Of a stretch of DNA of 64,000 nt, positions 1 to 64,000 are shown piece by piece. The notes beneath the pieces were generated by a model. The model did no database searches, had not been told where the DNA came from, and saw nothing but the letters and a program-made list of their open reading frames with translations. Both the position numbers and the translations under genes were made by a program. The DNA comes from Oscillospiraceae bacterium. Lineage in GTDB: Bacteria; Bacillota; Clostridia; Oscillospirales; CAG-272. The DNA is taken from contig SVSL01000005.1 of the NCBI GenBank assembly GCA_015064315.1, positions 182-64,181 of the forward strand. Direction: 5' to 3'. The first letter of the stretch is position 1. Each line of letters opens with the position of its first letter.

Positions 1-18
1 AAAAAATTCTTTCATTTC

Positions 19-45
19 CGGGGCGTCGAGGACGTCGCCCCCTAC
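19..45. repeat. Solo REP-like hairpin arm (CTAC-tailed) at the window edge
   Basis: CGGGGCG-TCGAGGACGT-CGCCCC-CTAC. It is identical to the arm at 14313..14340, and its partner arm presumably lies upstream of the window. Confidence 0.7.
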
Positions 46-111
46 GAGATTGGAAGGAAATCGGACGAAAGAGCGTAGCCGCAAAATTCACGGTTATATT
101 TATCCTTGATC

Positions 112-188
112 GTAGGGGCGATTCATGAATCGCCCGTTTTAAAAATGATTGAATCCGTATGGGCGGGCGCTTCGTGAAGCGCCCCTAC
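112..188. repeat. GTAG...CTAC twin-hairpin doublet (REPIN-like)
   Basis: GTAG-GGGCGA-ttcatgaa-TCGCCC at 112..136 and GGGCGC-ttcgtgaa-GCGCCC-CTAC at 161..188. The same architecture recurs at 13990, 14399, 16079, 25834 and 25964. Confidence 0.75.
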
Positions 189-396
189 GGGTTTGTGCGT
201 AATTTATCGTTTTCCGTGTCACCTCTGAGAAGGCTCGCAAGCTCGCCCCAAAATATCCGGTGGATGTTTTTCGCAGTCGACAACGCCCACAGGGCTGGCA
301 ACGCCCTTGGCGTTGGGGTCTCTTAACGATTTTCCATATCCCCTGAGCGGAGAAAAAACGCACGTTCGGCGTATCGATGCGGTTTGAATTTTTGCC

Positions 397-490
397 TGTA
401 GGGGTCGACGTCCTCGACGACCCGAGAAGCAACAAATTTTGCTTTTTATACGGCTACCAATCCGGACCGTCGAGGACGCCGGTCCCTACA
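397..490. repeat. REPIN/MITE-like inverted pair of 28-nt hairpin arms
   Basis: The left arm is TGTAG-GGGTCG-ACGTCCTCGA-CGACCC-G (397..424). The right arm is C-GGACCG-TCGAGGACGC-CGGTCC-CTACA (463..490). Confidence 0.75.
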
Positions 491-583
491 AGGTTTGAGG
501 GAAATCGGACGAAAGAGCGTCGCCATATAATTCCCAATTTCATCTACCCTTGACCGTCCAAACGAAAAAGTCCATGGTTTTTC

Positions 584-612
584 TTGACACCCCTTTGATT
601 TTATGCTATAAT
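584..612 (+). promoter_or_regulatory. Sigma-A type promoter for 636..1106
   Basis: TTGACA (584..589), 17-nt spacer, TGC-TATAAT (TATAAT at 607..612). Confidence 0.65.
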
Positions 613-635
613 GAAGGCAGAAGGACGGTGATTAC

Positions 636-1106
636 ATGAAATATTGCTTGAAGGATCGGATACAAGATTTTGAATTTCATGATAGCATATTTTCTTTTGT
701 ATCTTGGGGATCAGACTGCTTAGTGCTCTCGGCAAGACATTTGAATCTTCATAAGGATACAATAGCGAGTTTGGGTAATACCGATTTGGAAATTGAGAAC
801 GCCAAGATTACCTTTCACGGTTTTTCTGTTCGTTCTTTTGAGCCGGGACGTGTGTGGGAGAAGGATGAAAACGGGAATTCATATACCAAAGAGTCTTTGG
901 TGATCTATACCGATGACGAGGCGCGGGTAAAATTGGAGCAGGAATTGCGGCAGGATCTTTGGGTATATCATTTTGAAAAAGCGTTGGATGGATATGAGAT
1001 CGGAGCCAGCGGCAAGGAGCCCTATTTTACTGTTTATGTCGTCTTTGATTCGGTGGACGTGGAATGGGATTCCTTTTGCGGAAACGCTTGGTATGAAAAG
1101 AAATAA
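636..1106 (+). CDS. Hypothetical protein (156 aa), no recognisable motif
   Basis: The ORF has its own consensus promoter and a downstream terminator. It is visibly lower in GC than its neighbours and is embedded between repeat fields. Confidence 0.6.
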   Translation: MKYCLKDRIQDFEFHDSIFSFVSWGSDCLVLSARHLNLHKDTIASLGNTDLEIENAKITFHGFSVRSFEPGRVWEKDENGNSYTKESLVIYTDDEARVKLEQELRQDLWVYHFEKALDGYEIGASGKEPYFTVYVVFDSVDVEWDSFCGNAWYEKK

Positions 1107-1110
1107 GAAA

Positions 1111-1150
1111 AACGGAGTTTTTGCGTGAAATCGCGAAGGCTCCGTTTTTT
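1111..1150 (+). terminator. Intrinsic terminator
   Basis: AACGGAG (1111..1117) pairs with CTCCGTT (1140..1146) and is followed by a T-run to 1150. Confidence 0.6.
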
Positions 1151-1163
1151 GATCCCCCAATAC

Positions 1164-1229
1164 TGTGAAAGTTTTTTGGAGGGGGTGCGGGGGAACCTTT
1201 TTTACGAAAAAAGGTTCCCCCGCAAAAAA
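1164..1229. repeat. TGTGAAAG-TTTTTGGAGG + GGAACC-T/A hairpin element (family copy 1)
   Basis: TGTGAAAG at 1164, then GCGGGGGAACCTTTTTT-acg-AAAAAAGGTTCCCCCGC (1187..1223). Related copies sit at 59875 and 62948, and a more distant one at 14706. Confidence 0.7.
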
Positions 1230-1239
1230 TATTCCTTTG

Positions 1240-2070
1240 TTATACTCCACTATAAGCCGCGAAGCCGCCGTCAACGGGGACGACAACACCGGTTACAAAG
1301 CCGCTGGAGGCATCATCGGCAAGCCAGAGGAGGGTACCGATGAGATCGTTCACCTCTCCAAAGCGCTTCTGAGGGGTAGCGTTCAGAATCTTGTTGGTTC
1401 TTGCCGTAGGCTGACCGTCCTCGGTGAAGAGGAGGGCGCGGTTCTGGTTGGTCACAAAGAAGCCGGGAGCAATGGCGTTCACACGGATGCCGCAGGGGGC
1501 AAAGTGAACGGCAAGCCACTGGGTAAAGTTGGAGATTCCCGCCTTTGCCGCGCTGTACGCGGGGATCTTGGTCAGAGGACGGAAGGCGTTCATGGAGGAG
1601 ATATTGATGATGTTTCCTCCCGTCTTTACCATGTCCTTGGCAAAGATCTGCGTGACGAGAAAGGCAGAGGTGATGTTCAGATCAAATACGAACTTGAGAC
1701 CGCTTTCCTCCAGATCAAAGAAGGACTTGAGGCCCTCGGTGTCGGGGGTCATAGTCTCGTTGTCGCAGGTGGCACGGGGATTGTTTCCGCCGGCACCGTT
1801 GATGAGGAAGTTGACGGGACCGAACTTGCTCTTAATGGTCTCGTAGGCAGCCTCAATGCTTGCCTTCTCCAGGCAGTTGGTGGGAACGGCAAGAGCGTTC
1901 TCGCCAATGCTTGCGGCAACTGCTTCTGCCGCCTCGGCGTTGATGTCCAGGAGCGCTACCTTGGCGCCGCATTCTGCCAGCGCGCGGGCAAATTCGCTCA
2001 TCAGCACGCCGCCGGCGCCGGTAATGGCAACCACCTTGTTGCTCAGATCAATTTGATAGGGTAATTTCAT
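1240..2070 (-). CDS. SDR-family oxidoreductase, possibly D-mannonate/fructuronate-type (UxuB-like)
   Basis: ITGAGGVL glycine-rich NAD(P) motif and an NGAGGN segment. It sits in an operon with uxuA, and its ATG overlaps the upstream stop (ATGA at 2067..2070). Confidence 0.8.
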   Translation of the reverse strand: MKLPYQIDLSNKVVAITGAGGVLMSEFARALAECGAKVALLDINAEAAEAVAASIGENALAVPTNCLEKASIEAAYETIKSKFGPVNFLINGAGGNNPRATCDNETMTPDTEGLKSFFDLEESGLKFVFDLNITSAFLVTQIFAKDMVKTGGNIINISSMNAFRPLTKIPAYSAAKAGISNFTQWLAVHFAPCGIRVNAIAPGFFVTNQNRALLFTEDGQPTARTNKILNATPQKRFGEVNDLIGTLLWLADDASSGFVTGVVVPVDGGFAAYSGV

Positions 2071-3005
2071 TGGAAATCCTCCTCAGGTTCATGAAAGAAT
2101 TGAATGATATAGGGCTCGTCGCCATGGAAACCGATCTCACAGCGCGAAAGAATCCAGGTCTTTCCGCCGTCGGGACTGCCTTGATAGAACAGATAGATCC
2201 TTCCGTCATCATCGATGAAAACGTAGGGGTGTCCCGATTCGGATGCGTTCCAGTCGCCCTCCTTGCCGCAGGGCAGGAATGGATGATCAAGAGGCTTTAC
2301 AAAATGAACGCCATCCTCGGACACCGCGTAGCCGATCTGTTGAGGCGTACAGTTGTAGGAGCCGCCGTAAAACAGATAGACCTTGTTGTTCCGTACCAGC
2401 GTTGCCGCCGCCTCAATACACTTGCCCTCCCAAGGATATTCGGGAGAAAGGATGGGGGCGTTTACCGCCTGCGTCCATTGGTCACGGGAGTAGTCCGAGC
2501 CGAGAGGGGCGTAGGCGCAGCCCTGCATCTGGATCTTGAAGTCCTTGTCACGGGTTGCGATATAGAGGAAGAGCTTGTCTCCAAAGGCAACCACGTCGGC
2601 ATCAATGGCGCGACCGCAGCACCAGTCAGCGGTGGGGCGAAAGATGGGATTGGTGGGGTCTTTTTCAAAGTGAATGCCGTCACGCGAGGTGGCGTGGCAG
2701 ATGGCGTCTCTTTCCCGATTTCCGTAGGTTTGGTAAAAGAGATGAACCACGCCGTTCTCCACGTACGCCGCGGGAGCACCAATGCCTTTTTCTTCACATT
2801 CCTGCGTGAGCGGAAGAAAATCAACGAACGTCCAGTGCTCCATATCGCTTGACGTGGCAATGGCAACGATGAGGCGATCCTTGTCTCCGGGGTTCTTTCC
2901 CGAAATGAAGGAGCTGTGATAGAGATAGTAGGTGTCTCCCAGCCGAATAACGGCGGGATCCTTGGCGAATTTTTCTTTTGAGCCGTGACTGTCGGTGTAA
3001 AGCAT
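2067..3005 (-). CDS. Five-bladed beta-propeller glycoside hydrolase (GH43-like)
   Basis: 312 aa with repeated hydrophobic-strand/Asp patterns (DPAVIRLGDTYYLY, GAPAAYVENGVVHLFY, IEAAATLVRNNKVYLFY). The family assignment is made by eye. Confidence 0.65.
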   Translation of the reverse strand: MLYTDSHGSKEKFAKDPAVIRLGDTYYLYHSSFISGKNPGDKDRLIVAIATSSDMEHWTFVDFLPLTQECEEKGIGAPAAYVENGVVHLFYQTYGNRERDAICHATSRDGIHFEKDPTNPIFRPTADWCCGRAIDADVVAFGDKLFLYIATRDKDFKIQMQGCAYAPLGSDYSRDQWTQAVNAPILSPEYPWEGKCIEAAATLVRNNKVYLFYGGSYNCTPQQIGYAVSEDGVHFVKPLDHPFLPCGKEGDWNASESGHPYVFIDDDGRIYLFYQGSPDGGKTWILSRCEIGFHGDEPYIIQFFHEPEEDFQ

Positions 3006-3009
3006 GGCG

Positions 3010-4044
3010 TTACCTTTCTGCTTTTTCTACTGCCTCGAAAAGACCGTAGAGATAGGTTGCGCCAAGGGCTCTGTCAAAGAGACCGTAGCCGGGCTTGCCG
3101 TCCTCGCCCCAGATGTTTCTTCCGTGGTCGGGACGAACGTAGCCGTCAAAGCCGCTTTCCACAAGAGCTTTCACGATTCCGTACATATCAAGGCTTCCGG
3201 TCTCGGTCAGGTGACCGCTCTCGCAGAAGTCCAGCTCGCCCTCGTGTCGGATCTGACGCAGATGGGCAAAGTAAGAGCGAGGCGCCAGAAGGCGCGCCAT
3301 GGCAACCATATCGTTGTCGCGTCCCGCGCCCAGAGAGCCGGTGCAAAGGGTAATGCCGTTGTGGGGATTGGGAATGGCGGTAAAGAGCTTGTTGTAGCTG
3401 TCCATACCCGTGATGATACGGGGCAGACCGAACATATCCCACGGCGGGTCGTCGGGATGAATCGCCATATTGATGCCGGTCTCGTCGCAGGCGGGCATAA
3501 TGCCTCTCAGGAAGTAGACCAGATTGTCGAACAGAGTCTCGTGGCTCATATCCTTGTAGGAATCCAGAAGGGCGTTGAGCTGATCCGAGGTGTAGCTTTC
3601 ATCCCAGCCGGGCAGATGCAGGTTCTTGGGATCCAGACGCATCAGCTCCTCGTGGCAGTAGGAAAGCGAGTTGGAGCCGTCCTCCGCAAGGGTGTGCAGA
3701 TTGGTGCGGAGCCAGTCGAACACGGGCATAAAGTTGTAGCAGATGCACTTGACACCTACCTTGCCCAGATTGCGGATGGTTTGGGCATAGTTGGCAATGA
3801 GTCGGTCACGGGAGGGAAGACCCAATTTGATGTCCTCGTGAACCGGAACGCTCTCAATAACCTCCATTTCCAGTCCGTTTTGGTCGCAGAGCTCCTTGAG
3901 GCGCAGGATGCGATCCATGGGCCATACCTCGCCCACGGGAATGTCGTAAACGGCGGTTACAACGCCGCTCATGCCGGGAATCTGGCGAATGTAGGAAAGC
4001 GGAATGCTATCGCTTTCGCCGTACCAGCGAAACGTCATTTTCAT
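3010..4044 (-). CDS. uxuA: Mannonate dehydratase
   Basis: MKMTFRWYG...VVTAVYDIPVGEVW...CYNFMPVFDWLRT...HPDDPP...MCTGS closely parallels E. coli UxuA. I chose the start at 4044 because AAGGAG lies 10 nt upstream. Confidence 0.88.
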   Translation of the reverse strand: MKMTFRWYGESDSIPLSYIRQIPGMSGVVTAVYDIPVGEVWPMDRILRLKELCDQNGLEMEVIESVPVHEDIKLGLPSRDRLIANYAQTIRNLGKVGVKCICYNFMPVFDWLRTNLHTLAEDGSNSLSYCHEELMRLDPKNLHLPGWDESYTSDQLNALLDSYKDMSHETLFDNLVYFLRGIMPACDETGINMAIHPDDPPWDMFGLPRIITGMDSYNKLFTAIPNPHNGITLCTGSLGAGRDNDMVAMARLLAPRSYFAHLRQIRHEGELDFCESGHLTETGSLDMYGIVKALVESGFDGYVRPDHGRNIWGEDGKPGYGLFDRALGATYLYGLFEAVEKAER

Positions 4045-4125
4045 GATGGAAAAACTCCTTTTTAATAAATTCAACGCTTTTGTGTCGTTTTTAAGGGGGT
4101 GAATTTTTCTTTTTTTAGAATGATA

Positions 4126-5139
4126 TCAAATCTCGTTCTTAAAAATCTCGATCCGCTTGCCGTTTGAGGCGTACATGGAAAGAATGAGGCGAACCACCTT
4201 GCCGCCCTCCTTTTCGTCCAGCGGGAAGGGGAGATCATTCTCAATGCAGTGATAGAAATGGGCGATCAGCGCCTTGTGACCGTTGCCCCAAACCGATTTT
4301 CCAACGCCGTCCTCACGGTTCTCCGCGCGAAGGATCTCACCGTTTACCGTGAGCAGATCGTTTTCGGCGTGTACTGTCTTTTTGCCGTTCAGGCGCAGAC
4401 GGATGTGCGCGGGGAAGCTCTTTCCCGCAGCGGTGGTGGCGTAAAAGTTGATCAGCGTTCCGTCGGGACACTCAAAGCGCGCCGCCGCCAGATCCTCCAC
4501 CTCAATGGAGCCCTTGTGATGGTCGTTTGCCGTGTGGGCAAGCACGTGGGTGGGCATACCGCAGATCCATTGCAAGAGGTCCAGGGTGTGAAGGGCTTGG
4601 TTGATCATCACGCCGCCGCCCTCCTGCTCCCAGGAGCCGCGCCAGCTGCCCGAGGCGTAATAGGCTTCATCGCGGATCCATACCACGTCGCCAAACGCCG
4701 CCAGAACCCCTTCGGAATCGGCAAGGCTTTTGGCGCCCAAAAAGTTGGGCTCGTAGCGGTTCTGATGGCAAACGCCCAGCTTGGCGGAGCTTTTCTTTGC
4801 GGCAGCTTCCACGCTTGCAAGCTGCTCCATGGAGATCGAGAGGGGCTTTTCGCAAAGCACGTGAATATTTCTTTCCAGCGCCTCCACGCACATTTCGGCG
4901 TGGAGGTAGTGGGGGGTACAAATGTGAACGATGTCGGGCTTTTCCGCGTCCAGCATCTCCTTGTAGTCGGTGTAAACGGGAATCTCCGTCAGCTCGTATT
5001 TTTCCATGATGCGAGCCGCTTGCGCGGGATCGATGTCACAGAGCGCGCAGATGGCTTGCCCCGCATTAAGGATGCCCTTGATATGATTGCCGCAAATGGC
5101 TCCGCAGCCAATGACGGCAACTCTGAAAGCCTTTTTCAT
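4126..5139 (-). CDS. Gfo/Idh/MocA-family oxidoreductase
   Basis: N-terminal Rossmann fold VAVIGCGAICGNH and an EKP motif (LCEKPL). Confidence 0.85.
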   Translation of the reverse strand: MKKAFRVAVIGCGAICGNHIKGILNAGQAICALCDIDPAQAARIMEKYELTEIPVYTDYKEMLDAEKPDIVHICTPHYLHAEMCVEALERNIHVLCEKPLSISMEQLASVEAAAKKSSAKLGVCHQNRYEPNFLGAKSLADSEGVLAAFGDVVWIRDEAYYASGSWRGSWEQEGGGVMINQALHTLDLLQWICGMPTHVLAHTANDHHKGSIEVEDLAAARFECPDGTLINFYATTAAGKSFPAHIRLRLNGKKTVHAENDLLTVNGEILRAENREDGVGKSVWGNGHKALIAHFYHCIENDLPFPLDEKEGGKVVRLILSMYASNGKRIEIFKNEI

Positions 5140-5175
5140 GATGATACGCTTCCTTGTTGTTTTTGAAAGATTATT

Positions 5176-6351
5176 TTATTTGGAGCCGTAGGTTCCGTCG
5201 GTATCCAGTACCACGTCAACGCCGTCTTTTCTGCGGCCGGTGGCAATTCTCTTGTTCAGCTCGGCAAGATAGAGCTCGTCGTCAATGGGCAGGGAAACGG
5301 TCTGTCCCAGCCAGGTGGAAAGCAGCATGGCATCCATCAGCTCAACGCCGCGCAGACCCTCGGTTCCCTGTACGAACAGGGGCTCAAGACCCAGAATGGC
5401 GTTGGAGAAGTTGTTCAGGATTCCCACGTGCTGAGGATTCTGACCGTCGGTCTCCACCTCAATGATCTCTGCCTTGGGATGACCGAAGCCGCCCTTGTAG
5501 GTGGCGTTGAACTCGCGCTCGGGGGTGTCCAGCTTGTGGAAGACCAGGGTCTTGCCGTCGCAAACCAGCTTACCGTTGTTACCCGTGATCTCAAAGCGGT
5601 TGGTACCGGGCGCGTCGGCGGTGGTGGTAACGAAAACGCCGGTTGCGCCGTTTTCGTACTCCAGATATGCGGTTACGTCATCCTCAACCTCAATGTCGTG
5701 CCATTTGCCGAAGTGGCAGAAGGTATGCACGCGCGCGGGCATCATGCCGGTGACCCACTGCAAAAGGTCGAGCTGATGGGGGCATTGATTGAACAGCACG
5801 CCGCCGCCTTCTCCTCTCCATGTGGCTCTCCAGTCACCCGAATCGTAGTAGCTCTGAGAGCGGTACCAGTCGGTGATGATCCAGTTGACGCGCTTGATCT
5901 CACCCAGCTCGCCGTTTTGGATCATTTCGTGCATCTTGCGGTAGAGGCAGTTGGTTCTTTGGTTGAACATCATGGTAAAGAGCGTGTCGGATTTTTCGGC
6001 AACCGCATTCATTTCCTTTACCTGCTTGGTGTAAACGCCTGCGGGCTTTTCGCAGATGACGTGAAGACCTGCGTTCATGGCATCAATGGAGATAGAGGGA
6101 TGGAAGTAGTGGGGAACGGCAACGATGACCGCGTCCACAAGACCGCTTGCAAGCATCTCCTTGTAGTCGGTAAAGGTTGCAAGAGAGGATGCACCCTCGA
6201 ATTCCAGGGCGAGCACCTTTTCCATTTTTGCGGGCTTGAGGTCGCAGATGGCGGTGAGAACGCCGTTTTCTACTGCGCCGCTGAGAAATTTCTTGGCGTG
6301 AGAGGAACCCATGTTACCTACGCCGATAATACCGTATCTTACTTTTTCCAT
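5176..6351 (-). CDS. Gfo/Idh/MocA-family oxidoreductase
   Basis: YGIIGVGNMGSSH, VICEKPA. It overlaps the upstream gene's stop by 13 nt. Confidence 0.85.
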   Translation of the reverse strand: MEKVRYGIIGVGNMGSSHAKKFLSGAVENGVLTAICDLKPAKMEKVLALEFEGASSLATFTDYKEMLASGLVDAVIVAVPHYFHPSISIDAMNAGLHVICEKPAGVYTKQVKEMNAVAEKSDTLFTMMFNQRTNCLYRKMHEMIQNGELGEIKRVNWIITDWYRSQSYYDSGDWRATWRGEGGGVLFNQCPHQLDLLQWVTGMMPARVHTFCHFGKWHDIEVEDDVTAYLEYENGATGVFVTTTADAPGTNRFEITGNNGKLVCDGKTLVFHKLDTPEREFNATYKGGFGHPKAEIIEVETDGQNPQHVGILNNFSNAILGLEPLFVQGTEGLRGVELMDAMLLSTWLGQTVSLPIDDELYLAELNKRIATGRRKDGVDVVLDTDGTYGSK

Positions 6352-7217
6352 AATTTGTTTTCCTCCTCGTGATATCCGAGCTTTTTCAAAAGATTTTTCA
6401 AATAGCCTGCCGCGCCGTCAAAGGCGGCGTCGGGAGAGTCGTAAGAAACGCCGACTCTGAGCTTGTGCTTGTCAATGTTTTTGTAGGCGTCAAAGGGGAA
6501 GAGATGGGGCTCCAACGTGAGGAAGACGGTGCCGTCATAGGCGGCGTCCACCTTTTTCAGCGCGCCCTCGTAGTCTCCCTGTCCCATGCCAACGGGCCAG
6601 ATCTTGCGATCGGGGTAGGAGGCGTCCTTGACGTGAACGTACTCCAGACGAGGCAGGGTCACGTCCATGCCACGCACGGGATCCTGACCGTCGCGAACAA
6701 AGTTTGCCGCATCGAAGATGCCCTTGAGGCGGGGGTGGGTTGCCAGAAGATCGGCAACCTCGTCGGGATTCTGACCGTAGATCTTGGACTCGTTCTCGTG
6801 GCAGAGAAGAATCCCCTCCTTTTCGGCTTCGTCCAGCATCCATTCCATACGTCTGTGAACCTCGTCGCGGTAGGTGGCAAGCTCGTTGGTGTTTACGAAG
6901 AAGCTGAAGATGCGCATACGGTGGGTTCCAAGGATCTTACAAGCCTTGATTGCCTTTTTGAAATCCTCCATGTGGGGCTCAAAATCGTCGGTGATATTGT
7001 ATTTGCCAATGGGAGAGCCAAGGGAGGAAATGCCAATGCCCGCCTTATCGAGACGCGCGCGGATGGCGTAAAGCTCCTCCTCGGTTTTGGTCAGAATGCC
7101 GCCGTCGATGTTACGGGGCTCCAGGTATCCAATGCCGTTGCGCTCCATTGCCGCGATCTGGGCTTCCAGATCGGGGGAGACCTCGTCGGCAAAGGCGGAA
7201 ATAATAAATTGTGCCAT
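6339..7217 (-). CDS. Sugar phosphate isomerase/epimerase (xylose-isomerase-like TIM barrel)
   Basis: 292 aa with a typical AP-endonuclease-2/TIM pattern (HENES..., LEPH...). Confidence 0.78.
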   Translation of the reverse strand: MAQFIISAFADEVSPDLEAQIAAMERNGIGYLEPRNIDGGILTKTEEELYAIRARLDKAGIGISSLGSPIGKYNITDDFEPHMEDFKKAIKACKILGTHRMRIFSFFVNTNELATYRDEVHRRMEWMLDEAEKEGILLCHENESKIYGQNPDEVADLLATHPRLKGIFDAANFVRDGQDPVRGMDVTLPRLEYVHVKDASYPDRKIWPVGMGQGDYEGALKKVDAAYDGTVFLTLEPHLFPFDAYKNIDKHKLRVGVSYDSPDAAFDGAAGYLKNLLKKLGYHEEENKLWKK

Positions 7218-7241
7218 GCTGCTGTAATACTCCTTCAGAGA

Positions 7242-8006
7242 TTATTTAATGAGAGGACGGAGAGACTTAAAGCCGATCTCCATCTGACCGAAGGGATCGT
7301 CAAACTTGACCGCGTTGTCCTGCTCGATGAGCACGTTCACAACGCCGCCGTTCTTGATGCAGGCTTCGGTGATGGCGGCAAAATCGAGAACGCCGATTCC
7401 GCAGGCGCAGATCTCGCGCTCCTCGGTCTTTGCCATATCCTTGTAATGAATGTTGGGCAGGCGTGCGGCGCCGATCTTTTCGATGTACTCAATGGCGCTG
7501 TGTCCCGCAAATTCCACCCAGTAGGTGTCCATAATGAACTGCCAGTGGGGAAGGGTGCGGAGCATATAGTCGTAAAGCATTTCGCCATCGGGGGTTTTGA
7601 GCTCGAATTCAAAGGCGTGATTGTGGTAGGCAAAATGCAGACCGCTGTCCAGAATCTTCTGCACGGGAGCCTTCAGATCTTCAAAAAAGGACATCATATC
7701 CTTCTCCCCGTTGCGGTATTCCTTGGGCATGGAGCCCAGACCGATGACGGGACAGCCAAAGATCTTGTGCTCCTCAATGAGGGCGTCGGTGTCGCCCAGA
7801 ATGCGGTCGAAGGAGGAGTGGGTGCAAACAATGGGAAGCCCCGTTTCCTCGGAGATCGCCTTCAATTCAAGAGCATCGATGGGACCGCCTCCGGAGAACT
7901 GCACGTTCTCAAAGCCCATTGCCTTGATCTTTTCAAAGGTGGTGCGGATGTCCTCGGGTGTTTTGATGAAATTGCGAAGCGAGAAAAGCTGTGCGCCGAG
8001 TTTCAT
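7242..8006 (-). CDS. Sugar phosphate isomerase/epimerase (xylose-isomerase-like TIM barrel)
   Basis: Starts MKLGAQLFSLRN. The start at 8006 has an AAAGGAAAAAA ribosome site, and the longer ORF reaching 8087 runs into the promoter region. Confidence 0.78.
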   Translation of the reverse strand: MKLGAQLFSLRNFIKTPEDIRTTFEKIKAMGFENVQFSGGGPIDALELKAISEETGLPIVCTHSSFDRILGDTDALIEEHKIFGCPVIGLGSMPKEYRNGEKDMMSFFEDLKAPVQKILDSGLHFAYHNHAFEFELKTPDGEMLYDYMLRTLPHWQFIMDTYWVEFAGHSAIEYIEKIGAARLPNIHYKDMAKTEEREICACGIGVLDFAAITEACIKNGGVVNVLIEQDNAVKFDDPFGQMEIGFKSLRPLIK

Positions 8007-8107
8007 AATGTTTTTTCCTTTCTGATTTTGCAAAATCGAAAAAATGATTCCGTTTCTATTATAAAGGTTAATAAAAGAAATTTCCATTGCAATTTTTGCA
8101 ATTTATA

Positions 8108-8136
8108 TTGCAAATCTTGCTCTTTTTTGGTATAAT
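8108..8136 (+). promoter_or_regulatory. Promoter of the AraC regulator gene
   Basis: TTGCAA (8108..8113), 17 nt, TGG-TATAAT (8131..8136). The -35 box is the third of three TTGCAA(T/A) boxes. Confidence 0.55.
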
Positions 8137-8167
8137 AGAAAAAAGAAAGGGAAGGGAGGGGAGCTTG

Positions 8168-8995
8168 ATGCATATCAAGACCGACTACAACGGTGCGGGA
8201 ATCAGCCTGCACCACTCTGCCACCGAGGCGCCCGATGCCTCGGAATTTGAACGCCATACCCACCGGATGTTTGAATTGATCTACGTGGTAAAGGGCAAGG
8301 GAAGATACGTGGTAGAGGGCGCGGAATATCCGTTGCTCCCCGGCACGGTGCTTTTGCTGCGCCCTTATGAATACCACTACGTTTGCCCCGAGAAAAGCAG
8401 TGCTTACGAGCGATACGTGATCCATTTTGACGCGGAGATCACCTTTGAGAGTGAGAGCACCCTTGCTTGCTTTCGGGACGACCGATTTGGCGCCGGGGTG
8501 TATTTTCCGAGAGAGAGACTGGACGAGGCGGTTCTGCACGCCTTTGAATCTCTGGATGCGGTGCGGAGATTTGCCGAGGATGATTCAACGCTGTTGCCCT
8601 CGGGAACCGTGATGGTGCGCTCCATCGTTACGCAGATTTTGTTGCTTCTCGGGGCGGCGCGCCCCGCAGAGCCCGTGGCACCGCAAAAGGAGCTGTTGTT
8701 TGGCGTGATCGGATATATCAACAGGCATCTGGATGAAAATCTGACGCTGGATGAGCTTTCCAAGCGTTTTTTTGTCAGCAAGTATTACCTCTGCAGAGCG
8801 TTTCGTCAGCATACGGGGACCACGTTCCTCTCTTATCTCACCACCAAACGGATCGCGGCGGCACAGCAGATGATCAAGGAGGGGCTCCCCGTCACCGAGA
8901 TCGCCTATCGGGTGGGCTTTCGGGAATATTCCTCCTTTTACAGAGCCTATCGCAAGCAGACGGGAAGCGCACCGGCGTGGGAGCGGAGGGAGTAG
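8168..8995 (+). CDS. AraC-family transcriptional regulator (cupin + HTH)
   Basis: The C-terminal part LDELSKRFFVSKYYLCRAFRQHTG...EIAYRVGFREYSSFYRAYRK is a typical AraC HTH. GGGAGGGGAG ribosome site before the ATG at 8168. Confidence 0.85.
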   Translation: MHIKTDYNGAGISLHHSATEAPDASEFERHTHRMFELIYVVKGKGRYVVEGAEYPLLPGTVLLLRPYEYHYVCPEKSSAYERYVIHFDAEITFESESTLACFRDDRFGAGVYFPRERLDEAVLHAFESLDAVRRFAEDDSTLLPSGTVMVRSIVTQILLLLGAARPAEPVAPQKELLFGVIGYINRHLDENLTLDELSKRFFVSKYYLCRAFRQHTGTTFLSYLTTKRIAAAQQMIKEGLPVTEIAYRVGFREYSSFYRAYRKQTGSAPAWERRE

Positions 8996-9069
8996 CCGGT
9001 ACGTTCGCGTAAGCCCGACGCAAAGAATTTTGCACCATGATCGCACACACCCAATGTAAATGTTTTGGT

Positions 9070-9143
9070 CAAGCTTTTTTAAAAGCTTGCGCGAGTGGAG
9101 GCTGCGCAAGCCTCCTCGCCGTCCGCAGACGGCGAAATTCCCC
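9070..9143. repeat. Three-hairpin chain element (copy A)
   Basis: H1 CAAGCTTTT/AAAAGCTTG (9070..9089), H2 GGAGGCT/AGCCTCC (9097..9115), H3 CGCCGTC/GACGGCG (9117..9134), then AAATTCCCC. The same layout with different stems occurs at 14706..14793. Confidence 0.65.
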
Positions 9144-9330
9144 TGGCGGCGTTTTTCTTTTGAGAACTGACAATCGCTTGCGATTGTGGCGGAGCTTGCG
9201 TAGCCTGTTTTCATTTTTGCGCCTATGGTGTCAAAAAGAAAAGTGGCTAAGGCGTTTTTGCATTGCTCCGATAGAGCCCACGTTTTATCGATCAGGTTTA
9301 TTTTTGCCAATTTTTCGTTTGCTTTGCTAC

Positions 9331-9359
9331 TTGAAAAATCCTCCCTCTTTTGCTAAAAT
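9331..9359 (+). promoter_or_regulatory. Promoter for 9414..11804
   Basis: TTGAAA (9331..9336), 17 nt, TGC-TAAAAT (9354..9359). Confidence 0.55.
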
Positions 9360-9413
9360 GAAGACACGTGATGCGTTTTTTTTTGAATTTTTTTCTCAAA
9401 AAAGGAGAAGATT

Positions 9414-11804
9414 ATGAAGCTGAAAAACATTACCCTTGAGATGAGCCTCAAGCCGTTTTTGAAAACCGATGACGCGTTTGTTCGCGACGTTTGCCGTGAG
9501 TTGTTTTTGCAATGGCGCCCCCTGATCAAGGACGCGGATTCGATCTCGGTGCTGCTTTGGACGTCGGACGGAAGTGAGCTTTTAGACTATGACGGGTGTG
9601 AAAATACCGCCTTTGAATGGGCGTACTGGATCGGCAACGCCAACGCGCCCGAGGGAAGCCGCTCGGCATCCGATCCGAGGGGCGTAGGACTTCATCATAA
9701 GCCTTGGATCTATACCGAAAAGCCCGCAAAAATGACGTACGGTATTCTAAAACGCATTGTAGAGACCGTCAAGGAGGTTGGGCGCGAGATGATGGGCGTT
9801 TCCCACATCCGTGTGGGAACCACCTTTGATATCGGTCCCGAATTTGCCAAATCCGACTTCAAATACAACCGTCATAACGAAATTTGTACGGGAAACACCA
9901 TTGGCGTGGCATCCTTCGTTTGCTCCTACGCTACGCTTCACGGCGATCAGCGCCGCTATGCGGGGTATCCGGGTGGCATTCCCGAGGGGCTTCCCTTTGG
10001 CAGCTTCTTTGGCAGACAGTCACAGTATTTTATGACCGATATGGGCTTTGACTACCTGTGGCTTTCCAATGGTTTGGGCTTTGGAAGAGATACCTGGTCT
10101 GCCACGGGTGCCGTATTCGATGGCGACCGCTTTTGCGCGGACGGTATGGAAAGTGTCAAGGAATCGGTGCTGAGCTTTTGGAGGCTTTTCCGCGCGGAGT
10201 GCCCAAATTTTCCCATCGAGACCCGCGGCACCAATATGACTATGGGCATTGATCTTGCCTCCGACGGTGTTCCGCTGAAGGATATCTATGAGGGAGGCTT
10301 CAACCTGTTGCCCCCTCCCAATTCCCCTTGGGCGGCGTTGGATTCCGACTTTGGCTTGGAGCTGGCGGGATACATGTCGCGTATTGCGGAGCTTCCCGAG
10401 AAGGATTTCCTTTTCCGTTACTATTTGCACGACCCGTGGTGGGTAAACTCCCCTTGGTACGACCGCTATAACGGACAGCCTCACGATATTTACCTTCCCC
10501 TTGCGGTTTCTCGCATTGACGAGGACGGAAAGATCGGTCTTCCCAACCATCTGAATTTTCTGACCGTGGACAATTCCTACGGTGAGCTGCCCGAAAAATG
10601 CGTTCACGAGGTGATTCCCCATATTCGCAAGGGCTTTGAGGAGGCGCCCGATGCTCCCGCGCCCCTTGTGTGGGTCTATCCCTTTGAGGAATACTCCGCC
10701 TGCGACGATAGCCAAGAGGTGATGGAGATCTTTTCGGGGGATTGGTTCATTCGCAGCTGTATCAACAACGGCACGCCCCTCTCAAGCGTGGTTTCCACCA
10801 CCAATTTTGTAGGGCATGACAAGAAAATTTACGCGTCAAGCGTTCTCGTCACGCCGGTCCCCAAGGCGGACTCTGCGTTTGAAAATACCATCCTCGATTA
10901 CCTCAAAAACGGGGGACGTGTGGTGTTTTACGGCAATACGCTCCGCGCAAGTGAGAAATTCAAGACGCTGGTCGGTGTCAAGAACACCCACGGCGTGTCG
11001 GGAGAATTGCCTCTGACGCTGGACGGAAAGTCCATGGGCATCATTAAGCACGTCCCTATCATCGGCGGTGGAGAGATCACCGAGGAATCCACCAAGGATA
11101 ACGCCGTTGCTTTTGCAGGTGAAAAGGTGATCATGACCGCGGGGGAGAACTTCGTATGGCTGCGCGGCGTCACCTCCAACGAGTACAAAAAGGGAAGCAA
11201 GAGGTTGCTCCCCCAGGATGAATCCAAGTATTTCATTGCCGACAGATTGATGCTTCGCGCCCTTGAGGTGCTTGGATATTCCTTCTCCTTTGAGCGCGTT
11301 GGAAGAAAGCCTCTTCCTGTTCTCATGATCCATCGCCATGACAACGCCTATATCTTTTCCCAGTTCACCCCCAACACCTCGGTGGAGGTGCAATGGAAAA
11401 TGCCCCTCGGCGCGCCCATTCTCAACGGCTATGAGGCGGTGATGAAGGAAGGCTGCGCAACCTATCGCCTGCCGAGAGCCGAGCGGCGCGAATGCCGCGT
11501 GTTTGTGGAGCAGGAGGACGGCGTGGTATCTTGCAGCGAATTGTATCCCTGCTCGGCAGTCATGCGCCGACGTATCAGAGTTGGTGGGCTGAAAAACGCC
11601 ACGGTGCGCTTCCTTGCGGAGGACTATTGCAGGGAAAACGTGGACGTTCGTCTGAACACCCGTGAGTCGGCGTGTCAAACGAGTGATCCCGTGTTCCCCA
11701 AGTACGTCACGAAAAACGGCGAAACCTATTGCGAGGTCACGGGCGTAACGGGAACTCTCGTGTTTTCCATGCCCATGAAGAAGCAGCGCTTTTTTGAAAA
11801 ATAA
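9414..11804 (+). CDS. Large uncharacterised cytoplasmic protein (796 aa), possibly a glycoside hydrolase
   Basis: Strong AAGGAG ribosome site and no signal peptide. It sits in a glycan-utilisation neighbourhood. I recognise no catalytic motif. Confidence 0.7.
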   Translation: MKLKNITLEMSLKPFLKTDDAFVRDVCRELFLQWRPLIKDADSISVLLWTSDGSELLDYDGCENTAFEWAYWIGNANAPEGSRSASDPRGVGLHHKPWIYTEKPAKMTYGILKRIVETVKEVGREMMGVSHIRVGTTFDIGPEFAKSDFKYNRHNEICTGNTIGVASFVCSYATLHGDQRRYAGYPGGIPEGLPFGSFFGRQSQYFMTDMGFDYLWLSNGLGFGRDTWSATGAVFDGDRFCADGMESVKESVLSFWRLFRAECPNFPIETRGTNMTMGIDLASDGVPLKDIYEGGFNLLPPPNSPWAALDSDFGLELAGYMSRIAELPEKDFLFRYYLHDPWWVNSPWYDRYNGQPHDIYLPLAVSRIDEDGKIGLPNHLNFLTVDNSYGELPEKCVHEVIPHIRKGFEEAPDAPAPLVWVYPFEEYSACDDSQEVMEIFSGDWFIRSCINNGTPLSSVVSTTNFVGHDKKIYASSVLVTPVPKADSAFENTILDYLKNGGRVVFYGNTLRASEKFKTLVGVKNTHGVSGELPLTLDGKSMGIIKHVPIIGGGEITEESTKDNAVAFAGEKVIMTAGENFVWLRGVTSNEYKKGSKRLLPQDESKYFIADRLMLRALEVLGYSFSFERVGRKPLPVLMIHRHDNAYIFSQFTPNTSVEVQWKMPLGAPILNGYEAVMKEGCATYRLPRAERRECRVFVEQEDGVVSCSELYPCSAVMRRRIRVGGLKNATVRFLAEDYCRENVDVRLNTRESACQTSDPVFPKYVTKNGETYCEVTGVTGTLVFSMPMKKQRFFEK

Positions 11805-11904
11805 ACCATAAATTATTCACATTTTTCCCCTATTTTGTTCAAAAAAACAAAAAATACGCCACGAAATATTAAAAATACCCCCATAACAGATTAAAAACAC
11901 CACC

Positions 11905-11933
11905 TTGCGGTTGGGGATGCTTTGTGATATAAT
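11905..11933 (+). promoter_or_regulatory. Promoter followed by a ~200-nt leader upstream of 12139
   Basis: TTGCGG (11905..11910), 17 nt, TGA-TATAAT (11928..11933). Confidence 0.5.
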
Positions 11934-12138
11934 GTATAAGGAATCAAAGCCCGTGGAATGGACCACGGGGGAGGCTGTCCTTTTTGAGTTCGGGAGGCGC
12001 GTACACATTCGGTCGATGCACGTGTTTTCCTTGATTTCTTGAGGATCGTCCCACCTCGCGAGGCAACGCCGTGGCGCTCTGGTTACACAATTCATTGACG
12101 GTTTTAAAAACTAATAAGAAGAAAAGGAGAAATTAGCA

Positions 12139-13494
12139 ATGAAAACAAACCGTAATTTTTGGCGCATCGTTACGCTTGCTCTGGCACTCGTAATGCTGTT
12201 CTCCGTTGTTGCTTGTAGCAACGAGGAAGAGCCCGCAGCTACCACTGAGGCAGGCGCAGACGGCTCCACCCAGGCTCCTACTACTCAGAAGCCCACGACC
12301 GAAAAGCCCACTACCAGCACTACTGCTCCCACCACTGAGCCCACTCAGGGTACTACTGCTACTACCGAGCCTACCACCGAGCCCACCACTGAGCTCGAGG
12401 CTTACTCTGTAGTAATGCCCTCCGAGTTTGACGCTGACGGTGACGGCGTAAACGATTCTTACACCTTCTCTAACAAGCTTCCTGCTCTCTTTGCAGGCAC
12501 TGGCGTAGTTACGCTTGGTTGTGACGATCACCTGGAAACCGATAAGGGCGTTGGTCGTACCGAAGGTGTAAAGGGTAGCGGCGTTTATCACGTTTACATC
12601 GACCTTTCCAAAGAGGATGTTCCTCACGAAGAGAAAACTCTGACTTGGGAATTTGAGGTTGCTGAGGCTGGCACCTACGAGATCTGCTTCAACATGAGAA
12701 TGAAGGATGGTAAGCAGAGAGGTAATGTCATGACTATTGATGGCGGTGCTGCCATGGCTATGGACTTCCAGTTCATGAACGGCGCAGAGGTATCTGTTCG
12801 CGATGCAGATTTGAACTCTTACATGACCGGTATTTCCGTTGACTTGACCGCAGGCAAGCACACCATTCAGATAAAGTATAATTCTCTTTGCGAAAAGACC
12901 TTCCATTTCCGTAACATCTATATTGCAAAAACCAATAAGGTTACTGTAGAGATGCCCTCTAATTTCGACAACGATAACGACGGCACGAATGACTCCTATA
13001 CTTTTTCTAACTATCTGCCCATCAGATTCGGTGCAGCAGATGTGATCAAGCTTGGTTGTGACGATCACCTGGAAACCGATAAGGGCGTTGGTCGTACCGA
13101 AGGTGTAAAGGGTAGCGGCGTTTATCACGTTTACATCGACCTTTCCAAAGAGGATGTTGCTCACGAAGAGAAAACTCTGACTTGGAAGTTTAATGTTCCT
13201 GCTGACGGCAAGTATGAGTTCTGCTTCAACATGAGAATGAAAGACGGTAAGCAGAGAGGTAACGTAATGACCATTGATGGTGGTAAGTCCATCAATATGG
13301 ACTTCCAGTTCAATAACGGTGCAGAAGAAAATGTTCGCGATGCTGATCTGAATTCTTACATGACTGGCATTTTTGCTGATCTGACTGCCGGAGAGCATAC
13401 GGTTGTTATGACCTATCAGCCTTTGTGCGAAAAGACCTTCCACTTCCGCAATATTTACCTCGTAAAGGTTGCAGAGCTGACTCCCGCAGTTTAA
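12139..13494 (+). CDS. Secreted lipoprotein with a Thr/Pro-rich linker and two tandem CBM-like (galactose-binding-like) modules
   Basis: Signal peptide with lipobox LFSVVAC, a TTEPT-type linker, and two ~179-aa modules (WEFEVAEAGTYEICF / WKFNVPADGKYEFCF). Confidence 0.85.
   Translation: MKTNRNFWRIVTLALALVMLFSVVACSNEEEPAATTEAGADGSTQAPTTQKPTTEKPTTSTTAPTTEPTQGTTATTEPTTEPTTELEAYSVVMPSEFDADGDGVNDSYTFSNKLPALFAGTGVVTLGCDDHLETDKGVGRTEGVKGSGVYHVYIDLSKEDVPHEEKTLTWEFEVAEAGTYEICFNMRMKDGKQRGNVMTIDGGAAMAMDFQFMNGAEVSVRDADLNSYMTGISVDLTAGKHTIQIKYNSLCEKTFHFRNIYIAKTNKVTVEMPSNFDNDNDGTNDSYTFSNYLPIRFGAADVIKLGCDDHLETDKGVGRTEGVKGSGVYHVYIDLSKEDVAHEEKTLTWKFNVPADGKYEFCFNMRMKDGKQRGNVMTIDGGKSINMDFQFNNGAEENVRDADLNSYMTGIFADLTAGEHTVVMTYQPLCEKTFHFRNIYLVKVAELTPAV
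12403..13491 (+). repeat. Intragenic tandem duplication (2 x ~537 bp) with an identical core
   Basis: 12513..12621 equals 13050..13158 (109 nt identical, offset 537 nt), and the match continues to about 12650/13187 with one mismatch. Confidence 0.85.
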
Positions 13495-13544
13495 TTGCTG
13501 AGAGCCAAACGGATTTGTTCTGAATAAAAATTGAAAAATTTTTA

Positions 13545-13571
13545 CCCCCCACGGCAATGCCGTGGGGGTTT
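13545..13571 (+). terminator. Intrinsic terminator
   Basis: CCCCCACGGC-aat-GCCGTGGGGG followed by TTTT. Confidence 0.75.
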
Positions 13572-13581
13572 TGCTATGCAG

Positions 13582-13760
13582 AGTGAAATGTTTTGCTCTT
13601 GCAAAACGTGAAATAATGTGCTAATGCACATTGTGAAATATCTCGCTTTGCTCGATGTGAAATGAAATTTGCCCACATTTGCGAAGCAAATATTTCAAAC
13701 GCCGCAGGCGTATTTCACATTTCGCAGAGATATTTCACTTGCCCGCAAGGGCAAATTTCG
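13582..13760. repeat. GTGAAAT-anchored hairpin array (4 forward and 3 reverse units)
   Basis: GTGAAAT at 13582, 13607, 13632 and 13656, each followed by a different hairpin. ATTTCAC at 13711 and 13731 and ATTTCG at 13754 are each preceded by a hairpin. Confidence 0.8.
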
Positions 13761-13989
13761 TTGGCGTTGTGCCAGGGGGCACAACGCCATGCCGTGGGGG
13801 TTTTTGTGCTTTTTTGGGGGAAAATCAATGTTTTTTGCCAAAAGGTATTCCTATTCTCAAAAAGTTGTGATATAATGGGGAGGATAAAAGAACGTTGCAG
13901 AAAACGGGCGATGGGGTCTCCGAACGAATTTCCGTATTCCCTCGTGCAGAGAAAACGCCGAACGTGCGGCGAGCCTTCCTTGTTTGATC

Positions 13990-14062
13990 GTAGGGGCGAC
14001 CATTGGTCGCCCGTATGCAAGGATAAGATTTTTTAGAGCGGGCGTTTAAAGAACGCCCCTAC
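13990..14062. repeat. GTAG...CTAC twin-hairpin doublet
   Basis: GTAG-GGGCGACC-att-GGTCGCCC (13990..14013) and GGGCGTT-taaag-AACGCCC-CTAC (14040..14062). Confidence 0.75.
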
Positions 14063-14126
14063 GGGTTTGTGCGGAATTCACAATTGATGTGTTACCTTTG
14101 AGCGGAGCGGGATGTTTGCAATTTCC

Positions 14127-14154
14127 TGTAGGGACAGGCGTCCTCGACTGTCCG
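14127..14154. repeat. Solo 28-nt REP-like arm
   Basis: TGTAG-GGACAG-GCGTCCTCGA-CTGTCC-G, identical to 62689..62716. Confidence 0.7.
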
Positions 14155-14211
14155 GAAACGATAAAATTTCCGTTCCGTATCGGCTTGTTGATGCGGTTTG
14201 AATTTCTTGCC

Positions 14212-14340
14212 TGTAGGGGGCGACGTCCTCGACGCCCCGAAAAACGAAAGAATTTTCAATTTGCATCCGGCTATTATCTGTAGCCATATAAAAAGCAAAA
14301 TTTGTTGCTTTCCGGGGCGTCGAGGACGTCGCCCCCTACA
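14212..14340. repeat. REPIN/MITE-like element with perfect 28-nt inverted arms
   Basis: TGTAGGGGGCGACGTCCTCGACGCCCCG (14212..14239) and its exact reverse complement (14313..14340). Confidence 0.85.
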
Positions 14341-14398
14341 AGCAAATTTTTTACCATATCCAAACGCCGAACGTGCGGCGAGCCTTCCTTGTTTGATC

Positions 14399-14473
14399 GT
14401 AGGGGCGATTCACGAAGCGCCCGTTTGAAAAGAATAAGATTTTTACAGGCGGACGACCAATGGTCGCCCCTAC
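14399..14473. repeat. GTAG...CTAC twin-hairpin doublet
   Basis: GTAGGGGCGATTCACGAAGCGCCCG (14399..14423) and GGCGGACGACCAATGGTCGCCCCTAC (14448..14473). The 35-nt upstream flank is shared with 13955..13989. Confidence 0.75.
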
Positions 14474-14705
14474 AGGTTTGTGCGCAATCTATCGTTTTTT
14501 GTGTCACCCTGAGCGGAGCAGGGATGTTTGCATTCGTTTATCCCCCCTCTTCAACTAACGTTGGTGAGCAGATAGGGTGGTGGTCCCTAGCTGCTCGCGG
14601 GAGCAATTCTACTGTCTGTCCGTGCTCTGACAAATTACGGCAGGGTGTCTTGGGATAGGGACTAAAACGTTCCCGATTTTATTTCAACTACCAAAAAACT
14701 TTTCT

Positions 14706-14793
14706 GTGAAAGGTTTTCGTCCACCTTTTTCAAAAGGTGGCGAGGTCAAGGGCGAGGAGCCCTTGGCGCCCTCAGCAGAGGGCGAAATCCCCC
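14706..14793. repeat. GTGAAAG + three-hairpin chain element (copy B)
   Basis: H1 CCACCTTTT/AAAAGGTGG (14721..14740), H2 CAAGGG/CCCTTG (14747..14765), H3 CGCCCT/AGGGCG (14767..14784), then AAATCCCCC. Confidence 0.65.
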
Positions 14794-14830
14794 AACGCCG
14801 CGTAGCCTTGGTCGCGTTCCGCAGACGATA

Positions 14831-16042
14831 TTACCATTGCTTCAGTCGCTTTTTAGCGGCTTCGGCGTAGGCGGAGAGATCGGGCTCTTCCCACGATTTG
14901 TTACAGGAAAATCCCAGCGTTTGGGGGAGACGATAATCGGGCAGATTATCCCGCAGGGTCAGCTCTTCGCGAATGGCTTGCAGATAGTTAAAGCCGAACT
15001 CAAGGCTGGGGGAAACGTAATGCCCCTCGTCCCATTCGTTCCAGTTGTCGATCATAAGGAGACGGTTGGCGTAGCTCTCCTTGGGGAGGCTTTCCATGCG
15101 CTCCAAAAGCTTTTGAAGGAGTATGCGGAAGCTTTCGGGAGAGAGCTTCCAGTTCCGAGCCCAACGCTCGGGGGTGTTTTCCATGAGAATGCCTTTTTCA
15201 ATGCGCGGAGAGGGATCCCACATACAGGACGCCGTGGGCACAAAATAGTCGGGAAGATTTTTGATGCGCAGATCGGTGTCGTCCAATTGCTTTTGAATGA
15301 CTTCCTCGTCGGTGGGGTAATTCAGCTTGACCGAATGACAGTAGGCAAAGCTGAAATCGTACCCACGTGCGCGAAAATCTTCAAATACCGAGAGATCATC
15401 CTTGCGATATTCGGCGGCAAAGATCATGCCGTCAAAGCCCCTCTCTTTTGCCATTTCGCGGCAGAGATCAAAGACACGCGCTTGTTCTTTGGCACTTCCA
15501 AAGGCATCTGCAAGCTGCTTTTGCACGTCGTAAACGAAGAGAACAGGCTTGTTGTCGATCTTGAGATAATTTTCCTTGGAAAAATAATGCTCCAGCCAGA
15601 AGGGCATGAGATTTTCGATCATGTCTTGGCTGTCGGATGCCCCCCAGGCACCTTGCGTTTCAAACATGATGGAGAATTTCATTTGCTTTCCGTGCTTGGC
15701 GCGGAACAGCCCTTCGTGGATGCCGTGGGCGCAACGGAGGTCTTCCACCGTTACTTTTTTGCCCACGTTGTGCTTTCTGCGGTACCAGCAGTAGATCCAG
15801 CAGTTGATGCCGTGCTCCAAGCACCATTTGATCTCCCAGTCGGTAACGGCAGGGTCTTCCTCGTCGTAGTATCCCATCAAGGGGGTGCGCTCGGGGTAGG
15901 AGTGGATCTCGGGAAAGCCCTCGTGCAGCTCCGCCGCGCCTTTTTTCCATGCGGGATAGTAGTGGGCGGCAATGATGCGGTCCTCTTTAACGGTGACCGT
16001 TCTCGGATCGGGCATTTCGTCGTACAGATGAATGTTATACAT
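14831..16042 (-). CDS. WbsX/GH99-like domain protein (putative glycosidase)
   Basis: HYYPAWKKG near the N-terminus and NWNEWDEGHY near the C-terminus, as in WbsX-like TIM-barrel proteins. The family call is made by eye. Confidence 0.6.
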   Translation of the reverse strand: MYNIHLYDEMPDPRTVTVKEDRIIAAHYYPAWKKGAAELHEGFPEIHSYPERTPLMGYYDEEDPAVTDWEIKWCLEHGINCWIYCWYRRKHNVGKKVTVEDLRCAHGIHEGLFRAKHGKQMKFSIMFETQGAWGASDSQDMIENLMPFWLEHYFSKENYLKIDNKPVLFVYDVQKQLADAFGSAKEQARVFDLCREMAKERGFDGMIFAAEYRKDDLSVFEDFRARGYDFSFAYCHSVKLNYPTDEEVIQKQLDDTDLRIKNLPDYFVPTASCMWDPSPRIEKGILMENTPERWARNWKLSPESFRILLQKLLERMESLPKESYANRLLMIDNWNEWDEGHYVSPSLEFGFNYLQAIREELTLRDNLPDYRLPQTLGFSCNKSWEEPDLSAYAEAAKKRLKQW

Positions 16043-16078
16043 TGATTTTTCTCCTTACTCGTTCTGTTTCTAATCTCG

Positions 16079-16126
16079 GTAGGGGCGTTCTGTGAACGCC
16101 CGCGGGCGCACACAGTGCGCCCCTAC
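16079..16126. repeat. Back-to-back GTAG...CTAC twin hairpin
   Basis: GTAG-GGGCGTTC-tgtg-AACGCCC-G-C-GGGCGCAC-aca-GTGCGCCC-CTAC, located between two minus-strand genes. Confidence 0.75.
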
Positions 16127-16167
16127 GGTTTTGGAGTGTAGTGAAAGGCGTTGCTCAGATCTTTGTG

Positions 16168-17622
16168 TTACTCGTTGGTCTGAATGACAAAGGTGTCAAG
16201 GCCAAGAATCTTTCCAAGCTTTTCAAGGGCTCCTGCATAGTTGCCGCATCCCATGGCAAAATGATGGGTGGGGCCCGCCATGGACCAGCGCTTGAGGAAA
16301 TCCACGGTGTCGCTTCCAAAGGTGACACGGGTATTGGTGTTGCCGGTTGCGGGGATCTCGCCCTCACGAGAAACGCCCTCGCCAATGATAAAGCGGAATT
16401 TTCCGTGACCGTCCTGATTGATGCTCAGAATGGTGATGGGACCCTTGCGGAGCTGAAACTCCACCGATGCTCCCGAGCCTGCTTTTCCGTGATATTTGAT
16501 CAGACTGCGCAGAACAGGCTTTCCTTCGGCGAGCTGAATGTGGTGAGGACCGTCGTGTCCCACCAGCACGCAGTTGTTTTCAAAGTCGATGGGATGGATC
16601 TCGGCAAAGCTTCCGCCAATGCCAATGGCTTCCATGATCATCATGGCAATACAGGTTTTGATATCATACTCTCCGCACATGGGAATGCCGCGGGCAATGA
16701 GCAGGGAATTTCCTACGATCAGAGAGCCCGCAAGATCACGCATTTCACTGCCTGCGGTTCCTTCATAGAAATAAGCAAGACCGTTCAGATCGTTCTTTTG
16801 GATGAATTTCATCAGAGCCGCAGAGGATCTGGCGGCACGCTCCAGATCTTCGTCGGTGAGCTTTCTTGTGACCGCATCCACCTTGGGCTCGGGGGTGTCG
16901 AACATGGAGAGGATCAGCTTCTTCTGTTCTTCAATTTCCTCTTTTGTAACCTGCTTGGTCTCCTCCAAAAGGGCATCAAGCTCCAACACAGGGGCATGAA
17001 CGCCAAAGGCGGCGTAGAGCGCCGTGGGATCGGTGTGCATATCGTACATGGATTCCAAAACGTGTCCCATCAAACCGATGCGAGCGTTGTGCAAACGCTC
17101 CAGCGCGCAGGCAACCAAGCACCAGTCGCGGATCTCGGCTTCTGCCTTTTCATCCCCATGGAGCGTTCCCACAATAACGTCTTGAATGGTTTTGTTCATG
17201 CGCAGAGCCGCGCCGCAAAACTCGGGAACCGAGCAGATGTTGTCGTTTTCCAGCTGCATTCTGGTGGTGGCGTTGGGGTAGTCCATTTTTTCACGGGGCT
17301 GAAGCGCGACCAGCACCATGGGGGCGTTCACGTTGCGCAGAATGGGCGCAAAGACCGAGGAGGTGGCGTAGGTGGTCATGTTGCAGAAGACAAAGCGAAC
17401 ACCGCGGGCGTTCATTTCATCGGCGGCGCGGGAGGCGTCCTGCTGCGTGGAAATGATGCCGAAATCAAGAACGTCTACCGGGTTTTTTGCAACCTTGTCA
17501 ACAAATTCCCTGTGAAAGCCCGCAAGGGTTTCGAGAAGCCCCGGGAACTGTCCCCAATAGGTGCCGTGTCCTACGCCGAAAACGGCAACGGTGGGCTTTT
17601 TTACAGCGATCTTTTCAATCAT
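16168..17622 (-). CDS. L-arabinose/L-fucose isomerase-family protein
   Basis: 484 aa. The N-terminal VAVFGVGHGTYW...CNMTTYATSS and the C-terminal HHFAMGCGNY resemble the AraA/FucI superfamily. Confidence 0.72.
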   Translation of the reverse strand: MIEKIAVKKPTVAVFGVGHGTYWGQFPGLLETLAGFHREFVDKVAKNPVDVLDFGIISTQQDASRAADEMNARGVRFVFCNMTTYATSSVFAPILRNVNAPMVLVALQPREKMDYPNATTRMQLENDNICSVPEFCGAALRMNKTIQDVIVGTLHGDEKAEAEIRDWCLVACALERLHNARIGLMGHVLESMYDMHTDPTALYAAFGVHAPVLELDALLEETKQVTKEEIEEQKKLILSMFDTPEPKVDAVTRKLTDEDLERAARSSAALMKFIQKNDLNGLAYFYEGTAGSEMRDLAGSLIVGNSLLIARGIPMCGEYDIKTCIAMMIMEAIGIGGSFAEIHPIDFENNCVLVGHDGPHHIQLAEGKPVLRSLIKYHGKAGSGASVEFQLRKGPITILSINQDGHGKFRFIIGEGVSREGEIPATGNTNTRVTFGSDTVDFLKRWSMAGPTHHFAMGCGNYAGALEKLGKILGLDTFVIQTNE

Positions 17623-17741
17623 ATTTTTTCTCCTTTGATTGCTTTGATGGCTTTATTATAACAGTTTTTTTTCAAAATCCAATGGATTTTTCCAATAAAA
17701 AGATGTCAAAAATAAACCTTTTTGACAGAAAGGAGTCTGCC

Positions 17742-18626
17742 GTGAGGGAAGCAAGGCTGTGTGAGATCACGCCCTTTTTGCGGTATTTTCATACCATACA
17801 GACCGATCCGCATTTTTACGGCGGCATGGTCACGCCCTACGATCACCGCTTGTTCTTTGTACGGAGCGGCACCTTGAAGCTTCGCTTGGAAAAGGACGGA
17901 GCGATCACGGAAACGCCGATCTCACCGTCGGGGCTGGTGTTCATTCCCTCGGGGACCTCCTATGGATTGGGCGAGGGCGAGGGAGAATTGGATATGGTTG
18001 CCGTCAACTTTGATCTTTTTTGGGAGCATTCCCACGTGGAGCGACCTATTTCTCCCGACCGAAGCGAGCTTTTTTGTGCCGAACGGGTCATCGAACGGGT
18101 GGCGTTTTCGGATGCTTCGGCACTGAACGGTGTGCTGATTCTTGACCGTCAGCGGGAGCTGATGGAGGTTTTTCGCCGTATGGAGGAGGAGACCGAGCGG
18201 CAGGAAGCGTATTTTCGGGAGTCTCAATCCACCTGCCTGCGGCAGATCCTGCTTCATCTGGCAAGAACCTCGGCGTGCGGAAACGACGCGGGGAGCCGAC
18301 GGACGGTGGATCGGGTCATTGCCCTGATCCGCGAGGAGTACGATCGACCCATTGACAATGCCGAGATCGCCGCGCGGTTGAATTACCACCCCAATTACCT
18401 CAATCGGCTGATGCAAAAGCACACCCACTGTACGCTGCATCAATATCTTTTAAACTATCGGTTCGATCGGGCGCTGAGCCTTTTGATGCTGACCGATCTG
18501 CCTCTCTCGGAGGTGGCGGCGCGCGCGGGATTTGCGGACGTGTCGCATTTTTCCAAGCTTTTTCGCAGGCGCATGGGACAGTCACCCGGAAAATTCCGCA
18601 TCGATCAGAGAGAGCTTAAGAAGTAA
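17742..18626 (+). CDS. AraC-family transcriptional regulator
   Basis: C-terminal HTH (IAARLNYHPNYLNRLMQKHT...VAARAGFADVSHFSKLFRR). The GTG at 17742 lies 7 nt after AAAGGAG. The ORF-track start at 17487 would overlap the upstream gene. Confidence 0.78.
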   Translation: MREARLCEITPFLRYFHTIQTDPHFYGGMVTPYDHRLFFVRSGTLKLRLEKDGAITETPISPSGLVFIPSGTSYGLGEGEGELDMVAVNFDLFWEHSHVERPISPDRSELFCAERVIERVAFSDASALNGVLILDRQRELMEVFRRMEEETERQEAYFRESQSTCLRQILLHLARTSACGNDAGSRRTVDRVIALIREEYDRPIDNAEIAARLNYHPNYLNRLMQKHTHCTLHQYLLNYRFDRALSLLMLTDLPLSEVAARAGFADVSHFSKLFRRRMGQSPGKFRIDQRELKK

Positions 18627-18674
18627 TCAATTCTGTCATATCCATCATTTCGTAACCAAGGAAAGGAATTTACT

Positions 18675-21600
18675 ATGTTGTATCCAAAGAACAAAAAGCA
18701 AATGCTGGAGGATGCGCTTTTCAGATCTCCCACCTCCGAATATCGCGGCACGCCCTTCTGGGCATGGAACGCGCATCCCGATCGGGATGAGCTTCGCCGT
18801 CAGATCGAGATCTTCCGTCAGATGGGCTTTGGCGGCTTCCATATGCACGTGAGAAGCGGCATGGATCAGGAATATCTCAGCGAGTCCTTCTTTGATTGCA
18901 TCCGCACCTGTGTGGACGAGGCAAAGGAGAAGAAGATGCTGGCATGGCTCTACGATGAGGACCGTTGGCCCTCGGGGGCTGTGGGCGGAATCTTGACCAA
19001 GGATCCCGCAAACCGCCAGCACTTTCTGCTCTTTACCTGCACTCCGTACTGCGGAAAGACCTATAAGCGTCCCTTGACCGCCAGCGGCTCCAACTGGGCG
19101 GAGAGAACCGAAAACGGCGAGCTTCTGGCTTGCTATGACGTGACGCTGGACGGCGACGGATGCCTCAAAAGCTACCGCCGTATTGGCGAAAATGAGGAGG
19201 CTACGGGCAAAAAGTGGTACGCTTACGTGGAAATGCCCTCGCCCAATCCTTGGTACAACGGACAGACCTACGCCGATCTGCTCAACGCCAAGGTGACCGA
19301 GCAATTCGTGCAGATGACCCACGCCAAGTACAAACAGGAGCTGGGAGGCTCCTTTGATAACAGCGTGGTGCCCGCCATCTTCACCGACGAGCCCCAGATG
19401 GCGCAGAAGAGACCTCTGCCGGAGGCCTTTGCCGAGGATGCCGAGGCGGTACTGCCCTGGTCGGTGGGCATGGAAGTGGATTTCCTCAAGGAAGAGGGCG
19501 TGGATATGCTGGAGCGTATGCCCGAGCTCTTCTGGAATCTTGCCGACAATCGCCCCTCCGAGCTTCGCTGGAGGTTCCATAACTACATCACCGAGCGTTT
19601 TGTGCGCTCCTTTGCCGACGTTTGCGGCAAGTGGTGCGAGGAGAACGGACTGCCTCTGACGGGGCACGTCATGCGCGAGCCCACCTTGACCTCTCAGACG
19701 GGAGCCACCGGCGAGACCATGCGCTCCTACCGTTCCTTCACCATTCCCGGCATCGATATGCTCCGCAACAGCTACGAATATACCACCGCAAAGCAATGTC
19801 AATCGGCGGTTCGTCAGTACGGACGGGAGGGTATGACCTCCGAGCTTTACGGATGCACCGGATGGAATTATGATTTTGCGGGCTACAAGCGTCAGGGCGA
19901 CTGGCAGGCGGCGCTGGGCGTTACGGTTCGCGTCCCCCATCTTTCCTTTCTCTCCATGCGCGGCGAGGCAAAGCGTGACTATCCCGCATCCATCAGCTAT
20001 CAATCGCCTTGGTGGCGCGATTTTGCTCACGTGGAGGATCATTTCGCCCGTCTTGCCACGGCGCTGACCCGCGGAAAGGCACTTGCGCGCGTTGCCGTGA
20101 TCCATCCCATTGAGAGCTATTGGCTCTGCTACGGACCCGAAAAGGAATCCGCCGAGAGCAAGGCAAGATTGGATAAAGCCTTCCAAAAGCTCACCGAGTG
20201 GTTGATCTTCGGCGGCATGGATTTCGACTTTATCAGCGAGGCGCTCCTGCCCTCTCTTTGCGAAAAGGGAAGCGCGCCCCTTGCGGTCGGTAAGATGCAG
20301 TACGATGCCATCATCGTGCCTCCCATGCTGACCATTCGTGATACCACGGTGGCGCGTTTGCGCGATTTTGCAAAGGATGGCGGCAAGCTGATCTTCACCT
20401 CCGAGCCCCCTCCTTACCTCAACGCCGTCCCCTCCTTTGAGATCGGTGACGTCTATCGGGATGCCACGGTGGTTCCCTTTGAGAAGGATGCCGTGCTGAA
20501 CGAGCTGGAGGCTTATCGCGAGATCGAGATCACCGAGCTGGGCAAGGGAAGATCCAAGGATCTGCTCTTCAATCTCCGCGAGGATCACGATTGCAGATGG
20601 CTCTTTTTGGCGCAGGGCAGACGCGAGCGGTACGCGGGCGCCAAGGTTTTTGGAATTACCCTCAACGGCCTTTACACCGCCGAGGAATACGATACCGAGA
20701 GCGGTGAGCATTTCCCCATGGAGGTGCTTCACGCCGACGGAAAGACCTGCTTTATGCGCTCCATGCGTGACTGTGATTCGCTTCTGCTCCGCTTGAACCG
20801 AGTGGAGGAAAAGAAGCAGACGGTCCTTGACCGTTCCTTTACCTATCGCACCGACGAGCCCAACGTGCTTCTCATGGATGCCGCCGAATATGCGCTGGAT
20901 GATGCGCCTTACGATGCTTGCACCGAGCTGCTTCGCGCCGATAATATTTTGCGCGCCAAGGTGGGCTATCTTTCGAGAGAATCTGCCATCGTTCAGCCTT
21001 GGGTATACGGCAAGGAGACCATGACCCACCGCATTCGTCTGCGCTTTGTGGTGGAAAGCGAGATCGAGGGTATTTGCCCCAAGGTGGCGGCAGAGCTGAC
21101 CGAGGATAGTCTCATTACGTGGAACGGTGAAAGAATCTCCATGAACGTGGACGGCTGGTACGTGGATAAGGCGATTGTTACGGTTCCTCTCACCGCGCTG
21201 AAGAAGGGCAAGAATATTCTGGAGGTGGATATGCCCTTTGGCAAGACCTCCAACACCGAGTGGTTCTATCTTCTGGGCGAATTTGGCGTACGTGTGGAAG
21301 GAAACAGGTCTGTGATCATCCAAAAGCCCGAGAAATTGACCTGCGGCGATCTCGCGGAGCAGGGATACCCCTTCTATGGCGGAAAGCTCTTCTTTGAGAC
21401 CGAGATCGAGACCAAGGGCGACGCTGTGCTGAAATTCCCCGCGTTTGGCGGAACCTTTGTAAAGACTTACGTGGACGGAAAGGCGAGCGGAATTGCCGCA
21501 TATCCTCCCCATCGTATCGCTCTTAAGGACTTGACGGCAGGAACGCACAAGCTCACCGTGGAGCTTTGCCTGCCCCGCACCAACTCCTTCGGACCGGTTC

Positions 21601-21725
21601 ACTTCAAGGATGGAGCCGATTCCTACCTCTCGCCCAACACCTACAGAACGGTTGGGGAGAACTGGAGCGACGACTACGTTTTAGCAAAGCAGGGACTTTT
21701 GGAAGCTCCCGTTATGGAAGAATAA
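18675..21725 (+). CDS. Large glycoside-hydrolase-like protein (1016 aa; GH106-like / jelly-roll type by N-terminal motif)
   Basis: The N-terminal TPFWAWN...IFRQMGFGGFHMHVRSGM pattern is common to this class. Ribosome site AAGGAAAGGA. Confidence 0.65.
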   Translation: MLYPKNKKQMLEDALFRSPTSEYRGTPFWAWNAHPDRDELRRQIEIFRQMGFGGFHMHVRSGMDQEYLSESFFDCIRTCVDEAKEKKMLAWLYDEDRWPSGAVGGILTKDPANRQHFLLFTCTPYCGKTYKRPLTASGSNWAERTENGELLACYDVTLDGDGCLKSYRRIGENEEATGKKWYAYVEMPSPNPWYNGQTYADLLNAKVTEQFVQMTHAKYKQELGGSFDNSVVPAIFTDEPQMAQKRPLPEAFAEDAEAVLPWSVGMEVDFLKEEGVDMLERMPELFWNLADNRPSELRWRFHNYITERFVRSFADVCGKWCEENGLPLTGHVMREPTLTSQTGATGETMRSYRSFTIPGIDMLRNSYEYTTAKQCQSAVRQYGREGMTSELYGCTGWNYDFAGYKRQGDWQAALGVTVRVPHLSFLSMRGEAKRDYPASISYQSPWWRDFAHVEDHFARLATALTRGKALARVAVIHPIESYWLCYGPEKESAESKARLDKAFQKLTEWLIFGGMDFDFISEALLPSLCEKGSAPLAVGKMQYDAIIVPPMLTIRDTTVARLRDFAKDGGKLIFTSEPPPYLNAVPSFEIGDVYRDATVVPFEKDAVLNELEAYREIEITELGKGRSKDLLFNLREDHDCRWLFLAQGRRERYAGAKVFGITLNGLYTAEEYDTESGEHFPMEVLHADGKTCFMRSMRDCDSLLLRLNRVEEKKQTVLDRSFTYRTDEPNVLLMDAAEYALDDAPYDACTELLRADNILRAKVGYLSRESAIVQPWVYGKETMTHRIRLRFVVESEIEGICPKVAAELTEDSLITWNGERISMNVDGWYVDKAIVTVPLTALKKGKNILEVDMPFGKTSNTEWFYLLGEFGVRVEGNRSVIIQKPEKLTCGDLAEQGYPFYGGKLFFETEIETKGDAVLKFPAFGGTFVKTYVDGKASGIAAYPPHRIALKDLTAGTHKLTVELCLPRTNSFGPVHFKDGADSYLSPNTYRTVGENWSDDYVLAKQGLLEAPVMEE

Positions 21726-21730
21726 AACAA

Positions 21731-21758
21731 CAACCGCTCGCAGAAATGCGAGCGGTTG
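21731..21758. terminator. Bidirectional terminator hairpin between convergent genes
   Basis: CAACCGCTCGCA-gaaa-TGCGAGCGGTTG, T-rich on both outer sides. Confidence 0.6.
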
Positions 21759-21778
21759 CTCTTTGTAAAGCTTTGTTT

Positions 21779-22393
21779 TTATCTTGCGATCTTCTTCGAT
21801 ACAATATCGATTATGCGCTTGATGGAAGGTGAAAATACGGCGTTGATGGCGAATTCAAAGATGAAATTCAAGCCCGCGCAACCGATTACCAGAAAGTAGA
21901 ACATGGAGGTTCCGTCACCCAAAAAATTACTTTGGAAGGTGTCCATCATGGTGTAGCTTCCGAGAATGAAAATGCCGGTGTTTACCACGGGGAATGCCAG
22001 GGATGCCAGCACCACTCTTGCAAAATCGGGGATCTTCTTCATATACTTAAAGATCAAGCCCGAAGCCAAGCCTGCCGCCATTGCCTTTACCAGGCAGAGC
22101 AGGGTGGTGAGGATGGGGTGATCCTGAAAGAGCGTTCCCGTAAAGGGATCCTGTCCCATCACACCCAGTACGATCACGACCTCTGCGCCAAACACAAAAC
22201 CAAGCCACACACCTGCGGCAGGTCCAAGAAGCATTGCGCCCAGAGCGATGGGGATTCCCACAAGACTTACGGGAGTGGCGAGAAAGGGAAGACGGACGGC
22301 GATTCCTGCCAGCTGCAATACCAGCACGATGGCGGTCAGAACAGCCAACTCAACCATATAGAGAACCGATTTTTTTCTTTTGCTTGCGATCAT
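21779..22393 (-). CDS. ECF-transporter S component, possibly pantothenate-specific (PanT-like)
   Basis: 204 aa with about 6 TM helices, immediately downstream of coaX in the same orientation. Confidence 0.55.
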   Translation of the reverse strand: MIASKRKKSVLYMVELAVLTAIVLVLQLAGIAVRLPFLATPVSLVGIPIALGAMLLGPAAGVWLGFVFGAEVVIVLGVMGQDPFTGTLFQDHPILTTLLCLVKAMAAGLASGLIFKYMKKIPDFARVVLASLAFPVVNTGIFILGSYTMMDTFQSNFLGDGTSMFYFLVIGCAGLNFIFEFAINAVFSPSIKRIIDIVSKKIAR

Positions 22394-22531
22394 AACAAGC
22401 CCTCCTTTACTGTCGTTCCGCCCATAGCGGATACGGCGAAAAATAATATTGTAATACGCGTTCTTTTTGCGGTAGGATCCAAGAGATCGGTACCCTCCGT
22501 CAAGACTCGCGGAATTACCAAATGGATTTTT

Positions 22532-23311
22532 TCAGCTTCTGCGTCCCCGATTGATGCGGTGAATCTCGCAAAGCCCCTTCAGTGCCAAGAGCGGAATATG
22601 CTTGGTGTGCGAGGGGAGATAGGGCAACAGATATTCGGCGTAGCCTCCCGAAACCACCAAGGGGGTATCCTCGGGAAGTCCGTATTCCTTGCGGTACAGA
22701 TCGTAAAAGCCGCACACCGAAAGGGCTTCTCCGCGCAAAACACCCGTGCGGATGCAGTCGGCGGAGTTCTTTCCAAGGGCACTGACCGAATGCTTGGGCG
22801 GCACCTCGGGGAGCAGCTCGGCGTCGCGGAGGGCATCAAAGCTCATGCCAATGCCGGGCAGAATGCTTCCGCCTGCGTAGGCACCCGTCTCATCGATGAG
22901 AGACAGCACCGTGGCAGTGCCGAAATCGGCAATGATGGCAGGGTATCCCAATCCCGCTCGCGTTGCCGCAACCGTGGCGGCAATATCGGCACCCAGCTCC
23001 GAGGGATCGTCAATGCGAATGGGGAAGCCGGTTTTGAGACCGGGGCCCACCGTCATCATGGGGGCGTCCGTCAGCTCGCGGATGGCGGTCTTCAGCTTTT
23101 TGGTCAGGGTGGGAACCACCGATCCGATGATCACGTCCGTGACGTTTTGGAGATCGGCACGGTGGAAGCTTGAAAGCGAAGAAAGCATCCATGCGTATTC
23201 GTTTTCCGACCGCGCGGCATCCGAGCCCAGCGAAAAATGCGCAACAAGCCCATTGCCCTCAAAGAAGCCGACGTGAATATTGGTATTTCCGATCTCAACG
23301 GCAAGCAGCAT
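22532..23311 (-). CDS. coaX: Type III pantothenate kinase
   Basis: MLLAVEIGNTNIHVGFF..., DFGTAT and the rest of the typical CoaX pattern. Confidence 0.9.
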   Translation of the reverse strand: MLLAVEIGNTNIHVGFFEGNGLVAHFSLGSDAARSENEYAWMLSSLSSFHRADLQNVTDVIIGSVVPTLTKKLKTAIRELTDAPMMTVGPGLKTGFPIRIDDPSELGADIAATVAATRAGLGYPAIIADFGTATVLSLIDETGAYAGGSILPGIGMSFDALRDAELLPEVPPKHSVSALGKNSADCIRTGVLRGEALSVCGFYDLYRKEYGLPEDTPLVVSGGYAEYLLPYLPSHTKHIPLLALKGLCEIHRINRGRRS

Positions 23312-23370
23312 GACGTTTCTCCTTTCTTGGTCACTTGACGGCTATATTATACTCTCGTTCTCCCGATTTG

Positions 23371-24270
23371 TCAACTGTTTTTTTCAAAGTTGGTTGCAAA
23401 CAGGGCTTTTAATCGTCGGCAGTTGTCCTTGGAGGGAGGGCAGAGGGGGAGGCGATATTCGGCTTGGCAAAGCCCCATCAAGGACGCCGCGTACTTTACG
23501 GGAATGGGATTGACCTCCCAGAAGAGCGATTTGTAGTAGGGAATGAGGGCGCGCTGCGTCTGATCAGCAAGCTGACGGCTCCCGTTGACAAAGAGGCGGT
23601 AAAGCCGACTCATCTGCTCGGGAAACAGGTTGGAATAGACCGAGATTCCTCCCACGGCTCCCAGCTTCAGGGCGGGGATCAGCTGGTCGTCGTTTCCCGC
23701 GTACACGTCCAGCTCCTCGCCGCATTCTGCAATCAAGGCTTCCATCAGCCCAAGATCTCCCGAGGATTCCTTCACGCCCACGATGTTCGGGTGCTTGGCG
23801 AGGGCGCGGTATTCCTCCATCCCAAGGGAAACTCCGGTTCGCGAGGGCACGTTGTAGAGCATTAAGGGGCGTGTGGCGGCGTTGGCAATGGCTTCATAGT
23901 GCAGGATCAGTCCCCTGTGGGACGCCTTATTGTAATAGGGGGTGACCGCCAAAAGGGCGTCGGCACCCGCCTCGCAGGCGTTCTGCGCCAGCTCAATGGC
24001 ACGGGCGGTGGAATTGGAGCCGCACCCCGCAAGGAGCGGAACTCTTCCGCCAATGCGCTCCTTGGCAAAGGCAATGACGTCGTGATGCTCTCTGTAGGAA
24101 AGCGTTGCGCCCTCTCCCGTGGTGCCCGCCACCAAAAGGGCGTCAATGCCTCCCTCAATCTGTTGCTCGATGAGATCGGCAAGGGCGTTGTAATCAATGG
24201 AATCCTCCCGAAAGGGCGTGATCAGCGCGGTGGCAACGCCGTAAAAGACGGCGGATTTGTGAAGGCTCAT
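23371..24270 (-). CDS. dapA: 4-hydroxy-tetrahydrodipicolinate synthase
   Basis: GTTGEGATLS, YNVPSRTG and VGVKESSGD motifs. The start at 24270 follows AAAGGAG. Confidence 0.82.
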   Translation of the reverse strand: MSLHKSAVFYGVATALITPFREDSIDYNALADLIEQQIEGGIDALLVAGTTGEGATLSYREHHDVIAFAKERIGGRVPLLAGCGSNSTARAIELAQNACEAGADALLAVTPYYNKASHRGLILHYEAIANAATRPLMLYNVPSRTGVSLGMEEYRALAKHPNIVGVKESSGDLGLMEALIAECGEELDVYAGNDDQLIPALKLGAVGGISVYSNLFPEQMSRLYRLFVNGSRQLADQTQRALIPYYKSLFWEVNPIPVKYAASLMGLCQAEYRLPLCPPSKDNCRRLKALFATNFEKNS

Positions 24271-24331
24271 AAAAAATCTCCTTTGGATGGATGTTTTTTT
24301 TAAAAAAAGCAAGACTGTTTACAAAAACAGG

Positions 24332-24360
24332 TTGCAAAAAACGCAAAGATAAGGTATAAT
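24332..24360 (+). promoter_or_regulatory. Promoter of queA
   Basis: TTGCAA (24332..24337), 17 nt, TATAAT (24355..24360). Confidence 0.55.
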
Positions 24361-24438
24361 AGAGGGTAGAAAATGAAATATTCTGTTATTCTCACAATAT
24401 GACAGAATGGCTGAAAATGTGACAAAAGGAATGATACC

Positions 24439-25518
24439 ATGAACAAGGTGATTATCAACGAAAAAAAGCATACCGACCTTAAAACCGCTGACTTTTTCTA
24501 CGATCTGCCGGAGGCTTTGATCGCTCAGCATCCCATGGAGCAGCGTGATCATTCGAGACTCATGGTGCTGGACCGAAAGAACCAAACGCTGGAGCATAAG
24601 CATTTTTTTGATATTCTGGAGTATCTGGAGCCTGACGACGTTCTTGTCATCAACGATTCCAAGGTGATCCCCGCACGTCTGTTCGGACACGTGGAGGGCA
24701 GGGAGGAGGCTCTTGTGGAGCTTCTGCTTCTGCGCCAGCGCGATCTTGACGCATGGGAGACTTTGGTAAAGCCCGGAAAGCGTGCCCGTGTGGGGATGCG
24801 CATCGTCTTTGGCGGCGGCATCCTTGTGGGCGAAATCACCGACATTGTGGAGGAGGGCAACCGCATCATCCAATTTGAATACGATCATGAAAAATACGGC
24901 AATATCTACGAGATCCTACAGGAGATCGGGCTTATGCCTCTGCCGCCCTACATCACCGAGCAGCTGAAGGACAATGCTCGCTATCAGACGGTCTACGCCC
25001 GTGAGGAGGGCTCGGCGGCAGCTCCCACGGCAGGGCTTCATTTCACGCCCGAATTGTTGGAAAAGATCAAGGCAAAGGGCGTTGCCATCGCTCCCGTCAT
25101 GCTTCACGTGGGACTTGGAACCTTCCGCCCCGTCAAAGCCGAGAGCATTAACGATCACGTCATGCACACCGAATTTTTCTCGGTTCCCGAGGAGAGCGCA
25201 AGAATCATCAACGAGAGAAAAGCGCGGGGCGGACGCCTGATCTGCGTGGGAACCACCTCCTGCCGCACCATCGAGTCGGTGGCAGAGGAGAACGGACATA
25301 TTCCCGCTATGAGCGGAGACACGGGGATCTTCATCTATCCCGGCTACCGCTTCAGGGCGGTGGATGCCCTCATCACCAATTTCCATCTGCCCGAAAGCAC
25401 CCTGCTCATGCTGGTCTCGGCGTTCTACAACCGAGAAAAGGTCATGGAAGCCTACCACACGGCGGTGGAGGAAAAGTATCGTTTTTTCAGTTTTGGAGAC
25501 GCGATGCTGATACGATAA
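24439..25518 (+). CDS. queA: S-adenosylmethionine:tRNA ribosyltransferase-isomerase
   Basis: [15 protein letters not shown]...[26 protein letters not shown]. Confidence 0.92.
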
Positions 25519-25826
25519 AAGATTTTATCGTATCAGCAGGTAAGAGGTAATAGGTAAGAGTGAAGAGGTAATGAAGATTTTCGCCCACGGCGAAAATCAA
25601 CCAAAATTATTCACTTTTCACTTTTACTTTTTACATCGCGTACCCTCGCGGACGCGATGCTGATCGTATAAAAGATTTTATCGTATCAGCAGGTAAGAGG
25701 TAATAGGTAAGAGTGAAGAGGTAATGAAGATTTTCTCCCACGGCGAAAATCAACCAAAATTATTCACTTTTCACTTTTACTTTTTACATCGCGTACCCTC
25801 GCGGACGCGATGCTGATCGTATAAAA
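25498..25826 (+). repeat. Tandem repeat, 153-bp period, 2 full copies plus a partial one, starting inside the last 7 codons of queA
   Basis: GACGCGATGCTGA recurs at 25498, 25651 and 25804. The copies differ at only a few positions. Confidence 0.9.
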
Positions 25827-25833
25827 ATAACCC

Positions 25834-25896
25834 GTAGGGCGGGGGCTTGCTCCCGCCGAAAGATAAAAGGAAGGCGGCACCAAGGCACCGCCCTAC
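25834..25896. repeat. GTAG...CTAC twin-hairpin doublet (variant GGGCGG core)
   Basis: GTAGGGCGGGGGCTTGCTCCCGCC ... GGCGGCACCAAGGCACCGCCCTAC. Confidence 0.65.
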
Positions 25897-25963
25897 AAGC
25901 GATTTCTCATATCCCGTACACTACGCGGACGCGATGTTTATTCAATAAAAGAAAAATCACACG

Positions 25964-26011
25964 GTAGGGGCGACCATCGGTCGTCCGCGGACGTGCAATG
26001 CACGCCCCTAC
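25964..26011. repeat. Back-to-back GTAG...CTAC twin hairpin
   Basis: GTAGGGGCGACCATCGGTCGTCCG-CGGACGTGCAATGCACGCCCCTAC. Confidence 0.7.
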
Positions 26012-26108
26012 GGAAAAGTTTTTTAAACCTATTGACAACAGTTTACTCGTTCGGATTTGTAAAGATTGATCTCATGATTCACGATCCATCTTTTGGAAAG
26101 GAGCCCCT

Positions 26109-27077
26109 ATGACGGCGAACCATAAAATCAAGATCCTTGCCGTCGTTGGCTCTACGGCAAGCGGAAAGACGGCGCTTTCCATTGCCCTTGCCCAAAAATT
26201 GGGGGGCGAGATCATCTCCTGCGATTCCATGCAGATCTACCGCCGCATGGACGTTGGCACGGCAAAGCCAACGGTCGAGGAGATGGATGGCGTGGTGCAT
26301 CATCTGCTGGACTTTATCGAGCCCGATGAGCCCTTTTCCTGCGCCGAGTACGTGACGCTTGCCAAGGAAAAGGCGGAGGAAATCCACGCACGGGGGCGTT
26401 TTCCCATTCTCTGCGGCGGTACGGGGTTGTATCTGGACAGCTTTTTACGCGGTGGCGGCTTTGAAGAAACCGAGACCGATCCTGCTTTGCGGGAGTCTCT
26501 TTTTGCCTTTGCCGCGGAGCAGGGCAATCACGCTCTGCACGAAAGACTCAGAGCGGTGGATCCCGAGAGCGCCGACGCCATTCACGAGAACAACGTCAAG
26601 CGCGTGGTACGGGCATTGGAAATTTTTGAGACCACGGGCGTGACCAAGACCGAAGCCGATCGGCGTTCCCGCACCTTGGAATCCCCCTACGATGCCTGCG
26701 TCATCGGATTGCGATACGAGAGCCGCGAGCTTTTGTATCAGCGCATCGACAAGCGTGTGGATCTCATGCTGGAGGCGGGTCTTTTGGAAGAGACCGATAG
26801 GCTGATGAAGGAGGGCGTTTTCGAGCGCAACTCCACGGCGGCGCAAGCCATTGGCTACAAGGAGCTTTTGGGATATCTGCGCGGCGAGCAGAGCCTTGAT
26901 GGGGCGGTAGAGGATCTCAAGCGAGCCACACGCCGCTATGCCAAGCGACAGATCACTTGGTTTGGTGCCAAGGACTACGTACAATGGATCAACGCCGATG
27001 AGGACGGAAAAATGAGAAGCTTTGAGGAGATCCTTGGTGACGCGCTAACCGTTGCGTCAACGCTCGGCGGCATCTAA
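26109..27077 (+). CDS. miaA: tRNA dimethylallyltransferase
   Basis: P-loop GSTASGKT, SCDSMQIYRRMDVGTAKPT. Confidence 0.92.
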   Translation: MTANHKIKILAVVGSTASGKTALSIALAQKLGGEIISCDSMQIYRRMDVGTAKPTVEEMDGVVHHLLDFIEPDEPFSCAEYVTLAKEKAEEIHARGRFPILCGGTGLYLDSFLRGGGFEETETDPALRESLFAFAAEQGNHALHERLRAVDPESADAIHENNVKRVVRALEIFETTGVTKTEADRRSRTLESPYDACVIGLRYESRELLYQRIDKRVDLMLEAGLLEETDRLMKEGVFERNSTAAQAIGYKELLGYLRGEQSLDGAVEDLKRATRRYAKRQITWFGAKDYVQWINADEDGKMRSFEEILGDALTVASTLGGI

Positions 27078-27135
27078 GGTCGCGCAAACGAAGGCTCTTA
27101 CAAAACAGAAAAATCCGAAGAAAAGGAGGGAGCGC

Positions 27136-28383
27136 ATGACCCGAAAAGAGTTTTTAAAGAAATACACGCCAAGGCTTCTTGCCGCCCTTCTTTTGGTGAG
27201 CTTGATCGTATACACCGTCTATCACGTTGTGCTCGGCGCGTCTGCCGCGGGGCTGATGACGGTTCCTACCCGTGAGGTGAACGATCTGCGCGTCGCCTCG
27301 GGAAACGCCTATCTGTTCCGTGAGGAGCGGGTGCTTTCGGTGGAGGGCGAGGGCGTGGTGAACGAGCTGGCTCCAAGCGGTGTCAAGGTAAGCAAAAACC
27401 AAACGCTCGCCCGCGTTTATACGGGGTACAAGACGTTGGAGCGTGAGCTGATACAAACCGAGCTGGACCGCCTCAATCGCGCCATCTCCATCCTGGAAAA
27501 CAGCAAGGTGGCGGCGGGAACGTCTCTTTCCAAAGCGGAGGAATACCGCGCCGAGGCGAAGGAGATCTTTCTTTCCATGCGCGAGTCAATTCAGGACGGA
27601 CGCTGGCAGGGGCTTTCCGGTGCCTCGGATGAAATGCTGGAGCTGCTCAACCGTTACGGACGTCTGACGGGAAGACTGGAGGATGCCGATCGGATTCTGG
27701 AGGAGCTGAGGGAGGATCGGGATCAGCTTCTCACCAAGGATTTTGTTACGGTAGAGAGCAGCGATTCCTCGGGCTTCTTTTACGATCGCGCTTGTGTGGA
27801 CGGCTATGAGGCGGTGTATACCCCGGAGCGGCTGGAGACGCTGACGCCCGAGACGCTTGACGAGCTGAGGGGCACGGCACCCACCGTGGATGAATCTCTT
27901 ACCACCGTGGGAAAGCTGGTGTACGGATATACGTGGTATCTGGCGGTTGAGCCGGAGGGCGATACCTCGGAGCTGACCGTGGGGGAGGCTTATGAGATCC
28001 GTTTTTCCCGAACCGACAACCGCAGTCTTGACATGATCTGCGAACGGGTAGCACAGGGAGCGGACGGACGTCTTGTTGCCGTTTTTTCCTCCGATGATAT
28101 GCCCGCGTGGCTTTCTCACGATCGGGTACAGCCCGTGGAGATCGTGACGGGAAGCTCTCACGGCTATTATATTCCCGAATCGGCTCTGGTAACAGTAGAT
28201 GGCGTGGAGGGCGTTTACATCTTCCGCGACAGCACCGTGTACTTCCGCAGGATCGACGTGACCTACCGTGGGGACGGCTATTGCATTGCCGCGCCGCGAG
28301 AGGGGCAGGGGGAGGACTATCTGGAGCTTTACGATCTGCTCATCACTGCGGGAAAAAATCTATATGACGGAAAGGTATACTAA
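27136..28383 (+). CDS. Membrane-anchored coiled-coil protein (HlyD/membrane-fusion-like)
   Basis: One N-terminal TM helix followed by long coiled-coil segments. AAAGGAGGG ribosome site before 27136. Confidence 0.6.
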   Translation: MTRKEFLKKYTPRLLAALLLVSLIVYTVYHVVLGASAAGLMTVPTREVNDLRVASGNAYLFREERVLSVEGEGVVNELAPSGVKVSKNQTLARVYTGYKTLERELIQTELDRLNRAISILENSKVAAGTSLSKAEEYRAEAKEIFLSMRESIQDGRWQGLSGASDEMLELLNRYGRLTGRLEDADRILEELREDRDQLLTKDFVTVESSDSSGFFYDRACVDGYEAVYTPERLETLTPETLDELRGTAPTVDESLTTVGKLVYGYTWYLAVEPEGDTSELTVGEAYEIRFSRTDNRSLDMICERVAQGADGRLVAVFSSDDMPAWLSHDRVQPVEIVTGSSHGYYIPESALVTVDGVEGVYIFRDSTVYFRRIDVTYRGDGYCIAAPREGQGEDYLELYDLLITAGKNLYDGKVY

Positions 28384-29084
28384 TGGAACGCATCACATAT
28401 ATGGATCAGAATTACGCCGAGATCAAGGCGAGAATCGATGCCGCGCTGGCAAGGAGCAAAAAGAAGAATGTTACCCTTGTGGCGGCGATCAAATACACCG
28501 ATGCCAAGCACGTCAACTATCTGCACAGGGTGCTGGGGGTTCACGACGTGGGCGAGAATCGTGTTCAGCAGCTTCTGGAGCGCTGGGAGGAATTGGATCG
28601 TGACGGCTTGCGGATCCACTTTATCGGAACGCTTCAGCGCAACAAGGTCAAATACATCATCGACAAGGTCTGCATGATCCACTCCTTGGATTCTCTGAGC
28701 CTTGCCGCCGAGATCGAAAAGCAGGCGGCAAAGCACGGCATCACCATGGACGTTTTGGCGGAGATCAACAGCGGATGCGAGGAAAATAAGAGCGGTCTGT
28801 ACCCCGAGGAGGTGGAAGCCTTCTGCTTGGAATTGGCAAAATTTCCCCACGTAAATCTGCGCGGATTTATGACAATGGCGCCAAAATGCGAAAAAAAAGA
28901 GGAATATTGCAAATATTTTCAAAAAACTTATCAACAATGTCTTGACATTTGGCAAAAAAAGCTTCATAATATAGGAGAGCCCATTTTATCCATGGGAATG
29001 TCCGACAGCTTTGAGGCTGCCATAGAGGAGGGTGCCGACATGATTCGCATCGGCAGAGCCCTCTTTCAAGAGCGTGAAAAATAA
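28383..29084 (+). CDS. yggS: YggS/YlmE-family pyridoxal-phosphate homeostasis protein
   Basis: AAIKY (Lys), GENRVQ, IGTLQRNK, MGMSDSFEAAIEEGADMIRIG. The start overlaps the upstream stop (TAATG). Confidence 0.9.
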   Translation: MERITYMDQNYAEIKARIDAALARSKKKNVTLVAAIKYTDAKHVNYLHRVLGVHDVGENRVQQLLERWEELDRDGLRIHFIGTLQRNKVKYIIDKVCMIHSLDSLSLAAEIEKQAAKHGITMDVLAEINSGCEENKSGLYPEEVEAFCLELAKFPHVNLRGFMTMAPKCEKKEEYCKYFQKTYQQCLDIWQKKLHNIGEPILSMGMSDSFEAAIEEGADMIRIGRALFQEREK

Positions 29085-29113
29085 TTGTTTAAAATACAGG
29101 GAGGAAGGCAAAC

Positions 29114-29620
29114 ATGAATTTGCTGAAAAAATTTGTAAGAAACGATCCGGCTGATATCGAAGAGGATTACGACGATATCTACTTCAACCCCGACGATCTG
29201 AAAATGGATATGCCCGGTGAGGATGCCGAATCTCAGGTGTCCGCCCTGAGCAGCCCTGCAAGAAAGGAGCCCGAGATCCATCCCGCAACTCCCGATAAGG
29301 TCTCCCTTAAGCTGCTGCAGCCCAAGAGCCACACCGAGGCAACTCGCATTGCCGACAAGCTCAAGGAGGGATGCATCGTTCTTTTGGATATCGGCGGTCT
29401 GACCAAGGAGCAGGCACACCGTTTGGTGGACTTTTTGGCAGGCGTTGCCTACGTGCTGGGCGGCGAGATGATCAAAACCAACAAGCATACCATTGTGGTT
29501 TCTCCCGCAGGTGTGGATATTTCCGGCTTTGCGCAGGAGGAGCCTGCCGAGGCTCCCGCAGAGGAGACCGAGGAATACGAAGAGGTTTATGAGGAAGCTG
29601 CGGTTACCGAGGAGGTTTAA
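29114..29620 (+). CDS. sepF: Cell division protein SepF
   Basis: The C-terminal core KLKEGCIVLLDIGGLTKEQAHRLVDFLAGVAYVLGGEM is typical SepF. Confidence 0.85.
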   Translation: MNLLKKFVRNDPADIEEDYDDIYFNPDDLKMDMPGEDAESQVSALSSPARKEPEIHPATPDKVSLKLLQPKSHTEATRIADKLKEGCIVLLDIGGLTKEQAHRLVDFLAGVAYVLGGEMIKTNKHTIVVSPAGVDISGFAQEEPAEAPAEETEEYEEVYEEAAVTEEV

Positions 29621-29643
29621 TCCACGCTTTCGTTTTTCGAGTC

Positions 29644-29675
29644 GAATTGCCGCAGCTTACAGGCTGCGGCAATTT
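29644..29675 (+). terminator. Hairpin after sepF (possible attenuator or weak terminator)
   Basis: GAATTGCCGCAGC-ttacag-GCTGCGGCAATT followed only by TTGT, with no real U-tract. Confidence 0.35.
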
Positions 29676-29707
29676 GTAATCCATTGGAAGGAGCAGAGTT
29701 TTTTATC

Positions 29708-29989
29708 ATGATTGCAGATTCGGTTCTGTTTTTTCTCAGGCAAACGGTGCTGGTCTTTTTAGAGGTACTCGGCATTGCTTTTTTCGTGCGGGCGATCCTA
29801 TCATGGTTTGATCCCATGGGAGAGTGGCGTGTGTCGGGCTTTTTATACGTTCTGACCGAGCCGATCACCGTTCCCGTGCGGATTCTGTGCGAGCGCATGA
29901 ATTGGTTTCAAGGGGTTCCTATGGATATTCCCTATACCCTGACGTGGTTGCTTTTGGTGCTTGCGCAGGTTCTTCTTTCGGTGTTATGA
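29708..29989 (+). CDS. yggT: YggT-family membrane protein
   Basis: FVRAILSWFDP... is typical YggT. The alternative TTG start at 29684 cannot be excluded. Confidence 0.78.
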   Translation: MIADSVLFFLRQTVLVFLEVLGIAFFVRAILSWFDPMGEWRVSGFLYVLTEPITVPVRILCERMNWFQGVPMDIPYTLTWLLLVLAQVLLSVL

Positions 29990-30810
29990 GTGAGAGAGGA
30001 ACGGGAGAGCGCACGCTTCTGCAGGCGCGCATAGAGGATGCGTTGACGAGGTGCGAGAAGGGGATCCCCTCTTGCATCTCCTTTTTGACCCCCGGGGAAT
30101 GCAGATTTGCCGAGCGGCTTCTGCGCTCCACGGGTGCGTGGGAGAGCGCGTGGATGTGGGGCGGCTATGAGGGCGCAGAGCGGAAGAGCCTGTTCTTTCT
30201 GCCCGAATACCTCCTGCTCTGCCTGTCCGCGCCCAAGGATTCCGCACCGCCAAAGGAGATCCTTGCGCTTTTGGATGAGCTTGCCGCGCGGGAGATCTTT
30301 TCCGTGCGTGTGGTGCGGAGCGGATTCCGGACGCTGAATCACCGCGATTATCTGGGAGCGATCTTGGGGCTGGGACTGGAGCGCGATGCCCTCGGGGATC
30401 TTGCCGTGCAGAAGAACGGGGACGCCGTGGTCTTTTGCACCGAGACCGTTGGGAAATTCCTCATGGAAAGTCTGACAAAGGTGGCGTCGGACACGGTCCG
30501 TTGCCGTCCTTATGAGGTGGACGAAGAATTTACCGACGGCAGAAATTACCGGCCCATCCGCGATACCGTGGCGTCTCCGCGCCTTGATGCCGTGGTGGCG
30601 TCTCTGACCAATCTTTCCCGCGAGCAGGCGCAGAATACCGTTCGGTCGGGACTTGTGGAGGTGGATTACGAGCCGGTGGAGCGCACCGATCTGCTTCTGA
30701 CACCGCCTGCGGTGATCTCGGTTCGCGGACACGGCAGATTCGTTCTGCGCGGCTTTGACGGTCAGAACCGAAAGGGAAGGCTGAGGCTCCTTGCCGACAA
30801 GCTGATTTGA
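29986..30810 (+). CDS. ylmH: YlmH-like RNA-binding protein (S4 domain)
   Basis: ATGA overlap with the yggT stop. C-terminal S4-like RLDAVVASLTNLSREQAQNTVRSGLVEVD. Confidence 0.72.
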   Translation: MSERGTGERTLLQARIEDALTRCEKGIPSCISFLTPGECRFAERLLRSTGAWESAWMWGGYEGAERKSLFFLPEYLLLCLSAPKDSAPPKEILALLDELAAREIFSVRVVRSGFRTLNHRDYLGAILGLGLERDALGDLAVQKNGDAVVFCTETVGKFLMESLTKVASDTVRCRPYEVDEEFTDGRNYRPIRDTVASPRLDAVVASLTNLSREQAQNTVRSGLVEVDYEPVERTDLLLTPPAVISVRGHGRFVLRGFDGQNRKGRLRLLADKLI

Positions 30811-30863
30811 AAGAGTTGTATTTTCTTTTTGTGACGTTGTATTTTTTTACTGTTATTTTGAAG

Positions 30864-30891
30864 CACCCCCGCTTTCGGGGGTGTTATTTTT
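30864..30891 (+). terminator. Intrinsic terminator
   Basis: CACCCCCG-cttt-CGGGGGTG followed by TTATTTTT. Confidence 0.75.
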
Positions 30892-30964
30892 GCCATTTTT
30901 GATTCTTGTTTTTTGTGAAAACTGCCGATTTTTTCTTCCTTGAATGAAAAAGCTTCTTTTTGTG

Positions 30965-30993
30965 TTGACGAATGCAAAAAATCATGTTACAAT
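30965..30993 (+). promoter_or_regulatory. Promoter of the first solute-binding lipoprotein gene
   Basis: TTGACG (30965..30970), 17 nt, TGT-TACAAT (30988..30993). Confidence 0.6.
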
Positions 30994-31078
30994 AGACCCA
31001 TAACGGCAGGGCCCGATTGCTTGCTTTGAAAGTGATTTTGCCCGACCGTCCCCAATTTTTTCAAAAAGGAGAACAGAC

Positions 31079-32611
31079 ATGAAAAAGCAATCTTTGTGGC
31101 TCAGAATTCTTGTTCTGGCACTGGCGTTGGCGATGCTGGTTTCAACGTTTGCGGCTTGCGCTACCGAAGAGGATGACGGCGACGGCGGCACGGCAACTTC
31201 CGAAGAAGCCGGTAGCACGGGCAACGGCAGCAACACGGTAGAGGACATTGAGGTTGAGACCGACGAGAACGGATATCCCGTTGACAATCTTCCCGGGGAT
31301 CTCAATTTCGATACCACCGTTCGCATTCTTGGCGTTAAGGAGTATACGCATCAGTTCTACATGAAGGAAGAGGACATTGGTGACGATCTGGTTGCCAAGT
31401 CGATCTACGACAGAAATATGACCGTTGAGGATCGCCTCGGAATTGAACTGAAGTGGGATTTTGCCGAGGGTGAGTGGGGCTCCAGAAACACCTTCCTTCA
31501 GGCAGTTTCCGCCGCGTGCGAGGCAGACCCTTATGACGCTATGATCTGCTACAATCTGGTTCCTTATATGCTGGCACAGCAGGGTCTTTGTGCCGATCTT
31601 TACACCGAGGAGAGCTACATTGATTTTTCTGCTCCCTGGTGGCCTCAGTCTCAGGTAGAGCAGCTGCTGGTAAACGATACCATGTATGCCGTTACCGAGA
31701 GCAACGACAAGGGTCTTTTGGCAAACATGATGGCAATGTTCTTTAACAACACGCTCCTGGAGGCAAGAGGTCTTGAAAGCCCCTACGATCTGGTGAAGCG
31801 CAACGAGTGGACCGTTGAAAAGTTTTCTACCATGATCAAGGATACCTACGAGGATAAGAACGGTGACGGCAAGGCAGATAGCGGAGATGTTTACGGCTTT
31901 ATCAACGCTACCACCTCCAAGAGTGACTCTTGGTTCTACGCTCTGGGCTACAGACTTTCCGAGAAGGTTGGCGATGAGGTTGTTTCCTACGTAAATGATT
32001 CCAAAATTCAGGAATACGTGGACAGAATGGTAACCTTCTACGATAGCAAGGACATTATGCTTGCCGATACCAAGGATTACGGCGGACTGGGTCAGGGTCA
32101 GCTGTTCTACAACGAAAACGCTTATTTCTACAACGGCGCAACCTACATGGGTCAGCCTTGTAACGATGCCAATATCAACTTTGGCGTAGTTCCCATGCCC
32201 AAGCTGAACTCTCAGCAGGAGCGTTACTACACCCACCTTTCCAACACCTACGATACCTGGTGCGTTTCCTTCAATGCGGGCGACATGGAGCTTTCCACCG
32301 CAGTGCTGGAGTGCATGGCTTCCGAGTCCTTCCGTCAGATCGGTCCTATGTACTATGATACCAACATCAAGCTTCGCTATGCCCCCGATGAGAGACTGAG
32401 CGAGATGTACGATCTGGTTCGCGACAGCGTAACCTTTGACCTGATCTACCTCTACACCTGCGCATACGCAGATGCAAACAATGCGCCCAAGGAAATCGTG
32501 AAGTGGTGCACGCTCAAGTCCGGTACTTACAACTGGTCCTCCAAGCTTGCAACCTATAAGACAACCTGGGACGACGGCTTTGATGCAATTCTGGCTACCT
32601 ACGTAAAATAA
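31079..32611 (+). CDS. Extracellular solute-binding lipoprotein (large ABC SBP, family-1-like)
   Basis: Lipobox STFAAC, an acidic linker, and about 500 aa as in sugar-binding SBPs. No permease or ATPase gene is adjacent. Confidence 0.82.
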   Translation: MKKQSLWLRILVLALALAMLVSTFAACATEEDDGDGGTATSEEAGSTGNGSNTVEDIEVETDENGYPVDNLPGDLNFDTTVRILGVKEYTHQFYMKEEDIGDDLVAKSIYDRNMTVEDRLGIELKWDFAEGEWGSRNTFLQAVSAACEADPYDAMICYNLVPYMLAQQGLCADLYTEESYIDFSAPWWPQSQVEQLLVNDTMYAVTESNDKGLLANMMAMFFNNTLLEARGLESPYDLVKRNEWTVEKFSTMIKDTYEDKNGDGKADSGDVYGFINATTSKSDSWFYALGYRLSEKVGDEVVSYVNDSKIQEYVDRMVTFYDSKDIMLADTKDYGGLGQGQLFYNENAYFYNGATYMGQPCNDANINFGVVPMPKLNSQQERYYTHLSNTYDTWCVSFNAGDMELSTAVLECMASESFRQIGPMYYDTNIKLRYAPDERLSEMYDLVRDSVTFDLIYLYTCAYADANNAPKEIVKWCTLKSGTYNWSSKLATYKTTWDDGFDAILATYVK

Positions 32612-32630
32612 TTTGATATCCGAACCCGCA

Positions 32631-32654
32631 GGGCAGACTCCTTGGAGTCTGCCC
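32631..32654 (+). terminator. Terminator-like hairpin
   Basis: GGGCAGACTCC / GGAGTCTGCCC with a tight loop. The downstream sequence is only moderately T-rich. Confidence 0.5.
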
Positions 32655-32745
32655 TTACGTTTGTATATAGTTTTTATCCTTTTTTACTTTTTTATGTTGC
32701 TTTTGACGATTTTTTGTTAATTTTTTCAATTGTGCAAAAATTCTG

Positions 32746-32774
32746 TTGACACTGCCGCAAAAAAATGCTACAAT
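32746..32774 (+). promoter_or_regulatory. Promoter of the second solute-binding lipoprotein gene
   Basis: TTGACA (32746..32751), 17 nt, TGC-TACAAT (32769..32774). Confidence 0.6.
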
Positions 32775-32819
32775 ATAAGTACGGAATTTTTTCTGAAAAA
32801 CAAAAAAAGGAGAAAAAAC

Positions 32820-34322
32820 ATGAAAAAACAATCCATGTGGCTCAGAATCATCGTTTTGATGCTGTCTCTGTGTATGCTGGTTTCGGTATTTGCTGCGTGC
32901 GCTACCGAGGACGATGATACCGATGGCGCAGCTTCCGGCGAGGGAAGCGAGATCGGCGGCACCGAAGGCGGTGATCTGGGTGCAGAGACCGACGCTGAGG
33001 GCTTTATCATTGACGACTTGGGTAATGATCTCAATTTTGACCGCACCATCAGAATTTTGGGTGAACAAAAGTACCAGTCTCAGTTCTACATCGCAGAAGA
33101 GGTTGAGGGTGAACCCATTAAGAACATCATCTATGCAAGAAACGAGACCGTTCAGGATCGTCTTGGCGTAGAATTTTCTTGGAACTTCGTAAACGGTGAC
33201 TGGGGTAGCAGAACCGAGTTCCAAAAGGAAGTGGAAACTGCTTGCACCACCGATCCCTATGATCTGATGGCTTGCTACAACCTGGTTCCTTACATGCTGG
33301 CAGCAAACGGCTTTACCGCCAACCTGTACGATGAGGACAACTATCTGGATCTGACCGCTCCCTGGTGGCCTCAGTCGCTGCTGAGCGAGATTCTGGTAAA
33401 CGATACCCTGTATGCCGTTACCGAGAGTAACGACCTGGGTCTTTTGAAAAACATGATGGCGATGTTCTTCAACAACGATCTGCTGGAGACCAGAGGCATT
33501 GAGAGCCCCTATGATCTGGTTGAGAAGAACGAGTGGACCATTGATAAGCTGGCTGAGCTGATCAAGGACACCTATGAGGATAAGAACGCAGACGGCGGCG
33601 TTGATAAGGAAGACGTATTCGGCTTTGTAAACGCAACTGCCGCAAAGCGTGACGCATGGTTCTTTGCGCTTGGCTACAAGTATGCAGAGGTAAGCAACGG
33701 TGAGATCACCTCCTTGATAGGAGATCCCAAAATGCAGGATTACGTTGACAAGATGGTCAACTTCTATTCCACCAACGATACCCTTATCAATGACCCTTCT
33801 CAGCACAAGATCTTCGTAGATGAGCGCGCTTACTTCTACAGCGCAGGTATTCTTATGACCAGTGCGCTCAAGGATGCTGAGTCTACCATGCACTACGGCG
33901 TAGTTCCGCTGCCCAAGCTCACTGCTGATCAGCCTCGCTACTACACCCACCTTTCCAACACCTACGATACTTGGTGCGCATCCTTCAATGCGTCTGACCT
34001 TGACGTTGCTTCCGCGGTTCTGGAGTGCATGGCATCCGAGTCTTATCGTCAGGTAGGTCCCGTTTACTTTGATACCTACGTTAAGCTTCGCTACGCAACC
34101 GATGAGAAGCTGTCTCCCATGTACGATCTGGTTCGCGACAGCGTAACCTTTGACCTGATCTATCTCTATTCTTGCGCATATTCCACCAACCCCAAGGATT
34201 CGCTCAAGAGCTGTATCACCAAGCCTGAGCAGAACAGCTGGAGCTCGGTATACGCAACCAACAAGGATAGCTGGGATTCTTCCTTTGCAAAGATCGTAGA
34301 GACCTACGCAAAAACCAACTGA
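32820..34322 (+). CDS. Extracellular solute-binding lipoprotein, paralogue of 31079..32611
   Basis: Lipobox SVFAAC. Collinear similarity runs through the whole length (YNLVPYMLA, APWWPQS, VTESND, MMAMFFNN, VRDSVTFDLIYLY). Confidence 0.82.
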   Translation: MKKQSMWLRIIVLMLSLCMLVSVFAACATEDDDTDGAASGEGSEIGGTEGGDLGAETDAEGFIIDDLGNDLNFDRTIRILGEQKYQSQFYIAEEVEGEPIKNIIYARNETVQDRLGVEFSWNFVNGDWGSRTEFQKEVETACTTDPYDLMACYNLVPYMLAANGFTANLYDEDNYLDLTAPWWPQSLLSEILVNDTLYAVTESNDLGLLKNMMAMFFNNDLLETRGIESPYDLVEKNEWTIDKLAELIKDTYEDKNADGGVDKEDVFGFVNATAAKRDAWFFALGYKYAEVSNGEITSLIGDPKMQDYVDKMVNFYSTNDTLINDPSQHKIFVDERAYFYSAGILMTSALKDAESTMHYGVVPLPKLTADQPRYYTHLSNTYDTWCASFNASDLDVASAVLECMASESYRQVGPVYFDTYVKLRYATDEKLSPMYDLVRDSVTFDLIYLYSCAYSTNPKDSLKSCITKPEQNSWSSVYATNKDSWDSSFAKIVETYAKTN

Positions 34323-34334
34323 TATGATTTTTCT

Positions 34335-34365
34335 GAGGATCGGCATTTGCCGATCCTCTTTTTTT
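34335..34365 (+). terminator. Intrinsic terminator
   Basis: GAGGATCGGCA-tt-TGCCGATCCTC followed by a T7 run. Confidence 0.8.
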
Positions 34366-34409
34366 GCAGGTTTCACAAAGATTTTTTTGAATTTTGTTCA
34401 ATTTGCACA

Positions 34410-34438
34410 TTGACGAATGCCTCGGAAAGTGCTATAAT
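34410..34438 (+). promoter_or_regulatory. Promoter of the T-box leader
   Basis: TTGACG (34410..34415), 17 nt, TGC-TATAAT (34433..34438). TTGACGAATGC is shared with the promoter at 30965. Confidence 0.65.
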
Positions 34439-34444
34439 AAGCTT

Positions 34445-34777
34445 GTTTTTAAAACACCAAGATCGTGCCGCAAGGCACGGACAAAAACGATGACCGGAAA
34501 GAAGTAGCTTCTTCCAAGCATCCGTACAGAGAGCTGTCGGTTGGTGCGAGACAGACGGAACGGGAGAGTGAATACATTCCGAGAGTTGTGTACCGAAAGA
34601 GTCGGGATCCGATCCATCCCATACGGCTCCGGTAGAGTGCATCGGGTGCGCCCGTTATCGCGTAAAGGGTATGTTAGTACCCTATGAGGCCGTATTCGTG
34701 AGGATACGGTGAATTGAGGTGGTATCACGAGATAAGTATATCCCGTCCTCTGTTATTCGCGGAGGGCGGGTTTTTTT
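34445..34777 (+). promoter_or_regulatory. T-box riboswitch leader (tRNA-sensing antiterminator), candidate specifier UAC (Tyr)
   Basis: The conserved elements occur in canonical order: AG box AGAGAG (34528), distal loop GGUGCGAG (34543), GAA-UAC-A (UAC at 34573..34575), F-box CCGUUA (34652..34657), T-box GAAUUGAGGUGGUAUCACG (34711..34731), and a terminator at 34742..34770 with a U7 run. Confidence 0.82.
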
Positions 34778-34836
34778 GTCCCTTCGTTCTCAAAAAAAGG
34801 AGATGGATTCTCCCAAAAAAAGAAAGGAAGGTTGTT

Positions 34837-36345
34837 ATGACAATCAAAATTTTACTTCTCGTTGTTTTCGTCGGCATCACCGTTCTCGTTGGTGTCACGT
34901 GCCGTAAGCATTCCACAAACGTGGACAGCTTTGTTCTTGGCGGACGCTCGGTAGGCCCTTGGCTTACCGCCTTCGCATACGGAACCTCCTACTTTTCGGC
35001 GGTGATCTTCATCGGCTACGCCGGGCAGTTTGGCTGGAGATTCGGGCTTGCTTCCACTTGGATCGGAATTGGAAACGCCTTGATCGGATCTCTCTTGGCT
35101 TGGGTGGTTCTTGGATCGCGCACCCGCGCCATGGCGCAGCACTATGGAAGCTCCACCATGCCCGATTTTTTTGGCAAGCGTTACGGATCAAACGCTCTCA
35201 AGATCGCGGCAGCTCTCATCGTATTCGTATTTCTCATTCCTTACACCGCATCCCTGTACAACGGACTTTCCCGTCTGTTTGAGATGGCGTTCCGCGTGGA
35301 CTACACGGTCTGCATCGTCGCAATGGCGATTCTGACCTGCGTTTACGTGGTGGCAGGCGGCTACATGGCAACCGCCATCAATGATTTCTTGCAGGGAATG
35401 ATCATGCTCATCGGCATTGTTGCCGTGGTGCTGGCGGTGCTCAATACCAACGGCGGCTTGACCGAGGCGGTCAGATCTCTTGGAGAGATCTCCGACAAAA
35501 GCGTTGCCACAGGGGATTTTACCTCGATCTTGGGCCCCGATCCCTTCAATCTGATCTGCGTGATCATTCTGACCTCTCTCGGTACTTGGGGGCTTCCGCA
35601 GATGGTGGGAAAATTCTACGCCATCAAGGATCGGCAGGCGATTCGGAAGGGAACCGTCGTTTCCACCGTGTTTGCGCTGGTGGTTGCCGGCGGATGCTAC
35701 TTCCTTGGAGGCTTTGGCAGACTGTACGCCGCGGAGGTTCCCACCAATGAAAAGGGCGTGATCTACGACGCGATCATTCCCACCATGCTCCAAAAGCTTC
35801 CCGATCTGCTCATTGCCGTCATCGTGGTGCTGGTGCTTTCGGCATCCATGTCCACCCTGTCCTCGCTGGTATTGACCTCCTCCTCCACCATGACGCTGGA
35901 TCTGATCAAAGGGAAGCGTCAGATGAAGGAGAAAAAGCAGGTTCTCATCATGCGTGTGCTCATTGTTTTCTTCGTGGCGGTATCCTCGGTGATCGCCGTT
36001 TTGCAGTACAAGTTTGGATTTGCGTTTATCGCTCAGCTCATGGGACTTTCCTGGGGCGCGTTGGCAGGGGCGTTCCTCGCTCCCTTCCTCTACGGCTTGT
36101 ACTGGAAGCGCACCTCCGGAGCATCGGTTTGGGTATGCTTCGGCTTTGGCACGGTTGTCATGCTGGTCAACACCTTTGCGCCCTCCCTGTTTCCCGCGTG
36201 GCTGCGTTCTCCCATCAACTGCGGCGCGTTCGTTATGCTGGCGGGGCTGGTGATTGTTCCCATTGTTAGCCTTCTTGCCCCCAAAAAGGTAGAAAATCAA
36301 GTAGAAGAAGCGTTTTCTGCCTTGAAAAATGCAGAAAAAGATTGA
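34837..36345 (+). CDS. Sodium:solute symporter (SSS family, PutP/PanF-like)
   Basis: About 13 TM helices and an N-terminal region typical of the SSS family. AAAGGAAGG ribosome site before the ATG at 34837. Confidence 0.82.
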   Translation: MTIKILLLVVFVGITVLVGVTCRKHSTNVDSFVLGGRSVGPWLTAFAYGTSYFSAVIFIGYAGQFGWRFGLASTWIGIGNALIGSLLAWVVLGSRTRAMAQHYGSSTMPDFFGKRYGSNALKIAAALIVFVFLIPYTASLYNGLSRLFEMAFRVDYTVCIVAMAILTCVYVVAGGYMATAINDFLQGMIMLIGIVAVVLAVLNTNGGLTEAVRSLGEISDKSVATGDFTSILGPDPFNLICVIILTSLGTWGLPQMVGKFYAIKDRQAIRKGTVVSTVFALVVAGGCYFLGGFGRLYAAEVPTNEKGVIYDAIIPTMLQKLPDLLIAVIVVLVLSASMSTLSSLVLTSSSTMTLDLIKGKRQMKEKKQVLIMRVLIVFFVAVSSVIAVLQYKFGFAFIAQLMGLSWGALAGAFLAPFLYGLYWKRTSGASVWVCFGFGTVVMLVNTFAPSLFPAWLRSPINCGAFVMLAGLVIVPIVSLLAPKKVENQVEEAFSALKNAEKD

Positions 36346-36370
36346 CAGAACCTCTGAAAAGAGTTATAAT
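36342..36370 (+). promoter_or_regulatory. Promoter of the aryl-pyruvate operon, overlapping the symporter stop codon
   Basis: TTGACA (36342..36347), 17 nt, TATAAT (36365..36370). Confidence 0.6.
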
Positions 36371-36406
36371 ATAAGGTATAGATAAAGAAAAGGATCAAAA
36401 AAGAAC

Positions 36407-38047
36407 ATGATTATTACCGATTTTTTGACACGGAACGCCAAGGAGTTTGGCAATGACGTGGCGCTGGTGGAAATCAATCCCCAGGCGCAAACCAATCAGC
36501 GAATTACCTGGAAGGAATTCTCCCTCATCGAGTCCAACCCCAACAGTGCCTCGGTTCGTACCGAGATGACCTGGGAGGAGTTTGACCGCAAATCCAACCT
36601 CTTTGCCAACCTGCTGCTTTCTCGCGGCATCAAAAAGGGGGATAAGGTTGCCATTCTGCTCATGAACTGTCTGGAGTGGCTTCCCATTTACTTTGGTATT
36701 CTCAAGACGGGTGCTCTTGCCGTTCCGCTGAACTATCGCTACACCTCGGAGGAGATCCGCTACTGCCTCAAGCTGGCGGATGTTTCGGTGCTGGTCTTCG
36801 GCCCCGAGTTTATCGGACGCGTGGAGGAGATCTGCGACCGCATTCCCAAGGTGAAGTTCAATTTTTACGTAGGTGCCGACTGCCCTCGCTTTGCCGAGAG
36901 CTACGATAAGCTGGTGAATTACTGCTCGGCAAGCGATCCCGCGATCTCGCTGACAGAACAGGATTTTGCCGCAATCTATTTCTCTTCGGGAACCACAGGC
37001 TTTCCCAAGGCGATCTTACACACCCACGAGGCACTGGTGCATTCCTGCCGTGTGGAGCAGAACCACCACGGACAGACCAAGGACGACGTCTTCCTCTGCA
37101 TCCCGCCCCTCTATCACACGGGTGCCAAGATGCACTGGTTCGGTTCTTTGATCGTTGGCGGCAGAGCTGTGCTTCTCAAGGGCGTGAAGCCCGAGTGGAT
37201 CCTCAAGGCGGTCTCCGAGGAAAAGTGCAGCATCGTTTGGCTCTTGGTGCCGTGGGCGCAGGATCTTCTGGATGCCGTCGATCGCGGTGACATTGAGCTT
37301 TCCCACTATGATCTCTCCAGATGGCGTCTGATGCACATCGGCGCACAGCCCGTTCCCCCCAGCCTGATCAAGAGATGGTTTGGATATTTCCCCAATCACC
37401 AGTACGACACCAACTACGGTCTGAGCGAATCCATTGGTCCCGGATGCGTGCATCTTGGCGTGGAGAACCCCCACAAGGTGGGCGCCATCGGTAAGGCGGG
37501 CTACGGTTGGGAGGTCAAGATTCTTGATTCCGATCACAACGAGGTTGCAAAGGGTGAGGTCGGTGAGCTTGCCGTCAAGGGCCCCGGCGTGATGAAGTGC
37601 TACTACAACGATGAAAAATCCACCGCCGAGGTGCTTTCCCCCGACGGATGGCTCTACACGGGCGATATGGCGCGTGAGGACGAGGAGGGATTTTTGTATC
37701 TGGTAGACCGCAAGAAGGACGTGATCATTTCGGGCGGTGAGAACATTTACCCCGTTCAGATCGAGGATTACATCCGCCGTCACGATGCCGTCAAGGACGT
37801 TGCCGTGATCGGTGTCCGCGACAGACGCCTCGGCGAGATCGCCGTTGCCGTTGTGGAGGCAAAGGAGGGCTTTACCCTGGATGATGCCGAGATGATCGAT
37901 TTTTGCGCGGGACTTCCCAGATATAAGAGACCCCACAGATATATTTTTGCAGAGGTCCCCAGAAATCCCACGGGTAAGATCGAAAAGCCCAAGCTGCGCA
38001 AGATGTATGCAGGCGACAGCGTAGTGGCACAGCAGATCGAAGAGTAA
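36407..38047 (+). CDS. AMP-dependent acyl-CoA synthetase/ligase (class I adenylate-forming)
   Basis: SSGTTGFPKA (A3 motif), YGLSE, GWLYTGD, PRNPTGKIEK. Confidence 0.85.
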   Translation: MIITDFLTRNAKEFGNDVALVEINPQAQTNQRITWKEFSLIESNPNSASVRTEMTWEEFDRKSNLFANLLLSRGIKKGDKVAILLMNCLEWLPIYFGILKTGALAVPLNYRYTSEEIRYCLKLADVSVLVFGPEFIGRVEEICDRIPKVKFNFYVGADCPRFAESYDKLVNYCSASDPAISLTEQDFAAIYFSSGTTGFPKAILHTHEALVHSCRVEQNHHGQTKDDVFLCIPPLYHTGAKMHWFGSLIVGGRAVLLKGVKPEWILKAVSEEKCSIVWLLVPWAQDLLDAVDRGDIELSHYDLSRWRLMHIGAQPVPPSLIKRWFGYFPNHQYDTNYGLSESIGPGCVHLGVENPHKVGAIGKAGYGWEVKILDSDHNEVAKGEVGELAVKGPGVMKCYYNDEKSTAEVLSPDGWLYTGDMAREDEEGFLYLVDRKKDVIISGGENIYPVQIEDYIRRHDAVKDVAVIGVRDRRLGEIAVAVVEAKEGFTLDDAEMIDFCAGLPRYKRPHRYIFAEVPRNPTGKIEKPKLRKMYAGDSVVAQQIEE

Positions 38048-38068
38048 ACGAAGAAAGGTTACATAAAC

Positions 38069-39826
38069 ATGAAAAAATTATTGCTTGGAAATCACGCCGT
38101 AGCACGCGGCGCGTATGAGGCGGGAGTCAGAGTGGTTTCCTCTTATCCCGGTACCCCCAGCACCGAGATCACCGAAGCCATCGCGACCTATGACGCAAAT
38201 GAGGTCTATGCCGAGTGGGCGCCCAACGAAAAGGTTGCCTGCGAGGTTGCCATTGGTGCTTCCATCGGCGGCGGCAGATCCATGACCTGCTGTAAGCACG
38301 TGGGGCTGAACGTCATGGCTGACCCCGTATTCACGGCGGCTTACACCGGTGTCAACGGCGGCTTTGTCATTTGCGTTGCCGACGATCCCGGTATGCATTC
38401 CTCTCAGAACGAGCAGGATTCCAGACACTACGCCAAGGCGGCAAAGCTCTGTATGCTGGAGCCCTCGGATTCCTCCGAATGCAAGGAATTTACCAAGGCT
38501 GCATTCACTCTCTCCGAGGAATTTGATATCCCCATGATGATCCGTCTTTCCACCCGTGTTTCCCACTCCCAGGGACTGGTGGAGATCTGTGACAGAGAGA
38601 ACGTGGAGCTGAAGCCTTACGAGAAGAATATTGGAAAATACGTGATGATGCCCGCCAATGCAAAGCTCCGTCACGTGACCGTGGAGAAGCGTCAAGCATC
38701 TCTTGCGGAATACGCCGAGAACTGCCCCTTCAACACCGTGGAGCACGCCGAGGGCGCTAAGATCGGTGTGATCACCGGCGGCACCTCTTATCTCTACGCC
38801 AAGGAAGCTTTGGGCGACCGCGTAGGCTACCTCAAGCTGGGTATGTCCTATCCTCTGCCCACCAAGCTCATCAAGGACTTTGCCGAGAAGTATGAAAAGG
38901 TATACGTCATCGAGGAGCTGGATCCCTTTGTGGAGGAGCATTGCCGCAACGTGGGCGTGACCAACCTCGTTGGTAAGGAAGCCTTTACTCTCCTTGGCGA
39001 ATACACTCCCACCATGATCAAAAAGGTGATCTTCGGCGAGGATGCCGAGGAGCATTTCGATTTGCAGGAGACCATTCCCGTACGTCCTCCCGTCATGTGC
39101 GCGGGATGCCCTCACAGAGGCACCTTCTACGTGCTCAAGAAGCTGGGACTGACGGTTTCGGGCGACATTGGATGCTACACGTTGGGTGCAGTTGCGCCCC
39201 TGATGTCAGTTGATACCACCATCTGCATGGGCGCGTCGGTTTCCGCCGCTCTGGGTATGGCAAAGGCAAGAGGCGAGGAATTTAACAAGAAGCTGGTATC
39301 CGTCATCGGTGACTCCACCTTTATGCATTCGGGTATTACCGGTCTGATCGACATCGTTTATAACAAGGGCAACAATACCGTCATCATTCTGGATAATTCC
39401 ATCACGGGTATGACGGGACATCAGGAGAATCCCACCACGGGCTACACCATCCGTGGCGAGGAGACCCGTCAGGTCAACCTCTTGGCGCTCTGCAAGGCAA
39501 TCGGCGTGGAGCACGTTGTGGTTGCTGATCCCTTTGATCTGAAGAACTTTGAAAAGGTTGTTAAGGAAGAGACCGAGAGAGAAGCTCCCTCGGTAATCAT
39601 TGCCCAGCGTCCTTGCGCTCTGCTCAAGAGATTCAAGTACAGCGGCAGATGCGAGATCAATACCGAAAAGTGCAAGCAGTGCAAGCTTTGCATGAAGCTG
39701 GGATGCCCCGCGATCTCCGTGGGCGAGGACGGCAAGACCGTTAAGATCGACGCAACCCAGTGCAACGGCTGCGGACTTTGTACCAATCTGTGCCCCTTCG
39801 GCGCAATCGAGAAGAAGGAGGTTTGA
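38069..39826 (+). CDS. iorA: Indolepyruvate:ferredoxin oxidoreductase subunit alpha
   Basis: LLLGNHAVARGAYEAGV...SYPGTPSTEI, a TPP-binding region, and two C-terminal ferredoxin-type cysteine motifs (CxxCxxCxxxCP and CxxCxxCxxxCP). Confidence 0.9.
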   Translation: MKKLLLGNHAVARGAYEAGVRVVSSYPGTPSTEITEAIATYDANEVYAEWAPNEKVACEVAIGASIGGGRSMTCCKHVGLNVMADPVFTAAYTGVNGGFVICVADDPGMHSSQNEQDSRHYAKAAKLCMLEPSDSSECKEFTKAAFTLSEEFDIPMMIRLSTRVSHSQGLVEICDRENVELKPYEKNIGKYVMMPANAKLRHVTVEKRQASLAEYAENCPFNTVEHAEGAKIGVITGGTSYLYAKEALGDRVGYLKLGMSYPLPTKLIKDFAEKYEKVYVIEELDPFVEEHCRNVGVTNLVGKEAFTLLGEYTPTMIKKVIFGEDAEEHFDLQETIPVRPPVMCAGCPHRGTFYVLKKLGLTVSGDIGCYTLGAVAPLMSVDTTICMGASVSAALGMAKARGEEFNKKLVSVIGDSTFMHSGITGLIDIVYNKGNNTVIILDNSITGMTGHQENPTTGYTIRGEETRQVNLLALCKAIGVEHVVVADPFDLKNFEKVVKEETEREAPSVIIAQRPCALLKRFKYSGRCEINTEKCKQCKLCMKLGCPAISVGEDGKTVKIDATQCNGCGLCTNLCPFGAIEKKEV

Positions 39827-39829
39827 GTC

Positions 39830-40399
39830 ATGACCAAGAATATTATGATCGTTGGCGTAGGCGGACAGGGAACCCTGCTTGCCAGCCGTATTTTAGGCAA
39901 CGCCATTATTTCGCAGGGCTATGACGTCAAGCTTTCCGAGGTGCACGGCATGAGCCAGCGCGGCGGTAGCGTGGTTACTTACGTAAAATTCGGTGAGAAG
40001 GTTTATTCTCCCATTATCGATATGGGCGAGGCGGATATCATCCTTGCCTTTGAAAAGCTGGAGGCTTATCGCTACTTGCCCTACCTGAAAAAGGGCGGCA
40101 AGATGATCATGAACGCTCAGGAGACGGCTCCCATGCCCGTGATCATCGGCGCGATGAAATACCCCGAGGCACTTTCTGAGAAGATCGCGGACGCCGCGGA
40201 TCTCTGCGAGGTAGATGCCCTTGCCATTGCCAACGAGCTGGGCAACGTGCGTGTTGTGAACGTGGTTCTCATCGGTGTGATGGCGAAAAACACCGACATT
40301 CCCTACGAAACATGGGTGGAGACCATCAAAACCACCGTTCCTCCCAAGGCACTTGAGGTCAACCTCAAGGCGTTTGACGCAGGCTACAATCTGATTTAA
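39830..40399 (+). CDS. iorB: Indolepyruvate:ferredoxin oxidoreductase subunit beta
   Basis: IMIVGVGGQGTLLAS...HGMSQRGGSV, immediately after iorA. Confidence 0.85.
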   Translation: MTKNIMIVGVGGQGTLLASRILGNAIISQGYDVKLSEVHGMSQRGGSVVTYVKFGEKVYSPIIDMGEADIILAFEKLEAYRYLPYLKKGGKMIMNAQETAPMPVIIGAMKYPEALSEKIADAADLCEVDALAIANELGNVRVVNVVLIGVMAKNTDIPYETWVETIKTTVPPKALEVNLKAFDAGYNLI

Positions 40400-40431
40400 T
40401 TTTTTTCCAATACGAAAGGAAGTGTTTGTAA

Positions 40432-41748
40432 ATGGCAAGCTACCCCATGCACCAACCCGAAATTGAAACCATGCCCCGCGAGGAGCTGAAAAAGCTGCAA
40501 AGCGAAAGACTCGTGGCACAGGTTGCCAGAATGTATGAAAGAGTACCCCTCTTCCGCAAGAGAATGGACGAAAAGGGTCTGAAGCCATCGGATATTCACG
40601 GAGTGGAGGATCTGCACAAGTTGCCCTTCGCTTACAAGAGCGATCTGCGCGACGAATACCCTTACGGACTTTTTGCAGAGCCTTTGGAGAACATCGTGCG
40701 TATTCACGCCTCCAGCGGTACCACGGGCAAGCAGATCGTGGTTGGTTATACCAAGAATGATCTTGACATGTGGGCTGATTGCGTGGCAAGAATGATCCGC
40801 GCCATCGGTGGCTCCGAAAAGGATATCGTTCAGGTCTCCTACGGCTACGGACTCTTTACCGGCGGTCTTGGCGCCCATGACGGCGCAACCAAGGTAGGCG
40901 CAACCGTTGTTCCTACCTCTGCCGGTAACACCGCACGTCAGATCCAGACCATGATCGATTTCGGCTCTACCGTGCTTTGCTGCACCCCCTCTTATGCCAT
41001 GTATCTGGGCGAAGCCATTGAGGAAATGGGCGTCAAGGATAAGCTCTCTCTCAAGGCAGGTATTTTCGGTGCCGAGCCCTGGACCGAGGACATGAGAGCC
41101 GCCATTGAGGAAAAGCTCAACATCAAGGCTTACGATATTTACGGACTTTCCGAGATCATGGGTCCCGGCGTTTCCTACGAGTGCGAGTGCCAGGCAGGCA
41201 TGCATATCTGCGAGGATAACTTTATTGCCGAGATCATTGACCCCGACACCGAAGAGGTTCTCCCCTACGGCGCGCAGGGTGAATTGGTATTCACCACCCT
41301 GACCAAGGAGGGCTTCCCCGTGATCCGCTATCGCACCCGTGACATTTGTACCCTCAACGCAGAGCCCTGCGCTTGCGGCAGAACCCATATCCGTATGGCA
41401 AAGCCCGCGGGTAGAAGCGACGACATGCTGATCATTCGCGGTGTTAACGTATTCCCGTCCCAGATCGAGGAGGTGCTCCTCAAGATCGGAGGCTCGGTGA
41501 CCCCCAACTATCAGATCATCGTGGGACGTGAAAACAACACCGATACGCTGGATATCAACGTGGAAATGAGCGCCGAGCTCTTTGCCGATGACGTCAAGTC
41601 TATCGAGAAGGTAGAAAAGACCATTGTAAACGAGCTCCGCAACGTGTTGGGACTGGGTGCCAAGGTGCATTTGGTGAACCCCAAGACCATTGCCCGCAGC
41701 GAGGGTAAGGCAAAGAGGATCATCGACAACCGTAATCTTTATAAATAA
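40432..41748 (+). CDS. paaK: Phenylacetate-CoA ligase family protein
   Basis: The N-terminal [27 protein letters not shown] and the rest are typical PaaK. Confidence 0.85.
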
Positions 41749-41771
41749 TGCGGGAAAGAGAGGAAAATGAG

Positions 41772-42203
41772 ATGTTTATCAAGCAGCTTTCGATTTTTGT
41801 AGAGAACCAAAAGGGCGGTCTTGCCGAAATCTTGGCAGAGCTGGGAAGCAACGGCATCGACATTTGTGCGCTTTCCTTGGCGGATACCACCGACTTTGGT
41901 ATTTTGAGAATGATCGTGGATGATGCCGAGAAGGCAAAGAATGTTCTGATCAACCACGGCGTTGTGGTAAAGATCAATCAGGTGCTGGGTCTTGCCGTGG
42001 ATGATACTCCCGGCGGATTGGCAAGCGCGCTGTCTGCTTTGCATGCAGGCGACATTGCCATTGAGTATATGTACGCCTTTGTAGGCGAAAGTGACAAGCA
42101 CGCCATGGTGGTGCTTCGTACCGATGATAACGAAAAGGCACTGGAGACTCTCAAGGCGGCAGGCGCATCGATCCTGACCGAGGCAGATATCCGCAGAAAG
42201 TAA
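41772..42203 (+). CDS. ACT-domain protein
   Basis: MFIKQLSIFVENQKGGLAEILAELGSNGIDICALSLADTTDFGILRMIV is a tandem-ACT pattern commonly found next to paaK/iorAB. Confidence 0.72.
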   Translation: MFIKQLSIFVENQKGGLAEILAELGSNGIDICALSLADTTDFGILRMIVDDAEKAKNVLINHGVVVKINQVLGLAVDDTPGGLASALSALHAGDIAIEYMYAFVGESDKHAMVVLRTDDNEKALETLKAAGASILTEADIRRK

Positions 42204-42229
42204 TTTTTTTCCGAAAGGAATCTATCAAC

Positions 42230-43417
42230 ATGATCAACGAAACTATGTACGGGCTGGGAAGCAAGCGATCGGTCATTCGCGAGATCTTTGAGTTTGGCAA
42301 TCGCCGCAGAGCCGAGATCGGTGCCGATAAGGTGTTTGATTTCAGCCTTGGAAATCCTTCCGTGCCCGCTCCCCGTGAGGTGGAGGAGGCAATTTTGGAT
42401 CTGGTAAAGAATTCCGATCCCATCGCTCTCCACGGCTATACCTCGGCGCAGGGAGATGCAGGCGTTCGTCGCGCCATTGCCGAGGATCTCAATGCGAGAT
42501 ACCAAACGAGCATCAGCCCCGACAGCATTTACATGACCTGCGGAGCGGCGGCATCCCTTTGCATTACCCTCAAGGCGCTCAATGCTTCGGCTGACGATGA
42601 ATATATCACCTTTACCCCCTTCTTCCCCGAGTACCGCGTATTCGTGGAGGCGGCAGGCGGAAGGCTGGTTGCCGTGGCATCCGATCCCAAGGATTTTCAA
42701 ATCGACATGAACGCCTTTGAAGCAGCGATCACTCCCAACACCAAGGCGGTCATCGTCAACTCTCCCAACAACCCTTCGGGCGTTGTGTTTACGGCGGAGA
42801 AGCTGAAGGCGGCTTGCGCGCTGATGAAAAAGAAGTCTGCCGAGTACGGCCATCCCATCTATCTCATTTCGGATGAGCCCTACCGTGAGCTGGTGTACGA
42901 TGGCAGGGAAGTACCTTTCCTTGTAAACTACTACGAAAATACCATCGTTTGCTATTCCTTTAGCAAATCCCTCTCGCTTCCCGGCGAGCGCATTGGATAT
43001 ATTGCGCTTTCGGATCAGCTGGAGGAGGAAAGACGCATTTATGCCGCCGTGTGCGGCGCGGGAAGAGCCCTTGGCTACGTTTGCGCGCCCAGCATGATGC
43101 AAAGAGTGGTGGTCAAGTGCCTTGGAAAGACCGCGGATACCTCGGTTTATAAGACCAACCGCGATCTGCTTTATAACGCGCTGACCGAGTACGGATATAC
43201 CTGTATTTATCCCGATGGTGCCTTCTATCTCTTTGTCAAATCCCCCGTGGAGGACGCGGGCGCCTTCTGCATGAAGGCAAGAGACTACGAGCTTTTGTTG
43301 GTTCCCGCCGATGATTTCGGTACCCCCGGCTTTGTCCGCATCGCTTATTGCGTGAGCACCGAGCAGATCCAAAACGCTCTGCCCGCGTTCAAGAAATTGA
43401 TGGAAAATTATCAATAA
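42230..43417 (+). CDS. Class I/II PLP-dependent aminotransferase (aspartate/aromatic type)
   Basis: NPSGVV, SFSKSLSLPGERIGY (Schiff-base Lys), about 395 aa. Confidence 0.85.
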   Translation: MINETMYGLGSKRSVIREIFEFGNRRRAEIGADKVFDFSLGNPSVPAPREVEEAILDLVKNSDPIALHGYTSAQGDAGVRRAIAEDLNARYQTSISPDSIYMTCGAAASLCITLKALNASADDEYITFTPFFPEYRVFVEAAGGRLVAVASDPKDFQIDMNAFEAAITPNTKAVIVNSPNNPSGVVFTAEKLKAACALMKKKSAEYGHPIYLISDEPYRELVYDGREVPFLVNYYENTIVCYSFSKSLSLPGERIGYIALSDQLEEERRIYAAVCGAGRALGYVCAPSMMQRVVVKCLGKTADTSVYKTNRDLLYNALTEYGYTCIYPDGAFYLFVKSPVEDAGAFCMKARDYELLLVPADDFGTPGFVRIAYCVSTEQIQNALPAFKKLMENYQ

Positions 43418-43427
43418 AGTAGACAGA

Positions 43428-43456
43428 CCTTCCCGACGGTTGTTGGGAAGGTTTTT
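43428..43456 (+). terminator. Intrinsic terminator
   Basis: CCTTCCC-10 nt-GGGAAGG followed by TTTTT. Confidence 0.75.
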
Positions 43457-43509
43457 CTATTATAATCTAAACTATTTGTTGAAATTTTTATCTTTTTGGT
43501 TGAACAGGG

Positions 43510-43538
43510 TTGACAAACGCCGTTTTGTTTGATAAAAT
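43510..43538 (+). promoter_or_regulatory. Promoter of the ABC exporter operon
   Basis: TTGACA (43510..43515), 17 nt, TAAAAT (43533..43538). This excludes the ORF-track start at 43529. Confidence 0.6.
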
Positions 43539-43570
43539 TATCATATCAAATTTATGAAAAGAGCTTTGGT

Positions 43571-45403
43571 ATGAAACAAAAACAAGCAAAAAAGAAAACG
43601 GATTGGAGAAGGACCTGGCAAAATAATCGCTACATGCTGGGATTGATTCATAAAGCCCACCCATGGATCATCCCCGTGTCACTGTTTAGCGCTGTATTGG
43701 GGGCAAGCTCGGCGTTTCTCACCAGAACCTATCTGCTCAGCTACGTACTCAATGCCATGCAAGAGGGGAAGAGCTTGAAGAAGATTTTGATCACGGTAGG
43801 CTGTATTTTTGGCTTCGCTGTGCTGTGTGAGGTGTATTGGGTATTCCAGTCCTATTTTATGTCATTAAAATCTCCGTTGGTGGTGGCGTATATTCAAAAG
43901 CGTTTACAGCATAAGGCACGGACGGTGGAGTTGGCTTGCTTTGAGGATCCCGCGTTTTACGATACCTACATCAAAGCCGCGGATGAAGTGTCAAACCGAA
44001 CATGGCAGGTGTTGAACAACCTGAGCAATGTGGTTTGGGTGGTCATTAACACAGGAGCGACTATTACATTGATGATGACCATTGATTTCGTTTTTATTCT
44101 CATTGCGCTTTTGTTGTTGTGTTACACGCTTTTGATTGGCAAAAAGCGTAATCGGTTAAAATTTGAAAAACATCAGGTAAACAAGATCTGTGACCGTCAA
44201 AAGGAATATGTGCGCCGCACCTTTTATCTTTCGGATTTTTCCAAGGAGATGCGCCTGACCGAGATGTGGAAGGTTATGTTTCGGCAAATGAGCGCGAGCA
44301 TCAAGGAACAAAAAGCAAATTACGACAAGTACGGATATCCTCTGATGTGGATCGCGTATCTTTCCGATGTGATCGGGGATATCGTGGTGTATTTCGGCGC
44401 GATTCTGCTGGCGGCTTACAAAACGTTGATCAAAAAGAATATGCTGCTGGGCGATTGCTTTGTGGTCATCAACTCGGTTACCAATCTTGCGTATAATTTC
44501 AATTACGTGGGAGACGTTTTCCTAAGGCTGGATGAAAATTCGCTTTATATCGACAATTTACGCGCTTTTTTGGACTACGAGAGCAAAATGCCGGAGGATC
44601 CCCTTGCCCCTGAGACCGGTGCCTTTGAAACCTTGGAATTGAAGCAGGTTGGTTACACCTATAAGGATCAGGATAAGCCTGCTCTCGAAGGCGTCGATCT
44701 TTCGATCTCCAAAGGACAAAGGATCGCAATCGTAGGACATAACGGTGCGGGAAAATCCACATTGATCAAATTGATTCTGCGGCTTTACGATCCCACCGAG
44801 GGAACCGTTCTGTATAACGGGCGAGATATTCGGGACTACCGTCTTTCTAACTACCGCAGCCGCTTTGGGAGTGTCTTTCAGGATTACCGACTCTTTGCCG
44901 TCAGTGTTGCCGAAAACGTGATGCTAAGGAGTCATTTGACCGAGGAGGATCGAACAAGGGTATCCAATGCCCTTGAGAAAAGCGGAATTGCGGGGAAGAT
45001 CAACGGGCTTGAAAGAGGCATGGACACCAATGTGACACGGGAATTTGACGAGCAGGGGGTAATGTTCTCGGGCGGAGAAGCGCAAAAGATATCGATTGCG
45101 CGGATTTTCGCGGGAGAGCAGGAAATTGTTCTTTTGGATGAGCCAACCTCGGCATTGGATCCCATTGCCGAGCAGGAAATGTATAACAATATGTTTGCCG
45201 CCTGTGAAGGGAAGACCGTGATCTTTATTTCTCACCGCCTTTCTTGCGCCACTATGGCAGATCGCGTTTATCTCTTTGAAAACGGAAAAATTGCCGAAGC
45301 GGGAACCCACAGTGAATTGCTTGCCATGAACGGAAAATATGCCGATATGTGGCACAAGCAAGCAGATACCTATACAGATATGAGCGGGGAGGTGAAAGCA
45401 TGA
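43571..45403 (+). CDS. ABC transporter permease/ATP-binding protein (exporter half-transporter)
   Basis: 6-TM domain plus an NBD with GHNGAGKST (Walker A), SGGEAQK (signature) and LLDEPTSALD (Walker B). Confidence 0.85.
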   Translation: MKQKQAKKKTDWRRTWQNNRYMLGLIHKAHPWIIPVSLFSAVLGASSAFLTRTYLLSYVLNAMQEGKSLKKILITVGCIFGFAVLCEVYWVFQSYFMSLKSPLVVAYIQKRLQHKARTVELACFEDPAFYDTYIKAADEVSNRTWQVLNNLSNVVWVVINTGATITLMMTIDFVFILIALLLLCYTLLIGKKRNRLKFEKHQVNKICDRQKEYVRRTFYLSDFSKEMRLTEMWKVMFRQMSASIKEQKANYDKYGYPLMWIAYLSDVIGDIVVYFGAILLAAYKTLIKKNMLLGDCFVVINSVTNLAYNFNYVGDVFLRLDENSLYIDNLRAFLDYESKMPEDPLAPETGAFETLELKQVGYTYKDQDKPALEGVDLSISKGQRIAIVGHNGAGKSTLIKLILRLYDPTEGTVLYNGRDIRDYRLSNYRSRFGSVFQDYRLFAVSVAENVMLRSHLTEEDRTRVSNALEKSGIAGKINGLERGMDTNVTREFDEQGVMFSGGEAQKISIARIFAGEQEIVLLDEPTSALDPIAEQEMYNNMFAACEGKTVIFISHRLSCATMADRVYLFENGKIAEAGTHSELLAMNGKYADMWHKQADTYTDMSGEVKA

Positions 45404-47220
45404 GACTGCACGATCCCAAGCAGGAAAAGCACGGTCCGATCCGCGTTTTTAAAAACGTGTGGTTTATGTTCCGCTATACCTTCCGATACACGCCGGGCTA
45501 CATCTGGGTAACGTTGACCGAGGCGGTAGGACGCGGAATGTGGCATATCTTTGAGGTTTTGTACGTCAAATATCTGTTTGATGCCATTGAAGAAGGAAGA
45601 GACTTTCGGGAAATCCTGTTCTGCTCGCTTTTGCTGATCACTTATAACTGTCTGTTTGAGCTGTTTAACAAATGGATGCTCAACGTGTATCGCCCCAAAG
45701 CCAACTATGCTCTGCACGAGGGGATGCAAAAGGAGCTTTATCGCAAGGCAATGGAGCTTGATCAGGCTTGCTATGACGATCCCGAGTTTTACAACGATTT
45801 CATCTGGGCGATTCGTGAATCCGATGCCAGAACCACTAAAATGATGGTGGATCTGAGTATTTTTCTCAATCGTATTATTGCTACAGTTACCATTTTGGGT
45901 GTTCTCATCGCAATGGATTGGATCGTTGCCCTGATCCTGGTTCTTTCGCTGATCGTCAGCTTTGTCCTCAAGATCAAGCTTAATAAGCTTCAATACGCCA
46001 AATCCTTGGAGGAAAATGTGATTGACCGCAAGAACTCTTACATCAAGCGCATATTCTATCTGTCTGATTACGCCAAGGAACTGCGGCAGGGAGGCATTGG
46101 AGAATCGTTGGAGGAGCGTTACGGGGAGATTATGCAGGAGTATATTGCCTGTGAGAAAAAGTGGATGAGAAGGATTCTGGGCTTGCGTTTCTTGGTAACC
46201 GTTTGCTCGGATCTGGTCACTCAGCTCGGAATCGTAGGCTATATGATCGTACGCAAGCTGACAGATCCTCTCTTGACACTTGGCATCTTTGCCGCAAGCA
46301 TTAACGCCACCATGAAGCTTTATTGGCAGGTTAACTCCATCAGCGACTATCTGACCAAGTTCAACGAGCATAGTTTGTACGTGGATAAGTTTCGCAGATT
46401 TATCGATTACCAGCCTACGGTCAAGGGAGAGCTCGTCGAGATCCCTCCCTTTGAATCGCTGACGTTGCGGGGATTGCAGTTTGCCTATCCCTTTTCCCAA
46501 AAAGAGGAATTGGTTCTGAAAAGCCTTGATCTGGAGATCAAAAGGGGTGAGAAGATTGCCTTTGTAGGCTATAATGGAGCAGGGAAGACTACGCTGATCA
46601 AGCTTCTCATGAGACTTTATGACGCCACAGAAGGAGAGATCCTTTACAACGGACAGAATATTACCGCATATGATCCTAATAGCTATCGTGGGCATATCGG
46701 AGCGGTCTTTCAGGACTATAAGGTTTTTGCCGCCACGGTTGCCGAGAACGTGTTGGGAGGAGAATATACTCCCCAAGAGGAGGAGACTGTTCTAAAGGCT
46801 CTCCGAGCCGCCTCCTTTGAGGAAAAGCTGGCGGCTCTACCGGAGGGAATTCTCACGCCTTTGACGCGAGAGTTTGATAAAAAGGGCGTGGAGCTTTCGG
46901 GCGGTGAATCTCAGAAGATTGCCATTGCCCGTGTGTTTGCGCACGACTATGATTTGATGATCCTGGATGAGCCCTCTTCTGCGCTTGATCCCATTGCCGA
47001 GTATGAGCTTAACAGATCCATTTTGGAAAACGCGAAGGACAAGACGGTGATTTTCATTTCTCACCGTTTGTCTACCACGCGTATGGCGGATCGGATCTAT
47101 ATGTTTGATCAAGGGGCGATTGTCGAGGTCGGTTCTCACGACCGGCTTATGGCGAAAAATGGCAAGTATGCCGAAATGTATCGCACACAGGCTAAAAAAT
47201 ATCGATCGGGAACAAAGTGA
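45400..47220 (+). CDS. ABC transporter permease/ATP-binding protein (partner half-transporter)
   Basis: ATGA overlap with the upstream stop. GYNGAGKTT, SGGESQK, ILDEPSSALD. Confidence 0.85.
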   Translation: MRLHDPKQEKHGPIRVFKNVWFMFRYTFRYTPGYIWVTLTEAVGRGMWHIFEVLYVKYLFDAIEEGRDFREILFCSLLLITYNCLFELFNKWMLNVYRPKANYALHEGMQKELYRKAMELDQACYDDPEFYNDFIWAIRESDARTTKMMVDLSIFLNRIIATVTILGVLIAMDWIVALILVLSLIVSFVLKIKLNKLQYAKSLEENVIDRKNSYIKRIFYLSDYAKELRQGGIGESLEERYGEIMQEYIACEKKWMRRILGLRFLVTVCSDLVTQLGIVGYMIVRKLTDPLLTLGIFAASINATMKLYWQVNSISDYLTKFNEHSLYVDKFRRFIDYQPTVKGELVEIPPFESLTLRGLQFAYPFSQKEELVLKSLDLEIKRGEKIAFVGYNGAGKTTLIKLLMRLYDATEGEILYNGQNITAYDPNSYRGHIGAVFQDYKVFAATVAENVLGGEYTPQEEETVLKALRAASFEEKLAALPEGILTPLTREFDKKGVELSGGESQKIAIARVFAHDYDLMILDEPSSALDPIAEYELNRSILENAKDKTVIFISHRLSTTRMADRIYMFDQGAIVEVGSHDRLMAKNGKYAEMYRTQAKKYRSGTK

Positions 47221-47260
47221 TCTTCTGCTTTCTCCCCAAAAATAATCGCACACAGGTGTG

Positions 47261-47310
47261 AAAAAAAGATCGGATCATTCAATCCATTGGAGAGAATGAT
47301 CCGATTTTTT
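47261..47310. terminator. Bidirectional intrinsic terminator
   Basis: GATCGGATCATTC / GAATGATCCGAT(C) stem flanked by an A7 run upstream and a T6 run downstream. It serves the convergent genes. Confidence 0.8.
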
Positions 47311-49276
47311 AGCGCAATTTCATTTGGAGAAGTCCTATGCGTCCCGAAGGGATGAGGATGCGGTCGCCGTCGATGACGGCTTTTCCGGGGGAGACGTTGG
47401 TATCAAGCTTTGCCAACAGCTTCGGTGCTTGCAGGTTGGAGATATCCGCAGCCCAGATGCGTCCCGCGGGGCGGTGGGAGGCGATGAGAAGACGGTCGTT
47501 CATGGTCAAAAGTCCCGTAAAGCCTTCCCCTACGCGATAGTGGGGCAGATCGTTCAAATTTGTGAGGTTTTCATGCTTGGGAGAAATGAAAACGTAGCTG
47601 TTGGAATCGGTATACAGGATGCTTTCGCCATCGGTCTCCACACCCTCCTCGGTGTAACGCGAGCGAGGGGTGTATTTGACGGCATGGAAGGTAAAGTCGC
47701 CCTTGTCGGGATTGGTGGTGAGCAGACCGGGACCGAAGCAAAAGGCTACCATGGTGCCGTCGGCAAGATTCTTGGAGGCAAAATTGTTGCCGTAAAAAAT
47801 GCCGTGCGCTACGGTATAGCCATACAGAGGCTTGACGCTTTCGGGATCGGAAACGTCGTACATTCCCATCTCATAGCAGCCGATGCCGCAGAGCAGATAT
47901 CCTCCGCTATCGCTCAGGGCGATCTGATTGATCGATTTTCCTGCCGCAAAGCCCCCAATGCGCTTGGCGGAGAAGCCGTCCAGCTCAAAGATCTCAACGC
48001 CGCGGATTCCCTCGGCAACAAAGAGGCGGTTTTTGTGAAGCTTGACGTCAAGGGCTTGGTCGGCGGTCTGAATAATGGCGCGTCTTTCCAGTGTCTTTTT
48101 ATCAAGGAGATGAACGCCACCCTCTGCGCAGGCAAGCGCCAAAAGCGATTCGTTTGCATCCATCGAAAGCACCGAAAAATCACCCACGTATGCAGTTTTC
48201 AGCGTTGCGCCGTGTCCCTCGAAGGAAAGAGCGGGCAGAGCGGTTGGCAGAAAAACGTCGGTGCGATTGAGGGGCGTATCGCCTAATTTCAACCCACGTA
48301 CCGCAAAAAGATCAACGCAGGAGGCAACAAAGAGGTTGCCGTTAAGCACCGTTGCGCCCGTCACGGCGTTGGGATCACAGTCCGCGGGAGGAACAAAGCG
48401 AAAGCGTGTTTCCAGCGTTTCGGGATCCAGCCCGAACACCCCAAGGATCGAATTGTTGACCACCAAGGTGTCTCCGTAGAGGGATGGCTCCCACATATCC
48501 ATGGTCTCGCAGTAGGCTCTTTCAAAGATGATCCCGTTTTTTTGCACGGGATTTTTGGGATCACGCACGTCAAAGATCTCCACGCCGTTGCCTCTGCCAA
48601 AGGCAGGATCGCTTGGATCCTTTTTGACAAGATTTCTTGCGTGCTGACCCGTTGCGGCGTAGAGGATGCCGTTCTTTACGTGCACGCCGTCTCCGCGCCC
48701 CTGCAGGGGGATCTCCGAGAGAACGGTAGGCTTTGAGGGATCGTGAATATCCACGATCACTACCTTTTTCTGCCCCCAGGCACCGCAATAGAGGATGCCG
48801 TCCGAAACGGTTGCCGACTGGACCTCTCCCACGCGAACAAGCCCCACGTAGCGGGGGGCGGTGGGATCGGAAATATCCAGAATTTCCACACCGTAGTGAC
48901 GGCAGGAGATGAAGGCGAGGTTGCCGTACAGCGCCACACCCGTGGCAAATTCCACCGTACGGTAGTGGCAAAGAAGCCGAGGGGTGATCTCGCTGACGTC
49001 AAAGAACCAAAGCCCGTCCTCCCGCGCGCTGATGACCGCCACGTTTCCGATCATTTCGATCTGACGGGTGTGCCCCAGTCCCTCGTAGGTGGCGAGAAGC
49101 TCCAATTTTTCATTCAGAACCGAGAGCCTGCCCGTGTGCCCTTCGCAGGCGCGTTGGATGGCGTAGATTCTTCCGCCGTGCGCCTTGACGTCCATGCAGG
49201 CACCAATGCCCGCACGCTCCGAGAGAACCGTGGGCGCTGAGCCGCTTTGATTTGTGTGAAGCTGATTCGAATTCAT
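47309..49276 (-). CDS. LVIVD-repeat beta-propeller protein
   Basis: Recurrent motifs VEILDISDPTAP, VVIVDIHDPSKP, VEIFDVRDPKNP and WFFDVSEITP. No signal peptide. Confidence 0.72.
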   Translation of the reverse strand: MNSNQLHTNQSGSAPTVLSERAGIGACMDVKAHGGRIYAIQRACEGHTGRLSVLNEKLELLATYEGLGHTRQIEMIGNVAVISAREDGLWFFDVSEITPRLLCHYRTVEFATGVALYGNLAFISCRHYGVEILDISDPTAPRYVGLVRVGEVQSATVSDGILYCGAWGQKKVVIVDIHDPSKPTVLSEIPLQGRGDGVHVKNGILYAATGQHARNLVKKDPSDPAFGRGNGVEIFDVRDPKNPVQKNGIIFERAYCETMDMWEPSLYGDTLVVNNSILGVFGLDPETLETRFRFVPPADCDPNAVTGATVLNGNLFVASCVDLFAVRGLKLGDTPLNRTDVFLPTALPALSFEGHGATLKTAYVGDFSVLSMDANESLLALACAEGGVHLLDKKTLERRAIIQTADQALDVKLHKNRLFVAEGIRGVEIFELDGFSAKRIGGFAAGKSINQIALSDSGGYLLCGIGCYEMGMYDVSDPESVKPLYGYTVAHGIFYGNNFASKNLADGTMVAFCFGPGLLTTNPDKGDFTFHAVKYTPRSRYTEEGVETDGESILYTDSNSYVFISPKHENLTNLNDLPHYRVGEGFTGLLTMNDRLLIASHRPAGRIWAADISNLQAPKLLAKLDTNVSPGKAVIDGDRILIPSGRIGLLQMKLR

Positions 49277-49399
49277 AGCCGATCACTCCTTTCTGTTGGA
49301 ATTATTATAGCATGCCGTGATGAAAAAATCAATACGTATGTGGATTTTTTGAAAAAAGAACGGCGACAGGCGCCGTTCTTGAAGAAAATTTGGAGGATG

Positions 49400-49480
49400 C
49401 GGGCTGTCGAGGGCGCCAGCCCCTACCGGTTGAAGGGAAAATAAGCGATTATCGGTAGGGGACGGCGCCTCGACGTCCCG
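49400..49480. repeat. Pair of REP-like arms in inside-out orientation
   Basis: C-GGGCTG-TCGAGGGCGC-CAGCCC-CTAC (49400..49426) and GTAG-GGGACG-GCGCCTCGAC-GTCCC-G (49455..49480). Confidence 0.7.
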
Positions 49481-49482
49481 TT

Positions 49483-49517
49483 ACTTTTCATTTTGCATTT
49501 TGCACTTTGCATTTTCA
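49483..49517. repeat. Run of five heptads A(C/T)TTT(G/C)C
   Basis: ACTTTTC ATTTTGC ATTTTGC ACTTTGC ATTTTCA. The last unit overlaps the stop codon of the minus-strand LRR gene. Confidence 0.7.
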
Positions 49518-51170
49518 CTCCCACGCCGTGGGGATGCCGTCCACGTATCGCCAGTATTTGCCGGCGGTATTGGGTTGAACTTCGGAGTAGTAATAGATGG
49601 TGGCGGAGGTGAGGGATTCGTTGCCGGAATCAATGGCGATTGCACTCCATTCTTGCGCTGTGCCACCATAATAAACAATCTTGAGTTTATCGCAATATTG
49701 GAATGCATAGTAGCCAATGCTTGTGACTCTATCGGGAATGGTGATGTTGGTAAGATTACTGCAACCCGAGAATGCACACCAATTAATACTTGTGACATTA
49801 TTAGGAATAGATATTCTAGTAAGGCTAATGCAATCCGAGAATGCGTGCCAATCAATGATTGTTACGCTACTGGGGATGGATATGCTGGTAAGGCTGCGAC
49901 AATTTGAGAATGCGTTGCAGTCGATGTTTGTGATGTTATCAGGTAAGGAGATACTAGTTAGACTACTGCAATGCGAGAAAGCTCCCTTGCCAATGCTTTT
50001 CAAACTGTTGCCAAGAAAGATGTCCGTAATATTACTGCAACCCGAGAACGCATAATCGCCAATTCCGATTGCGTTTTGGCGCAAAACAGCATTTGTTACA
50101 TTTGTGTCACAGGCAATCACCCATTTGTCAACATAGGATATTCCGTTTTCCACTTGGATAAGGCTATTGCAACCTTTAAACGCATCCTCACCAATACTGA
50201 CCACGCTATCCGGAATAAATATGCTGGTGAGGCTATTGCAACCAGAGAAAGCCTTAGGGGCAATGCTTGTCACGTTATTGCCAAGAGTAACACTTGTAAG
50301 ATTGGTGCAACAGCAGAATGCCAGTTGCCCAATGTTAACTACACCATTTCCGATAATAACGGAGGTAAGGCTATTGCAAAAATAAAATGCGCCCTCGCCA
50401 ATGCTTATCACACTATTTGGAATGGATATACTAATAAGGTTTGCGCAATCGTAGAATGCCTGCCGTCCAATGCTTGTTACACCATTAGGAATGGATATGT
50501 CAGTAAGACTGTTACAACTATGGAACGCACTATCGCTAATGCTTGTAACATTATCGGGAATGGTGATGCTTGTAAGGCTACTGCAACTATGGAACGCACT
50601 ATCGCCAATGCTTGTAACATTATCGGGAATGGTGATGCTTGTAAGGCTACTGCAACTATGGAACGCACTATCGCCAATGCTTGTGACATTATTGGGGATA
50701 ATGATACTGGTGATTTTATTGCAATTATAAAATGCCCCCTTTGCAAGACCTGTTACAGTATCTCCATTAGGGGAAGTCGGGGGGATCAAAATCTTGGAGG
50801 ATGTACAGGTGCCGATTCCACTAATATAACAAGTGCCGTCCTGGTTAGAAGTGAATTCCAGCCCGGAACTAAACTCTAGTCCACATACAGTACAGACATT
50901 ATTCTCGCACTTGTGACCGTTGATACAAGGATCCGTGGGATTTATGGGATCCGTTGGCTGAGTGGGAATTTCATTCGTTCCAACGGTGCCCGTTGTCTTT
51001 TGCTCTGAATCTATAGGAACGGTTATGTTTTCTTCGAAAGTTTGTTTTGGACTGTTAGGACTATTATTCTGCTTGGCATTCTCACCAGAATCACAAGCTG
51101 TCAATAGCATTGCTACGCATAATAATAGGATACAAGTGCTGATCCAACATTGTTTTTTGAACTTCTTCAT
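49515..51170 (-). CDS. BspA-type leucine-rich-repeat surface lipoprotein
   Basis: Lipobox LLTAC and many 23-aa repeats (IPDNVTSIGDSAFHSCSSLTSIT). AAGGAGG ribosome site. Confidence 0.85.
   Translation of the reverse strand: MKKFKKQCWISTCILLLCVAMLLTACDSGENAKQNNSPNSPKQTFEENITVPIDSEQKTTGTVGTNEIPTQPTDPINPTDPCINGHKCENNVCTVCGLEFSSGLEFTSNQDGTCYISGIGTCTSSKILIPPTSPNGDTVTGLAKGAFYNCNKITSIIIPNNVTSIGDSAFHSCSSLTSITIPDNVTSIGDSAFHSCSSLTSITIPDNVTSISDSAFHSCNSLTDISIPNGVTSIGRQAFYDCANLISISIPNSVISIGEGAFYFCNSLTSVIIGNGVVNIGQLAFCCCTNLTSVTLGNNVTSIAPKAFSGCNSLTSIFIPDSVVSIGEDAFKGCNSLIQVENGISYVDKWVIACDTNVTNAVLRQNAIGIGDYAFSGCSNITDIFLGNSLKSIGKGAFSHCSSLTSISLPDNITNIDCNAFSNCRSLTSISIPSSVTIIDWHAFSDCISLTRISIPNNVTSINWCAFSGCSNLTNITIPDRVTSIGYYAFQYCDKLKIVYYGGTAQEWSAIAIDSGNESLTSATIYYYSEVQPNTAGKYWRYVDGIPTAWE
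50521..50727 (-). repeat. Three near-identical 69-bp tandem repeats inside the LRR gene
   Basis: ATGGAACGCACTATCGC recurs at 50521, 50590 and 50659 (69-nt period, equal to one 23-aa LRR). Confidence 0.88.
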
Positions 51171-51458
51171 AAAAGTTCCTCCTTAAAAAATGTTTTTTCG
51201 GTGAAAAACAAAAAAGGTGCGCATAACCGAGGTTATACGCACCGAAAAACGCACAACTCCGATTGCTGCCACACAACTTTTGACACCTTCCATAAGATAC
51301 GCCAAAAAAGAGTATGCATTTTTACCGAAATAAAAATGGGCATACCTATGGAAAGCAGGTGTATTCAGTTGTGTGGCAGTTTTATTATATCACAAAAAAT
51401 ACTATTTGTAAACCCCAAATTTTCAAAATTAGGATTCTCTCTTTTTTTCTCTTTCTCC

Positions 51459-51487
51459 TTGACTTTTTACCTCTTTTATTGTATAAT
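51459..51487 (+). promoter_or_regulatory. Promoter of miaB
   Basis: TTGACT (51459..51464), 17 nt, TATAAT (51482..51487). Confidence 0.55.
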
Positions 51488-51525
51488 ATAATGAGATAAG
51501 TATTGCCGAAAGTGAGGCATGGACA

Positions 51526-52953
51526 GTGATCAACAAAAACAATATTCTGCCGCGTGAAGAGGTCGAGGCGCAAAAGGCATATATTGCGCGGATGCGCGCC
51601 GAGAACGATGCCTATCTTGCGGAGCACGGCGTTCGTCGCAAGGCATTTGTGCTGACCTTTGGCTGTCAGCAAAACGAAGCCGACAGCGAAAAGCTTTCGG
51701 GACTCTCGGAGGCGATGGGCTACGAGATCGTGGGCGCTCCCGAGGATGCCGACCTCATCGTGGTCAACACCTGCGCCATCCGCGAGCACGCCGAGCAAAA
51801 GGCTCTTTCCATTGTGGGGCAGTACAAGCACCTCAAGGCGAAGAACCCCGATCTCATCATCGCCGTTTGCGGCTGTATGGTGACGCAGGAGCACCGCAAG
51901 AATGATATCAAATTCCGCTACCCTTATGTGGATTTCGTCTTTGGAACCTCCTCCATCCACCGCTTCCCCCAGCTTCTTTGGGACAAGCGGGAAAAAGGAA
52001 AGCGGCTCTACTGTCCCGAGGAGAAGGAATATCTGGTTGCCGAGGGGCTTCCCATTCGTCGCGAGAGCGACTACCGCGCCTGGGTCTCGGTGATGTACGG
52101 GTGCAACAATTTTTGCTCCTACTGCATCGTTCCCTACGTCCGTGGACGCGAGAGAAGCCGCGAGATGGCTCCCATTGTGGCGGAGGTCAAGGAGCTGGTT
52201 GCGCGCGGCTACAAGGATATTACGCTTCTTGGACAAAACGTCAACTCCTACGGCAAGGACAGCGGATACCCCTATGATTTCGCGGATCTTCTCTCGGAGC
52301 TGGACAAGATTGAGGGCGACTATCAGCTGCGCTTTATGACCAGCCACCCAAAGGATGCCGATCGAAAGCTCATCGACGTCATGGCAGATTCCAAGCATAT
52401 CGCGCGGCATTTTCATCTGCCCATGCAATCGGGAAGTGATACGATTCTCAAAGCCATGAACCGCCACTACGATACCGAACGCTATCTCGGCATCGTGGAC
52501 TATATGCGAAAGAAGATGCCCGACGTGACCATCACATCGGATATCATCGTGGGCTTTCCGGGAGAGACCGAGGAGGATTTTGAGGGAACGCTGGCAATGC
52601 TTCGCAGAGTGGAGTTTGATATGCTCTATTCCTTCATCTACTCGGCGCGAAAGGGAACACCCGCCGCCGAGATGGAGCAGGTTCCCAGAGAGATTCAAAA
52701 CGCTCGCTTTGACCGCCTTCTGGCACTTCAGGGCGAGATTGCCAAGGCGAAGAATCAGCCTCTTGTGGGGCAAAAGCTTCGCGTGCTTTGCGACGGTGTG
52801 AGCAAGAACAATCCAAACCTCTATTCGGGGCGCACCGAGGGGAACAAGATCGTCTTCTTTGAGGGCGTGCCCGAGGATCGCGGACAGTTTGTTGATTTTG
52901 TTGCCGACCGTGCCGATGCTTTTGCGCTGTACGGGAAGAAGATTGCAAAGTAA
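51526..52953 (+). CDS. miaB: tRNA-2-methylthio-N6-dimethylallyladenosine synthase
   Basis: FVLTFGCQQNEADSE, radical-SAM CNNFCSYCIVP, TRAM C-terminus. The GTG start is as in the ORF track. Confidence 0.9.
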   Translation: MINKNNILPREEVEAQKAYIARMRAENDAYLAEHGVRRKAFVLTFGCQQNEADSEKLSGLSEAMGYEIVGAPEDADLIVVNTCAIREHAEQKALSIVGQYKHLKAKNPDLIIAVCGCMVTQEHRKNDIKFRYPYVDFVFGTSSIHRFPQLLWDKREKGKRLYCPEEKEYLVAEGLPIRRESDYRAWVSVMYGCNNFCSYCIVPYVRGRERSREMAPIVAEVKELVARGYKDITLLGQNVNSYGKDSGYPYDFADLLSELDKIEGDYQLRFMTSHPKDADRKLIDVMADSKHIARHFHLPMQSGSDTILKAMNRHYDTERYLGIVDYMRKKMPDVTITSDIIVGFPGETEEDFEGTLAMLRRVEFDMLYSFIYSARKGTPAAEMEQVPREIQNARFDRLLALQGEIAKAKNQPLVGQKLRVLCDGVSKNNPNLYSGRTEGNKIVFFEGVPEDRGQFVDFVADRADAFALYGKKIAK

Positions 52954-52969
52954 GTAAGGAGAGATTGAA

Positions 52970-53359
52970 TTGTTACGTGCCGAAATTGTTAAAGAAATGT
53001 CCATGCCTTATGAGACATTGGTAGAATACTTGCTTGTGAAATATGGTGGGGCTATAGGAGATTATTTTTCTACACCAGAATGTAAAACAAAAAACAAAAA
53101 AGCAGTACGAACAGCGGAGGGACTGTATTGCCACCACATAGACGAAGACAAAGGAGGAAATTTGTCTAATCCTTGTTCAGCAAGACGGCAGCCTTTTGAA
53201 TGGCAAAAAAAAGAAAGATTGGTGTATTGCAATTTATTGGAGCATTTGATACTGCATATAAAGATTGCTATTCTAAGACAAAAAACAAAATTCAAAAAAC
53301 CTCTGACCTCAAAGATTTTTTTACTACAGGCGGGGTGTTTATGGTATGCCAAGAAATAA
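52970..53359 (+). CDS. Small hypothetical protein with an HNH-like (His-His...Asn...His) signature, in the AT-rich islet
   Basis: The TTG start lies 8 nt after AAGGAG (52956..52961). The motif is YCHHIDEDKGGNLSN...LVYCNLLEHLILH with four Cys. The 3' end is uncertain because of the overlap with the next ORF. Confidence 0.5.
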   Translation: MLRAEIVKEMSMPYETLVEYLLVKYGGAIGDYFSTPECKTKNKKAVRTAEGLYCHHIDEDKGGNLSNPCSARRQPFEWQKKERLVYCNLLEHLILHIKIAILRQKTKFKKPLTSKIFLLQAGCLWYAKK

Positions 53360-54318
53360 ATGATATGTTCAGAATGAATGGAACTACTGTATCCTATAAA
53401 CAATGTTGCTATAAACAGTTTGAGGACAATTATGAAGAATATATATGTATTTTGAAAACCGTTTTGTGTTACCTCGAGCTCAATTATGAAGGGGATAAAA
53501 ATACAGAGACGCTCTTTAAAAAGGGGAGAGTGATCGATCATTCGGGCATTCAAGGAGTGGTAGAAGATTATCATGAGTTAGGGGGATGGATTGTTGTAAA
53601 GAAAACTAACGGAGAGACGGAAAAAATTCCGAAATATGTGCTTGAGGGAGTGTTTGGATCATTGTTTTCTTATAGTGATCGAATGAATGCCGTTAGAAGA
53701 GATTTGTCGCTTGGCTACAGAGACTTTTATAGGACAATATTTGAAGAGTTGTCTGTGAAAGATTGTTCAACGATGAAAAAGTGGTGTGACTTATTATCGG
53801 TTGACTATACGGGTTATGGACATGTTCAGTTTTCCAAGATTCATTTGGACAAAAATATATATGGCTCTGAGAATGCAGATGAATATGTATCTAAAGCGTA
53901 CCCGGCTTTGCATGCTTCTACCTTCAATACAGATCAAAAAGAGATTGTTTTTTGGAGGGGAGATTTCCCTGAAGATATACTAAAAAGTGATTGCTTTTAC
54001 ATTGTTAGGATTGAAACTTCTTTCAAAATAAAGGAAGGTGAAATTCCGTTTGTAAAATATAAAGAGCGGGATTTTTTAAGAAGACCGCTTCTTGGACTAA
54101 CAAATACGTATAATCTGCTGCAACATGAAATAATTTTACACACATCTGACTTGTATTCTGAAAAAGACAATAAATACTATAGTCAATACAAAAACTTGGA
54201 GGGTAAGATTTGTGATGCAACAGTCAAGCTTACATTGACTAAAGGGGATTTTGAATTGTTCAAGGAAAGACATTATATTAGAACGCTAAAAATTTTAGAT
54301 GGATGCTATTTTCGATAA
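53341..54318 (+). CDS. Hypothetical protein (325 aa from the ATG at 53341; the ORF is open from 53200), in the AT-rich islet
   Basis: This is a long AT-rich ORF in a window where random AT-rich ORFs of this size are unlikely. GGCGGGG lies upstream of the ATG at 53341. I recognise no domain. Confidence 0.55.
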   Translation: MVCQEINDMFRMNGTTVSYKQCCYKQFEDNYEEYICILKTVLCYLELNYEGDKNTETLFKKGRVIDHSGIQGVVEDYHELGGWIVVKKTNGETEKIPKYVLEGVFGSLFSYSDRMNAVRRDLSLGYRDFYRTIFEELSVKDCSTMKKWCDLLSVDYTGYGHVQFSKIHLDKNIYGSENADEYVSKAYPALHASTFNTDQKEIVFWRGDFPEDILKSDCFYIVRIETSFKIKEGEIPFVKYKERDFLRRPLLGLTNTYNLLQHEIILHTSDLYSEKDNKYYSQYKNLEGKICDATVKLTLTKGDFELFKERHYIRTLKILDGCYFR

Positions 54319-54350
54319 AATATTGATTTTAAAAAGGAGTTTTATTTGCC

Positions 54351-54737
54351 ATGGAAATTTTTGAACTTGCCGCAGAGCTCGGCAAAAAGCTGAAGGATGA
54401 CGCACGCCTGATCGCTTTGGAGGATGCCAAGAAGGCATACGAGGGAAGCGCAGAGCTGAAGAAGTATATGATCGAATACGAGGTTCAACAAAAGGCAATG
54501 CAGGCAGAGGTCGCAAGAGCTGACAGAGATATGCAGATGGTCGAGGTGATTCAGAAGCGTATTGACGAGCTTTACAGACTTATCGCGCAGCACCCCGTAT
54601 TCGTGGAGCTGGATCGCGCGCAGGCAGAGGTCAACGAGCTGATGAACGCGGTCAACAACACCATCATGACCCAGATCACCGGTCAGGAGCCCTCGAGCTG
54701 CACCCACAACTGCGCTACCTGTGGCGGATGCCACTGA
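54351..54737 (+). CDS. YlbF/YmcA (RicF/RicA) family regulatory protein with a Cys-rich C-terminal tail
   Basis: Helical YmcA-like sequence (LGKKLKDDARLIALEDAKKAYE...IDELYRLIAQHPVFVELDRAQ). It occupies the position between miaB and mutS, as ymcA does in B. subtilis. Confidence 0.75.
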   Translation: MEIFELAAELGKKLKDDARLIALEDAKKAYEGSAELKKYMIEYEVQQKAMQAEVARADRDMQMVEVIQKRIDELYRLIAQHPVFVELDRAQAEVNELMNAVNNTIMTQITGQEPSSCTHNCATCGGCH

Positions 54738-54739
54738 GC

Positions 54740-54854
54740 AAATTCTGCGGTGCAGAATTTGCAGTGAAATACGGCTTCGCCGTGTGAAATTCGCCTATGG
54801 CGAGTGAAATCGATTGCAAGCAATCGGTGAAATACGCCTGCGGCGTGTGAAAAA
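54740..54854 (+). repeat. GTGAAAT-anchored hairpin array (5 units) preceded by a 10-bp hairpin
   Basis: CAAATTCTGC-ggt-GCAGAATTTG, then GTGAAAT at 54765, 54785, 54805 and 54828 and GTGAAAA at 54848. The stems are ACGGC/GCCGT, TCGCC/GGCGA, CGATTGC/GCAATCG and ACGCC/GGCGT. Confidence 0.85.
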
Positions 54855-54967
54855 ATCTTTGGAGACGAACAGAAAAAAGCGTTCTCCGCTTTCAATTTCA
54901 AAGCTTTTCAATACAAGCTTTTAACTGCAAATAAAATTGGTTTTGCGCAAGCAAAACCTACATCAAC

Positions 54968-55002
54968 TATTCACTTTTCACTATTCACTATTCACTATTC
55001 AC
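54968..55002 (+). repeat. Five tandem heptads T(A/T)TTCAC abutting the mutS ribosome-binding site
   Basis: TATTCAC TTTTCAC TATTCAC TATTCAC TATTCAC, then TTG-AAAGGAG (55005..55011) and the ATG at 55022. Confidence 0.85.
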
Positions 55003-55021
55003 TTGAAAGGAGCCTCCCGCC

Positions 55022-57631
55022 ATGACACCCATGATGGAGCAATATTTTGAGATCAAGGATCAATACAAGGATTACCTCCTGTTTTACCGTCTCGGAGATT
55101 TTTACGAGATGTTCTTTGACGACGCCGTTCTTGCTTCCCGTGTGCTGGGGCTGACGCTTACCGGCAGAGATTGCGGCGAGGCGGAGCGCGCTCCCATGTG
55201 CGGCGTGCCCTTTCATTCCTCGGAGAGATACATTGGAGAGCTGATCCAAAAGGGATACAAGGTTGCCATTTGCGAGCAGACTGAGGACCCCGCTTTGGCA
55301 AAGGGGCTTGTGCGGCGCGAGGTGGTGCGTGTTATCACCCCCGGAACGCTGATTGAAAGCAGCCTCCTTTCCGAACAGAAGAACAACTATCTTTGCGCCC
55401 TGTATATGGGCGAGTTTGAGTACGGCATCTGCTTTGCCGACGCTTCCACCGCGCAGGTGTACGCCACCTCCTTTGACGGAAGCAACATGGATGCCAGACT
55501 GCGCAACGAGCTTGGCACCTATGAGCCCCGCGAGATCCTTTGCAACCTCAGCCATACCCATATGGGCGAGATCGGAGAGTTTGTGGAGAGCCGTCTTGAT
55601 ATGATGCTCACCGATTCTCAAGCCGCAAGATTTGAGCTGGACGATGCCGTGTCGCGCGTCAAGGAGCAGTTTGGCGATCAGCTTCGCCCCGAGCATTTGG
55701 AGGATCACGCCATGCTCCGCGCCGTGGGCGCACTGCTTTCCTATCTCATGGACACCGAGAAGACCGACATTTCCTACATCAAGGAGCTAAGCGTTTATTC
55801 CGACGGGCAGTTCCTGGAAATGGACATCAACACCAGACGCAATCTGGAGCTGACCGAGTCCATGCGCAATAAGGAGAAAAAGGGATCTCTGCTTTGGGTG
55901 CTGGATAAGACCCGCACCGCGGCAGGCGCGAGAATGCTTCGTCAATGGGTGGAGCATCCGCTTTTGAGCACCTCCGCCATTGAGCACCGTCAGAATTCCG
56001 TGGAGGAGTTTTGCGGCAATTATATGCTTCGCGAGGAGCTGAGCGAGCTGCTTTCCCACGTGCTGGATCTGGAAAGACTTGTGACCCGTATCGTTTACGG
56101 AAGCGCAAACGGCAAGGATCTGAGAGCCGTGAGCAATACGGCGGCGGTTCTTCCCGAGATCCGTTCTCTGCTTGCCACCTGCAAGTGTGAGGAGCTTCGC
56201 AAGCTTTGCAACGATCTCGATCCGCTGGGAGATATCTATAATACCATCGTGGCAGCCATCAAGGCGGACGCGCCCTTCTCGGTGCGTGACGGCGGCATCA
56301 TTGAGGATGGCTACGATAAGGACGTGGACTATCTGCGAGAGATCATGAAGAGCGGTAAGAGCATGATCGAGGAGATTGCCGATGCCGAGCGTGAAAAGAC
56401 CGGCATCAAGACCCTCAAGATCAGCTACAACAAGGTCTTTGGCTACTATATTGAGGTCACCAAGTCGCTGATCTCTCAGGTGCCCGACCGATACGTCAGA
56501 AAGCAAACCCTCTCCAACTGTGAGCGTTATATTACTCAAGAGCTCAAGGACATGGAGGCTACCATTCTCGGCGCGGCGGATAAGATCTGCGCTCTGGAAT
56601 ATGAGATCTTCCAAAAGATCCGCGGCTTTGTTGCCGAGCAGAGCGCACGGCTTCAGAGAACGGCGGCGCAGCTTGCGGAGCTGGACGTTTATCTTTCTCT
56701 TGCAACCGTTGCCTCCAAGAACCGTTACGTGCGTCCCGAGGTGGACGGCGGTGACGGGATCTATATCAAGGACGGCAGACATCCCGTGGTGGAGCAGTTT
56801 GTAAAGGATACCTATTTCGTTCCCAACGACGTGGAGCTGGATACGGGCGCTAATCGGCTTATGCTGATCACGGGTCCCAACATGGCGGGTAAATCCACCT
56901 ATATGCGACAGGTGGCGCTCATCTGCGTTATGGCGCAGATCGGATCCTTCGTTCCCGCGGCAGAGGCGCGCGTGGGCGTGGTGGACAAGGTCTTTACCCG
57001 TGTGGGCGCATCGGACGATCTGGCATCGGGACAGTCTACCTTTATGCTGGAGATGAACGAGGTCTCCTATATTCTCAAAAACGCGACGAGAAAGAGCCTG
57101 ATCATTTACGACGAGGTGGGCAGAGGTACCTCCACCTTTGACGGCATGAGCATTGCCCGTGCCATTGTGGAGTACACCAATAGCCGAAAGATCGGCGCAA
57201 AAACATTGTTCGCAACCCACTACCACGAGCTTACCTCCATGGAGGAGGAATTCGAGGGCGTGGTCAACTATAACATCGCCGCCAAAAAGCGCGGTGACAG
57301 TATCACCTTCCTGCGCAAGATCGTGCGCGGCTCCACCGACGACAGCTACGGCATTGAGGTCGCAAAGCTGGCGGGACTTCCGGGCGAGGTCATCAAGCGC
57401 GCCCGTGAGATCCTTTCCTCGGTGGAGGAGACCTCCAAAGCCATTTCGGATAGCGTGGAGGGGGGCATCGGCACGCGCAAAAAGACGGTTGCAAAGGATG
57501 ATACTCTCATTACCATTGACGATTGCATCAACGAGCAGATCATTGCCGAGCTCAAGGGCGTGGATCTGAACACCCTTTCTCCCTTTGAGTGTATGTCCTT
57601 CCTCTTTGACCTGAAAAAAAGATTGCAATAA
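55022..57631 (+). CDS. mutS: DNA mismatch repair protein MutS
   Basis: MTPMMEQYFEIKDQYKDYLLFYRLGDFYEMFFDDA, Walker A GPNMAGKST, and a C-terminal dimerisation region. Confidence 0.95.
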   Translation: MTPMMEQYFEIKDQYKDYLLFYRLGDFYEMFFDDAVLASRVLGLTLTGRDCGEAERAPMCGVPFHSSERYIGELIQKGYKVAICEQTEDPALAKGLVRREVVRVITPGTLIESSLLSEQKNNYLCALYMGEFEYGICFADASTAQVYATSFDGSNMDARLRNELGTYEPREILCNLSHTHMGEIGEFVESRLDMMLTDSQAARFELDDAVSRVKEQFGDQLRPEHLEDHAMLRAVGALLSYLMDTEKTDISYIKELSVYSDGQFLEMDINTRRNLELTESMRNKEKKGSLLWVLDKTRTAAGARMLRQWVEHPLLSTSAIEHRQNSVEEFCGNYMLREELSELLSHVLDLERLVTRIVYGSANGKDLRAVSNTAAVLPEIRSLLATCKCEELRKLCNDLDPLGDIYNTIVAAIKADAPFSVRDGGIIEDGYDKDVDYLREIMKSGKSMIEEIADAEREKTGIKTLKISYNKVFGYYIEVTKSLISQVPDRYVRKQTLSNCERYITQELKDMEATILGAADKICALEYEIFQKIRGFVAEQSARLQRTAAQLAELDVYLSLATVASKNRYVRPEVDGGDGIYIKDGRHPVVEQFVKDTYFVPNDVELDTGANRLMLITGPNMAGKSTYMRQVALICVMAQIGSFVPAAEARVGVVDKVFTRVGASDDLASGQSTFMLEMNEVSYILKNATRKSLIIYDEVGRGTSTFDGMSIARAIVEYTNSRKIGAKTLFATHYHELTSMEEEFEGVVNYNIAAKKRGDSITFLRKIVRGSTDDSYGIEVAKLAGLPGEVIKRAREILSSVEETSKAISDSVEGGIGTRKKTVAKDDTLITIDDCINEQIIAELKGVDLNTLSPFECMSFLFDLKKRLQ

Positions 57632-57646
57632 AAGGATACTGTCAAT

Positions 57647-59416
57647 ATGAAACTGTGGTATGAGCCTTATCAGATTATCAATCAAAATCAAAACGCGACG
57701 GTTCAGACAAGCGCCAACGAGATCTCGAAGGAGATCGTGGAGCTGCGTGTGGCAGTGAAGCTTCCCACCGTCTGTGTCCCCCAAAAGATCACTCTGATCT
57801 TTCAAACGCCCTGCGTGGATCTGTACAGCATTTGGGGAACCGGACTTCGCATGCGTCAATACCTGCCTGCCGATTGGAGTAAGATCGGTTCCTCCGCAAG
57901 CCTTGCTTCGGGAGAGCCTCTTCACGCCATTCTTTCGCAGAACGGCGAAAATCGTATCACCTTTGCTCTTTCCGACGCCAAGACGCCCTGCAAGATCTGC
58001 TCGGGCGTGAATGAGGAAAGCTCCACGGTGCTGACCGAGGTGATCCTGTTCAAGGAGCCCGTTGCTCCCATTGATCATTACGAGGTCACCCTTCGCTTGG
58101 ATCGCACCCAAGAGCCCTTTGGGAAGACCGTGGCACGTGTGGATGCCTGGTGGCAGACCGATTGCGGATACCCTGCGGCATACGTTCCCGCCGCCGCGAG
58201 AATGCCGGTGTATTCCACCTGGTATTCCTTCCACAATGATGTGAGTGCCGAGCCTATTGTGAAGCAATGCGAAATGGCAAAGAAAATGGGCATGGACACT
58301 GTCATCGTGGACGCCGGCTGGGAGATGGACGGTCCCGAGCGTACCTTTGCCTATTGCGGTGACTGGTCACCTGCCGTTTCCAAATTCCCCGATATGAAGG
58401 CTTTTTCGGATCGCATCCATGATATGGGCATGAAGGTCATGTTTTGGTTTTCGGTTCCTTTTGTGGGAAAACGCTCCAAGGCTTATGAAACATTCAAGGA
58501 TATGCTCCTGGGCATTCACGAGGACGCGGGAGAGAATAGCTGCTACCGCTTGGATCCAAGGTATCCCGAGGTGCGTTCCTATTTGGTGAATATTTACCGC
58601 CATGCTCTTATGGAGTGGGGCATTGACGGCTTTAAATTAGATTTTATCGACTCCTTCAAGCTGAGCGCCGACACTCCCGAGAGCGATCCCCGCCGTGACA
58701 TTGCCTCCCTGGAGGACGCGGTGGATCAACTGCTCAAGGAGGTGACCGAGGCACTGTGCGAGATCAACCCCGAGGTGCTGATCGAGTTCCGTCAGACCTA
58801 CACAGGCCCCGTCATTCGCAAGTACGGAAACATGTTCCGTGTCTTCGATTGCCCCAACGATTCTATGCGCAATCGCTTTGCCATGGGCGAGCTGAGAACC
58901 CTTATGGGGGGCGCGGCGGTGCATTCGGATATGCTGGAGTGGCATGACGACGACACAGGAGAATCGGTGGCAAGACAGCTGCTTTCCACCCTCTTTATGG
59001 TTCCTCAGATCTCGGTGCTGTTGGATGAAATCTCCGAGGAGCATTCTTGGGTGCTGAAAAACCATCTTGCCTTTTGGAGAGAACACCAAGAGGTGCTTCT
59101 TGACGGAGAATTTCGCGCATATGATCCCACGGCGCATTACAGTCTGATGACCTCCCAAAAGGATGGAACCATCATCGCCGCCGCATACATGGATACCCCT
59201 TTGGAGATCGGCGAGAATTTTGAGAAGATCATCTTCTTCAACGCCACCGCCAAGGATCGCTTGACGCTTCGCTTTGAGATTCCGACCGCCGCCCACACCT
59301 GCCGTGTTTACAACTGCATGGGTGAGCTGATCTCGGAAGAAACAAAAGAATTTTCCAAGGGTATTTACGATCTGCCCGTATCCGACGGGGGAAGAGCAGA
59401 GATTATAAAGGTCTGA
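57647..59416 (+). CDS. Clan GH-D (GH36/GH27-like) alpha-galactosidase-family protein
   Basis: VIVDAGWEMDG..., FWFSVPFVG, GIDGFKLDFIDSF (KxD nucleophile-type motif). The family call is made by eye. Confidence 0.6.
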   Translation: MKLWYEPYQIINQNQNATVQTSANEISKEIVELRVAVKLPTVCVPQKITLIFQTPCVDLYSIWGTGLRMRQYLPADWSKIGSSASLASGEPLHAILSQNGENRITFALSDAKTPCKICSGVNEESSTVLTEVILFKEPVAPIDHYEVTLRLDRTQEPFGKTVARVDAWWQTDCGYPAAYVPAAARMPVYSTWYSFHNDVSAEPIVKQCEMAKKMGMDTVIVDAGWEMDGPERTFAYCGDWSPAVSKFPDMKAFSDRIHDMGMKVMFWFSVPFVGKRSKAYETFKDMLLGIHEDAGENSCYRLDPRYPEVRSYLVNIYRHALMEWGIDGFKLDFIDSFKLSADTPESDPRRDIASLEDAVDQLLKEVTEALCEINPEVLIEFRQTYTGPVIRKYGNMFRVFDCPNDSMRNRFAMGELRTLMGGAAVHSDMLEWHDDDTGESVARQLLSTLFMVPQISVLLDEISEEHSWVLKNHLAFWREHQEVLLDGEFRAYDPTAHYSLMTSQKDGTIIAAAYMDTPLEIGENFEKIIFFNATAKDRLTLRFEIPTAAHTCRVYNCMGELISEETKEFSKGIYDLPVSDGGRAEIIKV

Positions 59417-59498
59417 AAGATTCCCCCAAAAACGATTTTGAATAAATCATATGTGAAAAAATCGTAGTGACCAAAAGAATGAAGTGAATTAATTCAAA

Positions 59499-59617
59499 GC
59501 CTCCCTTGTGTAAAGGGAGGTGCCGAGCTTGCGAGGCGGAGGGATTGTCAAATACAAGTTTTTTGCATACAATCCCTCAGTCACCTTCGGTGACAGCTCC
59601 CTTTGCACAAGGGAGCC
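59499..59617. repeat. Composite palindromic element built from two inverted ~48-nt units
   Basis: CTCCCTT-gtgta-AAGGGAG ... GAGGGATTGT (59539..59548) / ACAATCCCTC (59569..59578) ... GTCACC-ttcg-GGTGAC ... CTCCCTT-tgcac-AAGGGAG. Confidence 0.7.
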
Positions 59618-59688
59618 TTAGGTTTTTGAAAATTGTTGCTTGTTTTTTCTAAAAGGAGCCTCATCATTCATCCGGAAAAGGAGTTTTT

Positions 59689-59829
59689 ATGAGAACACCC
59701 GAACAGGTTATTTTTGCCAATATGTGCATGATTTGCGATGATATGGGCAACGTGCTGGTGCAGGACCGTGTGGATCCCAAGTGGTCGGGAATCACCTTTC
59801 CCGGCGGTCACGTGGAAAGCGGCGAATGA
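59689..59829 (+). pseudogene. Truncated NUDIX hydrolase (MutT-like) N-terminal remnant, 46 codons
   Basis: MRTPEQVIFANMCMICDDMGNVLVQDRVDPKWSGITFPGGHVESGE-stop. It ends within the first residues of the Nudix box (GGHVESGE), and no frame continues the box. Confidence 0.6.
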
Positions 59830-59874
59830 TTTATCGAAAGTCAAAATGACATCCCTCATTCACTACAAAAATTT

Positions 59875-59935
59875 TGTGAAGGTTTTTGGAGGGTGCGGGA
59901 ACCTTTTTCCTTAAAAAAGGTTCCCGCGAAAAAAG
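59875..59935. repeat. TGTGAAGG-TTTTTGGAGG + GGAACC-T/A hairpin element (family copy 2)
   Basis: GCGGGAACCTTTTT-cctt-AAAAAAGGTTCCCGC (59895..59927). It lies directly after the NUDIX truncation point. Confidence 0.7.
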
Positions 59936-59961
59936 AATCAATCAATGAAAGGAGAACGCAT

Positions 59962-62064
59962 ATGGGAAAAATCAATGTCCTGCCCTTTGCCGTGGCGAAT
60001 CTGATCGCGGCGGGCGAGGTGGTAGACAGACCTGCTTCGGTCATCAAGGAGCTGCTTGAAAACGCCATCGACTCGGGTGCTGACCGCATTACCGTGGAGA
60101 TTCAGAACGGCGGCGTTACCTTTATGCGCGTCACCGACAACGGCTGCGGAATGGAGCCCGACGATCTTCCCGTGGCAATTCGCAGACACGCCACCAGTAA
60201 GATCAGGGAAGCAACCGATCTGGACGGCATTCTCACCCTCGGCTTCCGCGGAGAAGCACTTGCCGCCATTGCGTCGGTCTCCAATATGCGCATCATTTCC
60301 AAAACTGCCGACGCTCCCTTTGGAGCGGTGCTGGAGGCGAGAGGCGGCGAGATCCTCTCACTCACCGAGCAGGGCTGCTCTACGGGTACCTCGGTAATCG
60401 TGGAGGATCTTTTTGCCAACGTGCCCGCGAGAAGAAAGTTCCTCAAAAAGGACGTGACCGAATCCATGGCGGTGACAGCAAACGTGGAAAAGATCGCCCT
60501 TTCCCATCCCGAGATCGCTCTGCGTCTCATCGTGGACGGCAACGTCAAGCTGGAAACGGCGGGGGACGGCAATCTGCAAAACACCATCTATGCTGTGTTC
60601 GGCAAGGATTTTGCCACCCGACTCATTGAGGTGAACACCGAGAACGAGGGCATTTCCATCAAGGGTTATATCGGCAGAAGCGATAATTTCAAGGCAAACC
60701 GAAATTATCAGAATTTCTTCATCAACGGACGCTTTGTCAAAAGCAAGACCGCCATGGCGGCTCTGGAGCAGGCGTATACCTCTTATATGCCCCCCGAAAA
60801 GTTCCCCGCCTGCGTGCTTTACATTGGCATCAACCCCTCCCGCGTGGACGTGAACGTGCATCCCGCCAAGTTAGAGGTCAAATTCTCCAACGAAAAGCCT
60901 GTGTTTGAGGCGATCTACTATACCGTGAGAACCGCGCTGGAGAACAATATCACGCGCCCCTCCATGACGCTGGACATCAGCCCCAAGGGCAGACGAAGCG
61001 GATACGAGAGCCGCGTATCGGATCAACAGATCCCCGTGCGCGACGGCAAGCGCGAGAGCATGAAATCGGAGCAGCTTTCCTTTGATCCCGAGGGAAGAAC
61101 CCAGCCCCAGCCGCAGATCCGCATGACCGCCGAGGAATATCGTGCCACGTATGCAAACCACGGCAAGGAAAACGCCAACCGCTTTTCGGGCTATCAAAGC
61201 ACCGCCAACCGAGCGCTTTCCACCAAGGGCAATCTTCCTTTGATTGCGGAGGAGATTCCCAAGGGGACTCCCAAGCCAATTTCTCAACCCACGCCCGTGG
61301 AAAAGCCTGCGCAAACGCCTGCGGATTTTCCCACGCTTCCTGCGGAGGAAGCGCCGCGCGTGACAACGCCGATTCCTCCCGTGGAATCCAAAATCCCCGA
61401 AAAAGCCCCCGATCCCATTCCCACCCCCGCACCTGTGCAGGAAGCGCCCCGTGAGGTCGTCAAGGAAAGTGCTCCCGCGAGACATTGGCGCGTCATTGGC
61501 GAGGCGTTCAACTGCTACGTGCTGGTGGAGATCGAGGATAAGATGCTGATTATTGACAAGCACGCCGCCCACGAGCGCATCCTTTTTGAGGAATTGAAGG
61601 CGGCAATGCTGCGTGCAAATCCCTCCTCTCAGCTGCTCATGCTCCCCGTGGAGGTCATGATGACAAGCGCCGAGGTGGAGGCACTCAAGGAGTACCACGA
61701 AGAATTGGATCGCATCGGATTTTCTCTGCGCTATGCCAGAAATACCGTCTTTGCCGATGCCATTCCCGAGGGCATCGCAACAAATGCCGTTCCCGATATG
61801 CTGGGAACCATGGCAGGACGCATCCTCAATTCTACGGGAAGCGTGAAGCTGACAAGAGATATCCTCTTTGAAAAAGCCCTCTATCAGGCGGCTTGCAAGG
61901 CGGCGATCAAGGGCGGACGCTCCTATGCCGAGGGGCATATCGAGTGGCTGGTGAAAAAGCTGATGGAGATTCCCGACATCACCTTCTGTCCCCACGGCAG
62001 ACCCGTGGCAATGGAGCTTTCCCACCATACGCTGGATAAGCAGTTTGACCGTACGGGGTTCTGA
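59962..62064 (+). CDS. mutL: DNA mismatch repair endonuclease MutL
   Basis: GKINVLPFAVANLIAAGEVVDRPASVIKELLENAIDSGA, a Pro-rich linker, and a C-terminal DKHAAHERILFE endonuclease motif. The start at 59962 follows GAAAGGAG. Confidence 0.95.
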   Translation: MGKINVLPFAVANLIAAGEVVDRPASVIKELLENAIDSGADRITVEIQNGGVTFMRVTDNGCGMEPDDLPVAIRRHATSKIREATDLDGILTLGFRGEALAAIASVSNMRIISKTADAPFGAVLEARGGEILSLTEQGCSTGTSVIVEDLFANVPARRKFLKKDVTESMAVTANVEKIALSHPEIALRLIVDGNVKLETAGDGNLQNTIYAVFGKDFATRLIEVNTENEGISIKGYIGRSDNFKANRNYQNFFINGRFVKSKTAMAALEQAYTSYMPPEKFPACVLYIGINPSRVDVNVHPAKLEVKFSNEKPVFEAIYYTVRTALENNITRPSMTLDISPKGRRSGYESRVSDQQIPVRDGKRESMKSEQLSFDPEGRTQPQPQIRMTAEEYRATYANHGKENANRFSGYQSTANRALSTKGNLPLIAEEIPKGTPKPISQPTPVEKPAQTPADFPTLPAEEAPRVTTPIPPVESKIPEKAPDPIPTPAPVQEAPREVVKESAPARHWRVIGEAFNCYVLVEIEDKMLIIDKHAAHERILFEELKAAMLRANPSSQLLMLPVEVMMTSAEVEALKEYHEELDRIGFSLRYARNTVFADAIPEGIATNAVPDMLGTMAGRILNSTGSVKLTRDILFEKALYQAACKAAIKGGRSYAEGHIEWLVKKLMEIPDITFCPHGRPVAMELSHHTLDKQFDRTGF

Positions 62065-62065
62065 T

Positions 62066-62554
62066 ATGAAGAACAACCGTTTGGAAATCCTTTTGGATTT
62101 TCTTGGGCGATTTGCCAAGGAACACATCAGCATGGCATTGGCGTGCATCCTGTTGTTTTTCTTTTACCGGGACATGGTGGGCGATCTCGTATTATTGATC
62201 GTTCTTGCTTTTTTGGTGCTATACGGAACCGCTATGGCGGTGTGTTATTTTGGAATGACCAAGCTGGAAAAATATCAGAGAAGCGGGACGGTGACGGGGA
62301 AGCGGTTGTTTGGGCTGTCTGTTCTGATCGCTATGCCCATCTATTATTTGTGGATGGTGGTGTCTCTGATTCCCATTGTTCGGTACGAGCTTTGGCTGCT
62401 CACCGGATTGCCGCTTGTAATCATAACCGGAACTACGCTTTTCTCGGTTGTGGATCATTGGAGAGAAAACAAGGCTTTGTTCTGGCTTTTCCAAGTCGGC
62501 GTTTACCTGTGTGTGCTGGCTGGTGGACAACTGGTGATCCATTTGCTTTTCTAA
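62066..62554 (+). CDS. Hypothetical membrane protein (about 4 TM helices)
   Basis: The ATG lies 2 nt after the mutL stop. The hydrophobic segments span the whole protein. Confidence 0.65.
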   Translation: MKNNRLEILLDFLGRFAKEHISMALACILLFFFYRDMVGDLVLLIVLAFLVLYGTAMAVCYFGMTKLEKYQRSGTVTGKRLFGLSVLIAMPIYYLWMVVSLIPIVRYELWLLTGLPLVIITGTTLFSVVDHWRENKALFWLFQVGVYLCVLAGGQLVIHLLF

Positions 62555-62688
62555 CCCCAATTGTGCGGAGCAACAAGAAACTCCTTCCGGCATTTTCTGG
62601 AAAAAATGCCACCTCCCTCTGGGAGGGAGGCTCAAAGGAACCTTCGCCGCGGTATAAACGGCGATTCGACAAAAGTTGATTTTTCGTT

Positions 62689-62813
62689 TGTAGGGACAGG
62701 CGTCCTCGACTGTCCGAAAACAAAAGATCTTTGCTTGGTTGATGGTTACTATTGACAACCGTATAAAAGCGATATTTTTTCTTTGCGGACAGTCGGGGAC
62801 GCCTGTCCCTACA
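62689..62813. repeat. REPIN/MITE-like element with 28-nt inverted arms
   Basis: TGTAGGGACAGGCGTCCTCGACTGTCCG (62689..62716) and CGGACAGTCGGGGACGCCTGTCCCTACA (62786..62813), with one loop mismatch. Confidence 0.8.
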
Positions 62814-62947
62814 TTTCAAAAAATAACACGGCGATTAAGAGCCAAAAATCTGTTTGTTTTGCGGCGTTGAAAGACTGTCGCCCGTCTTCTCCTACGGATA
62901 GAAAAACTAACATCCCCATTTACATAGCAGCCTCCTTTGTGAAAGTT

Positions 62948-63002
62948 TTTGGAGGTGTCGGAACCTTTTTTCAAAAGGGTTCTGACAAAAAAGAAAAATT
63001 CA
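62948..63002. repeat. TGTGAAAG-TTTTTGGAGG + GGAACC-T/A hairpin element (family copy 3, degenerate)
   Basis: TGTGAAAGTTTTTGGAGGTGTCGGAACCTTTTTTTCAAAAGGGTTCTGAC. Confidence 0.6.
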
Positions 63003-63057
63003 ATCAAAAAACAGGGCGTAAGCTGTGTTCTTACGACCCGGGAAAGGACTTTGAATC

Positions 63058-64000
63058 ATGTCAAAGCATTTTGAACTGTTAAAGCAAGAGGGCAGGGCGC
63101 GCAGGGGCGTTCTGCACACGGTACACGGGGACGTTCAGACCCCCGTGTTCATGAACGTAGGCACTTGCGCCGCCATTAAGGGCGGTGTCAACACCATGGA
63201 GCTTCGCGACATCGACTGTCAGGTGGAGCTTTCCAATACCTACCACCTGCATCTGAGACCCGGCGACGGGCTCATCAAGGACATGGGCGGACTTCACAAA
63301 TTCATGAACTGGGATCGTCCGATCCTGACCGACAGCGGCGGATTCCAGGTCTTCTCCCTGTCTCAGCTTCGCAAGATCACCGAGGAGGGGGTTCGCTTCG
63401 CTTCTCACATCGACGGCAAGCGTATCTTCATGGGACCCGAGGAGAGCATGCAGATCCAATCCAATCTGGCGTCCACCATTGCCATGGCGTTTGACGAATG
63501 CGTGGAAAATCCCGCAACCCATCAGTACTGCAAGCAGAGCATGGAGCGCACCTACCGTTGGCTGCTTCGTTGTAGAGCTGAGATGGACCGCCTCAATTCT
63601 CTGCCCGATACCATCAATAAAAACCAGATGCTCTTTGCCATCAACCAAGGCGGTACCTATGAGGATCTCCGCATTGAGCACATGAAAATGATCCGCGAGG
63701 TGGAGTGCGAGGGCTACGCCATTGGCGGACTTGCCGTGGGTGAGACCACCGACGAAATGTACCGCATCATCGACGCGGTAGAGCCCTATATGCCCACCGA
63801 TAAGCCCAGATACCTCATGGGAGTGGGAACCCCCTGCAACATTCTGGAGGCGGTTCACTACGGCGTGGACTTCTTTGACTGCGTCATGCCCAGCCGCAAC
63901 GCCCGTCACGGAAATCTTTTCACGTGGCACGGCAAGATCAATCTCATGAACGAAAAATATGCCCGTGATCCCAGACCCTTTGACGAGGGCTGCGATTGCC
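63058..64000 (+). CDS. tgt: tRNA-guanine transglycosylase (queuine tRNA-ribosyltransferase), 3'-partial
   Basis: It is open to the window end and so is absent from the ORF track. HTVHGDVQTPVFMNVGT, LTDSGGFQVFSL, GGLAVGE, LMGVGTP. Confidence 0.9.
   Translation, partial: MSKHFELLKQEGRARRGVLHTVHGDVQTPVFMNVGTCAAIKGGVNTMELRDIDCQVELSNTYHLHLRPGDGLIKDMGGLHKFMNWDRPILTDSGGFQVFSLSQLRKITEEGVRFASHIDGKRIFMGPEESMQIQSNLASTIAMAFDECVENPATHQYCKQSMERTYRWLLRCRAEMDRLNSLPDTINKNQMLFAINQGGTYEDLRIEHMKMIREVECEGYAIGGLAVGETTDEMYRIIDAVEPYMPTDKPRYLMGVGTPCNILEAVHYGVDFFDCVMPSRNARHGNLFTWHGKINLMNEKYARDPRPFDEGCDC

Follow-up and report, generated by a model that had tools for sequence, protein, structure and literature searches.

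The GTGAAAT-anchored hairpin arrays at two loci of the window (the whole 64,000-nucleotide stretch of DNA that was analysed) are copies of the Gut-1 RNA motif, Rfam RF01706; this assignment is secure. By the evidence, Gut-1 is a modular repeat dispersed between genes in uncultured gut Clostridia and also in Akkermansia; it does not look like one single conserved sRNA gene. Our best explanation, to which we assign a probability of roughly 40%, is an accessory, REP/BIME-like hairpin-array repeat that would be co-transcribed as a 3′ trailer, with a constant linker read by a putative factor. As a mechanism this is uncertain, and a role at the DNA level is a serious rival.

The arrays belong to the Gut-1 family

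Gut-1 was originally obtained from gut metagenomes and consists of at least three hairpins with GUGAAAU between them and a terminator just upstream (Weinberg et al. 2010, Genome Biol 11:R31, PMC2864571). Its model treats the AU and GU ends of the linker as closing pairs, and the published seed alignment already includes members with GUGAUAU linkers and convergent AUAUCAC units (PMC2864571). The window arrays follow the same linker-hairpin grammar: model alignments and covariation both reveal three consecutive hairpins with GUGAAAU joins and covarying stems. They also exceed the family threshold, a gathering score (the curated Rfam cut-off) of 50 bits: the covariance model scores the inverted half of array 1 at 79.4 bits (13687-13763, − strand; E = 3e-14) and array 2 at 59.4 bits (54762-54838, + strand; E = 3e-9). 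The forward half of array 1 gives 39.2 bits (13581-13668, + strand), below threshold. The original prediction had known of no named repeat class with such a grammar, and on this point it was wrong. In the library searched, we found nothing on Gut-1 or GUGAAAU later than 2010, the year since when the motif has been an orphan to which no organism, context or function was attached.

Several features extend the published description. Gut-1 is now placed in named lineages, namely Clostridia and Akkermansia MAGs from the guts of ruminants and other animals; the closest relatives of the window are labelled ‘MAG: Clostridia bacterium’ and come from sheep, goat, deer and cattle gut, together with human-gut sequences. 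Arrays contain between 3 and 5 modules, keep to the orientation of the gene or tRNA upstream, and come and go among close relatives. Furthermore, the 77-nt Rfam model does not span the 182-nt composite that often contains the motif. The grammar that emerges starts with a stop codon or terminator, which a leader and then (linker-hairpin)n follow; an inverted half and long-range helix are optional. Sense 3′ placement, the composite form of array 1, the pairing and loop features, and turnover at the ylbF-mutS site are likewise new, and the element behaves as an accessory, rapidly exchanged repeat as opposed to a fixed regulatory RNA.

We considered whether the arrays might reflect chance clustering, or a single local duplication limited to these two loci. 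The heptamer GTGAAAT occurs 15 times in the window, a total that is not unusual (shuffle mean 10.4; 11 of 100 shuffles reach 15), but 10 of the 15 fall in the two arrays. The original prediction had proposed shuffled controls: run on the window, they never produced a chain of three or more anchors (0 in 200 shuffles), against two chains observed. All six anchors that are preceded by a perfect hairpin of at least 5 bp lie inside arrays, and the window holds three arrays. The Rfam E-values and the homologues in dozens of genomes further oppose this explanation, which we regard as refuted. The earlier judgement that simple duplication does not account for the arrays therefore stands, since the grammar recurs at many of the 120 loci obtained from contigs of one genome per species, and in metagenome and IMG/VR contigs.

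Anatomy of the two arrays

The module is a constant, purine-rich 7-nt linker, GUGAAAU (variants GUGAUAU and AUGAAAU), plus a short, GC-clamped and perfectly paired hairpin. The features of both arrays are collected in Table 1.

Table 1. Coordinates of array features and flanking elements in the window.
Feature	Position	Strand	Basis or remark
Intrinsic terminator CCCCCACGGCA-a-TGCCGTGGGGG + TTTT	13546..13572	+	Terminator of gene 12139-13494 (+)
Array 1, composite Gut-1 element, 182 nt	13582..13763	.	blastn, nhmmer, alignments
Forward long-stem half: A-GTGAAAT, hp1, GTGAAAT, hp2, GTGAAAT, hp3, GTGAAAT-GAAAT	13582..13668	+	Sequence, 39.2-bit match
hp1 GTTTTGC-tctt-GCAAAAC	13590-13607	+	Sequence
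hp2 AATGTGC-taat-GCACATT	13615-13632	+	Sequence
hp3, imperfect, ATCTCGC-ttt-GCTCGAT	13640-13656	+	Sequence
Long-range helix, 5′ strand: TGAAAT + X = TTGCCC	13663..13674	+	Pairs with 13749-13760
Central hairpin ATTTGC-gaa-GCAAAT (13677-13691), then degenerate reverse linker ATTTCAA	13677..13698	+	
Inverted short-stem half	13687..13763	−	Rfam Gut-1 match, 79.4 bits
Reverse unit ACGCC-gca-GGCGT + ATTTCAC			Array 1
Imperfect reverse unit ATTTCGCAGAGAT + ATTTCAC			Array 1
Last reverse unit TTGCCC-gcaa-GGGCAA + ATTTCG	13739-13754 (hairpin)		Array 1
Long-range helix, 3′ strand: X′ = GGGCAA + ATTTCG	13749..13760	+	Also 3′ arm of last hairpin 13739-13754
Flanking hairpin TGGCGTTGTGCC-aggg-GGCACAACGCCA, then TGCCGTGGGGGTTTTT	13762..13805	.	
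Leader hairpin of array 2, GCAAATTCTGC-ggt-GCAGAATTTGC	54738..54762	+	
Array 2: A-GTGAAAT x4 + GTGAAAA, four hairpins	54763..54853	+	Gut-1 match, 59.4 bits
Array 2 hairpins	54771-54783, 54791-54803, 54811-54826, 54834-54846	+	

Homology of array 1 to other genomes starts and stops exactly at 13582 and 13763, and the flanks are unrelated; the earlier limits (13582-13760) were thus right at the start and too short at the end. The anchors at 13583, 13608, 13633 and 13657 on the + strand have the predicted spacing of 25, 25 and 24 nt, the hairpins are present as first described, the imperfect ones included, and GTGAAAT recurs on the − strand at 13712-13718 and 13732-13738. Read on that strand, the inverted half runs CAACGAAAT, TTGCCC-ttgc-GGGCAA, GTGAAAT, an imperfect hairpin, GTGAAAT, ACGCC-tgc-GGCGT, TTGAAAT. 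The segment 13698-13717 had been taken as the exact reverse complement of 54828-54847 in array 2; the match is 19 of 20 bases. The composite begins 10 nt past the terminator of the upstream + strand gene, and on its other side TGCCGTGGGGGTTTTT repeats the 3′ half of that terminator, which gives a 19-nt direct repeat (13554-13572 / 13786-13804). Two close strains (L011 and L012) do not differ anywhere in array 1 and are uninformative.

A distinguishing feature of the composite is its 12-bp long-range helix, in which X (TTGCCC) has the same sequence as the 5′ arm of the last hairpin. This helix covaries: 98.9% of positions are paired, and 7 of the 12 pairs have changes on both sides. Because its 3′ strand includes the 3′ arm of the last hairpin, helix and hairpin are mutually exclusive.

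In array 2, the leader hairpin starts 1 nt past the stop codon (54735-54737) of a ylbF-like gene, and the array is sense to both ylbF (upstream) and mutS (downstream). Its fifth linker, at 54847, is degenerate (GTGAAAA). The predicted fold contains exactly four local hairpins with the linkers free (centroid structure, z = −3.7). Further downstream, at 54966-55003, linker-like heptads stand in tandem without hairpins, (ATTCACT)5.

Stem pairing and loop polarity

That the anchor is conserved while the stems vary and yet stay paired, as originally predicted, is borne out by two-sided changes: in 30 composites related by homology, pairing holds in 96.9% of cells and both partners have changed in 25 of 36 pairs, a level that 0 of 500 shuffles attained (slid controls, 32-46%). 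Within array stems we counted 1435 Watson-Crick pairs, 13 G.U, 22 A.C and 57 others; terminator-like hairpins of the same loci have, for comparison, 53 G.U and 32 A.C. Array stems thus carry no wobble signature of the RNA type, with no G.U excess on either strand. An early, filtered count (A.C 17 versus G.U 3 on the GTGAAAT strand) had seemed to permit a choice of strand, an argument that we dropped because unbiased selection gave 22 versus 13 (p = 0.18). Templated snap-back synthesis, one of the origins first suggested, found no direct support, as orthologous hairpins vary by ordinary paired substitutions. Bearing in mind that stems are nearly all Watson-Crick and changes nearly always two-sided, a DNA-level palindrome-correcting process of some kind may nonetheless operate.

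Another key observation is that the loops are strongly polar. On the GTGAAAT strand they read c(TNC)g or c(TNNC)g (TNC 87 versus GNA 3; TNNC 60 versus GNNA 0), and in 222 of 263 units the ATTTCAC strand shows c(GNA)g or c(GNNA)g loops closed by C-G. Loops of this stabilising kind would form extra-stable mini-hairpins in DNA; their presence on the ATTTCAC strand therefore points to the DNA level or to the opposite strand. The same polarity is found in arrays with GTGATAT, CGAGATT and ATGATG linkers. We considered that neighbouring terminators might favour sense GNRA loops; however, 75 terminator-like hairpins lack polarity, and hence it is special to the arrays.

These data bring in the serious rival, which we hold to be somewhat unlikely: the hairpins would act in the ATTTCAC strand when it is single-stranded, or in cruciform DNA. 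The heptamer would then serve a DNA enzyme (HUH/RAYT-like, or another structure-specific protein) as its handle for recognition or cleavage or, alternatively, be the double-stranded binding site of a heptad-reading protein, and the arrays would be selfish, REPIN-like units whose transcription is incidental. Almost purely Watson-Crick stems and one-strand loop polarity, shared by the other linker types and absent from ordinary terminators of the same loci, argue for it, as do the REPIN-like inverted-repeat architecture and long-range helix of the composite and the tandem heptads that lack hairpins. On the other hand, the stems are not conserved within a genome as those of REPs are. Strict co-orientation with the upstream gene (see below) follows transcription, and would be unexpected for mobile DNA unless insertion were terminator-directed.

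Placement relative to genes, tRNAs and terminators

Arrays, of 3-5 modules each, lie directly 3′ of a stop codon or intrinsic terminator and are sense to the upstream gene or tRNA; we saw no counter-example among stand-alone arrays. At other loci, Pfam confirmed each of the 12 upstream ORFs examined as a real gene; all share the strand of their array and end ~20-100 nt ahead of it, a rule that ylbF in the window also obeys. At ~16 of 30 loci the array is preceded, at a distance of 30-130 nt and on its own strand, by a tRNA gene, whose identity varies. Gut-1 scores above threshold at 16 places in other loci, in each case sharing the strand of the neighbouring tRNA. Downstream of the arrays lie unrelated genes (mutS, GH38, GNAT and others).

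At least six protein-gene loci (L059, L096, L114, L129, L076, L383) have no terminator before the array and a terminator-like hairpin after it, which places the array within the transcript. Where a tRNA precedes, it is separated from the array by a strong terminator, often a bidirectional one. The composite usually sits beside a tRNA terminator, with a hairpin and T-run following on its + strand in most loci, and one terminator-plus-composite module was found beside different tRNAs. Many composites have terminators on both sides and would therefore be contained in read-through RNA only.

Weinberg et al. placed Gut-1 among non-cis-regulatory RNAs (PMC2864571), and its Rfam type label is ‘Gene; sRNA’. 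A free-standing small RNA gene with a trans-acting product, such as a multivalent sponge titrating a protein or RNA that recognises GUGAAAU, would agree with that classification, with the covariation and with the strong predicted structure (the composite of array 1 has z = −6 on either strand); together with the terminator that follows it in most loci, the composite would yield an RNA of ~210 nt. We nevertheless judge this quite unlikely. We found no sigma-70-like promoter at either window locus and no conserved motif upstream of 30 composites, and the start of stand-alone arrays, immediately behind a stop codon or within 0-3 nt of a terminator, leaves no room for a promoter. Moreover, several copies with different hairpins per genome, and patchy presence in close relatives, are atypical of a trans-acting sRNA gene. 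The Rfam label implies an independent transcription unit with its own promoter and terminator, which these results do not bear out; this concerns the type label, not family membership, and Gut-1 arrays should not by default be annotated as independent sRNA genes. At the second linker, TGTGAAATAAT looks like an extended −10 box; it favours a separate gene, as a lead only.

The adjoining bidirectional terminators raise a further possibility, that the array insulates against incoming antisense transcription. Hairpins on the ATTTCAC strand, which loop polarity favours, joined by a pyrimidine linker (AUUUCAC) that has UCA or UC in every variant, would make up a series of weak terminators or else a compact site for Rho loading, halting polymerases that run into a gene or tRNA from its 3′ end; a composite would insulate both ways. 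Our terminator scan did pick up the last unit of array 1 (13739-13754 + ATTTCGTTGG), but no other unit passes and the linkers have only 2-4 U. Array 2 already has two − strand terminator-like sites between mutS and itself, and the invariance of the heptamer would be left unexplained; we consider this reading very unlikely.

Turnover of arrays

About 35 full-length composites of the array 1 type occur in gut MAGs, in unrelated flanks, and single MAGs may hold several arrays (L070, L072, L073 and L082; L016 and L017). The original prediction had proposed comparing relatives for gain and loss of units. At the ylbF-mutS site, whole arrays as well as the order of units differ among close relatives: some have a single array, L254 has it in tandem duplicate, others show units in a new order or GTGATAT as the linker, and in four relatives a spacer of 30-46 nt stands without any array. 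Since close relatives lack them at the same site, Gut-1 elements are accessory and dispensable. L381 and L383 have identical YlbF proteins and the same site, with a GTGATAT array in one and a reordered GTGAAAT array in the other; we accordingly rejected a lineage-locked linker that co-evolves with a lineage-specific factor.

This gain, loss, duplication and swapping at one site, and the presence of arrays in two phyla that share one habitat, add to the case for a DNA-level element. A particular form of it would be a self-propagating class of hairpin arrays, a Firmicute counterpart of REPINs, in which a putative enzyme would recognise the 7-nt handle together with whatever perfect hairpin adjoins it in single-stranded DNA (the strand with c(GNA)g loops), and would copy, swap or extend modules at terminator-proximal sites. 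Though improbable in our estimate, it would, if true, explain Watson-Crick-only stems, linker homogeneity, reshuffled units, tandem duplication of arrays, and two phyla in one habitat. Mobility of the DNA is disfavoured by the flanks of other composites, which lack target-site duplications; the 19-nt repeat in the window is the sole case, and transposon-style insertion was rejected on these grounds. Nor did we find a transposase-like gene between paired arrays at four loci: only ordinary housekeeping operons lie there (thiW-thiM-thiE, HD and metallophosphatase genes, a methyltransferase). Phage and plasmid collections yielded one putative ‘bacteriophage’ contig with an array and no plasmid; ~13 of 120 IMG/VR pattern matches are true arrays.

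A proposed co-transcribed 3′ trailer with a constant linker

We hypothesize that the array forms a 3′ trailer to the upstream gene, made by co-transcription or by read-through of a terminator. Both transcription and function at the RNA level are inferred. As all stems differ, each hairpin would fold locally, and the RNA would be a string of autonomous hairpins that displays one short linker several times. It may serve as a 3′-end element in the manner of REP/BIME sequences, a barrier to 3′ exonucleases and read-through. A barrier function alone leaves the invariant heptamer unexplained. The array might also be a multivalent landing pad for a putative factor that reads the linker plus hairpin; of the two ideas first put forward, a protein or RNA reading anchor and hairpin is kept as the most economical, and snap-back synthesis is not. 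Spread, homogenisation and swapping of arrays could result from the same factor, or from recombination between copies. Array 1 is the composite form, a forward array plus an inverted array with a long-range helix that competes with the last hairpin. The absence of RNA-type wobble, the loop polarity and the terminator placement count against an RNA 3′ trailer.

If a linker-reading factor exists, a large and mainly uncultured section of the gut microbiota would have a REP-like system, with relevance to mRNA 3′-end biology, genome plasticity near tRNA genes, strain typing and breaks in metagenome assemblies.

Comparison with other repeat systems

Three candidate classes were rejected. As a CRISPR array, Gut-1 would have a constant part of only 7 nt and hairpins as ‘spacers’, and the only CRISPR-DR match (CRISPR-DR57; 14.3 bits, E = 4.8) is noise. 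Tandem intrinsic terminators (GC-rich hairpin plus U-tract) are incompatible with linkers that read GUGAAAU or AUUUCAC, only the last unit of array 1 passing as one. Type III toxin-antitoxin RNA arrays are ToxI-like, with identical tandem repeats of 34-45 nt directly upstream of a toxN-like gene, whereas here the units are 20-25 nt, the stems differ and the downstream genes are unrelated. Gut-1 does resemble CRISPR arrays in that constant and variable segments alternate, and the linker (G/A)UGAAAU is faintly like the repeat end AUUGAAA(C/G). However, the constant part of a CRISPR array is 23-50 nt, as against 7 nt, and its spacers are unique and 26-72 nt long, whereas the variable part of Gut-1 is a self-complementary hairpin of 9-18 nt that recurs across genomes.

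BOX elements of Streptococcus pneumoniae (boxA-boxB(n)-boxC) are another modular intergenic repeat of Firmicutes, with a variable number of internal modules and predicted stable stem-loops near genes, as in Gut-1. Their modules are 45-60 nt and conserved in sequence, without a constant linker and variable palindromes, and we know of no strict 3′-sense placement for them.

Gut-1 is also like the REP, BIME and REPIN sequences of Enterobacteria and Pseudomonas, which are associated with RAYT transposases and have proposed roles in mRNA 3′-end protection and termination. Like Gut-1, these are short palindromes outside genes whose stem is flanked by a short, conserved tag that is single-stranded; both are present in many copies, mainly at gene 3′ ends and between convergent genes, form clusters with inverted members (BIME, REPIN), and differ in presence between strains. 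On the contigs analysed, Gut-1 indeed shows many extragenic copies at gene 3′ ends that vary between strains. It departs from REPs in that these have a GTAG tag and nearly one stem per genome, a palindrome sequence common to the genome's copies, whereas Gut-1 units share only the 7-mer GTGAAAT and all stems differ. Unlike REPs, Gut-1 units mostly follow one another in the same direction, joined by a fixed linker, their orientation is locked to the upstream gene, and no RAYT-like gene was found next to the paired arrays at four loci. The window also contains a separate, genuine-looking GTAG-palindrome family, and Gut-1 is therefore a second class in the same genome.

Both arrays belong to the Gut-1 family

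GTGAAAT anchors and their hairpins are genuinely clustered in the window (52% G+C; see table for coordinates): 10 of its 15 GTGAAAT sites lie within the two arrays, and chains of at least three anchors at unit spacing occur twice, versus none in 200 shuffles, which excludes a chance origin. The original prediction held that this grammar matched no named repeat class. That view gives way to an Rfam scan of the window, in which the arrays score as Gut-1 (RF01706; gathering score 50 bits) at 79.4 bits (E = 3e-14) and 59.4 bits, with a third match, in the forward half of array 1, under the gathering score at 39.2 bits. In the Rfam model, GUGAAAU joins three hairpins, the linker's AU and GU termini acting as closing pairs (A-U and U.G) and GAA remaining unpaired. 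The source paper lists 43 members, typed as non-cis-regulatory RNA, and its seed alignment includes a terminator immediately upstream, members with GUGAUAU linkers, and convergent AUAUCAC units (Weinberg et al. 2010, PMC2864571); the grammar was thus already known, since the model and that alignment contain it. Our literature search found no Gut-1 literature later than that study. The window arrays are therefore Gut-1 members; their anatomy is modular and their stems covary. A unit said to be shared exactly between the two loci is indeed near-identical, with 19 rather than 20 of 20 bases matching.

Features of the arrays and their surroundings (window positions)
Feature	Position	Strand	Remarks
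Surface-protein-like gene left of array 1	12139-13494	+	weak Big_3, CBM_35, GOLD matches
Terminator of that gene	13546-13572	+	
19-nt direct repeat	13554-13572 / 13786-13804		GCAATGCCGTGGGGGTTTT / GCCATGCCGTGGGGGTTTT
Array 1	13582-13763	both halves	intergenic
Gut-1 match, 39.2 bits	13581-13668	+	
Gut-1 match, 79.4 bits	13687-13763	-	
Long-range helix	13663-13674 with 13749-13760		TGAAAT+X with X'+ATTTCG; RNAalifold, 30 composites
Extended -10-like sequence with the GGGGAGG and possible ORF after it	13858-14036		TTGTGATATAATGG
GTAG palindrome clusters	13950-14480; 25830-26015	both	e.g. cGTAGGGGCGACcattgGTCGCCC and GGGGCGTCGAGGACGTCGCCCCCTAC
WbsX-like gene	14831-16042	-	~1 kb right of array 1
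153-nt tandem repeat	25498-25826		2.2 copies, 98% identical
T-box leader	34481-34753		108.7 bits; upstream of + strand ORF 34714-36345
69-nt tandem repeats	49760-49895; 50515-50696		2.0 and 2.6 copies; in/near - strand ORF 49515-51170
372-aa ORF	53200-54318		between radical-SAM (MiaB-like) gene and ylbF; no Pfam match
YlbF-family gene upstream of array 2	54351-54737		leader hairpin starts 1 nt past its stop codon
Gut-1 match, 59.4 bits	54762-54838	+	
Array 2	54763-54853	+	four hairpins, five linkers
(ATTCACT)x5.4 heptads	54966-55003		immediately upstream of mutS ribosome-binding site
mutS	55022		170 nt downstream of array 2

Array 1 is a conserved composite

Array 1 has a composite architecture. 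Its forward half runs A-GTGAAAT, hp1, GTGAAAT, hp2, GTGAAAT, hp3 (imperfect), GTGAAAT-GAAAT-TTGCCC (hp1-hp3 being the forward hairpins); a central hairpin follows, then three reverse hairpin-ATTTCAC units and the terminal sequence ATTTCGTTG. Searches of the fetched loci with blastn and nhmmer yielded, among the matches listed, about 35 full-length homologues, the closest at 75-83% similarity; homology stops exactly at the two ends of the array and the flanks are unrelated. For 30 composites (alignment A2), RNAalifold predicted hp1, hp2, hp3 and a 12-bp long-range helix, a structure in which 96.9% of cells are paired and 25 of 36 pairs show changes on both sides. None of 500 shuffles reached the covariation values, and slid controls paired only 32-46% of cells; the earlier claim that stems differ yet stay paired is thereby borne out.

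The long-range helix itself (98.9% of cells paired) depends on a strand that we call X (TTGCCC in array 1), of which there are at least seven variants; its exact complement, X' (GGGCAA in array 1), directly precedes the terminal ATTT in 26 of the 30 composites. In addition, X forms the 5' arm of the final local hairpin, so that helix and hairpin are mutually exclusive; both are maintained across composites. In 21 of 30 the + strand of the helix has U.G where the - strand would have C.A, which is weak evidence that the helix, if used, is used on the + strand.

We also observed a recurrent right flank: in about 22 of 30 composites, a bidirectional terminator directly adjoins the 3' end of a tRNA gene in convergent orientation, reading ...CCA-G-A6-stem-T6-CAACGAAAT... 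on the tRNA strand. The tRNAs are Ala, Trp, Ser, Thr, Glu, Gln, Asn and Tyr, and one terminator stem (GCACTTGC...GCAAGTGC) is found again from MAG to MAG next to tRNAs of differing identity. In every composite checked, the short-stem half, which is the one that scores in Rfam, has the sense orientation of the adjoining tRNA. On the left, composites are flanked either by a further terminator or by a divergent gene's promoter. In the window, no tRNA lies beside array 1, and each of its halves faces one of two convergent protein genes. The direct repeat around it corresponds to the 3' half of the left-hand terminator, whose left arm can pair with the right repeat copy over 233 nt; the repeat resembles either a split terminator or a target duplication. 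No bracketing direct repeat was seen at other composites.

The repeat-rich 1-kb spacer contains a strong extended -10-like sequence, not called by a simple promoter scan because it has no -35 match, then GGGGAGG and what may be a short ORF with a TTG start. The window's clustered GTAG plus GC-rich palindromes resemble a classical REP/BIME family; the cluster at 13950 includes two copies of a ~170-nt repeat, and two other loci (L013, L024) give short matches.

A patchy, widespread family

Gut-1 has many copies, a patchy distribution and rapid turnover. At least 120 loci match the exact array pattern in one-genome-per-species contigs, this and the other counts from three collections being samples and lower bounds rather than censuses. 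Among the matches listed, carriers are mostly MAGs labelled Clostridia, Eubacteriales, Acutalibacteraceae, Oscillospiraceae, Ruminococcaceae or Christensenellaceae and recovered from the guts of ruminants, horses, chickens and humans, with a few Akkermansia or Akkermansiaceae, although labels may reflect misbinning (e.g. 'Bacteroidaceae' for L014); the remainder are unrelated tandem repeats, not arrays. Proteins encoded in the window recur on Clostridia MAG contigs, which makes its organism an uncultured member of the Clostridia. Gut-1 scores above the Rfam threshold in sampled pattern loci, including Akkermansia L015 (three matches) and L019. These matches and the composite homologues in unrelated flanks agree with the expectation that the arrays are not confined to the two window loci. 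Annotated phages gave, among the matches listed, one unverified 'bacteriophage' contig; the pattern was not found in the plasmid collection, and about 13 of 120 pattern matches listed from IMG/VR are true arrays.

Arrays are locked to an upstream gene or tRNA

The arrays keep a fixed orientation and position relative to an upstream gene or tRNA. About 29 of 29, tRNA cases included, are sense to the upstream unit, genes beyond the Pfam-checked set being ORF calls only. At 12 stand-alone arrays from other loci, Pfam identified every upstream ORF as a genuine gene on the array's strand, ending 20-100 nt before it (HTH, P-type ATPase, PMT_2, MreB, DprA, DegV, SmpB, ScpB, BcrAD-type ATPase, HMGL-like and, in Akkermansiaceae, XerC-like); competing opposite-strand ORFs at these loci had no Pfam matches. 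The window's YlbF gene obeys the same rule, upstream of and co-directional with array 2, and downstream genes are either co-directional or convergent. Stand-alone arrays start with CA(G/A)(T/C)GAAAT, 0-3 nt past a terminator T-run or after a post-stop-codon leader hairpin, and frequently end with GT(G/T)AAGGAAG, or with GTTGAGGAGG and a further hairpin. At least six have no preceding terminator but are followed by a terminator-like hairpin, so these are probably transcribed as 3' UTR.

We tentatively favour, at a probability of about 0.4, a reading of the arrays as co-transcribed 3' trailers, REP/BIME-like in action: the array would be transcribed along with its upstream unit, its RNA would fold into a string of autonomous hairpins that displays the linker repeatedly, and it would act as a 3'-end barrier or insulator and as a landing pad for a putative reader factor. 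That the arrays are instead free-standing sRNAs seems improbable, as no promoter was found in either window locus; a role as antisense insulators, for which they lack a credible termination signal, is less probable still.

Hairpin anatomy and a possible role as DNA

Read in the direction that gives GTGAAAT, 222 of 263 distinct units close the loop with a C-G pair; triloops are TNC in 87 versus GNA in 3, tetraloops TNNC in 60 versus GNNA in none, and the base preceding TGAAAT is G (243), A (18) or T (2), never C. This loop polarity is absent from ordinary terminator-like hairpins of the same loci, and is shared by arrays whose linker is GTGATAT, CGAGATT (Akkermansia) or ATGATG (L017 and L027). 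Read on the opposite strand, the loops are c(GNA)g and c(GNNA)g, types reported by Hirao, Yoshizawa, Nakano and colleagues to give DNA mini-hairpins of exceptional stability. Stem pairs are 1435 Watson-Crick, 13 G.U, 22 A.C and 57 other, as against 53 G.U and 32 A.C among 1540 pairs of terminator-like hairpins, and changes in the composite alignment are almost always two-sided; an RNA-type wobble signature is thus absent on either strand. A strand bias in an early filtered wobble count was dropped when the later stem count did not bear it out.

The main rival is that the hairpins matter as DNA, in keeping with Watson-Crick-only stems, loops of DNA type on one of the strands, a composite that resembles a REPIN, and heptads that are similar to the linker but exist without hairpins. 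Bearing in mind that orientation is locked to transcription and that no transposase-like neighbour was found, we consider it somewhat unlikely.

Related arrays occur at other loci. L015 (Akkermansia sp. MAG; 2100-3330) has three tandem copies of a ~440-nt unit, each a conserved ~250-nt block without an Rfam match, then a Gut-1 array, then a second hairpin array with the constant linker (A)CGAGATT and the TNNC polarity of Gut-1. ATGATG-linker arrays (CATCAT on the other strand) lie at L017 (~3590-3700, - strand reading) and L027 (1078-1180); those of L017 lie past the terminator that follows its Gut-1 array, in opposite polarity, within a ~270-nt block tandemly duplicated as a whole.

Turnover at the ylbF-mutS site

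We fetched ylbF-mutS spacers from relatives via YlbF homologues (identities are YlbF versus window). At 100% (L001-L010), array 2 is retained, with loop changes and one C-to-T giving U.G; in some strains the stretch directly past it is swapped for a different hairpin-rich block. Leader and array are tandemly duplicated as a whole at 90% (L254), and at 88% (L255) the same array shows loop changes and paired stem changes in unit 3. At 84-76% (L256, L258, L259, L260), the 30-46-nt spacer holds only the mutS ribosome-binding site, without an array. Three loci at 80% (L257, L381, L382) have a homologous leader hairpin with GTGATAT linkers and different hairpins; L383, also at 80%, carries a GTGAAAT array of window-like units in another order, together with 280 nt of inserted sequence and a second copy of the leader, and has a YlbF identical to that of L381 and flanking genes 92-94% identical in nucleotides. 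The linker variant is not lineage-locked. Within a short time the array can be acquired or lost, doubled or swapped, with empty, duplicated, reordered and GTGATAT-linker versions; it is accessory to ylbF and mutS, since relatives' spacers carry, lack, duplicate or exchange it.

The insert with the 372-aa ORF is absent in some strains (L003, L004), where the radical-SAM gene and ylbF lie closer. Upstream of mutS, the ATTCACT heptads, with no hairpins between them, complement AGTGAAT, the Gut-1 linker minus one A; copies vary from 5 to 7 in L003-L007, and L254 has the heptads whereas L255 and L257 do not. They could base-pair with the linkers of the array within one transcript, or serve as the operator of a heptad-binding protein. 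Elsewhere, each copy of the 153-nt tandem repeat contains purine heptads (AGGTAAG, AGGTAAT, AGTGAAG), a hairpin (GATTTTCGCC-cac-GGCGAAAATC) and pyrimidine heptads (TTCACTT), and the two heptad runs are roughly complementary.

Follow-up and report, generated by a model that had tools for sequence, protein, structure and literature searches.

The GTAG-headed hairpins ("arms") that recur in the window, which is the whole 64,000-nt stretch of DNA analysed (C116:182-64181 of a 2.24-Mb MAG of 116 contigs, 81.5% complete and 50.7% G+C), are very probably GTAG-tagged REP elements; their inverted doublets would be REPIN-like units, and the whole a REP/REPIN-RAYT system that is presumably mobilised by RAYT. 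A preliminary description of the window had proposed an analogue of the proteobacterial REP/REPIN system. That proposal is now supported by RAYT-like genes located elsewhere in the genome, by the co-occurrence of such genes with the arms among relatives, by covariation of the hairpin stems, and by turnover of the repeats.

Family-A arms in the window and in the genome

An arm of the family under study, family A, consists of (T)GTAG, a 6-bp stem, the loop RCGTCC(T/C)CGA, and a second stem strand exactly complementary to the first, and is 26-28 nt long. All ten of the family-A arms previously claimed are present in the window at the coordinates collected in Table 1; the six stems GGGGCG, GGACCG, GGGTCG, GGACAG, GGGCTG, and GGGACG all occur, each exactly complemented, and element 397-490 does carry unlike stems in its two arms. 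The claim of a conserved loop holds for eight of the ten arms, which have the 10-nt loop RCGTCC(T/C)CGA (in the arm at 62786-62813, for instance, it is GCGTCCCCGA); the loops of the arms at 49400-49426 and 49455-49480 are variant. When the window is searched for the GTAG plus loop pattern with up to 2 mismatches, 12 matches are obtained versus 0.82 expected from shuffles, and nine of the 12 are true arms. The doublet at 14212-14340 contains a central hairpin, GGCTA-N7-TAGCC, in its spacer, and its 56-nt arms are 82% complementary.

Within the whole MAG there are 229 GTAG-headed family-A arms, with 177 exact-pattern matches. The main stems genome-wide are GGACCG (80), GGGGCG (65), GGGTCG (37), GGACAG (26), GGGCTG (7), and GGGACG (6), and a T precedes the GTAG in 414 of 454 arms. 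Most arms lie between genes: frames of at least 200 codons cover 85% of the genome but 17% of the arms. (As contigs end within 150 nt of 20 of the arms, 229 is probably an underestimate.)

Pairs of arms are arranged with marked regularity. There are 73 convergent pairs, and in 57 of these the G-to-G distance is 124-126 nt, with a sharp mode at 125 nt. Doublets account for 146 of the 229 arms; single arms, tandem arrays in which same-strand neighbours are spaced 84-85 nt, and recombinant halves are common too. The doublet unit, TGTAG...CTACA, is 128 nt long and consists of interchangeable half-units around the central hairpin GGCTA-N7-TAGCC, and the two arms of one doublet often differ in stem. 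No two of the 48 doublets of exactly 128 nt are identical; each resembles its nearest neighbour at 82-99%, and the mean similarity is 79%. The lack of any identical pair, together with this range, indicates a diversified population and not a single recent duplication. Family A thus has what marks a GTAG-tagged REP, namely a palindrome with an unpaired GTAG, a high-copy and extragenic distribution, and compensatory changes, and its 73 pairs have the inverted REPs, the short spacer, and the conserved unit length of a REPIN. Exact arms are found in many Oscillospiraceae, Ruminococcus, and Acutalibacteraceae genomes. An Rfam search returned no family matching the arms, and literature word searches with the conserved words of the arm and of a module nested in arm loops (see below) gave chance matches only.

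Table 1. Repeat arms of the window and the two RAYT-like genes with their in-gene arms (window positions, or contig:position in the same genome, G000)
Feature	Location	Arms or strand	Description
Family-A arm	19..45	-	stem GGGGCG, loop ACGTCCTCGA
Two family-B arms	112..188	112-135 (+), 165-188 (-)	arm type cognate to RAYT-B
Short convergent doublet, 94 nt, family A	397..490	397-424 (+), 463-490 (-)	stems GGGTCG (+), GGACCG (-)
Family-B arms	13990..14062	13990-14012 (+), 14040-14062 (-)	same mosaic BIME-like cluster as family-A arms
Family-A arm	14127..14154	+	stem GGACAG; opens an 85-nt tandem with the 14212 arm on the same strand
REPIN-like convergent doublet, 129 nt, family A	14212..14340	14212-14239 (+), 14313-14340 (-)	both stems GGGGCG
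Family-B arms	14399..14473	14399-14422 (+), about 14451-14473 (-)	imperfect stem in the (-) arm
Tight family-B doublet	16079..16126	16079-16101 (+), 16104-16126 (-)	
Two family-C arms	25834..25896		GTAGGGCGG... hairpins, loop GGCTTGCT/GCCTTGGT
Family-A arm	49400..49426	-	stem GGGCTG, variant loop GCGCCCTCGA
Degenerate family-A arm	49455..49480	+	stem GGGACG, 9-nt loop GCGCCTCGA; back to back with 49400..49426
Convergent doublet, 125 nt, family A	62689..62813	62689-62716 (+), 62786-62813 (-)	both stems GGACAG
RAYT-A (RAYT-like gene)	G000 C10:7808-8398		196 aa; located by tblastn
In-gene family-A arms of RAYT-A	C10:7946, C10:8199	7946 (+), 8199 (-)	encode VGGDVLDAP (+) and GASRTSPPT (-)
RAYT-B (RAYT-like gene)	G000 C52:17386-17883		166 aa; located by tblastn
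In-gene family-B arms of RAYT-B	C52:17509, C52:17702	17509 (+), 17702 (-)	encode VGATIGRP (+) and GRPMVAPT (-)

Stem covariation

The pairing of the family-A stem is real across genomes. This was established with a set of arms collected from the source genome and about 200 loci elsewhere with GTAG and the loop as sole anchors and with no complementarity imposed. A perfect 6-bp stem is present in 411 of the 441 anchored arms, and 14 different perfectly paired stems occur. Among the 62 distinct arms, 94.4% of cells pair, versus 78.4% in shuffles, and both-side changes are found in 63 cells, versus 17 in shuffles (none of 500 shuffles reached as high a number). Such changes are seen in three of the six stem pairs, one of which displays CG, UA, AU, and GC, i.e., all four Watson-Crick combinations, and pairing collapses in every slid register. 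The possibility, raised at the outset, that recent copying by itself might account for the complementarity of the stems is not borne out by these comparisons.

The mismatches that do occur within the stems have no strand bias (G:T/T:G, 15; A:C/C:A, 13), which fits folding of both DNA strands better than selection on the RNA of one strand. The dominant stem varies from genome to genome: it is GGACAG only in G043 and GGACCG in G048, while Ruminococcus flavefaciens FD-1 and ATCC 19208 have GGGACG and GGGCTG stems, and GGGCCG and GGGATG are found elsewhere. Despite these different dominant stems, the foot GTAGGG and the loop are constant across genomes.

The two RAYT-like genes

As had been observed, the window contains no RAYT gene; two RAYT-like genes, RAYT-A and RAYT-B, are present elsewhere in the same genome (Table 1). 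By their sequences they are intact, with a complete set of predicted catalytic motifs. The expectation that IS200/IS605-type Y1 genes flanked by arms would be encountered was not borne out, inasmuch as the Pfam model fails and the arms lie within the genes, with none flanking them. In particular, a search of the source genome with Pfam PF01797 (Y1_Tnp) found nothing, and when the model is applied to RAYT-A and RAYT-B themselves the E values are only 0.012 and 0.002, which explains the initial failure to find these genes. In relatives, PF01797 detects mostly IS200-type genes that are unrelated to the arms.

Nine other genomes rich in exact arms contain weak Y1 matches that adjoin or overlap arms, and the ORFs at these matches are RAYT-like, with a beta-strand, HUH, WQ..(Y/F)xDHIIRN, and YIxxNP. 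Using RAYT-like ORFs from the arm-rich genomes as tblastn queries, RAYT-A and RAYT-B are recovered at E values of 1e-30 to 1e-73. The NCBIfam model NF047646 (REP-associated tyrosine transposase) matches them with E values of 1.7e-19 and 2.1e-20, at scores (70.2 and 73.1 bits) that are below its cut-off of 80. The best sequence match of RAYT-B is E. coli TnpA-REP (PDB 4ER8; E 3.9e-9). For RAYT-A, an AF2 model (mean pLDDT 72, core >85) used in a Foldseek search gives 4ER8 as the top structure, followed by the TnpA structures of IS200, IS608, and ISDra2. The motifs are NHIH, IWQ, and YICENP in RAYT-A and DHIH, IWQ, and YIHKNP in RAYT-B, and 38 homologues all share residues H99, H101, W157, Y178, N182, and P183. 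A search with RAYT-A recovers 5,681 protein clusters at E <= 1e-10, of which a few bear the JGI name RayT.

Arms inside the RAYT reading frames

RAYT-A and RAYT-B are each single-copy, and each bears arms of one family: two in-frame arms, convergent, that bracket the HUH-coding segment. Outside the genes, no GTAGGG hairpin is found within about 300 nt of RAYT-A or RAYT-B. When the 16-mers of RAYT-A are counted, only those of the arms recur (64-65 times), and the remainder of the gene is unique. In the AF2 model, the arm-encoded peptides of RAYT-A lie in loops predicted with low confidence (residues 49-60 and 115-131). An origin of the doublet spacers from the interior of the RAYT gene was also considered and was rejected, as the arms alone match.

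The convergent in-gene pair is seen in most of those RAYT-homologue loci of relatives that cover the whole gene, and the type of arm tracks the RAYT paralogue, being family A, family B, or a third GGGAGG/GGCTTGCT type. The two in-gene peptides usually change jointly with the stem type (VGTGVLDGP with GPSRTPVPT; VGVDVLDDP with GSSRTSTPT); a few homologues, e.g., P0005 and P0006, pair unlike stem types. Some homologues carry two to six tandem in-frame arms at site 1, or two at site 2.

Arms and RAYT among relatives

Among 24 congeners, a RAYT homologue is present in 12 of the 14 genomes with family-A arms versus none of the 10 without (Fisher p = 6.7e-5). A candidate mobilising gene, the absence of which would have spoken against the proposal, is present and co-occurs with the arms. 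The two arm-bearing congeners in which no RAYT homologue was found, G002 (19 arms) and G007 (7 arms), are both MAGs that are about 80% complete. The family-A copy number in congeners ranges from 0 to 52, versus the 177 exact-pattern matches here, and copies of RAYT-A with stop codons are found in genomes with 1 and 7 arms. The family-A arms listed for G010, G001, and G048 all, or nearly all, have the same stem type as the in-gene arms of the genome in question. The source genome has six stem subfamilies and one RAYT-A, the in-gene stem of which, GGGGCG, is not the commonest (65 copies, compared to 80 for GGACCG).

The positions and numbers of the repeats are not identical among relatives, and occupancy differs at one orthologous spacer. 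The gene at window position 63058 is conserved (82-97% aa) and, in most congener loci examined, is syntenic with the gene ending at about 62064. Here the spacer between them is 993 nt, and the family-A doublet of 62689-62813 lies in it. In the closest congener, G051, the corresponding position is occupied by a doublet of family B, and in most other congeners, which are different species, the same spacer is roughly 30-80 nt and contains no repeat. (A 178-aa ORF at 62143-62679 is not a conserved gene.) The gene at 14831-16042, which flanks the spacer of the 14212 cluster, is accessory; it is present in two of 40 congeners, with no repeats nearby there.

Other hairpin families and a module nested in arm loops

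Two other GTAG-headed hairpin families are interleaved with family A in the window: family B, of the form GTAGGGGCG + palindrome + CGCCC, and a third family, GTAGGGCGGGGG...CCCGCC. Perfect hairpins headed by GTAG number 860 in the whole genome, and family B has about 170-208 genome copies. A RAYT cognate to family C was not found in the source MAG, which is 81% complete; a third RAYT paralogue, with related GTAGGGGAGG/GGCTTGCT in-gene arms, is present in congeners G005 and G008.

A separate observation concerns a module of 77-99 nt (GTAGCRAAGCGGCGCGAG ... ATGAAT-hairpin-AGA ... GAGCGTGACCGAGYCGCARCGAGA) that is nested in hairpin loops. In 24 of 31 complete copies, the module replaces the central TCC of the family-A loop, with arms and doublets otherwise normal; other copies lie in the loops of other hairpin families. 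Using a covariance model of the module, 34 copies are found here and 7-16 in many congeners, and it is also present in G004 and G021, both of which are without arms and without a RAYT homologue. Across the 31 copies, 96% of cells pair and both-side changes are seen in 15 pairs. One G-U pair is invariant, which indicates that the fold of the module is strand-specific and belongs to RNA or to one DNA strand. An Rfam search returned no family for the module, and its orientation has no bias relative to neighbouring ORFs (14 on the strand of the upstream ORF, 12 opposite).

Proposed mechanism and alternative explanations

According to the proposed mechanism, the arms would be non-coding and would fold into DNA hairpins where the DNA is single-stranded. 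They would be recognised, cut, and rejoined by an HUH/Y1 enzyme that belongs to the RAYT (TnpA-REP) family and whose single-copy gene lies elsewhere in the genome. Of each arm, RAYT would read the TGTAGGG foot and the 10-nt loop, both invariant, and would sense the helix by its shape; this last point would explain why the middle stem pairs covary freely. The enzyme would cleave the arms and rejoin them nearby, and arms or doublets would be copied or moved via single-stranded intermediates. For proteobacterial TnpA-REP, action through single-stranded intermediates has been shown in vitro. We infer that RAYT likewise binds, cleaves, and spreads the arms described here.

An alternative is that the hairpins are mainly RNA elements (3'-end stabilisers, terminators, or processing sites) that have been retained for such a role and have spread by recombination, with the link to RAYT being incidental. 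The arms are indeed mostly intergenic, form GC-rich, stable hairpins, and are often clustered behind genes, and it has been argued that many REPs act as RNA (Di Nocera 2013). We nevertheless consider this explanation unlikely: the arms lie on both strands, as convergent pairs, and their stem mismatches lack the excess of G:U on one strand that selection on a transcript would leave. In addition, the combination of an invariant loop and GTAG foot with a covarying stem fits recognition of a folded strand by a protein, and the arms co-occur with RAYT homologues and are found, in identical form, within RAYT ORFs. An RNA-level role may coexist with a REPIN-RAYT system, and could be a secondary use of the arms.

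It is also possible to regard the RAYT genes as victims, in which case the arms would spread by other means (slippage, gene conversion, or another enzyme) and would have inserted into two tolerant loops of the protein. The homologues with tandem in-frame arms at site 1 or site 2 show that arms can accumulate there, and chimeric arms and modular doublet halves speak for frequent recombination among copies. However, the two sites and their convergent orientation are fixed, in 38 of 38 aligned proteins and in most homologue loci, and no comparable fixed pair is seen in other genes. Given also that the arm type tracks the RAYT paralogue and that, apart from the exceptions G002 and G007, congeners counted as lacking RAYT homologues have no arms, this view appears quite improbable.

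A reading of the doublets as ordinary MITEs, derived from a DDE-type insertion sequence that has the arms as terminal inverted repeats, is highly improbable: 128-nt units with inverted ends and a high copy number would be expected of MITEs, but isolated doublets with unique flanks have no evident target-site duplication, each end is itself a covarying hairpin, the ends of one unit often differ in stem, and genome-wide no genes other than RAYT-A and RAYT-B, both single-copy, bear these ends. Nothing in the sequence fits CRISPR arrays, integron attC sites, or group II intron fragments, and these readings were dropped. A REP/REPIN-RAYT system is the best-supported reading, and the arms are compared with known systems on that basis below.

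Comparison with known systems

A REPIN is reportedly an inverted REP doublet, which, and not the single REP, is said to be the replicating unit; a REPtron is said to be a RAYT gene flanked by its own REPs in inverted orientation. The GTAG-tagged REP of the superfamily of Di Nocera (2013) is a palindromic unit of 20-40 nt with an unpaired GTAG at one end. The arms resemble the E. coli REP/BIME elements and their TnpA-REP (RayT, yafM; 4ER8) in being high-copy, GTAG-tagged, extragenic palindromes, and the E. coli REPtron (Nunvar 2010; Ton-Hoang 2012; Messing 2012) in the combination of mosaic hairpin clusters with a single-copy HUH/Y1 enzyme. The REPs of E. coli, a proteobacterium, have bulged stems and variable loops and flank the gene, whereas the arms of this gut Clostridia MAG have perfect stems and an invariant loop, and with respect to the gene are found only within the ORF. 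The flanking REPs of a REPtron are therefore lacking here. The REPIN-RAYT systems of Pseudomonas and Enterobacteria (Bertels & Rainey 2011; RAYT groups 2 and 3) likewise have inverted doublets of fixed length, a diversified within-genome population, and a single-copy RAYT whose presence tracks the repeats. Unlike those systems, the present one has modular halves, often with differing stems, and 84-85-nt tandem arrays, its RAYT is not flanked by REPINs, and it belongs to another lineage.

For the TnpA-REP of S. maltophilia (group 3; Corneloup 2021), cleavage depends on GTAG and binding on a specific loop base, and changes in the lower stem are tolerated (PMC8266576). As in that REPtron, short perfect palindromes follow the GTAG, and an invariant foot and loop with a variable stem fit such a pattern of recognition. 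The stem and loop of the S. maltophilia REP are 8 bp and 3 nt (PMC8266576), compared to 6 bp and 10 nt here.

In-frame REPs within tnpA-REP genes are not new; there is a precedent from Quentin, Siguier, Chandler, and Fichant (2018), in which they are described as a unique feature of subclass 2.4 (= RAYT group 4), whose taxa are Cyanobacteria, Bacteroidetes, and "various phyla" (PMC6006769). The in-gene REPs of this subclass lie mostly between HuH and Y and are additional to flanking REPs, and its proteins have the motifs NH[IFV]H, WQ, and YIxNNP and a median length of 194 aa (PMC6006769). The likeness of the present genes to subclass 2.4 rests on motifs, length, and in-gene REPs. RAYT-A fits the motifs except for an E in place of N in YICENP, and RAYT-B has DHIH; the lengths to be set against the median are 196 and 166 aa, respectively. 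As in subclass 2.4, there are in-frame REPs after HuH, and the length of the insert varies through repeated units. Unlike that subclass, a fixed convergent pair brackets HUH, with one site before HuH, there are no flanking REPs, and the hosts are gut and rumen Clostridia. The invariant 10-nt loop, too, sets the present system apart from what is known.

Implications

To our knowledge, nearly all work on REP/REPIN-RAYT systems concerns Proteobacteria. In the literature searched, no abundant REP family is described in Clostridia, and where this group is mentioned it is solely in connection with IS200-type genes or with RAYT group 1 and its few repeats. The present findings place a large, diversified REP population, together with RAYT, in uncultured gut and rumen Clostridia. 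They also have practical consequences: the Pfam Y1 model overlooks these RAYT genes, the arms break MAG assemblies (as the 20 arms at contig ends illustrate), and the arms give rise to spurious ORFs and to unusual peptide motifs (VGGDVLDAP and GASRTSPPT, for example).

It is conceivable, if rather doubtful, that what has been described is a nested system of three layers, in which the RAYT gene carries its own substrate and the loops of the arms serve as landing sites for the rod-like module. If so, one repeat, the module, would colonise the loops of another, the enzyme and the master copies of its target would be inherited and would diverge together, and the in-gene pair might be a self-limiting switch or a source of new REPINs. 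An enzyme gene that contains its own target hairpins offers a natural handle on the co-evolution of enzyme and repeat.

Mosaic clusters of GTAG-headed hairpins

Within the window, the family-A arms (GTAG-headed, REP-like hairpins) are interleaved with two further GTAG-headed hairpin families, B and C, to form mosaic clusters. The family B hairpin has the form GTAGGGGCG-palindrome-CGCCC, and the family C hairpin is composed of GTAGGGCGGGGG-loop-CCCGCC. The G-to-G spacing of family-B doublets peaks at 75-76 nt and at 47 nt. The spacer at 62065-63057, which lies between two conserved syntenic genes, was compared with its counterpart in the closest congener, G051 (L218), and with L219-L246. It is 993 nt long here versus roughly 30-80 nt in most congeners; its first ~480 nt (62065-62544) are shared with G051 only, and a family-A doublet is present where G051 has a family-B doublet. 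The window also contains a T-box leader and two matches to the Gut-1 RNA motif (79 and 59 bits), both of which sit within these repeat-rich spacers.

Nested modules and chimeric arms

Elsewhere in the source genome (G000), the loops of GTAG hairpins host a nested, rod-like structured module of 77-99 nt; in family-A loops, the part that it replaces is TCC. This module exhibits strong covariation, with one invariant G-U pair, and has no family in Rfam. There are 34 copies in G000, none of which is in the window, and 7-16 in many congeners; two congeners have the module but lack both arms and RAYT (the TnpA-REP-like gene). Another G000 repeat family consists of a GAGCATTTTGGG-TAGCGGTC-CCAAAATGCTC hairpin followed by GCGGGAGC...CCGTC. 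It forms a tandem array on contig C85 with a period of about 329 nt and is kept in congeners G004 and G021; its module-free copies resemble the products of deletion between short AGCG repeats.

Chimeric arms, in which the left half-stem comes from one subfamily and the right from another (for example, GGACCG with CGCCCC), are seen in G000 and at loci of other genomes. They are less common among plain arms and seem commoner among module-bearing ones, a pattern suggestive of recombination between arm copies.

Features of the window, the source genome and its congeners
Feature	Location	Strand	Remark
Family B/C hairpins	window 112-188; 13990-14062; 14399-14473; 16079-16126; 25834-25896
Gut-1 RNA motif (Rfam RF01706)	window 13687-13763	-
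Gut-1 RNA motif (Rfam RF01706)	window 54762-54838	+
T-box leader	window 34481-34753
Nested module	G000 C56:10697-10799; C42:31030-31132; C85:481-583		examples; about 30 more
GAGCATTTTGGG-TAGCGGTC-CCAAAATGCTC hairpin family	G000 C85:1-1800; C39:4500-4800; C51; C78
Chimeric arms	G000 C42:30582; C51:18468; C67:111285		examples
RAYT-A homologues, tandem in-frame arms	P0038; P0044; P0052; P0011; P0004
RAYT-A orthologues, internal stops	G023:C140:5114-5641 (L158); G010:C15:97041-97544 (L160)		2 TGA; 1 TAA

Tandem arms and internal stop codons in RAYT-A homologues

Some homologues of RAYT-A, one of the two RAYT-like genes of G000, carry tandem in-frame arms: the first site holds 2-6 of them, or the second site 2. 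The arms make the protein longer, by about 60 residues at most, and leave the frame unbroken. Other RAYT-A orthologues contain internal stop codons. In the genomes that harbor them, family-A arms number just 1 and 7, which is what a joint decay of enzyme and repeat population would predict.

Follow-up and report, generated by a model that had tools for sequence, protein, structure and literature searches.

Between miaB and a ymcA/ylbF-family gene, the window (the whole 64-kb stretch of DNA analysed) carries an AT-rich islet occupied by one broken gene, here called X, in the same orientation as both neighbors (Table 1). The islet (52954-54350) has 34.6% GC and a GC3 of about 32%, against 55.1% GC in miaB, 53.7% in ymcA and 54.9% in mutS, all three with GC3 of 69-70%. 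The drop begins at the miaB stop and ends at the ymcA start. When the window was scanned in 1397-nt stretches (mean GC 0.519, sd 0.039), the islet was the poorest in GC, with a minimum of 0.344 at 52951 that lies about 4.5 sd off, and values of 0.35 or less were found at just 0.12% of the positions. The collapse of composition reported in an earlier note on this DNA is real (34.6% GC vs about 55% in the flanks), and its hand-counted G+C values of 16/60, 24/60 and 30/60 (lines 53401, 53581 and 52801) were exact on recount. No Rfam RNA was found inside the islet.

Table 1. Features of the miaB-ymcA interval and its flanks, in window coordinates.
Feature	Coordinates	Strand	Basis
miaB, upstream flank	51526..52953	+	UPF0004, Radical_SAM, TRAM domains
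Inserted AT-rich segment	52954..54350	+	GC contrast; junction empty in L098, L100, L109
AAGGAG, ribosome-binding site for X	52956..52961	+	direct reading; 8 nt before TTG 52970
Pseudogene X, ~449 aa after frameshift repair	52970..54318	+	TTG start, TAA stop
5' segment, native frame, codons 1-111, ...FKKP end	52970..53302	+	alignment A1
NCBIfam NF053682 (SAV1803-related domain) match	52985..53281	+	E = 3.9e-38, 130.2 bits vs cutoff 40
Candidate metal/catalytic motif C54-H55-H56 ... N88 ... E91-H92 ... H96	53129..53257	+	
Frameshift site, 1-nt deletion	53303..53304	+	frame analysis; identical in L001-L005
3' segment, second frame, D..LKDFFTTGG... to ...ILDGCYFR + stop	53305..54318	+	
Premature TAA ending the out-of-frame ORF-A tail	53357..53359	+	
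Polymerase-derived C-terminal region, motif A deleted	53830..54315	+	BLASTP, ORF-B residues 211-372
AAGGAG at the insert 3' end, present ymcA ribosome-binding site	54334..54339	+	11 nt before ATG 54351
ymcA/ylbF-family gene, downstream flank	54351..54737	+	Pfam Com_YlbF, E = 8.6e-15

The bounds of the insert are exact, from the last sense codon of miaB to the ymcA start, and it stands in for the native miaB stop codon and a miaB-ymcA spacer of 27-44 nt. The MiaB C-terminus reads ...YGKKIAK* in the window and ...YGKKI* in relatives with an empty site; at the other edge, the empty-site genomes have GAAAGGAAATAAAACC in place of the downstream AAGGAG. The AAGGAG that the earlier note placed right behind the miaB stop is present as described, and the homologue alignment agrees with its choice of the TTG as the start of ORF-A; both other copies found at this junction likewise open with TTG-TTA. 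We found no plus-strand terminator-like site in the miaB-ymcA interval, which makes the co-transcription with the miaB-ymcA operon expected by that note plausible. As the insert has its own ribosome-binding sites and lacks a terminator, it would be read through from the operon.

The two ORFs distinguished in the earlier note, ORF-A (52970-53359) and ORF-B (53200-54318), have 160 nt in common, which each reads in a different frame. Judging from the homologues, they are the halves of one gene of about 449 aa, now a pseudogene. The fused ORF-A and ORF-B are spanned over 100% of their length by 260 homologues, nearly all of which are one continuous protein 440-450 aa long, and at 90% identity there are at least 260 full-length X clusters and at least 1,400 N-domain clusters. 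Among the entries listed, the names given by the sources are all "hypothetical protein". Frame A tracks the homologues as far as K-F-K-K-P (alignment A1). One base is gone from the codon between P111 and D, and a -1 shift is therefore required for reading on. ORF-A thus stops within the N-domain, after 111 of about 175 residues, and continues for 18 out-of-frame residues, while the public gene call P0001 (325 aa) corresponds to the portion of the 3' segment downstream of an internal ATG. The window copy keeps every invariant residue of the family. In two other lineages (L172-175 and L166), X is likewise frameshifted, elsewhere in the gene.

The layout of a two-gene cassette, with a small HNH nuclease beside an unknown partner as a toxin-antitoxin or defence pair, was suggested by the two overlapping ORFs of the window, and the N-domain does occur in other places as a separate protein of about 197 aa. 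We consider it very improbable, since the close homologues are all single uninterrupted proteins spanning both ORFs, ORF-A ends inside a domain with its 3' part overlapping ORF-B in another frame, and the pair was absent as separate conserved genes from every other locus examined. Nor was a conserved partner gene found across 31 X clusters. The toxin-antitoxin pair is refuted by the homologue alignment. We suggest annotating the window with one pseudogene and no two-gene module, the miaB-ymcA-mutS operon carrying a dead passenger.

It is also improbable, to a lesser degree, that the frame is truly intact, either broken by an assembly error or rescued by slippage. The A6 run at 53294-53299 lies directly upstream of the lesion, and slippage there would yield ...FKKTSDLKDFF... 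with the correct length. The lesion, however, falls at CCT-CT and not in the homopolymer, because the Pro that the homologues conserve is still read in frame A past the A-run; moreover, no other family member requires a shift at the same position, and C-AAA-AAA-C departs from the canonical X-XXY-YYZ pattern of slippery sites. Against an assembly error, five other, independent metagenome contigs (L001-L005) carry the frameshifted sequence with 100% identity; they come from five samples, 3300031555, 3300032167, 3300018475, 3300024270 and ERZ27248436, in two archives. Programmed frameshifting and assembly error were both rejected on the Pro in frame A and the identical contigs.

By homology, intact X consists of an N-terminal SAV1803-family domain of about 175 aa, a central beta/alpha region and a C-terminal region of about 165 aa derived from a polymerase. 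Intact homologues include P0002 and P0056. ORF-A lies well above the curated 40-bit cutoff of the SAV1803-related family and covers positions 2-111 of the 132 of the NF053682 profile, the frameshift cutting the remainder; the intact homologues cover positions 2-131 with 121-141 bits, and the domain would extend by homology past the frameshift to about 53494. The columns of the candidate motif are invariant or nearly so across 106 and 67 sequences. Among the 106, H55, H56, E59, C87, E91, H92 and H96 are invariant and N88 is conserved in at least 90%. The motif is held by a predicted strand (53-56), a second strand (84-87) and a helix (89-103), in the His-His/Asn/helix-His layout of the His-Me finger nucleases, with an unusually long inter-strand spacing of 27 aa.

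The N-domain was modelled with a pLDDT of 92.6, and its isolated model found no PDB fold match by Foldseek (best E = 3). Against BFVD, 9 of the 18 top matches were HNH or Mob homing endonucleases with weak E-values of 0.4-2.5; no match reached 1e-3, and those to HNH/Mob proteins were all above 0.01. Pfam returned no HNH match for ORF-A, nor for the 67 members of alignment A4 at E-values up to 10, and sequence searches of the PDB with full-length and N-domain profiles gave no matches. Of the "HNH-like" label that the earlier note gave to ORF-A, the motif on a predicted beta-beta-alpha unit stands, and a match by Pfam HNH, PDB sequence or PDB fold does not accompany it; the predicted structure weakly supports an HNH fold. 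The Pfam search of both ORFs proposed in that note returned no HNH or other meaningful match, and Pfam, PADLOC and PHROGs gave nothing meaningful for the ORFs and the intact homologues, except for a single weak PHROG match of unknown function (E = 6e-4).

The same N-domain is found at the C-terminus of large ResIII+Eco57I-methylase proteins (Type ISP-like restriction-modification) and of SNF2 helicase proteins, as well as in the stand-alone proteins of about 197 aa, which are on small mobilisable elements. Clustering the upstream neighbors of N-domain proteins in 80 genomes revealed few recurrent neighbors and brought up the large fusion proteins. The prototype, SAV1803, is a hypothetical gene marking the 5' end of the vSa-beta island of Staphylococcus aureus, where it flanks the hsdS/hsdM genes (PMC6805111). 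The N-domain is a candidate nuclease. For this character speak the beta-beta-alpha motif, the HNH and Mob homing endonucleases among the top BFVD matches, the presence of the domain on ResIII+Eco57I-methylase and SNF2 proteins and its replacement by a PD-(D/E)xK domain in a sibling family described below.

ORF-B was taken in the earlier note for an unrecognisable partner. It holds a recognisable fragment of a phage protein-primed DNA polymerase. Its residues 211-372 align with residues 231-405 of the polymerase P0396 (BLASTP, E = 6e-22), a second pairwise BLASTP of the C-region with a phage polymerase gave E = 2e-14, and tblastn against a phage collection E = 3e-18. In a phmmer search of 1.84 billion representative proteins, about 60 PF03175 polymerases match at approximately residues 280-410, with a best E-value of 5e-14 against bona fide polymerases. 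A PF03175 profile match was not found in X. Foldseek, which the earlier note proposed for both ORFs and which left the N-domain without a PDB match, aligned the C-region to phi29 DNA polymerase over 126 columns with probability 1.0. The region clearly descends from the DNA polymerase of a protein-primed (phi29-type) phage. The closest polymerases are 31-44% identical over 125-190 aa and belong to podophages of about 16-17 kb from gut Clostridia and to human-faecal phage contigs, a habitat shared with the hosts of X.

The homologous stretch is the interval from motif A to motif B, the place of TPR1 in the phi29-type polymerase (PMC6921018); it comprises the helix before motif A and the entire TPR1 subdomain. 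The segment YKGAWCY...DVNSLYPS of P0396 is deleted in X, which ends before motif B. Lacking motifs A (Dx2SLYP), B (Kx3NSxYG) and C (YxDTDS), the exonuclease domain and the thumb, X is therefore unable to polymerise. The string NADEYISKAYP, considered as a possible motif A, was rejected, since the P0396 alignment places it in the helix before the YxGG motif. The homology to phage polymerases could also be left by a degraded phi29-like prophage or polymerase gene. We give this next to no credence and rejected it, as the fragment is precisely bounded at about 165 aa and always sits on a non-polymerase N-terminus, shows numerous invariant positions in an alignment of over 100 clusters, has separately been joined to another N-domain as well, and has no other phage genes at the locus.

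The miaB/ymcA junction is occupied in the window, L006 and L108, and empty in the three closest relatives (L109, L098 and L100), where just 27-44 nt separate the genes. These three are 93, 90 and 88% identical to the window in YmcA, respectively, 89-93% in MiaB and 88-93% in MutS, compared with 72% in MiaB and 83% in MutS for the occupied L006. Because its closest relatives have an empty junction, the segment is foreign. Comparing the junction across relatives, as the earlier note advised, revealed presence and absence, and its claim of a foreign islet in a conserved operon was borne out: the islet is a horizontal acquisition. The GC content of X is 29-38% across 31 clusters regardless of the host (flanks 31-65%), falling under that of its flank in 27 of 28 cases. 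The three copies at this junction form one clade, with 58-73% mutual identity vs at most 50% to all others. The window flanks resemble those of the empty-site relatives, with no co-conversion or donor-like sequence at the miaB and ymcA edges in the short flanks compared. Terminal direct or inverted repeats and target-site duplications were not found around the islet beyond short chance-level matches, nor were conserved end motifs over 14 insertion sites.

Gene X travels as an AT-rich single-ORF unit of about 1.5 kb and is often pseudogenised. In the pair L021/L025, 93% nucleotide identity is limited to X plus about 190 nt upstream and 70 nt downstream, and in L019/L008 87% identity is limited to X and 60-80 nt on either side; the flanks are unrelated in both pairs. 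Orthologous rumA-type methyltransferase genes have, 19-58 nt past their end, X in L022 and L024 and the PD-(D/E)xK sibling in L132; in L154, X lies 56 nt past a rumA paralogue. The sites that recur in divergent hosts are the 3' ends of miaB and rumA, and the two marks of a homing gene, presence or absence of the site's occupant among relatives and use of the same site by divergent hosts, were found at miaB/ymcA and rumA. X also occupies many sites unrelated to these, some of its copies lying on mobile elements behind a Mob_Pre relaxase or a resolvase gene. The neighbors of the 31 X clusters are mostly housekeeping genes and not defence islands; in a single case, X comes after a gene for a NERD-domain protein. 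Searches of IMG/VR viral contigs and GenBank phages yielded no full-length X, just the N-domain or the polymerase itself.

Our best explanation, held tentatively and with a little less than even confidence, is that the X family is a selfish nuclease gene resembling homing endonucleases, decayed in the window. Cleavage of DNA would be the task of the N-domain, and binding to DNA or to DNA ends that of the polymerase-derived domain. A break beside a conserved gene end could then be repaired with the gene-carrying copy, and in this way the ORF of about 1.5 kb would reach the corresponding site of further lineages. Once fixed, it would decay, the window copy being at this stage. If so, free-standing endonuclease-like genes colonise bacterial housekeeping operons at fixed sites. 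Most documented free-standing homing endonuclease genes, however, come from phages and not from operons of bacteria. Some observations argue against homing: the TPR1 fragment is no obvious sequence-specific DNA reader, X has many insertion sites with no relation to each other, mobile elements included, and flanking repeats and co-conversion tracts were not seen. The pattern at the miaB junction could alternatively be the result of a single ancient insertion that was precisely lost two or three times, and the links to defence-type domains fit a defence role at least equally well.

Among these links is the sibling family, in which the same polymerase-derived C-domain is on an unrelated PD-(D/E)xK N-domain (e.g. 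P0393, P0385 and P0400). This N-domain matches the PADLOC candidate PDC-S61 (E = 3e-107) and the DRT-associated PD-(D/E)xK domain RTasPDDEXK (E = 4e-12); PDC-S61 is reported from a defence island of Streptococcus thermophilus (PMC11514479). The occurrence of this fragment on two nuclease domains of separate origin suggests that TPR1 has a function of its own, in targeting or sensing.

It is possible, though unlikely in our judgment, that X is a defence nuclease encoded by a single gene and directed at phages or plasmids, its window copy being inactive. Its TPR1 domain would mimic the polymerase surface that binds the terminal protein, serving as a sensor or targeting device for terminal-protein-primed podophages or their protein-capped DNA ends, and on binding, the N-terminal nuclease would be activated or brought into place. 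The TPR1 subdomain of the phi29 polymerase contacts the terminal protein at its intermediate domain and determines the specificity between polymerase and terminal protein (PMC6921018). In phage CS229P2, the gene of a candidate terminal protein (L110 1519-2187) directly precedes the polymerase gene. This reading also draws on the podophages of gut Clostridia as source of the closest polymerases, in the habitat of the X hosts, on the fusion of the same C-domain to the PDC-S61-matching nuclease domain, on the SAV1803 domain being part of Type ISP-like enzymes and SNF2 helicases and flanking the vSa-beta hsdS/hsdM island, and on the copy after a NERD-domain gene. Small mobilisable carriers, low GC, patchy spread and frequent inactivation are typical of defence cargo.

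On the other side, no PADLOC model (PADLOC-DB v2.0.0) matches ORF-A, ORF-B, P0002, P0056 or the stand-alone N-domain protein P0249, so the defence module proposed in the earlier note found no match for either ORF. Defence hotspots usually carry varied cargo. Here, one gene family recurs at the same site, mostly among housekeeping neighbors; full-length X was not seen on viral contigs, and terminal-protein binding is purely inferred. If X were a defence gene, the sensor would be made from the phage's own replication machinery. A more specific version, to which we give a still smaller chance, is that X and its PD-(D/E)xK sibling are single-protein immunity systems, whose stolen TPR1 would act as a decoy recognising the terminal protein or capped ends of phi29-like podophages. 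Such a decoy-bearing nuclease would destroy these phages, a defence aimed at protein-primed replication itself. We found no published description of a putative nuclease-type domain joined to a catalytically dead TPR1 fragment of a protein-primed polymerase.

Compared with known families, the N-terminal 130-175 aa of X share the signature Y/K/YG ... CHH.E ... YCN.LEHL.LH.K with NF053682, whose members are mostly stand-alone proteins of about 197 aa or C-terminal domains of helicases and methylases, whereas X adds the central region and the polymerase-derived C-domain. Among the protein-primed family-B polymerases (phi29 DNA polymerase, PDB 1XHX/2EX3; PF03175), the gut podophage enzymes align at residues ~231-405 to the last 165 aa or so of X, and X and these enzymes have in common a near-identical DKNIYGSENADEY and the closing strand ILDGC(Y/W)F; the exonuclease domain, motifs A, B and C, TPR2 and the thumb of the phi29-type enzymes are absent in X. 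The sibling proteins are close to X in size (431-500 aa) and are also AT-rich single ORFs, with 35% GC vs 54% in the upstream and 44% in the downstream gene, inserted 19 nt past a rumA-type gene, as X follows rumA-type genes. PADLOC covers the sibling N-domain alone, not the fusion, and as a candidate system.

Among selfish genes, X resembles T4 MobA-E and Seg, which are involved in intronless homing, in being a small AT-rich ORF between conserved co-oriented genes, and it shares with the free-standing HNH genes of phages the variable presence in close relatives, the same site in divergent lineages and the decay. X has an HH..N..H motif, and MobC- and MobE-like proteins are among its weak Foldseek matches. 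Unlike phage homing genes, however, X resides on mobilisable elements and within the housekeeping operons of bacteria, and unlike the HNH homing endonucleases it has no profile-level HNH match, its C-domain being a polymerase fragment instead of a NUMOD or HTH reader.

The insert between miaB and ymcA (52954-54350) holds one gene with a real frameshift, a member of the family here called X, and not the two genes proposed in the earlier note. When its halves, ORF-A and ORF-B, are joined, the query recovers 260 proteins, nearly all of them single chains of 440-450 aa with 100% query coverage. In the alignment, frame A matches the family through KFKKP (codon 111, end 53302) and frame B from D-LKDFFTTGG (start 53305), so that 53303-53304 are the two remaining bases of an intervening codon and one base was deleted. 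Because frame A encodes the conserved Pro 3' of the A6 run, the lesion lies outside the homopolymer. Five other contigs (5 metagenome samples, 2 archives) carry the frameshifted sequence with 100% identity, which makes it a real allele of the organism rather than a one-off assembly error; these contigs are 99.96-100% identical over the locus and represent one clone or species. The frameshift aside, the copy retains all invariant family residues, which points to a probably recent inactivation. It is inactive whichever function is assigned to the family, a dead passenger whose annotation needs correction. Two more X lineages are frameshifted at other positions: L172-L175 at about residue 318, identically in 4 separate metagenome contigs and just before the TPR1-like domain, and L166 at about residue 210.

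Coordinates and attributes of the features discussed
Feature	Location	Strand	Remark
Lipoprotein-like ORF, 551 aa	49515-51170	-	immediately upstream of miaB
AAGGAG	52956-52961	+	5' of the TTG start at 52970
ORF-A	52970-53359	+	160-nt overlap with ORF-B, other frame
ORF-B	53200-54318	+	160-nt overlap with ORF-A, other frame
Gut-1 RNA match (Rfam RF01706)	54762-54838	+	spacer between ymcA stop and mutS start
Relative L109			YmcA 93% identical to window; junction empty
Relative L098			YmcA 90% identical to window; junction empty
Relative L100			YmcA 88% identical to window; junction empty
P0393 (sibling family)	L132 1019-2314		35% GC vs 54% in upstream gene, 44% in downstream gene
Proteins of about 1,545-1,580 aa ending in SAV1803-like domain	L054 1837-6576		also L065, L063, L071, L079
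Proteins of about 1,130-1,143 aa ending in SAV1803-like domain	L075 3172-6570		and eight others

The insert is of foreign origin, as had been proposed. Its GC content is 34.6% (GC3 about 32%) against 54-55% (GC3 69-70%) in miaB, ymcA and mutS; at about 4.5 sd under the mean, no other 1.4-kb stretch in the 64-kb window has so little GC. GC drops at the stop of miaB, which encodes a MiaB-type methylthiotransferase with UPF0004, Radical_SAM and TRAM domains, and recovers at the start of the YlbF/YmcA-family gene; the earlier hand counts of G+C were exact and both boundaries stand. Homology confirms the TTG start at 52970; both other junction copies also begin TTG-TTA, and a plus-strand search from miaB to ymcA found no terminator-like site, as the earlier note had read it. 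Upstream, the lipoprotein-like ORF forms a second low-GC patch (about 43%) with many leucine-rich (BspA-like) repeats of ~23 aa, IP..VTSIG..AF..C.SLTSI. Downstream, the Gut-1 match (59.4 bits vs a gathering threshold of 50, E = 1.8e-10) is an array of short hairpins with GTGAAAT after each, where TRF reports a 20-nt period (4.3 copies, 54764-54852); a tandem repeat of the heptamer ACTATTC (x 5.4, 93% matches, 54966-55003), perfect in appearance, lies just 5' of mutS.

In three relatives located via YmcA, miaB and ymcA are only 27-44 nt apart. The insert has replaced the miaB stop codon (end KKIAK-stop vs KKI-stop) and the native ymcA ribosome-binding site. An intact X, P0002, occupies the same junction in the more distant MAG GCA_045534435.1 "Eubacteriales bacterium" (L006/L018), whose MiaB, YmcA and MutS are 72%, 74% and 83% identical to those of the window; this copy is 58% identical to the window X and is likewise AT-rich (GC 30% vs 55-58%). 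A third copy, P0003 (L108), also lies between the miaB 3' end and the ymcA start. The three form one clade, with 58-73% mutual identity and at most 50% to all others. The junction has either been invaded two or more times, or has lost a single old insertion precisely on 2-3 occasions; the un-ameliorated GC3 (25-32% vs about 70%) would favour recent, repeated gain. The miaB of L006 has an in-frame TGA (5106-5108) at the first Cys codon of the radical-SAM CxxxCxxC (G-stop-NNFCSYC vs GCNNFCSYC in the window), from which the gene caller makes two ORFs; the TGA may be a true nonsense mutation or an error of the MAG.

Elsewhere, X behaves as a mobile single-ORF unit that recurs at the same sites. 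Across 31 clusters (>=90% identity; genomes and metagenomes), X has 29-38% GC in any host, with flanks of 31-65%, and lies under its flanks in 27 of 28 cases. Between the loci L021 and L025, 93% nucleotide identity is confined to X with roughly 190 nt of upstream and 70 nt of downstream sequence, and between L019 and L008, 87% identity is confined to X +/- 60-80 nt, with unrelated surroundings in both pairs; what is transferred is the ORF and very little flanking sequence. A co-oriented upstream ORF ends at most 70 nt before X in 11 of the 23 clusters with a called upstream ORF (12 if the mis-called miaB of L006 is counted). The contexts include elements with Mob_Pre relaxase, resolvase or integrase, a transposase, a NERD-domain gene, peptidase M28 and, judged by N-terminal sequence, genes resembling lysS and guaA. 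X (L022, L024) or its sibling family (L132) begins 19-58 nt after orthologous rumA-type (TRAM + U5-methyltransferase) genes in three different bacteria, and in L154 X lies 56 nt after a rumA paralogue. In the P0112 lineage (L014, L156, L157, L159) a conserved 264-aa protein, 80-83% identical between loci and without a Pfam match, is always encoded 39-67 nt upstream of X; it could be a lineage-specific partner or merely a conserved host neighbour.

We infer the function of X, and two readings compete, which are not mutually exclusive. X may be a selfish, homing-endonuclease-like gene, to which we give somewhat less than an even chance. On this reading the occupation of one site in divergent hosts, the empty junctions of the closest relatives, the small size of what is transferred, a GC content that is low throughout and the repeated decay are best explained. 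Against it stand the many further sites of insertion, a tail not obviously suited to reading sequence, and an N-domain whose nuclease fold is a candidate.

That N-domain (about 1-175) matches NCBIfam NF053682, "SAV1803-related protein" (E = 3.9e-38), a family already catalogued by NCBI without function. SAV1803 is a hypothetical gene at the 5' edge of the S. aureus vSa-beta island, adjoining hsdS/hsdM (PMC6805111). At least 1,406 protein clusters contain the domain, which is also found on Firmicutes plasmids, in large viral contigs and in two Staphylococcus phages. Most proteins with the domain stand alone (about 197 aa); their genes lie directly 3' of a Mob_Pre relaxase gene, in small elements of the integrative mobilisable type that bear an integrase or serine recombinase; this is always so at L102-L107 (5001-5594) and for one full-length X lineage (L019, L134-L136, L139), and the stand-alone P0249 is on 144 contigs by itself. 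In many genomes it is the C-terminal domain of large proteins (about 660-1,570 aa), those examined being Type ISP-like ResIII+Eco57I-methylase proteins or SNF2 helicases; in L075 a gene for an HNH_4 protein follows. Invariant residues are C54-H55-H56, E59, C87, E91-H92 and H96, with N88 nearly so, and in the AlphaFold model of P0002 (106 sequences, pLDDT 94.5, pTM 0.91) they fall on strands 53-56 and 84-87 and helix 89-103. By eye we take this to be the HH..N..HxxxH arrangement of colicin-type His-Me nucleases. Profile and fold searches of Pfam and PDB found no HNH relative. Structural similarity is hinted at solely in BFVD, where 9 of the 18 best matches are HNH or Mob homing endonucleases, each individually insignificant, a weak echo of the selfish-gene reading. 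Of the HNH-like assignment made earlier, the motif arrangement stands; an HNH nuclease is plausible but unproven.

ORF-B, earlier called unrecognisable, holds a phage polymerase fragment. It matches residues 231-405 of polymerase P0396 (BLASTP, E = 6e-22), with "DKNIYGSENADEY" identical at 13/14 positions. The C-terminal ~165 aa of P0002 match DNA polymerase genes of podophages (~16-17 kb; tblastn, GenBank phages, E down to 3e-18), namely Clostridium phages CS229P1-3 (annotated "DNA polymerase") and human-faecal "Bacteriophage sp." contigs; BLASTP aligns P0002 with residues 272-400 of the CS229P2 enzyme (E = 2e-14). An exhaustive phmmer search over 1.84 billion representatives with P0001, the public 325-aa gene call, gave 152 proteins, about 60 of them of 600-690 aa and matched at roughly residues 280-410; PF03175 is present in 3/3 polymerase-type matches tested. 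A Foldseek search with the full model matched nothing but phi29 DNA polymerase, among its structures the complex with the terminal protein, 2EX3 (probability 1.0, 126 columns). In the phage enzymes the homologous stretch falls between motif A (DVNSLYPS) and motif B (KLFLNNLYGK), the place taken by TPR1, an insertion that sets protein-primed polymerases apart. This subdomain contacts the terminal protein intermediate domain and primer DNA (PMC6921018). Aligned with P0396, X has the YxGG-to-motif-A segment deleted and ends before motif B; lacking exonuclease domain, fingers, motif C and thumb, it is not a polymerase.

The same tail is found behind a different N-domain in the sibling family (P0383, P0385, P0388, P0400, P0393; 431-500 aa). 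This head matches the PADLOC defence candidate PDC-S61 (P0393, E = 3e-107) and a DRT-associated PD-(D/E)xK domain (E = 4e-12). P0393 is inserted 19 nt after its rumA-type gene, so one insertion site, the rumA 3' end, is used by two families with different nuclease heads. That a single polymerase-derived tail is joined to two unrelated heads of nuclease type speaks for the head as effector and for the tail as a module for targeting or sensing.

Such domain logic is best accounted for if X were a single-gene defence nuclease, its stolen TPR1 serving as decoy or sensor for terminal-protein-primed podophages: the tail derives from phages of the same habitat, the PDC-S61 sibling shares it, and the head is fused elsewhere to restriction-modification and helicase proteins. 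We nevertheless consider this rather unlikely, since site fidelity is not accounted for, the neighbours are housekeeping and not defence-island genes, and PADLOC matched no defence model to X, contrary to the defence module suggested earlier. A literature search for a TPR1-fragment fusion with either nuclease head found no description. Among known systems, the X family would be of the "nuclease head plus targeting tail" kind, directly testable with its intact homologues.
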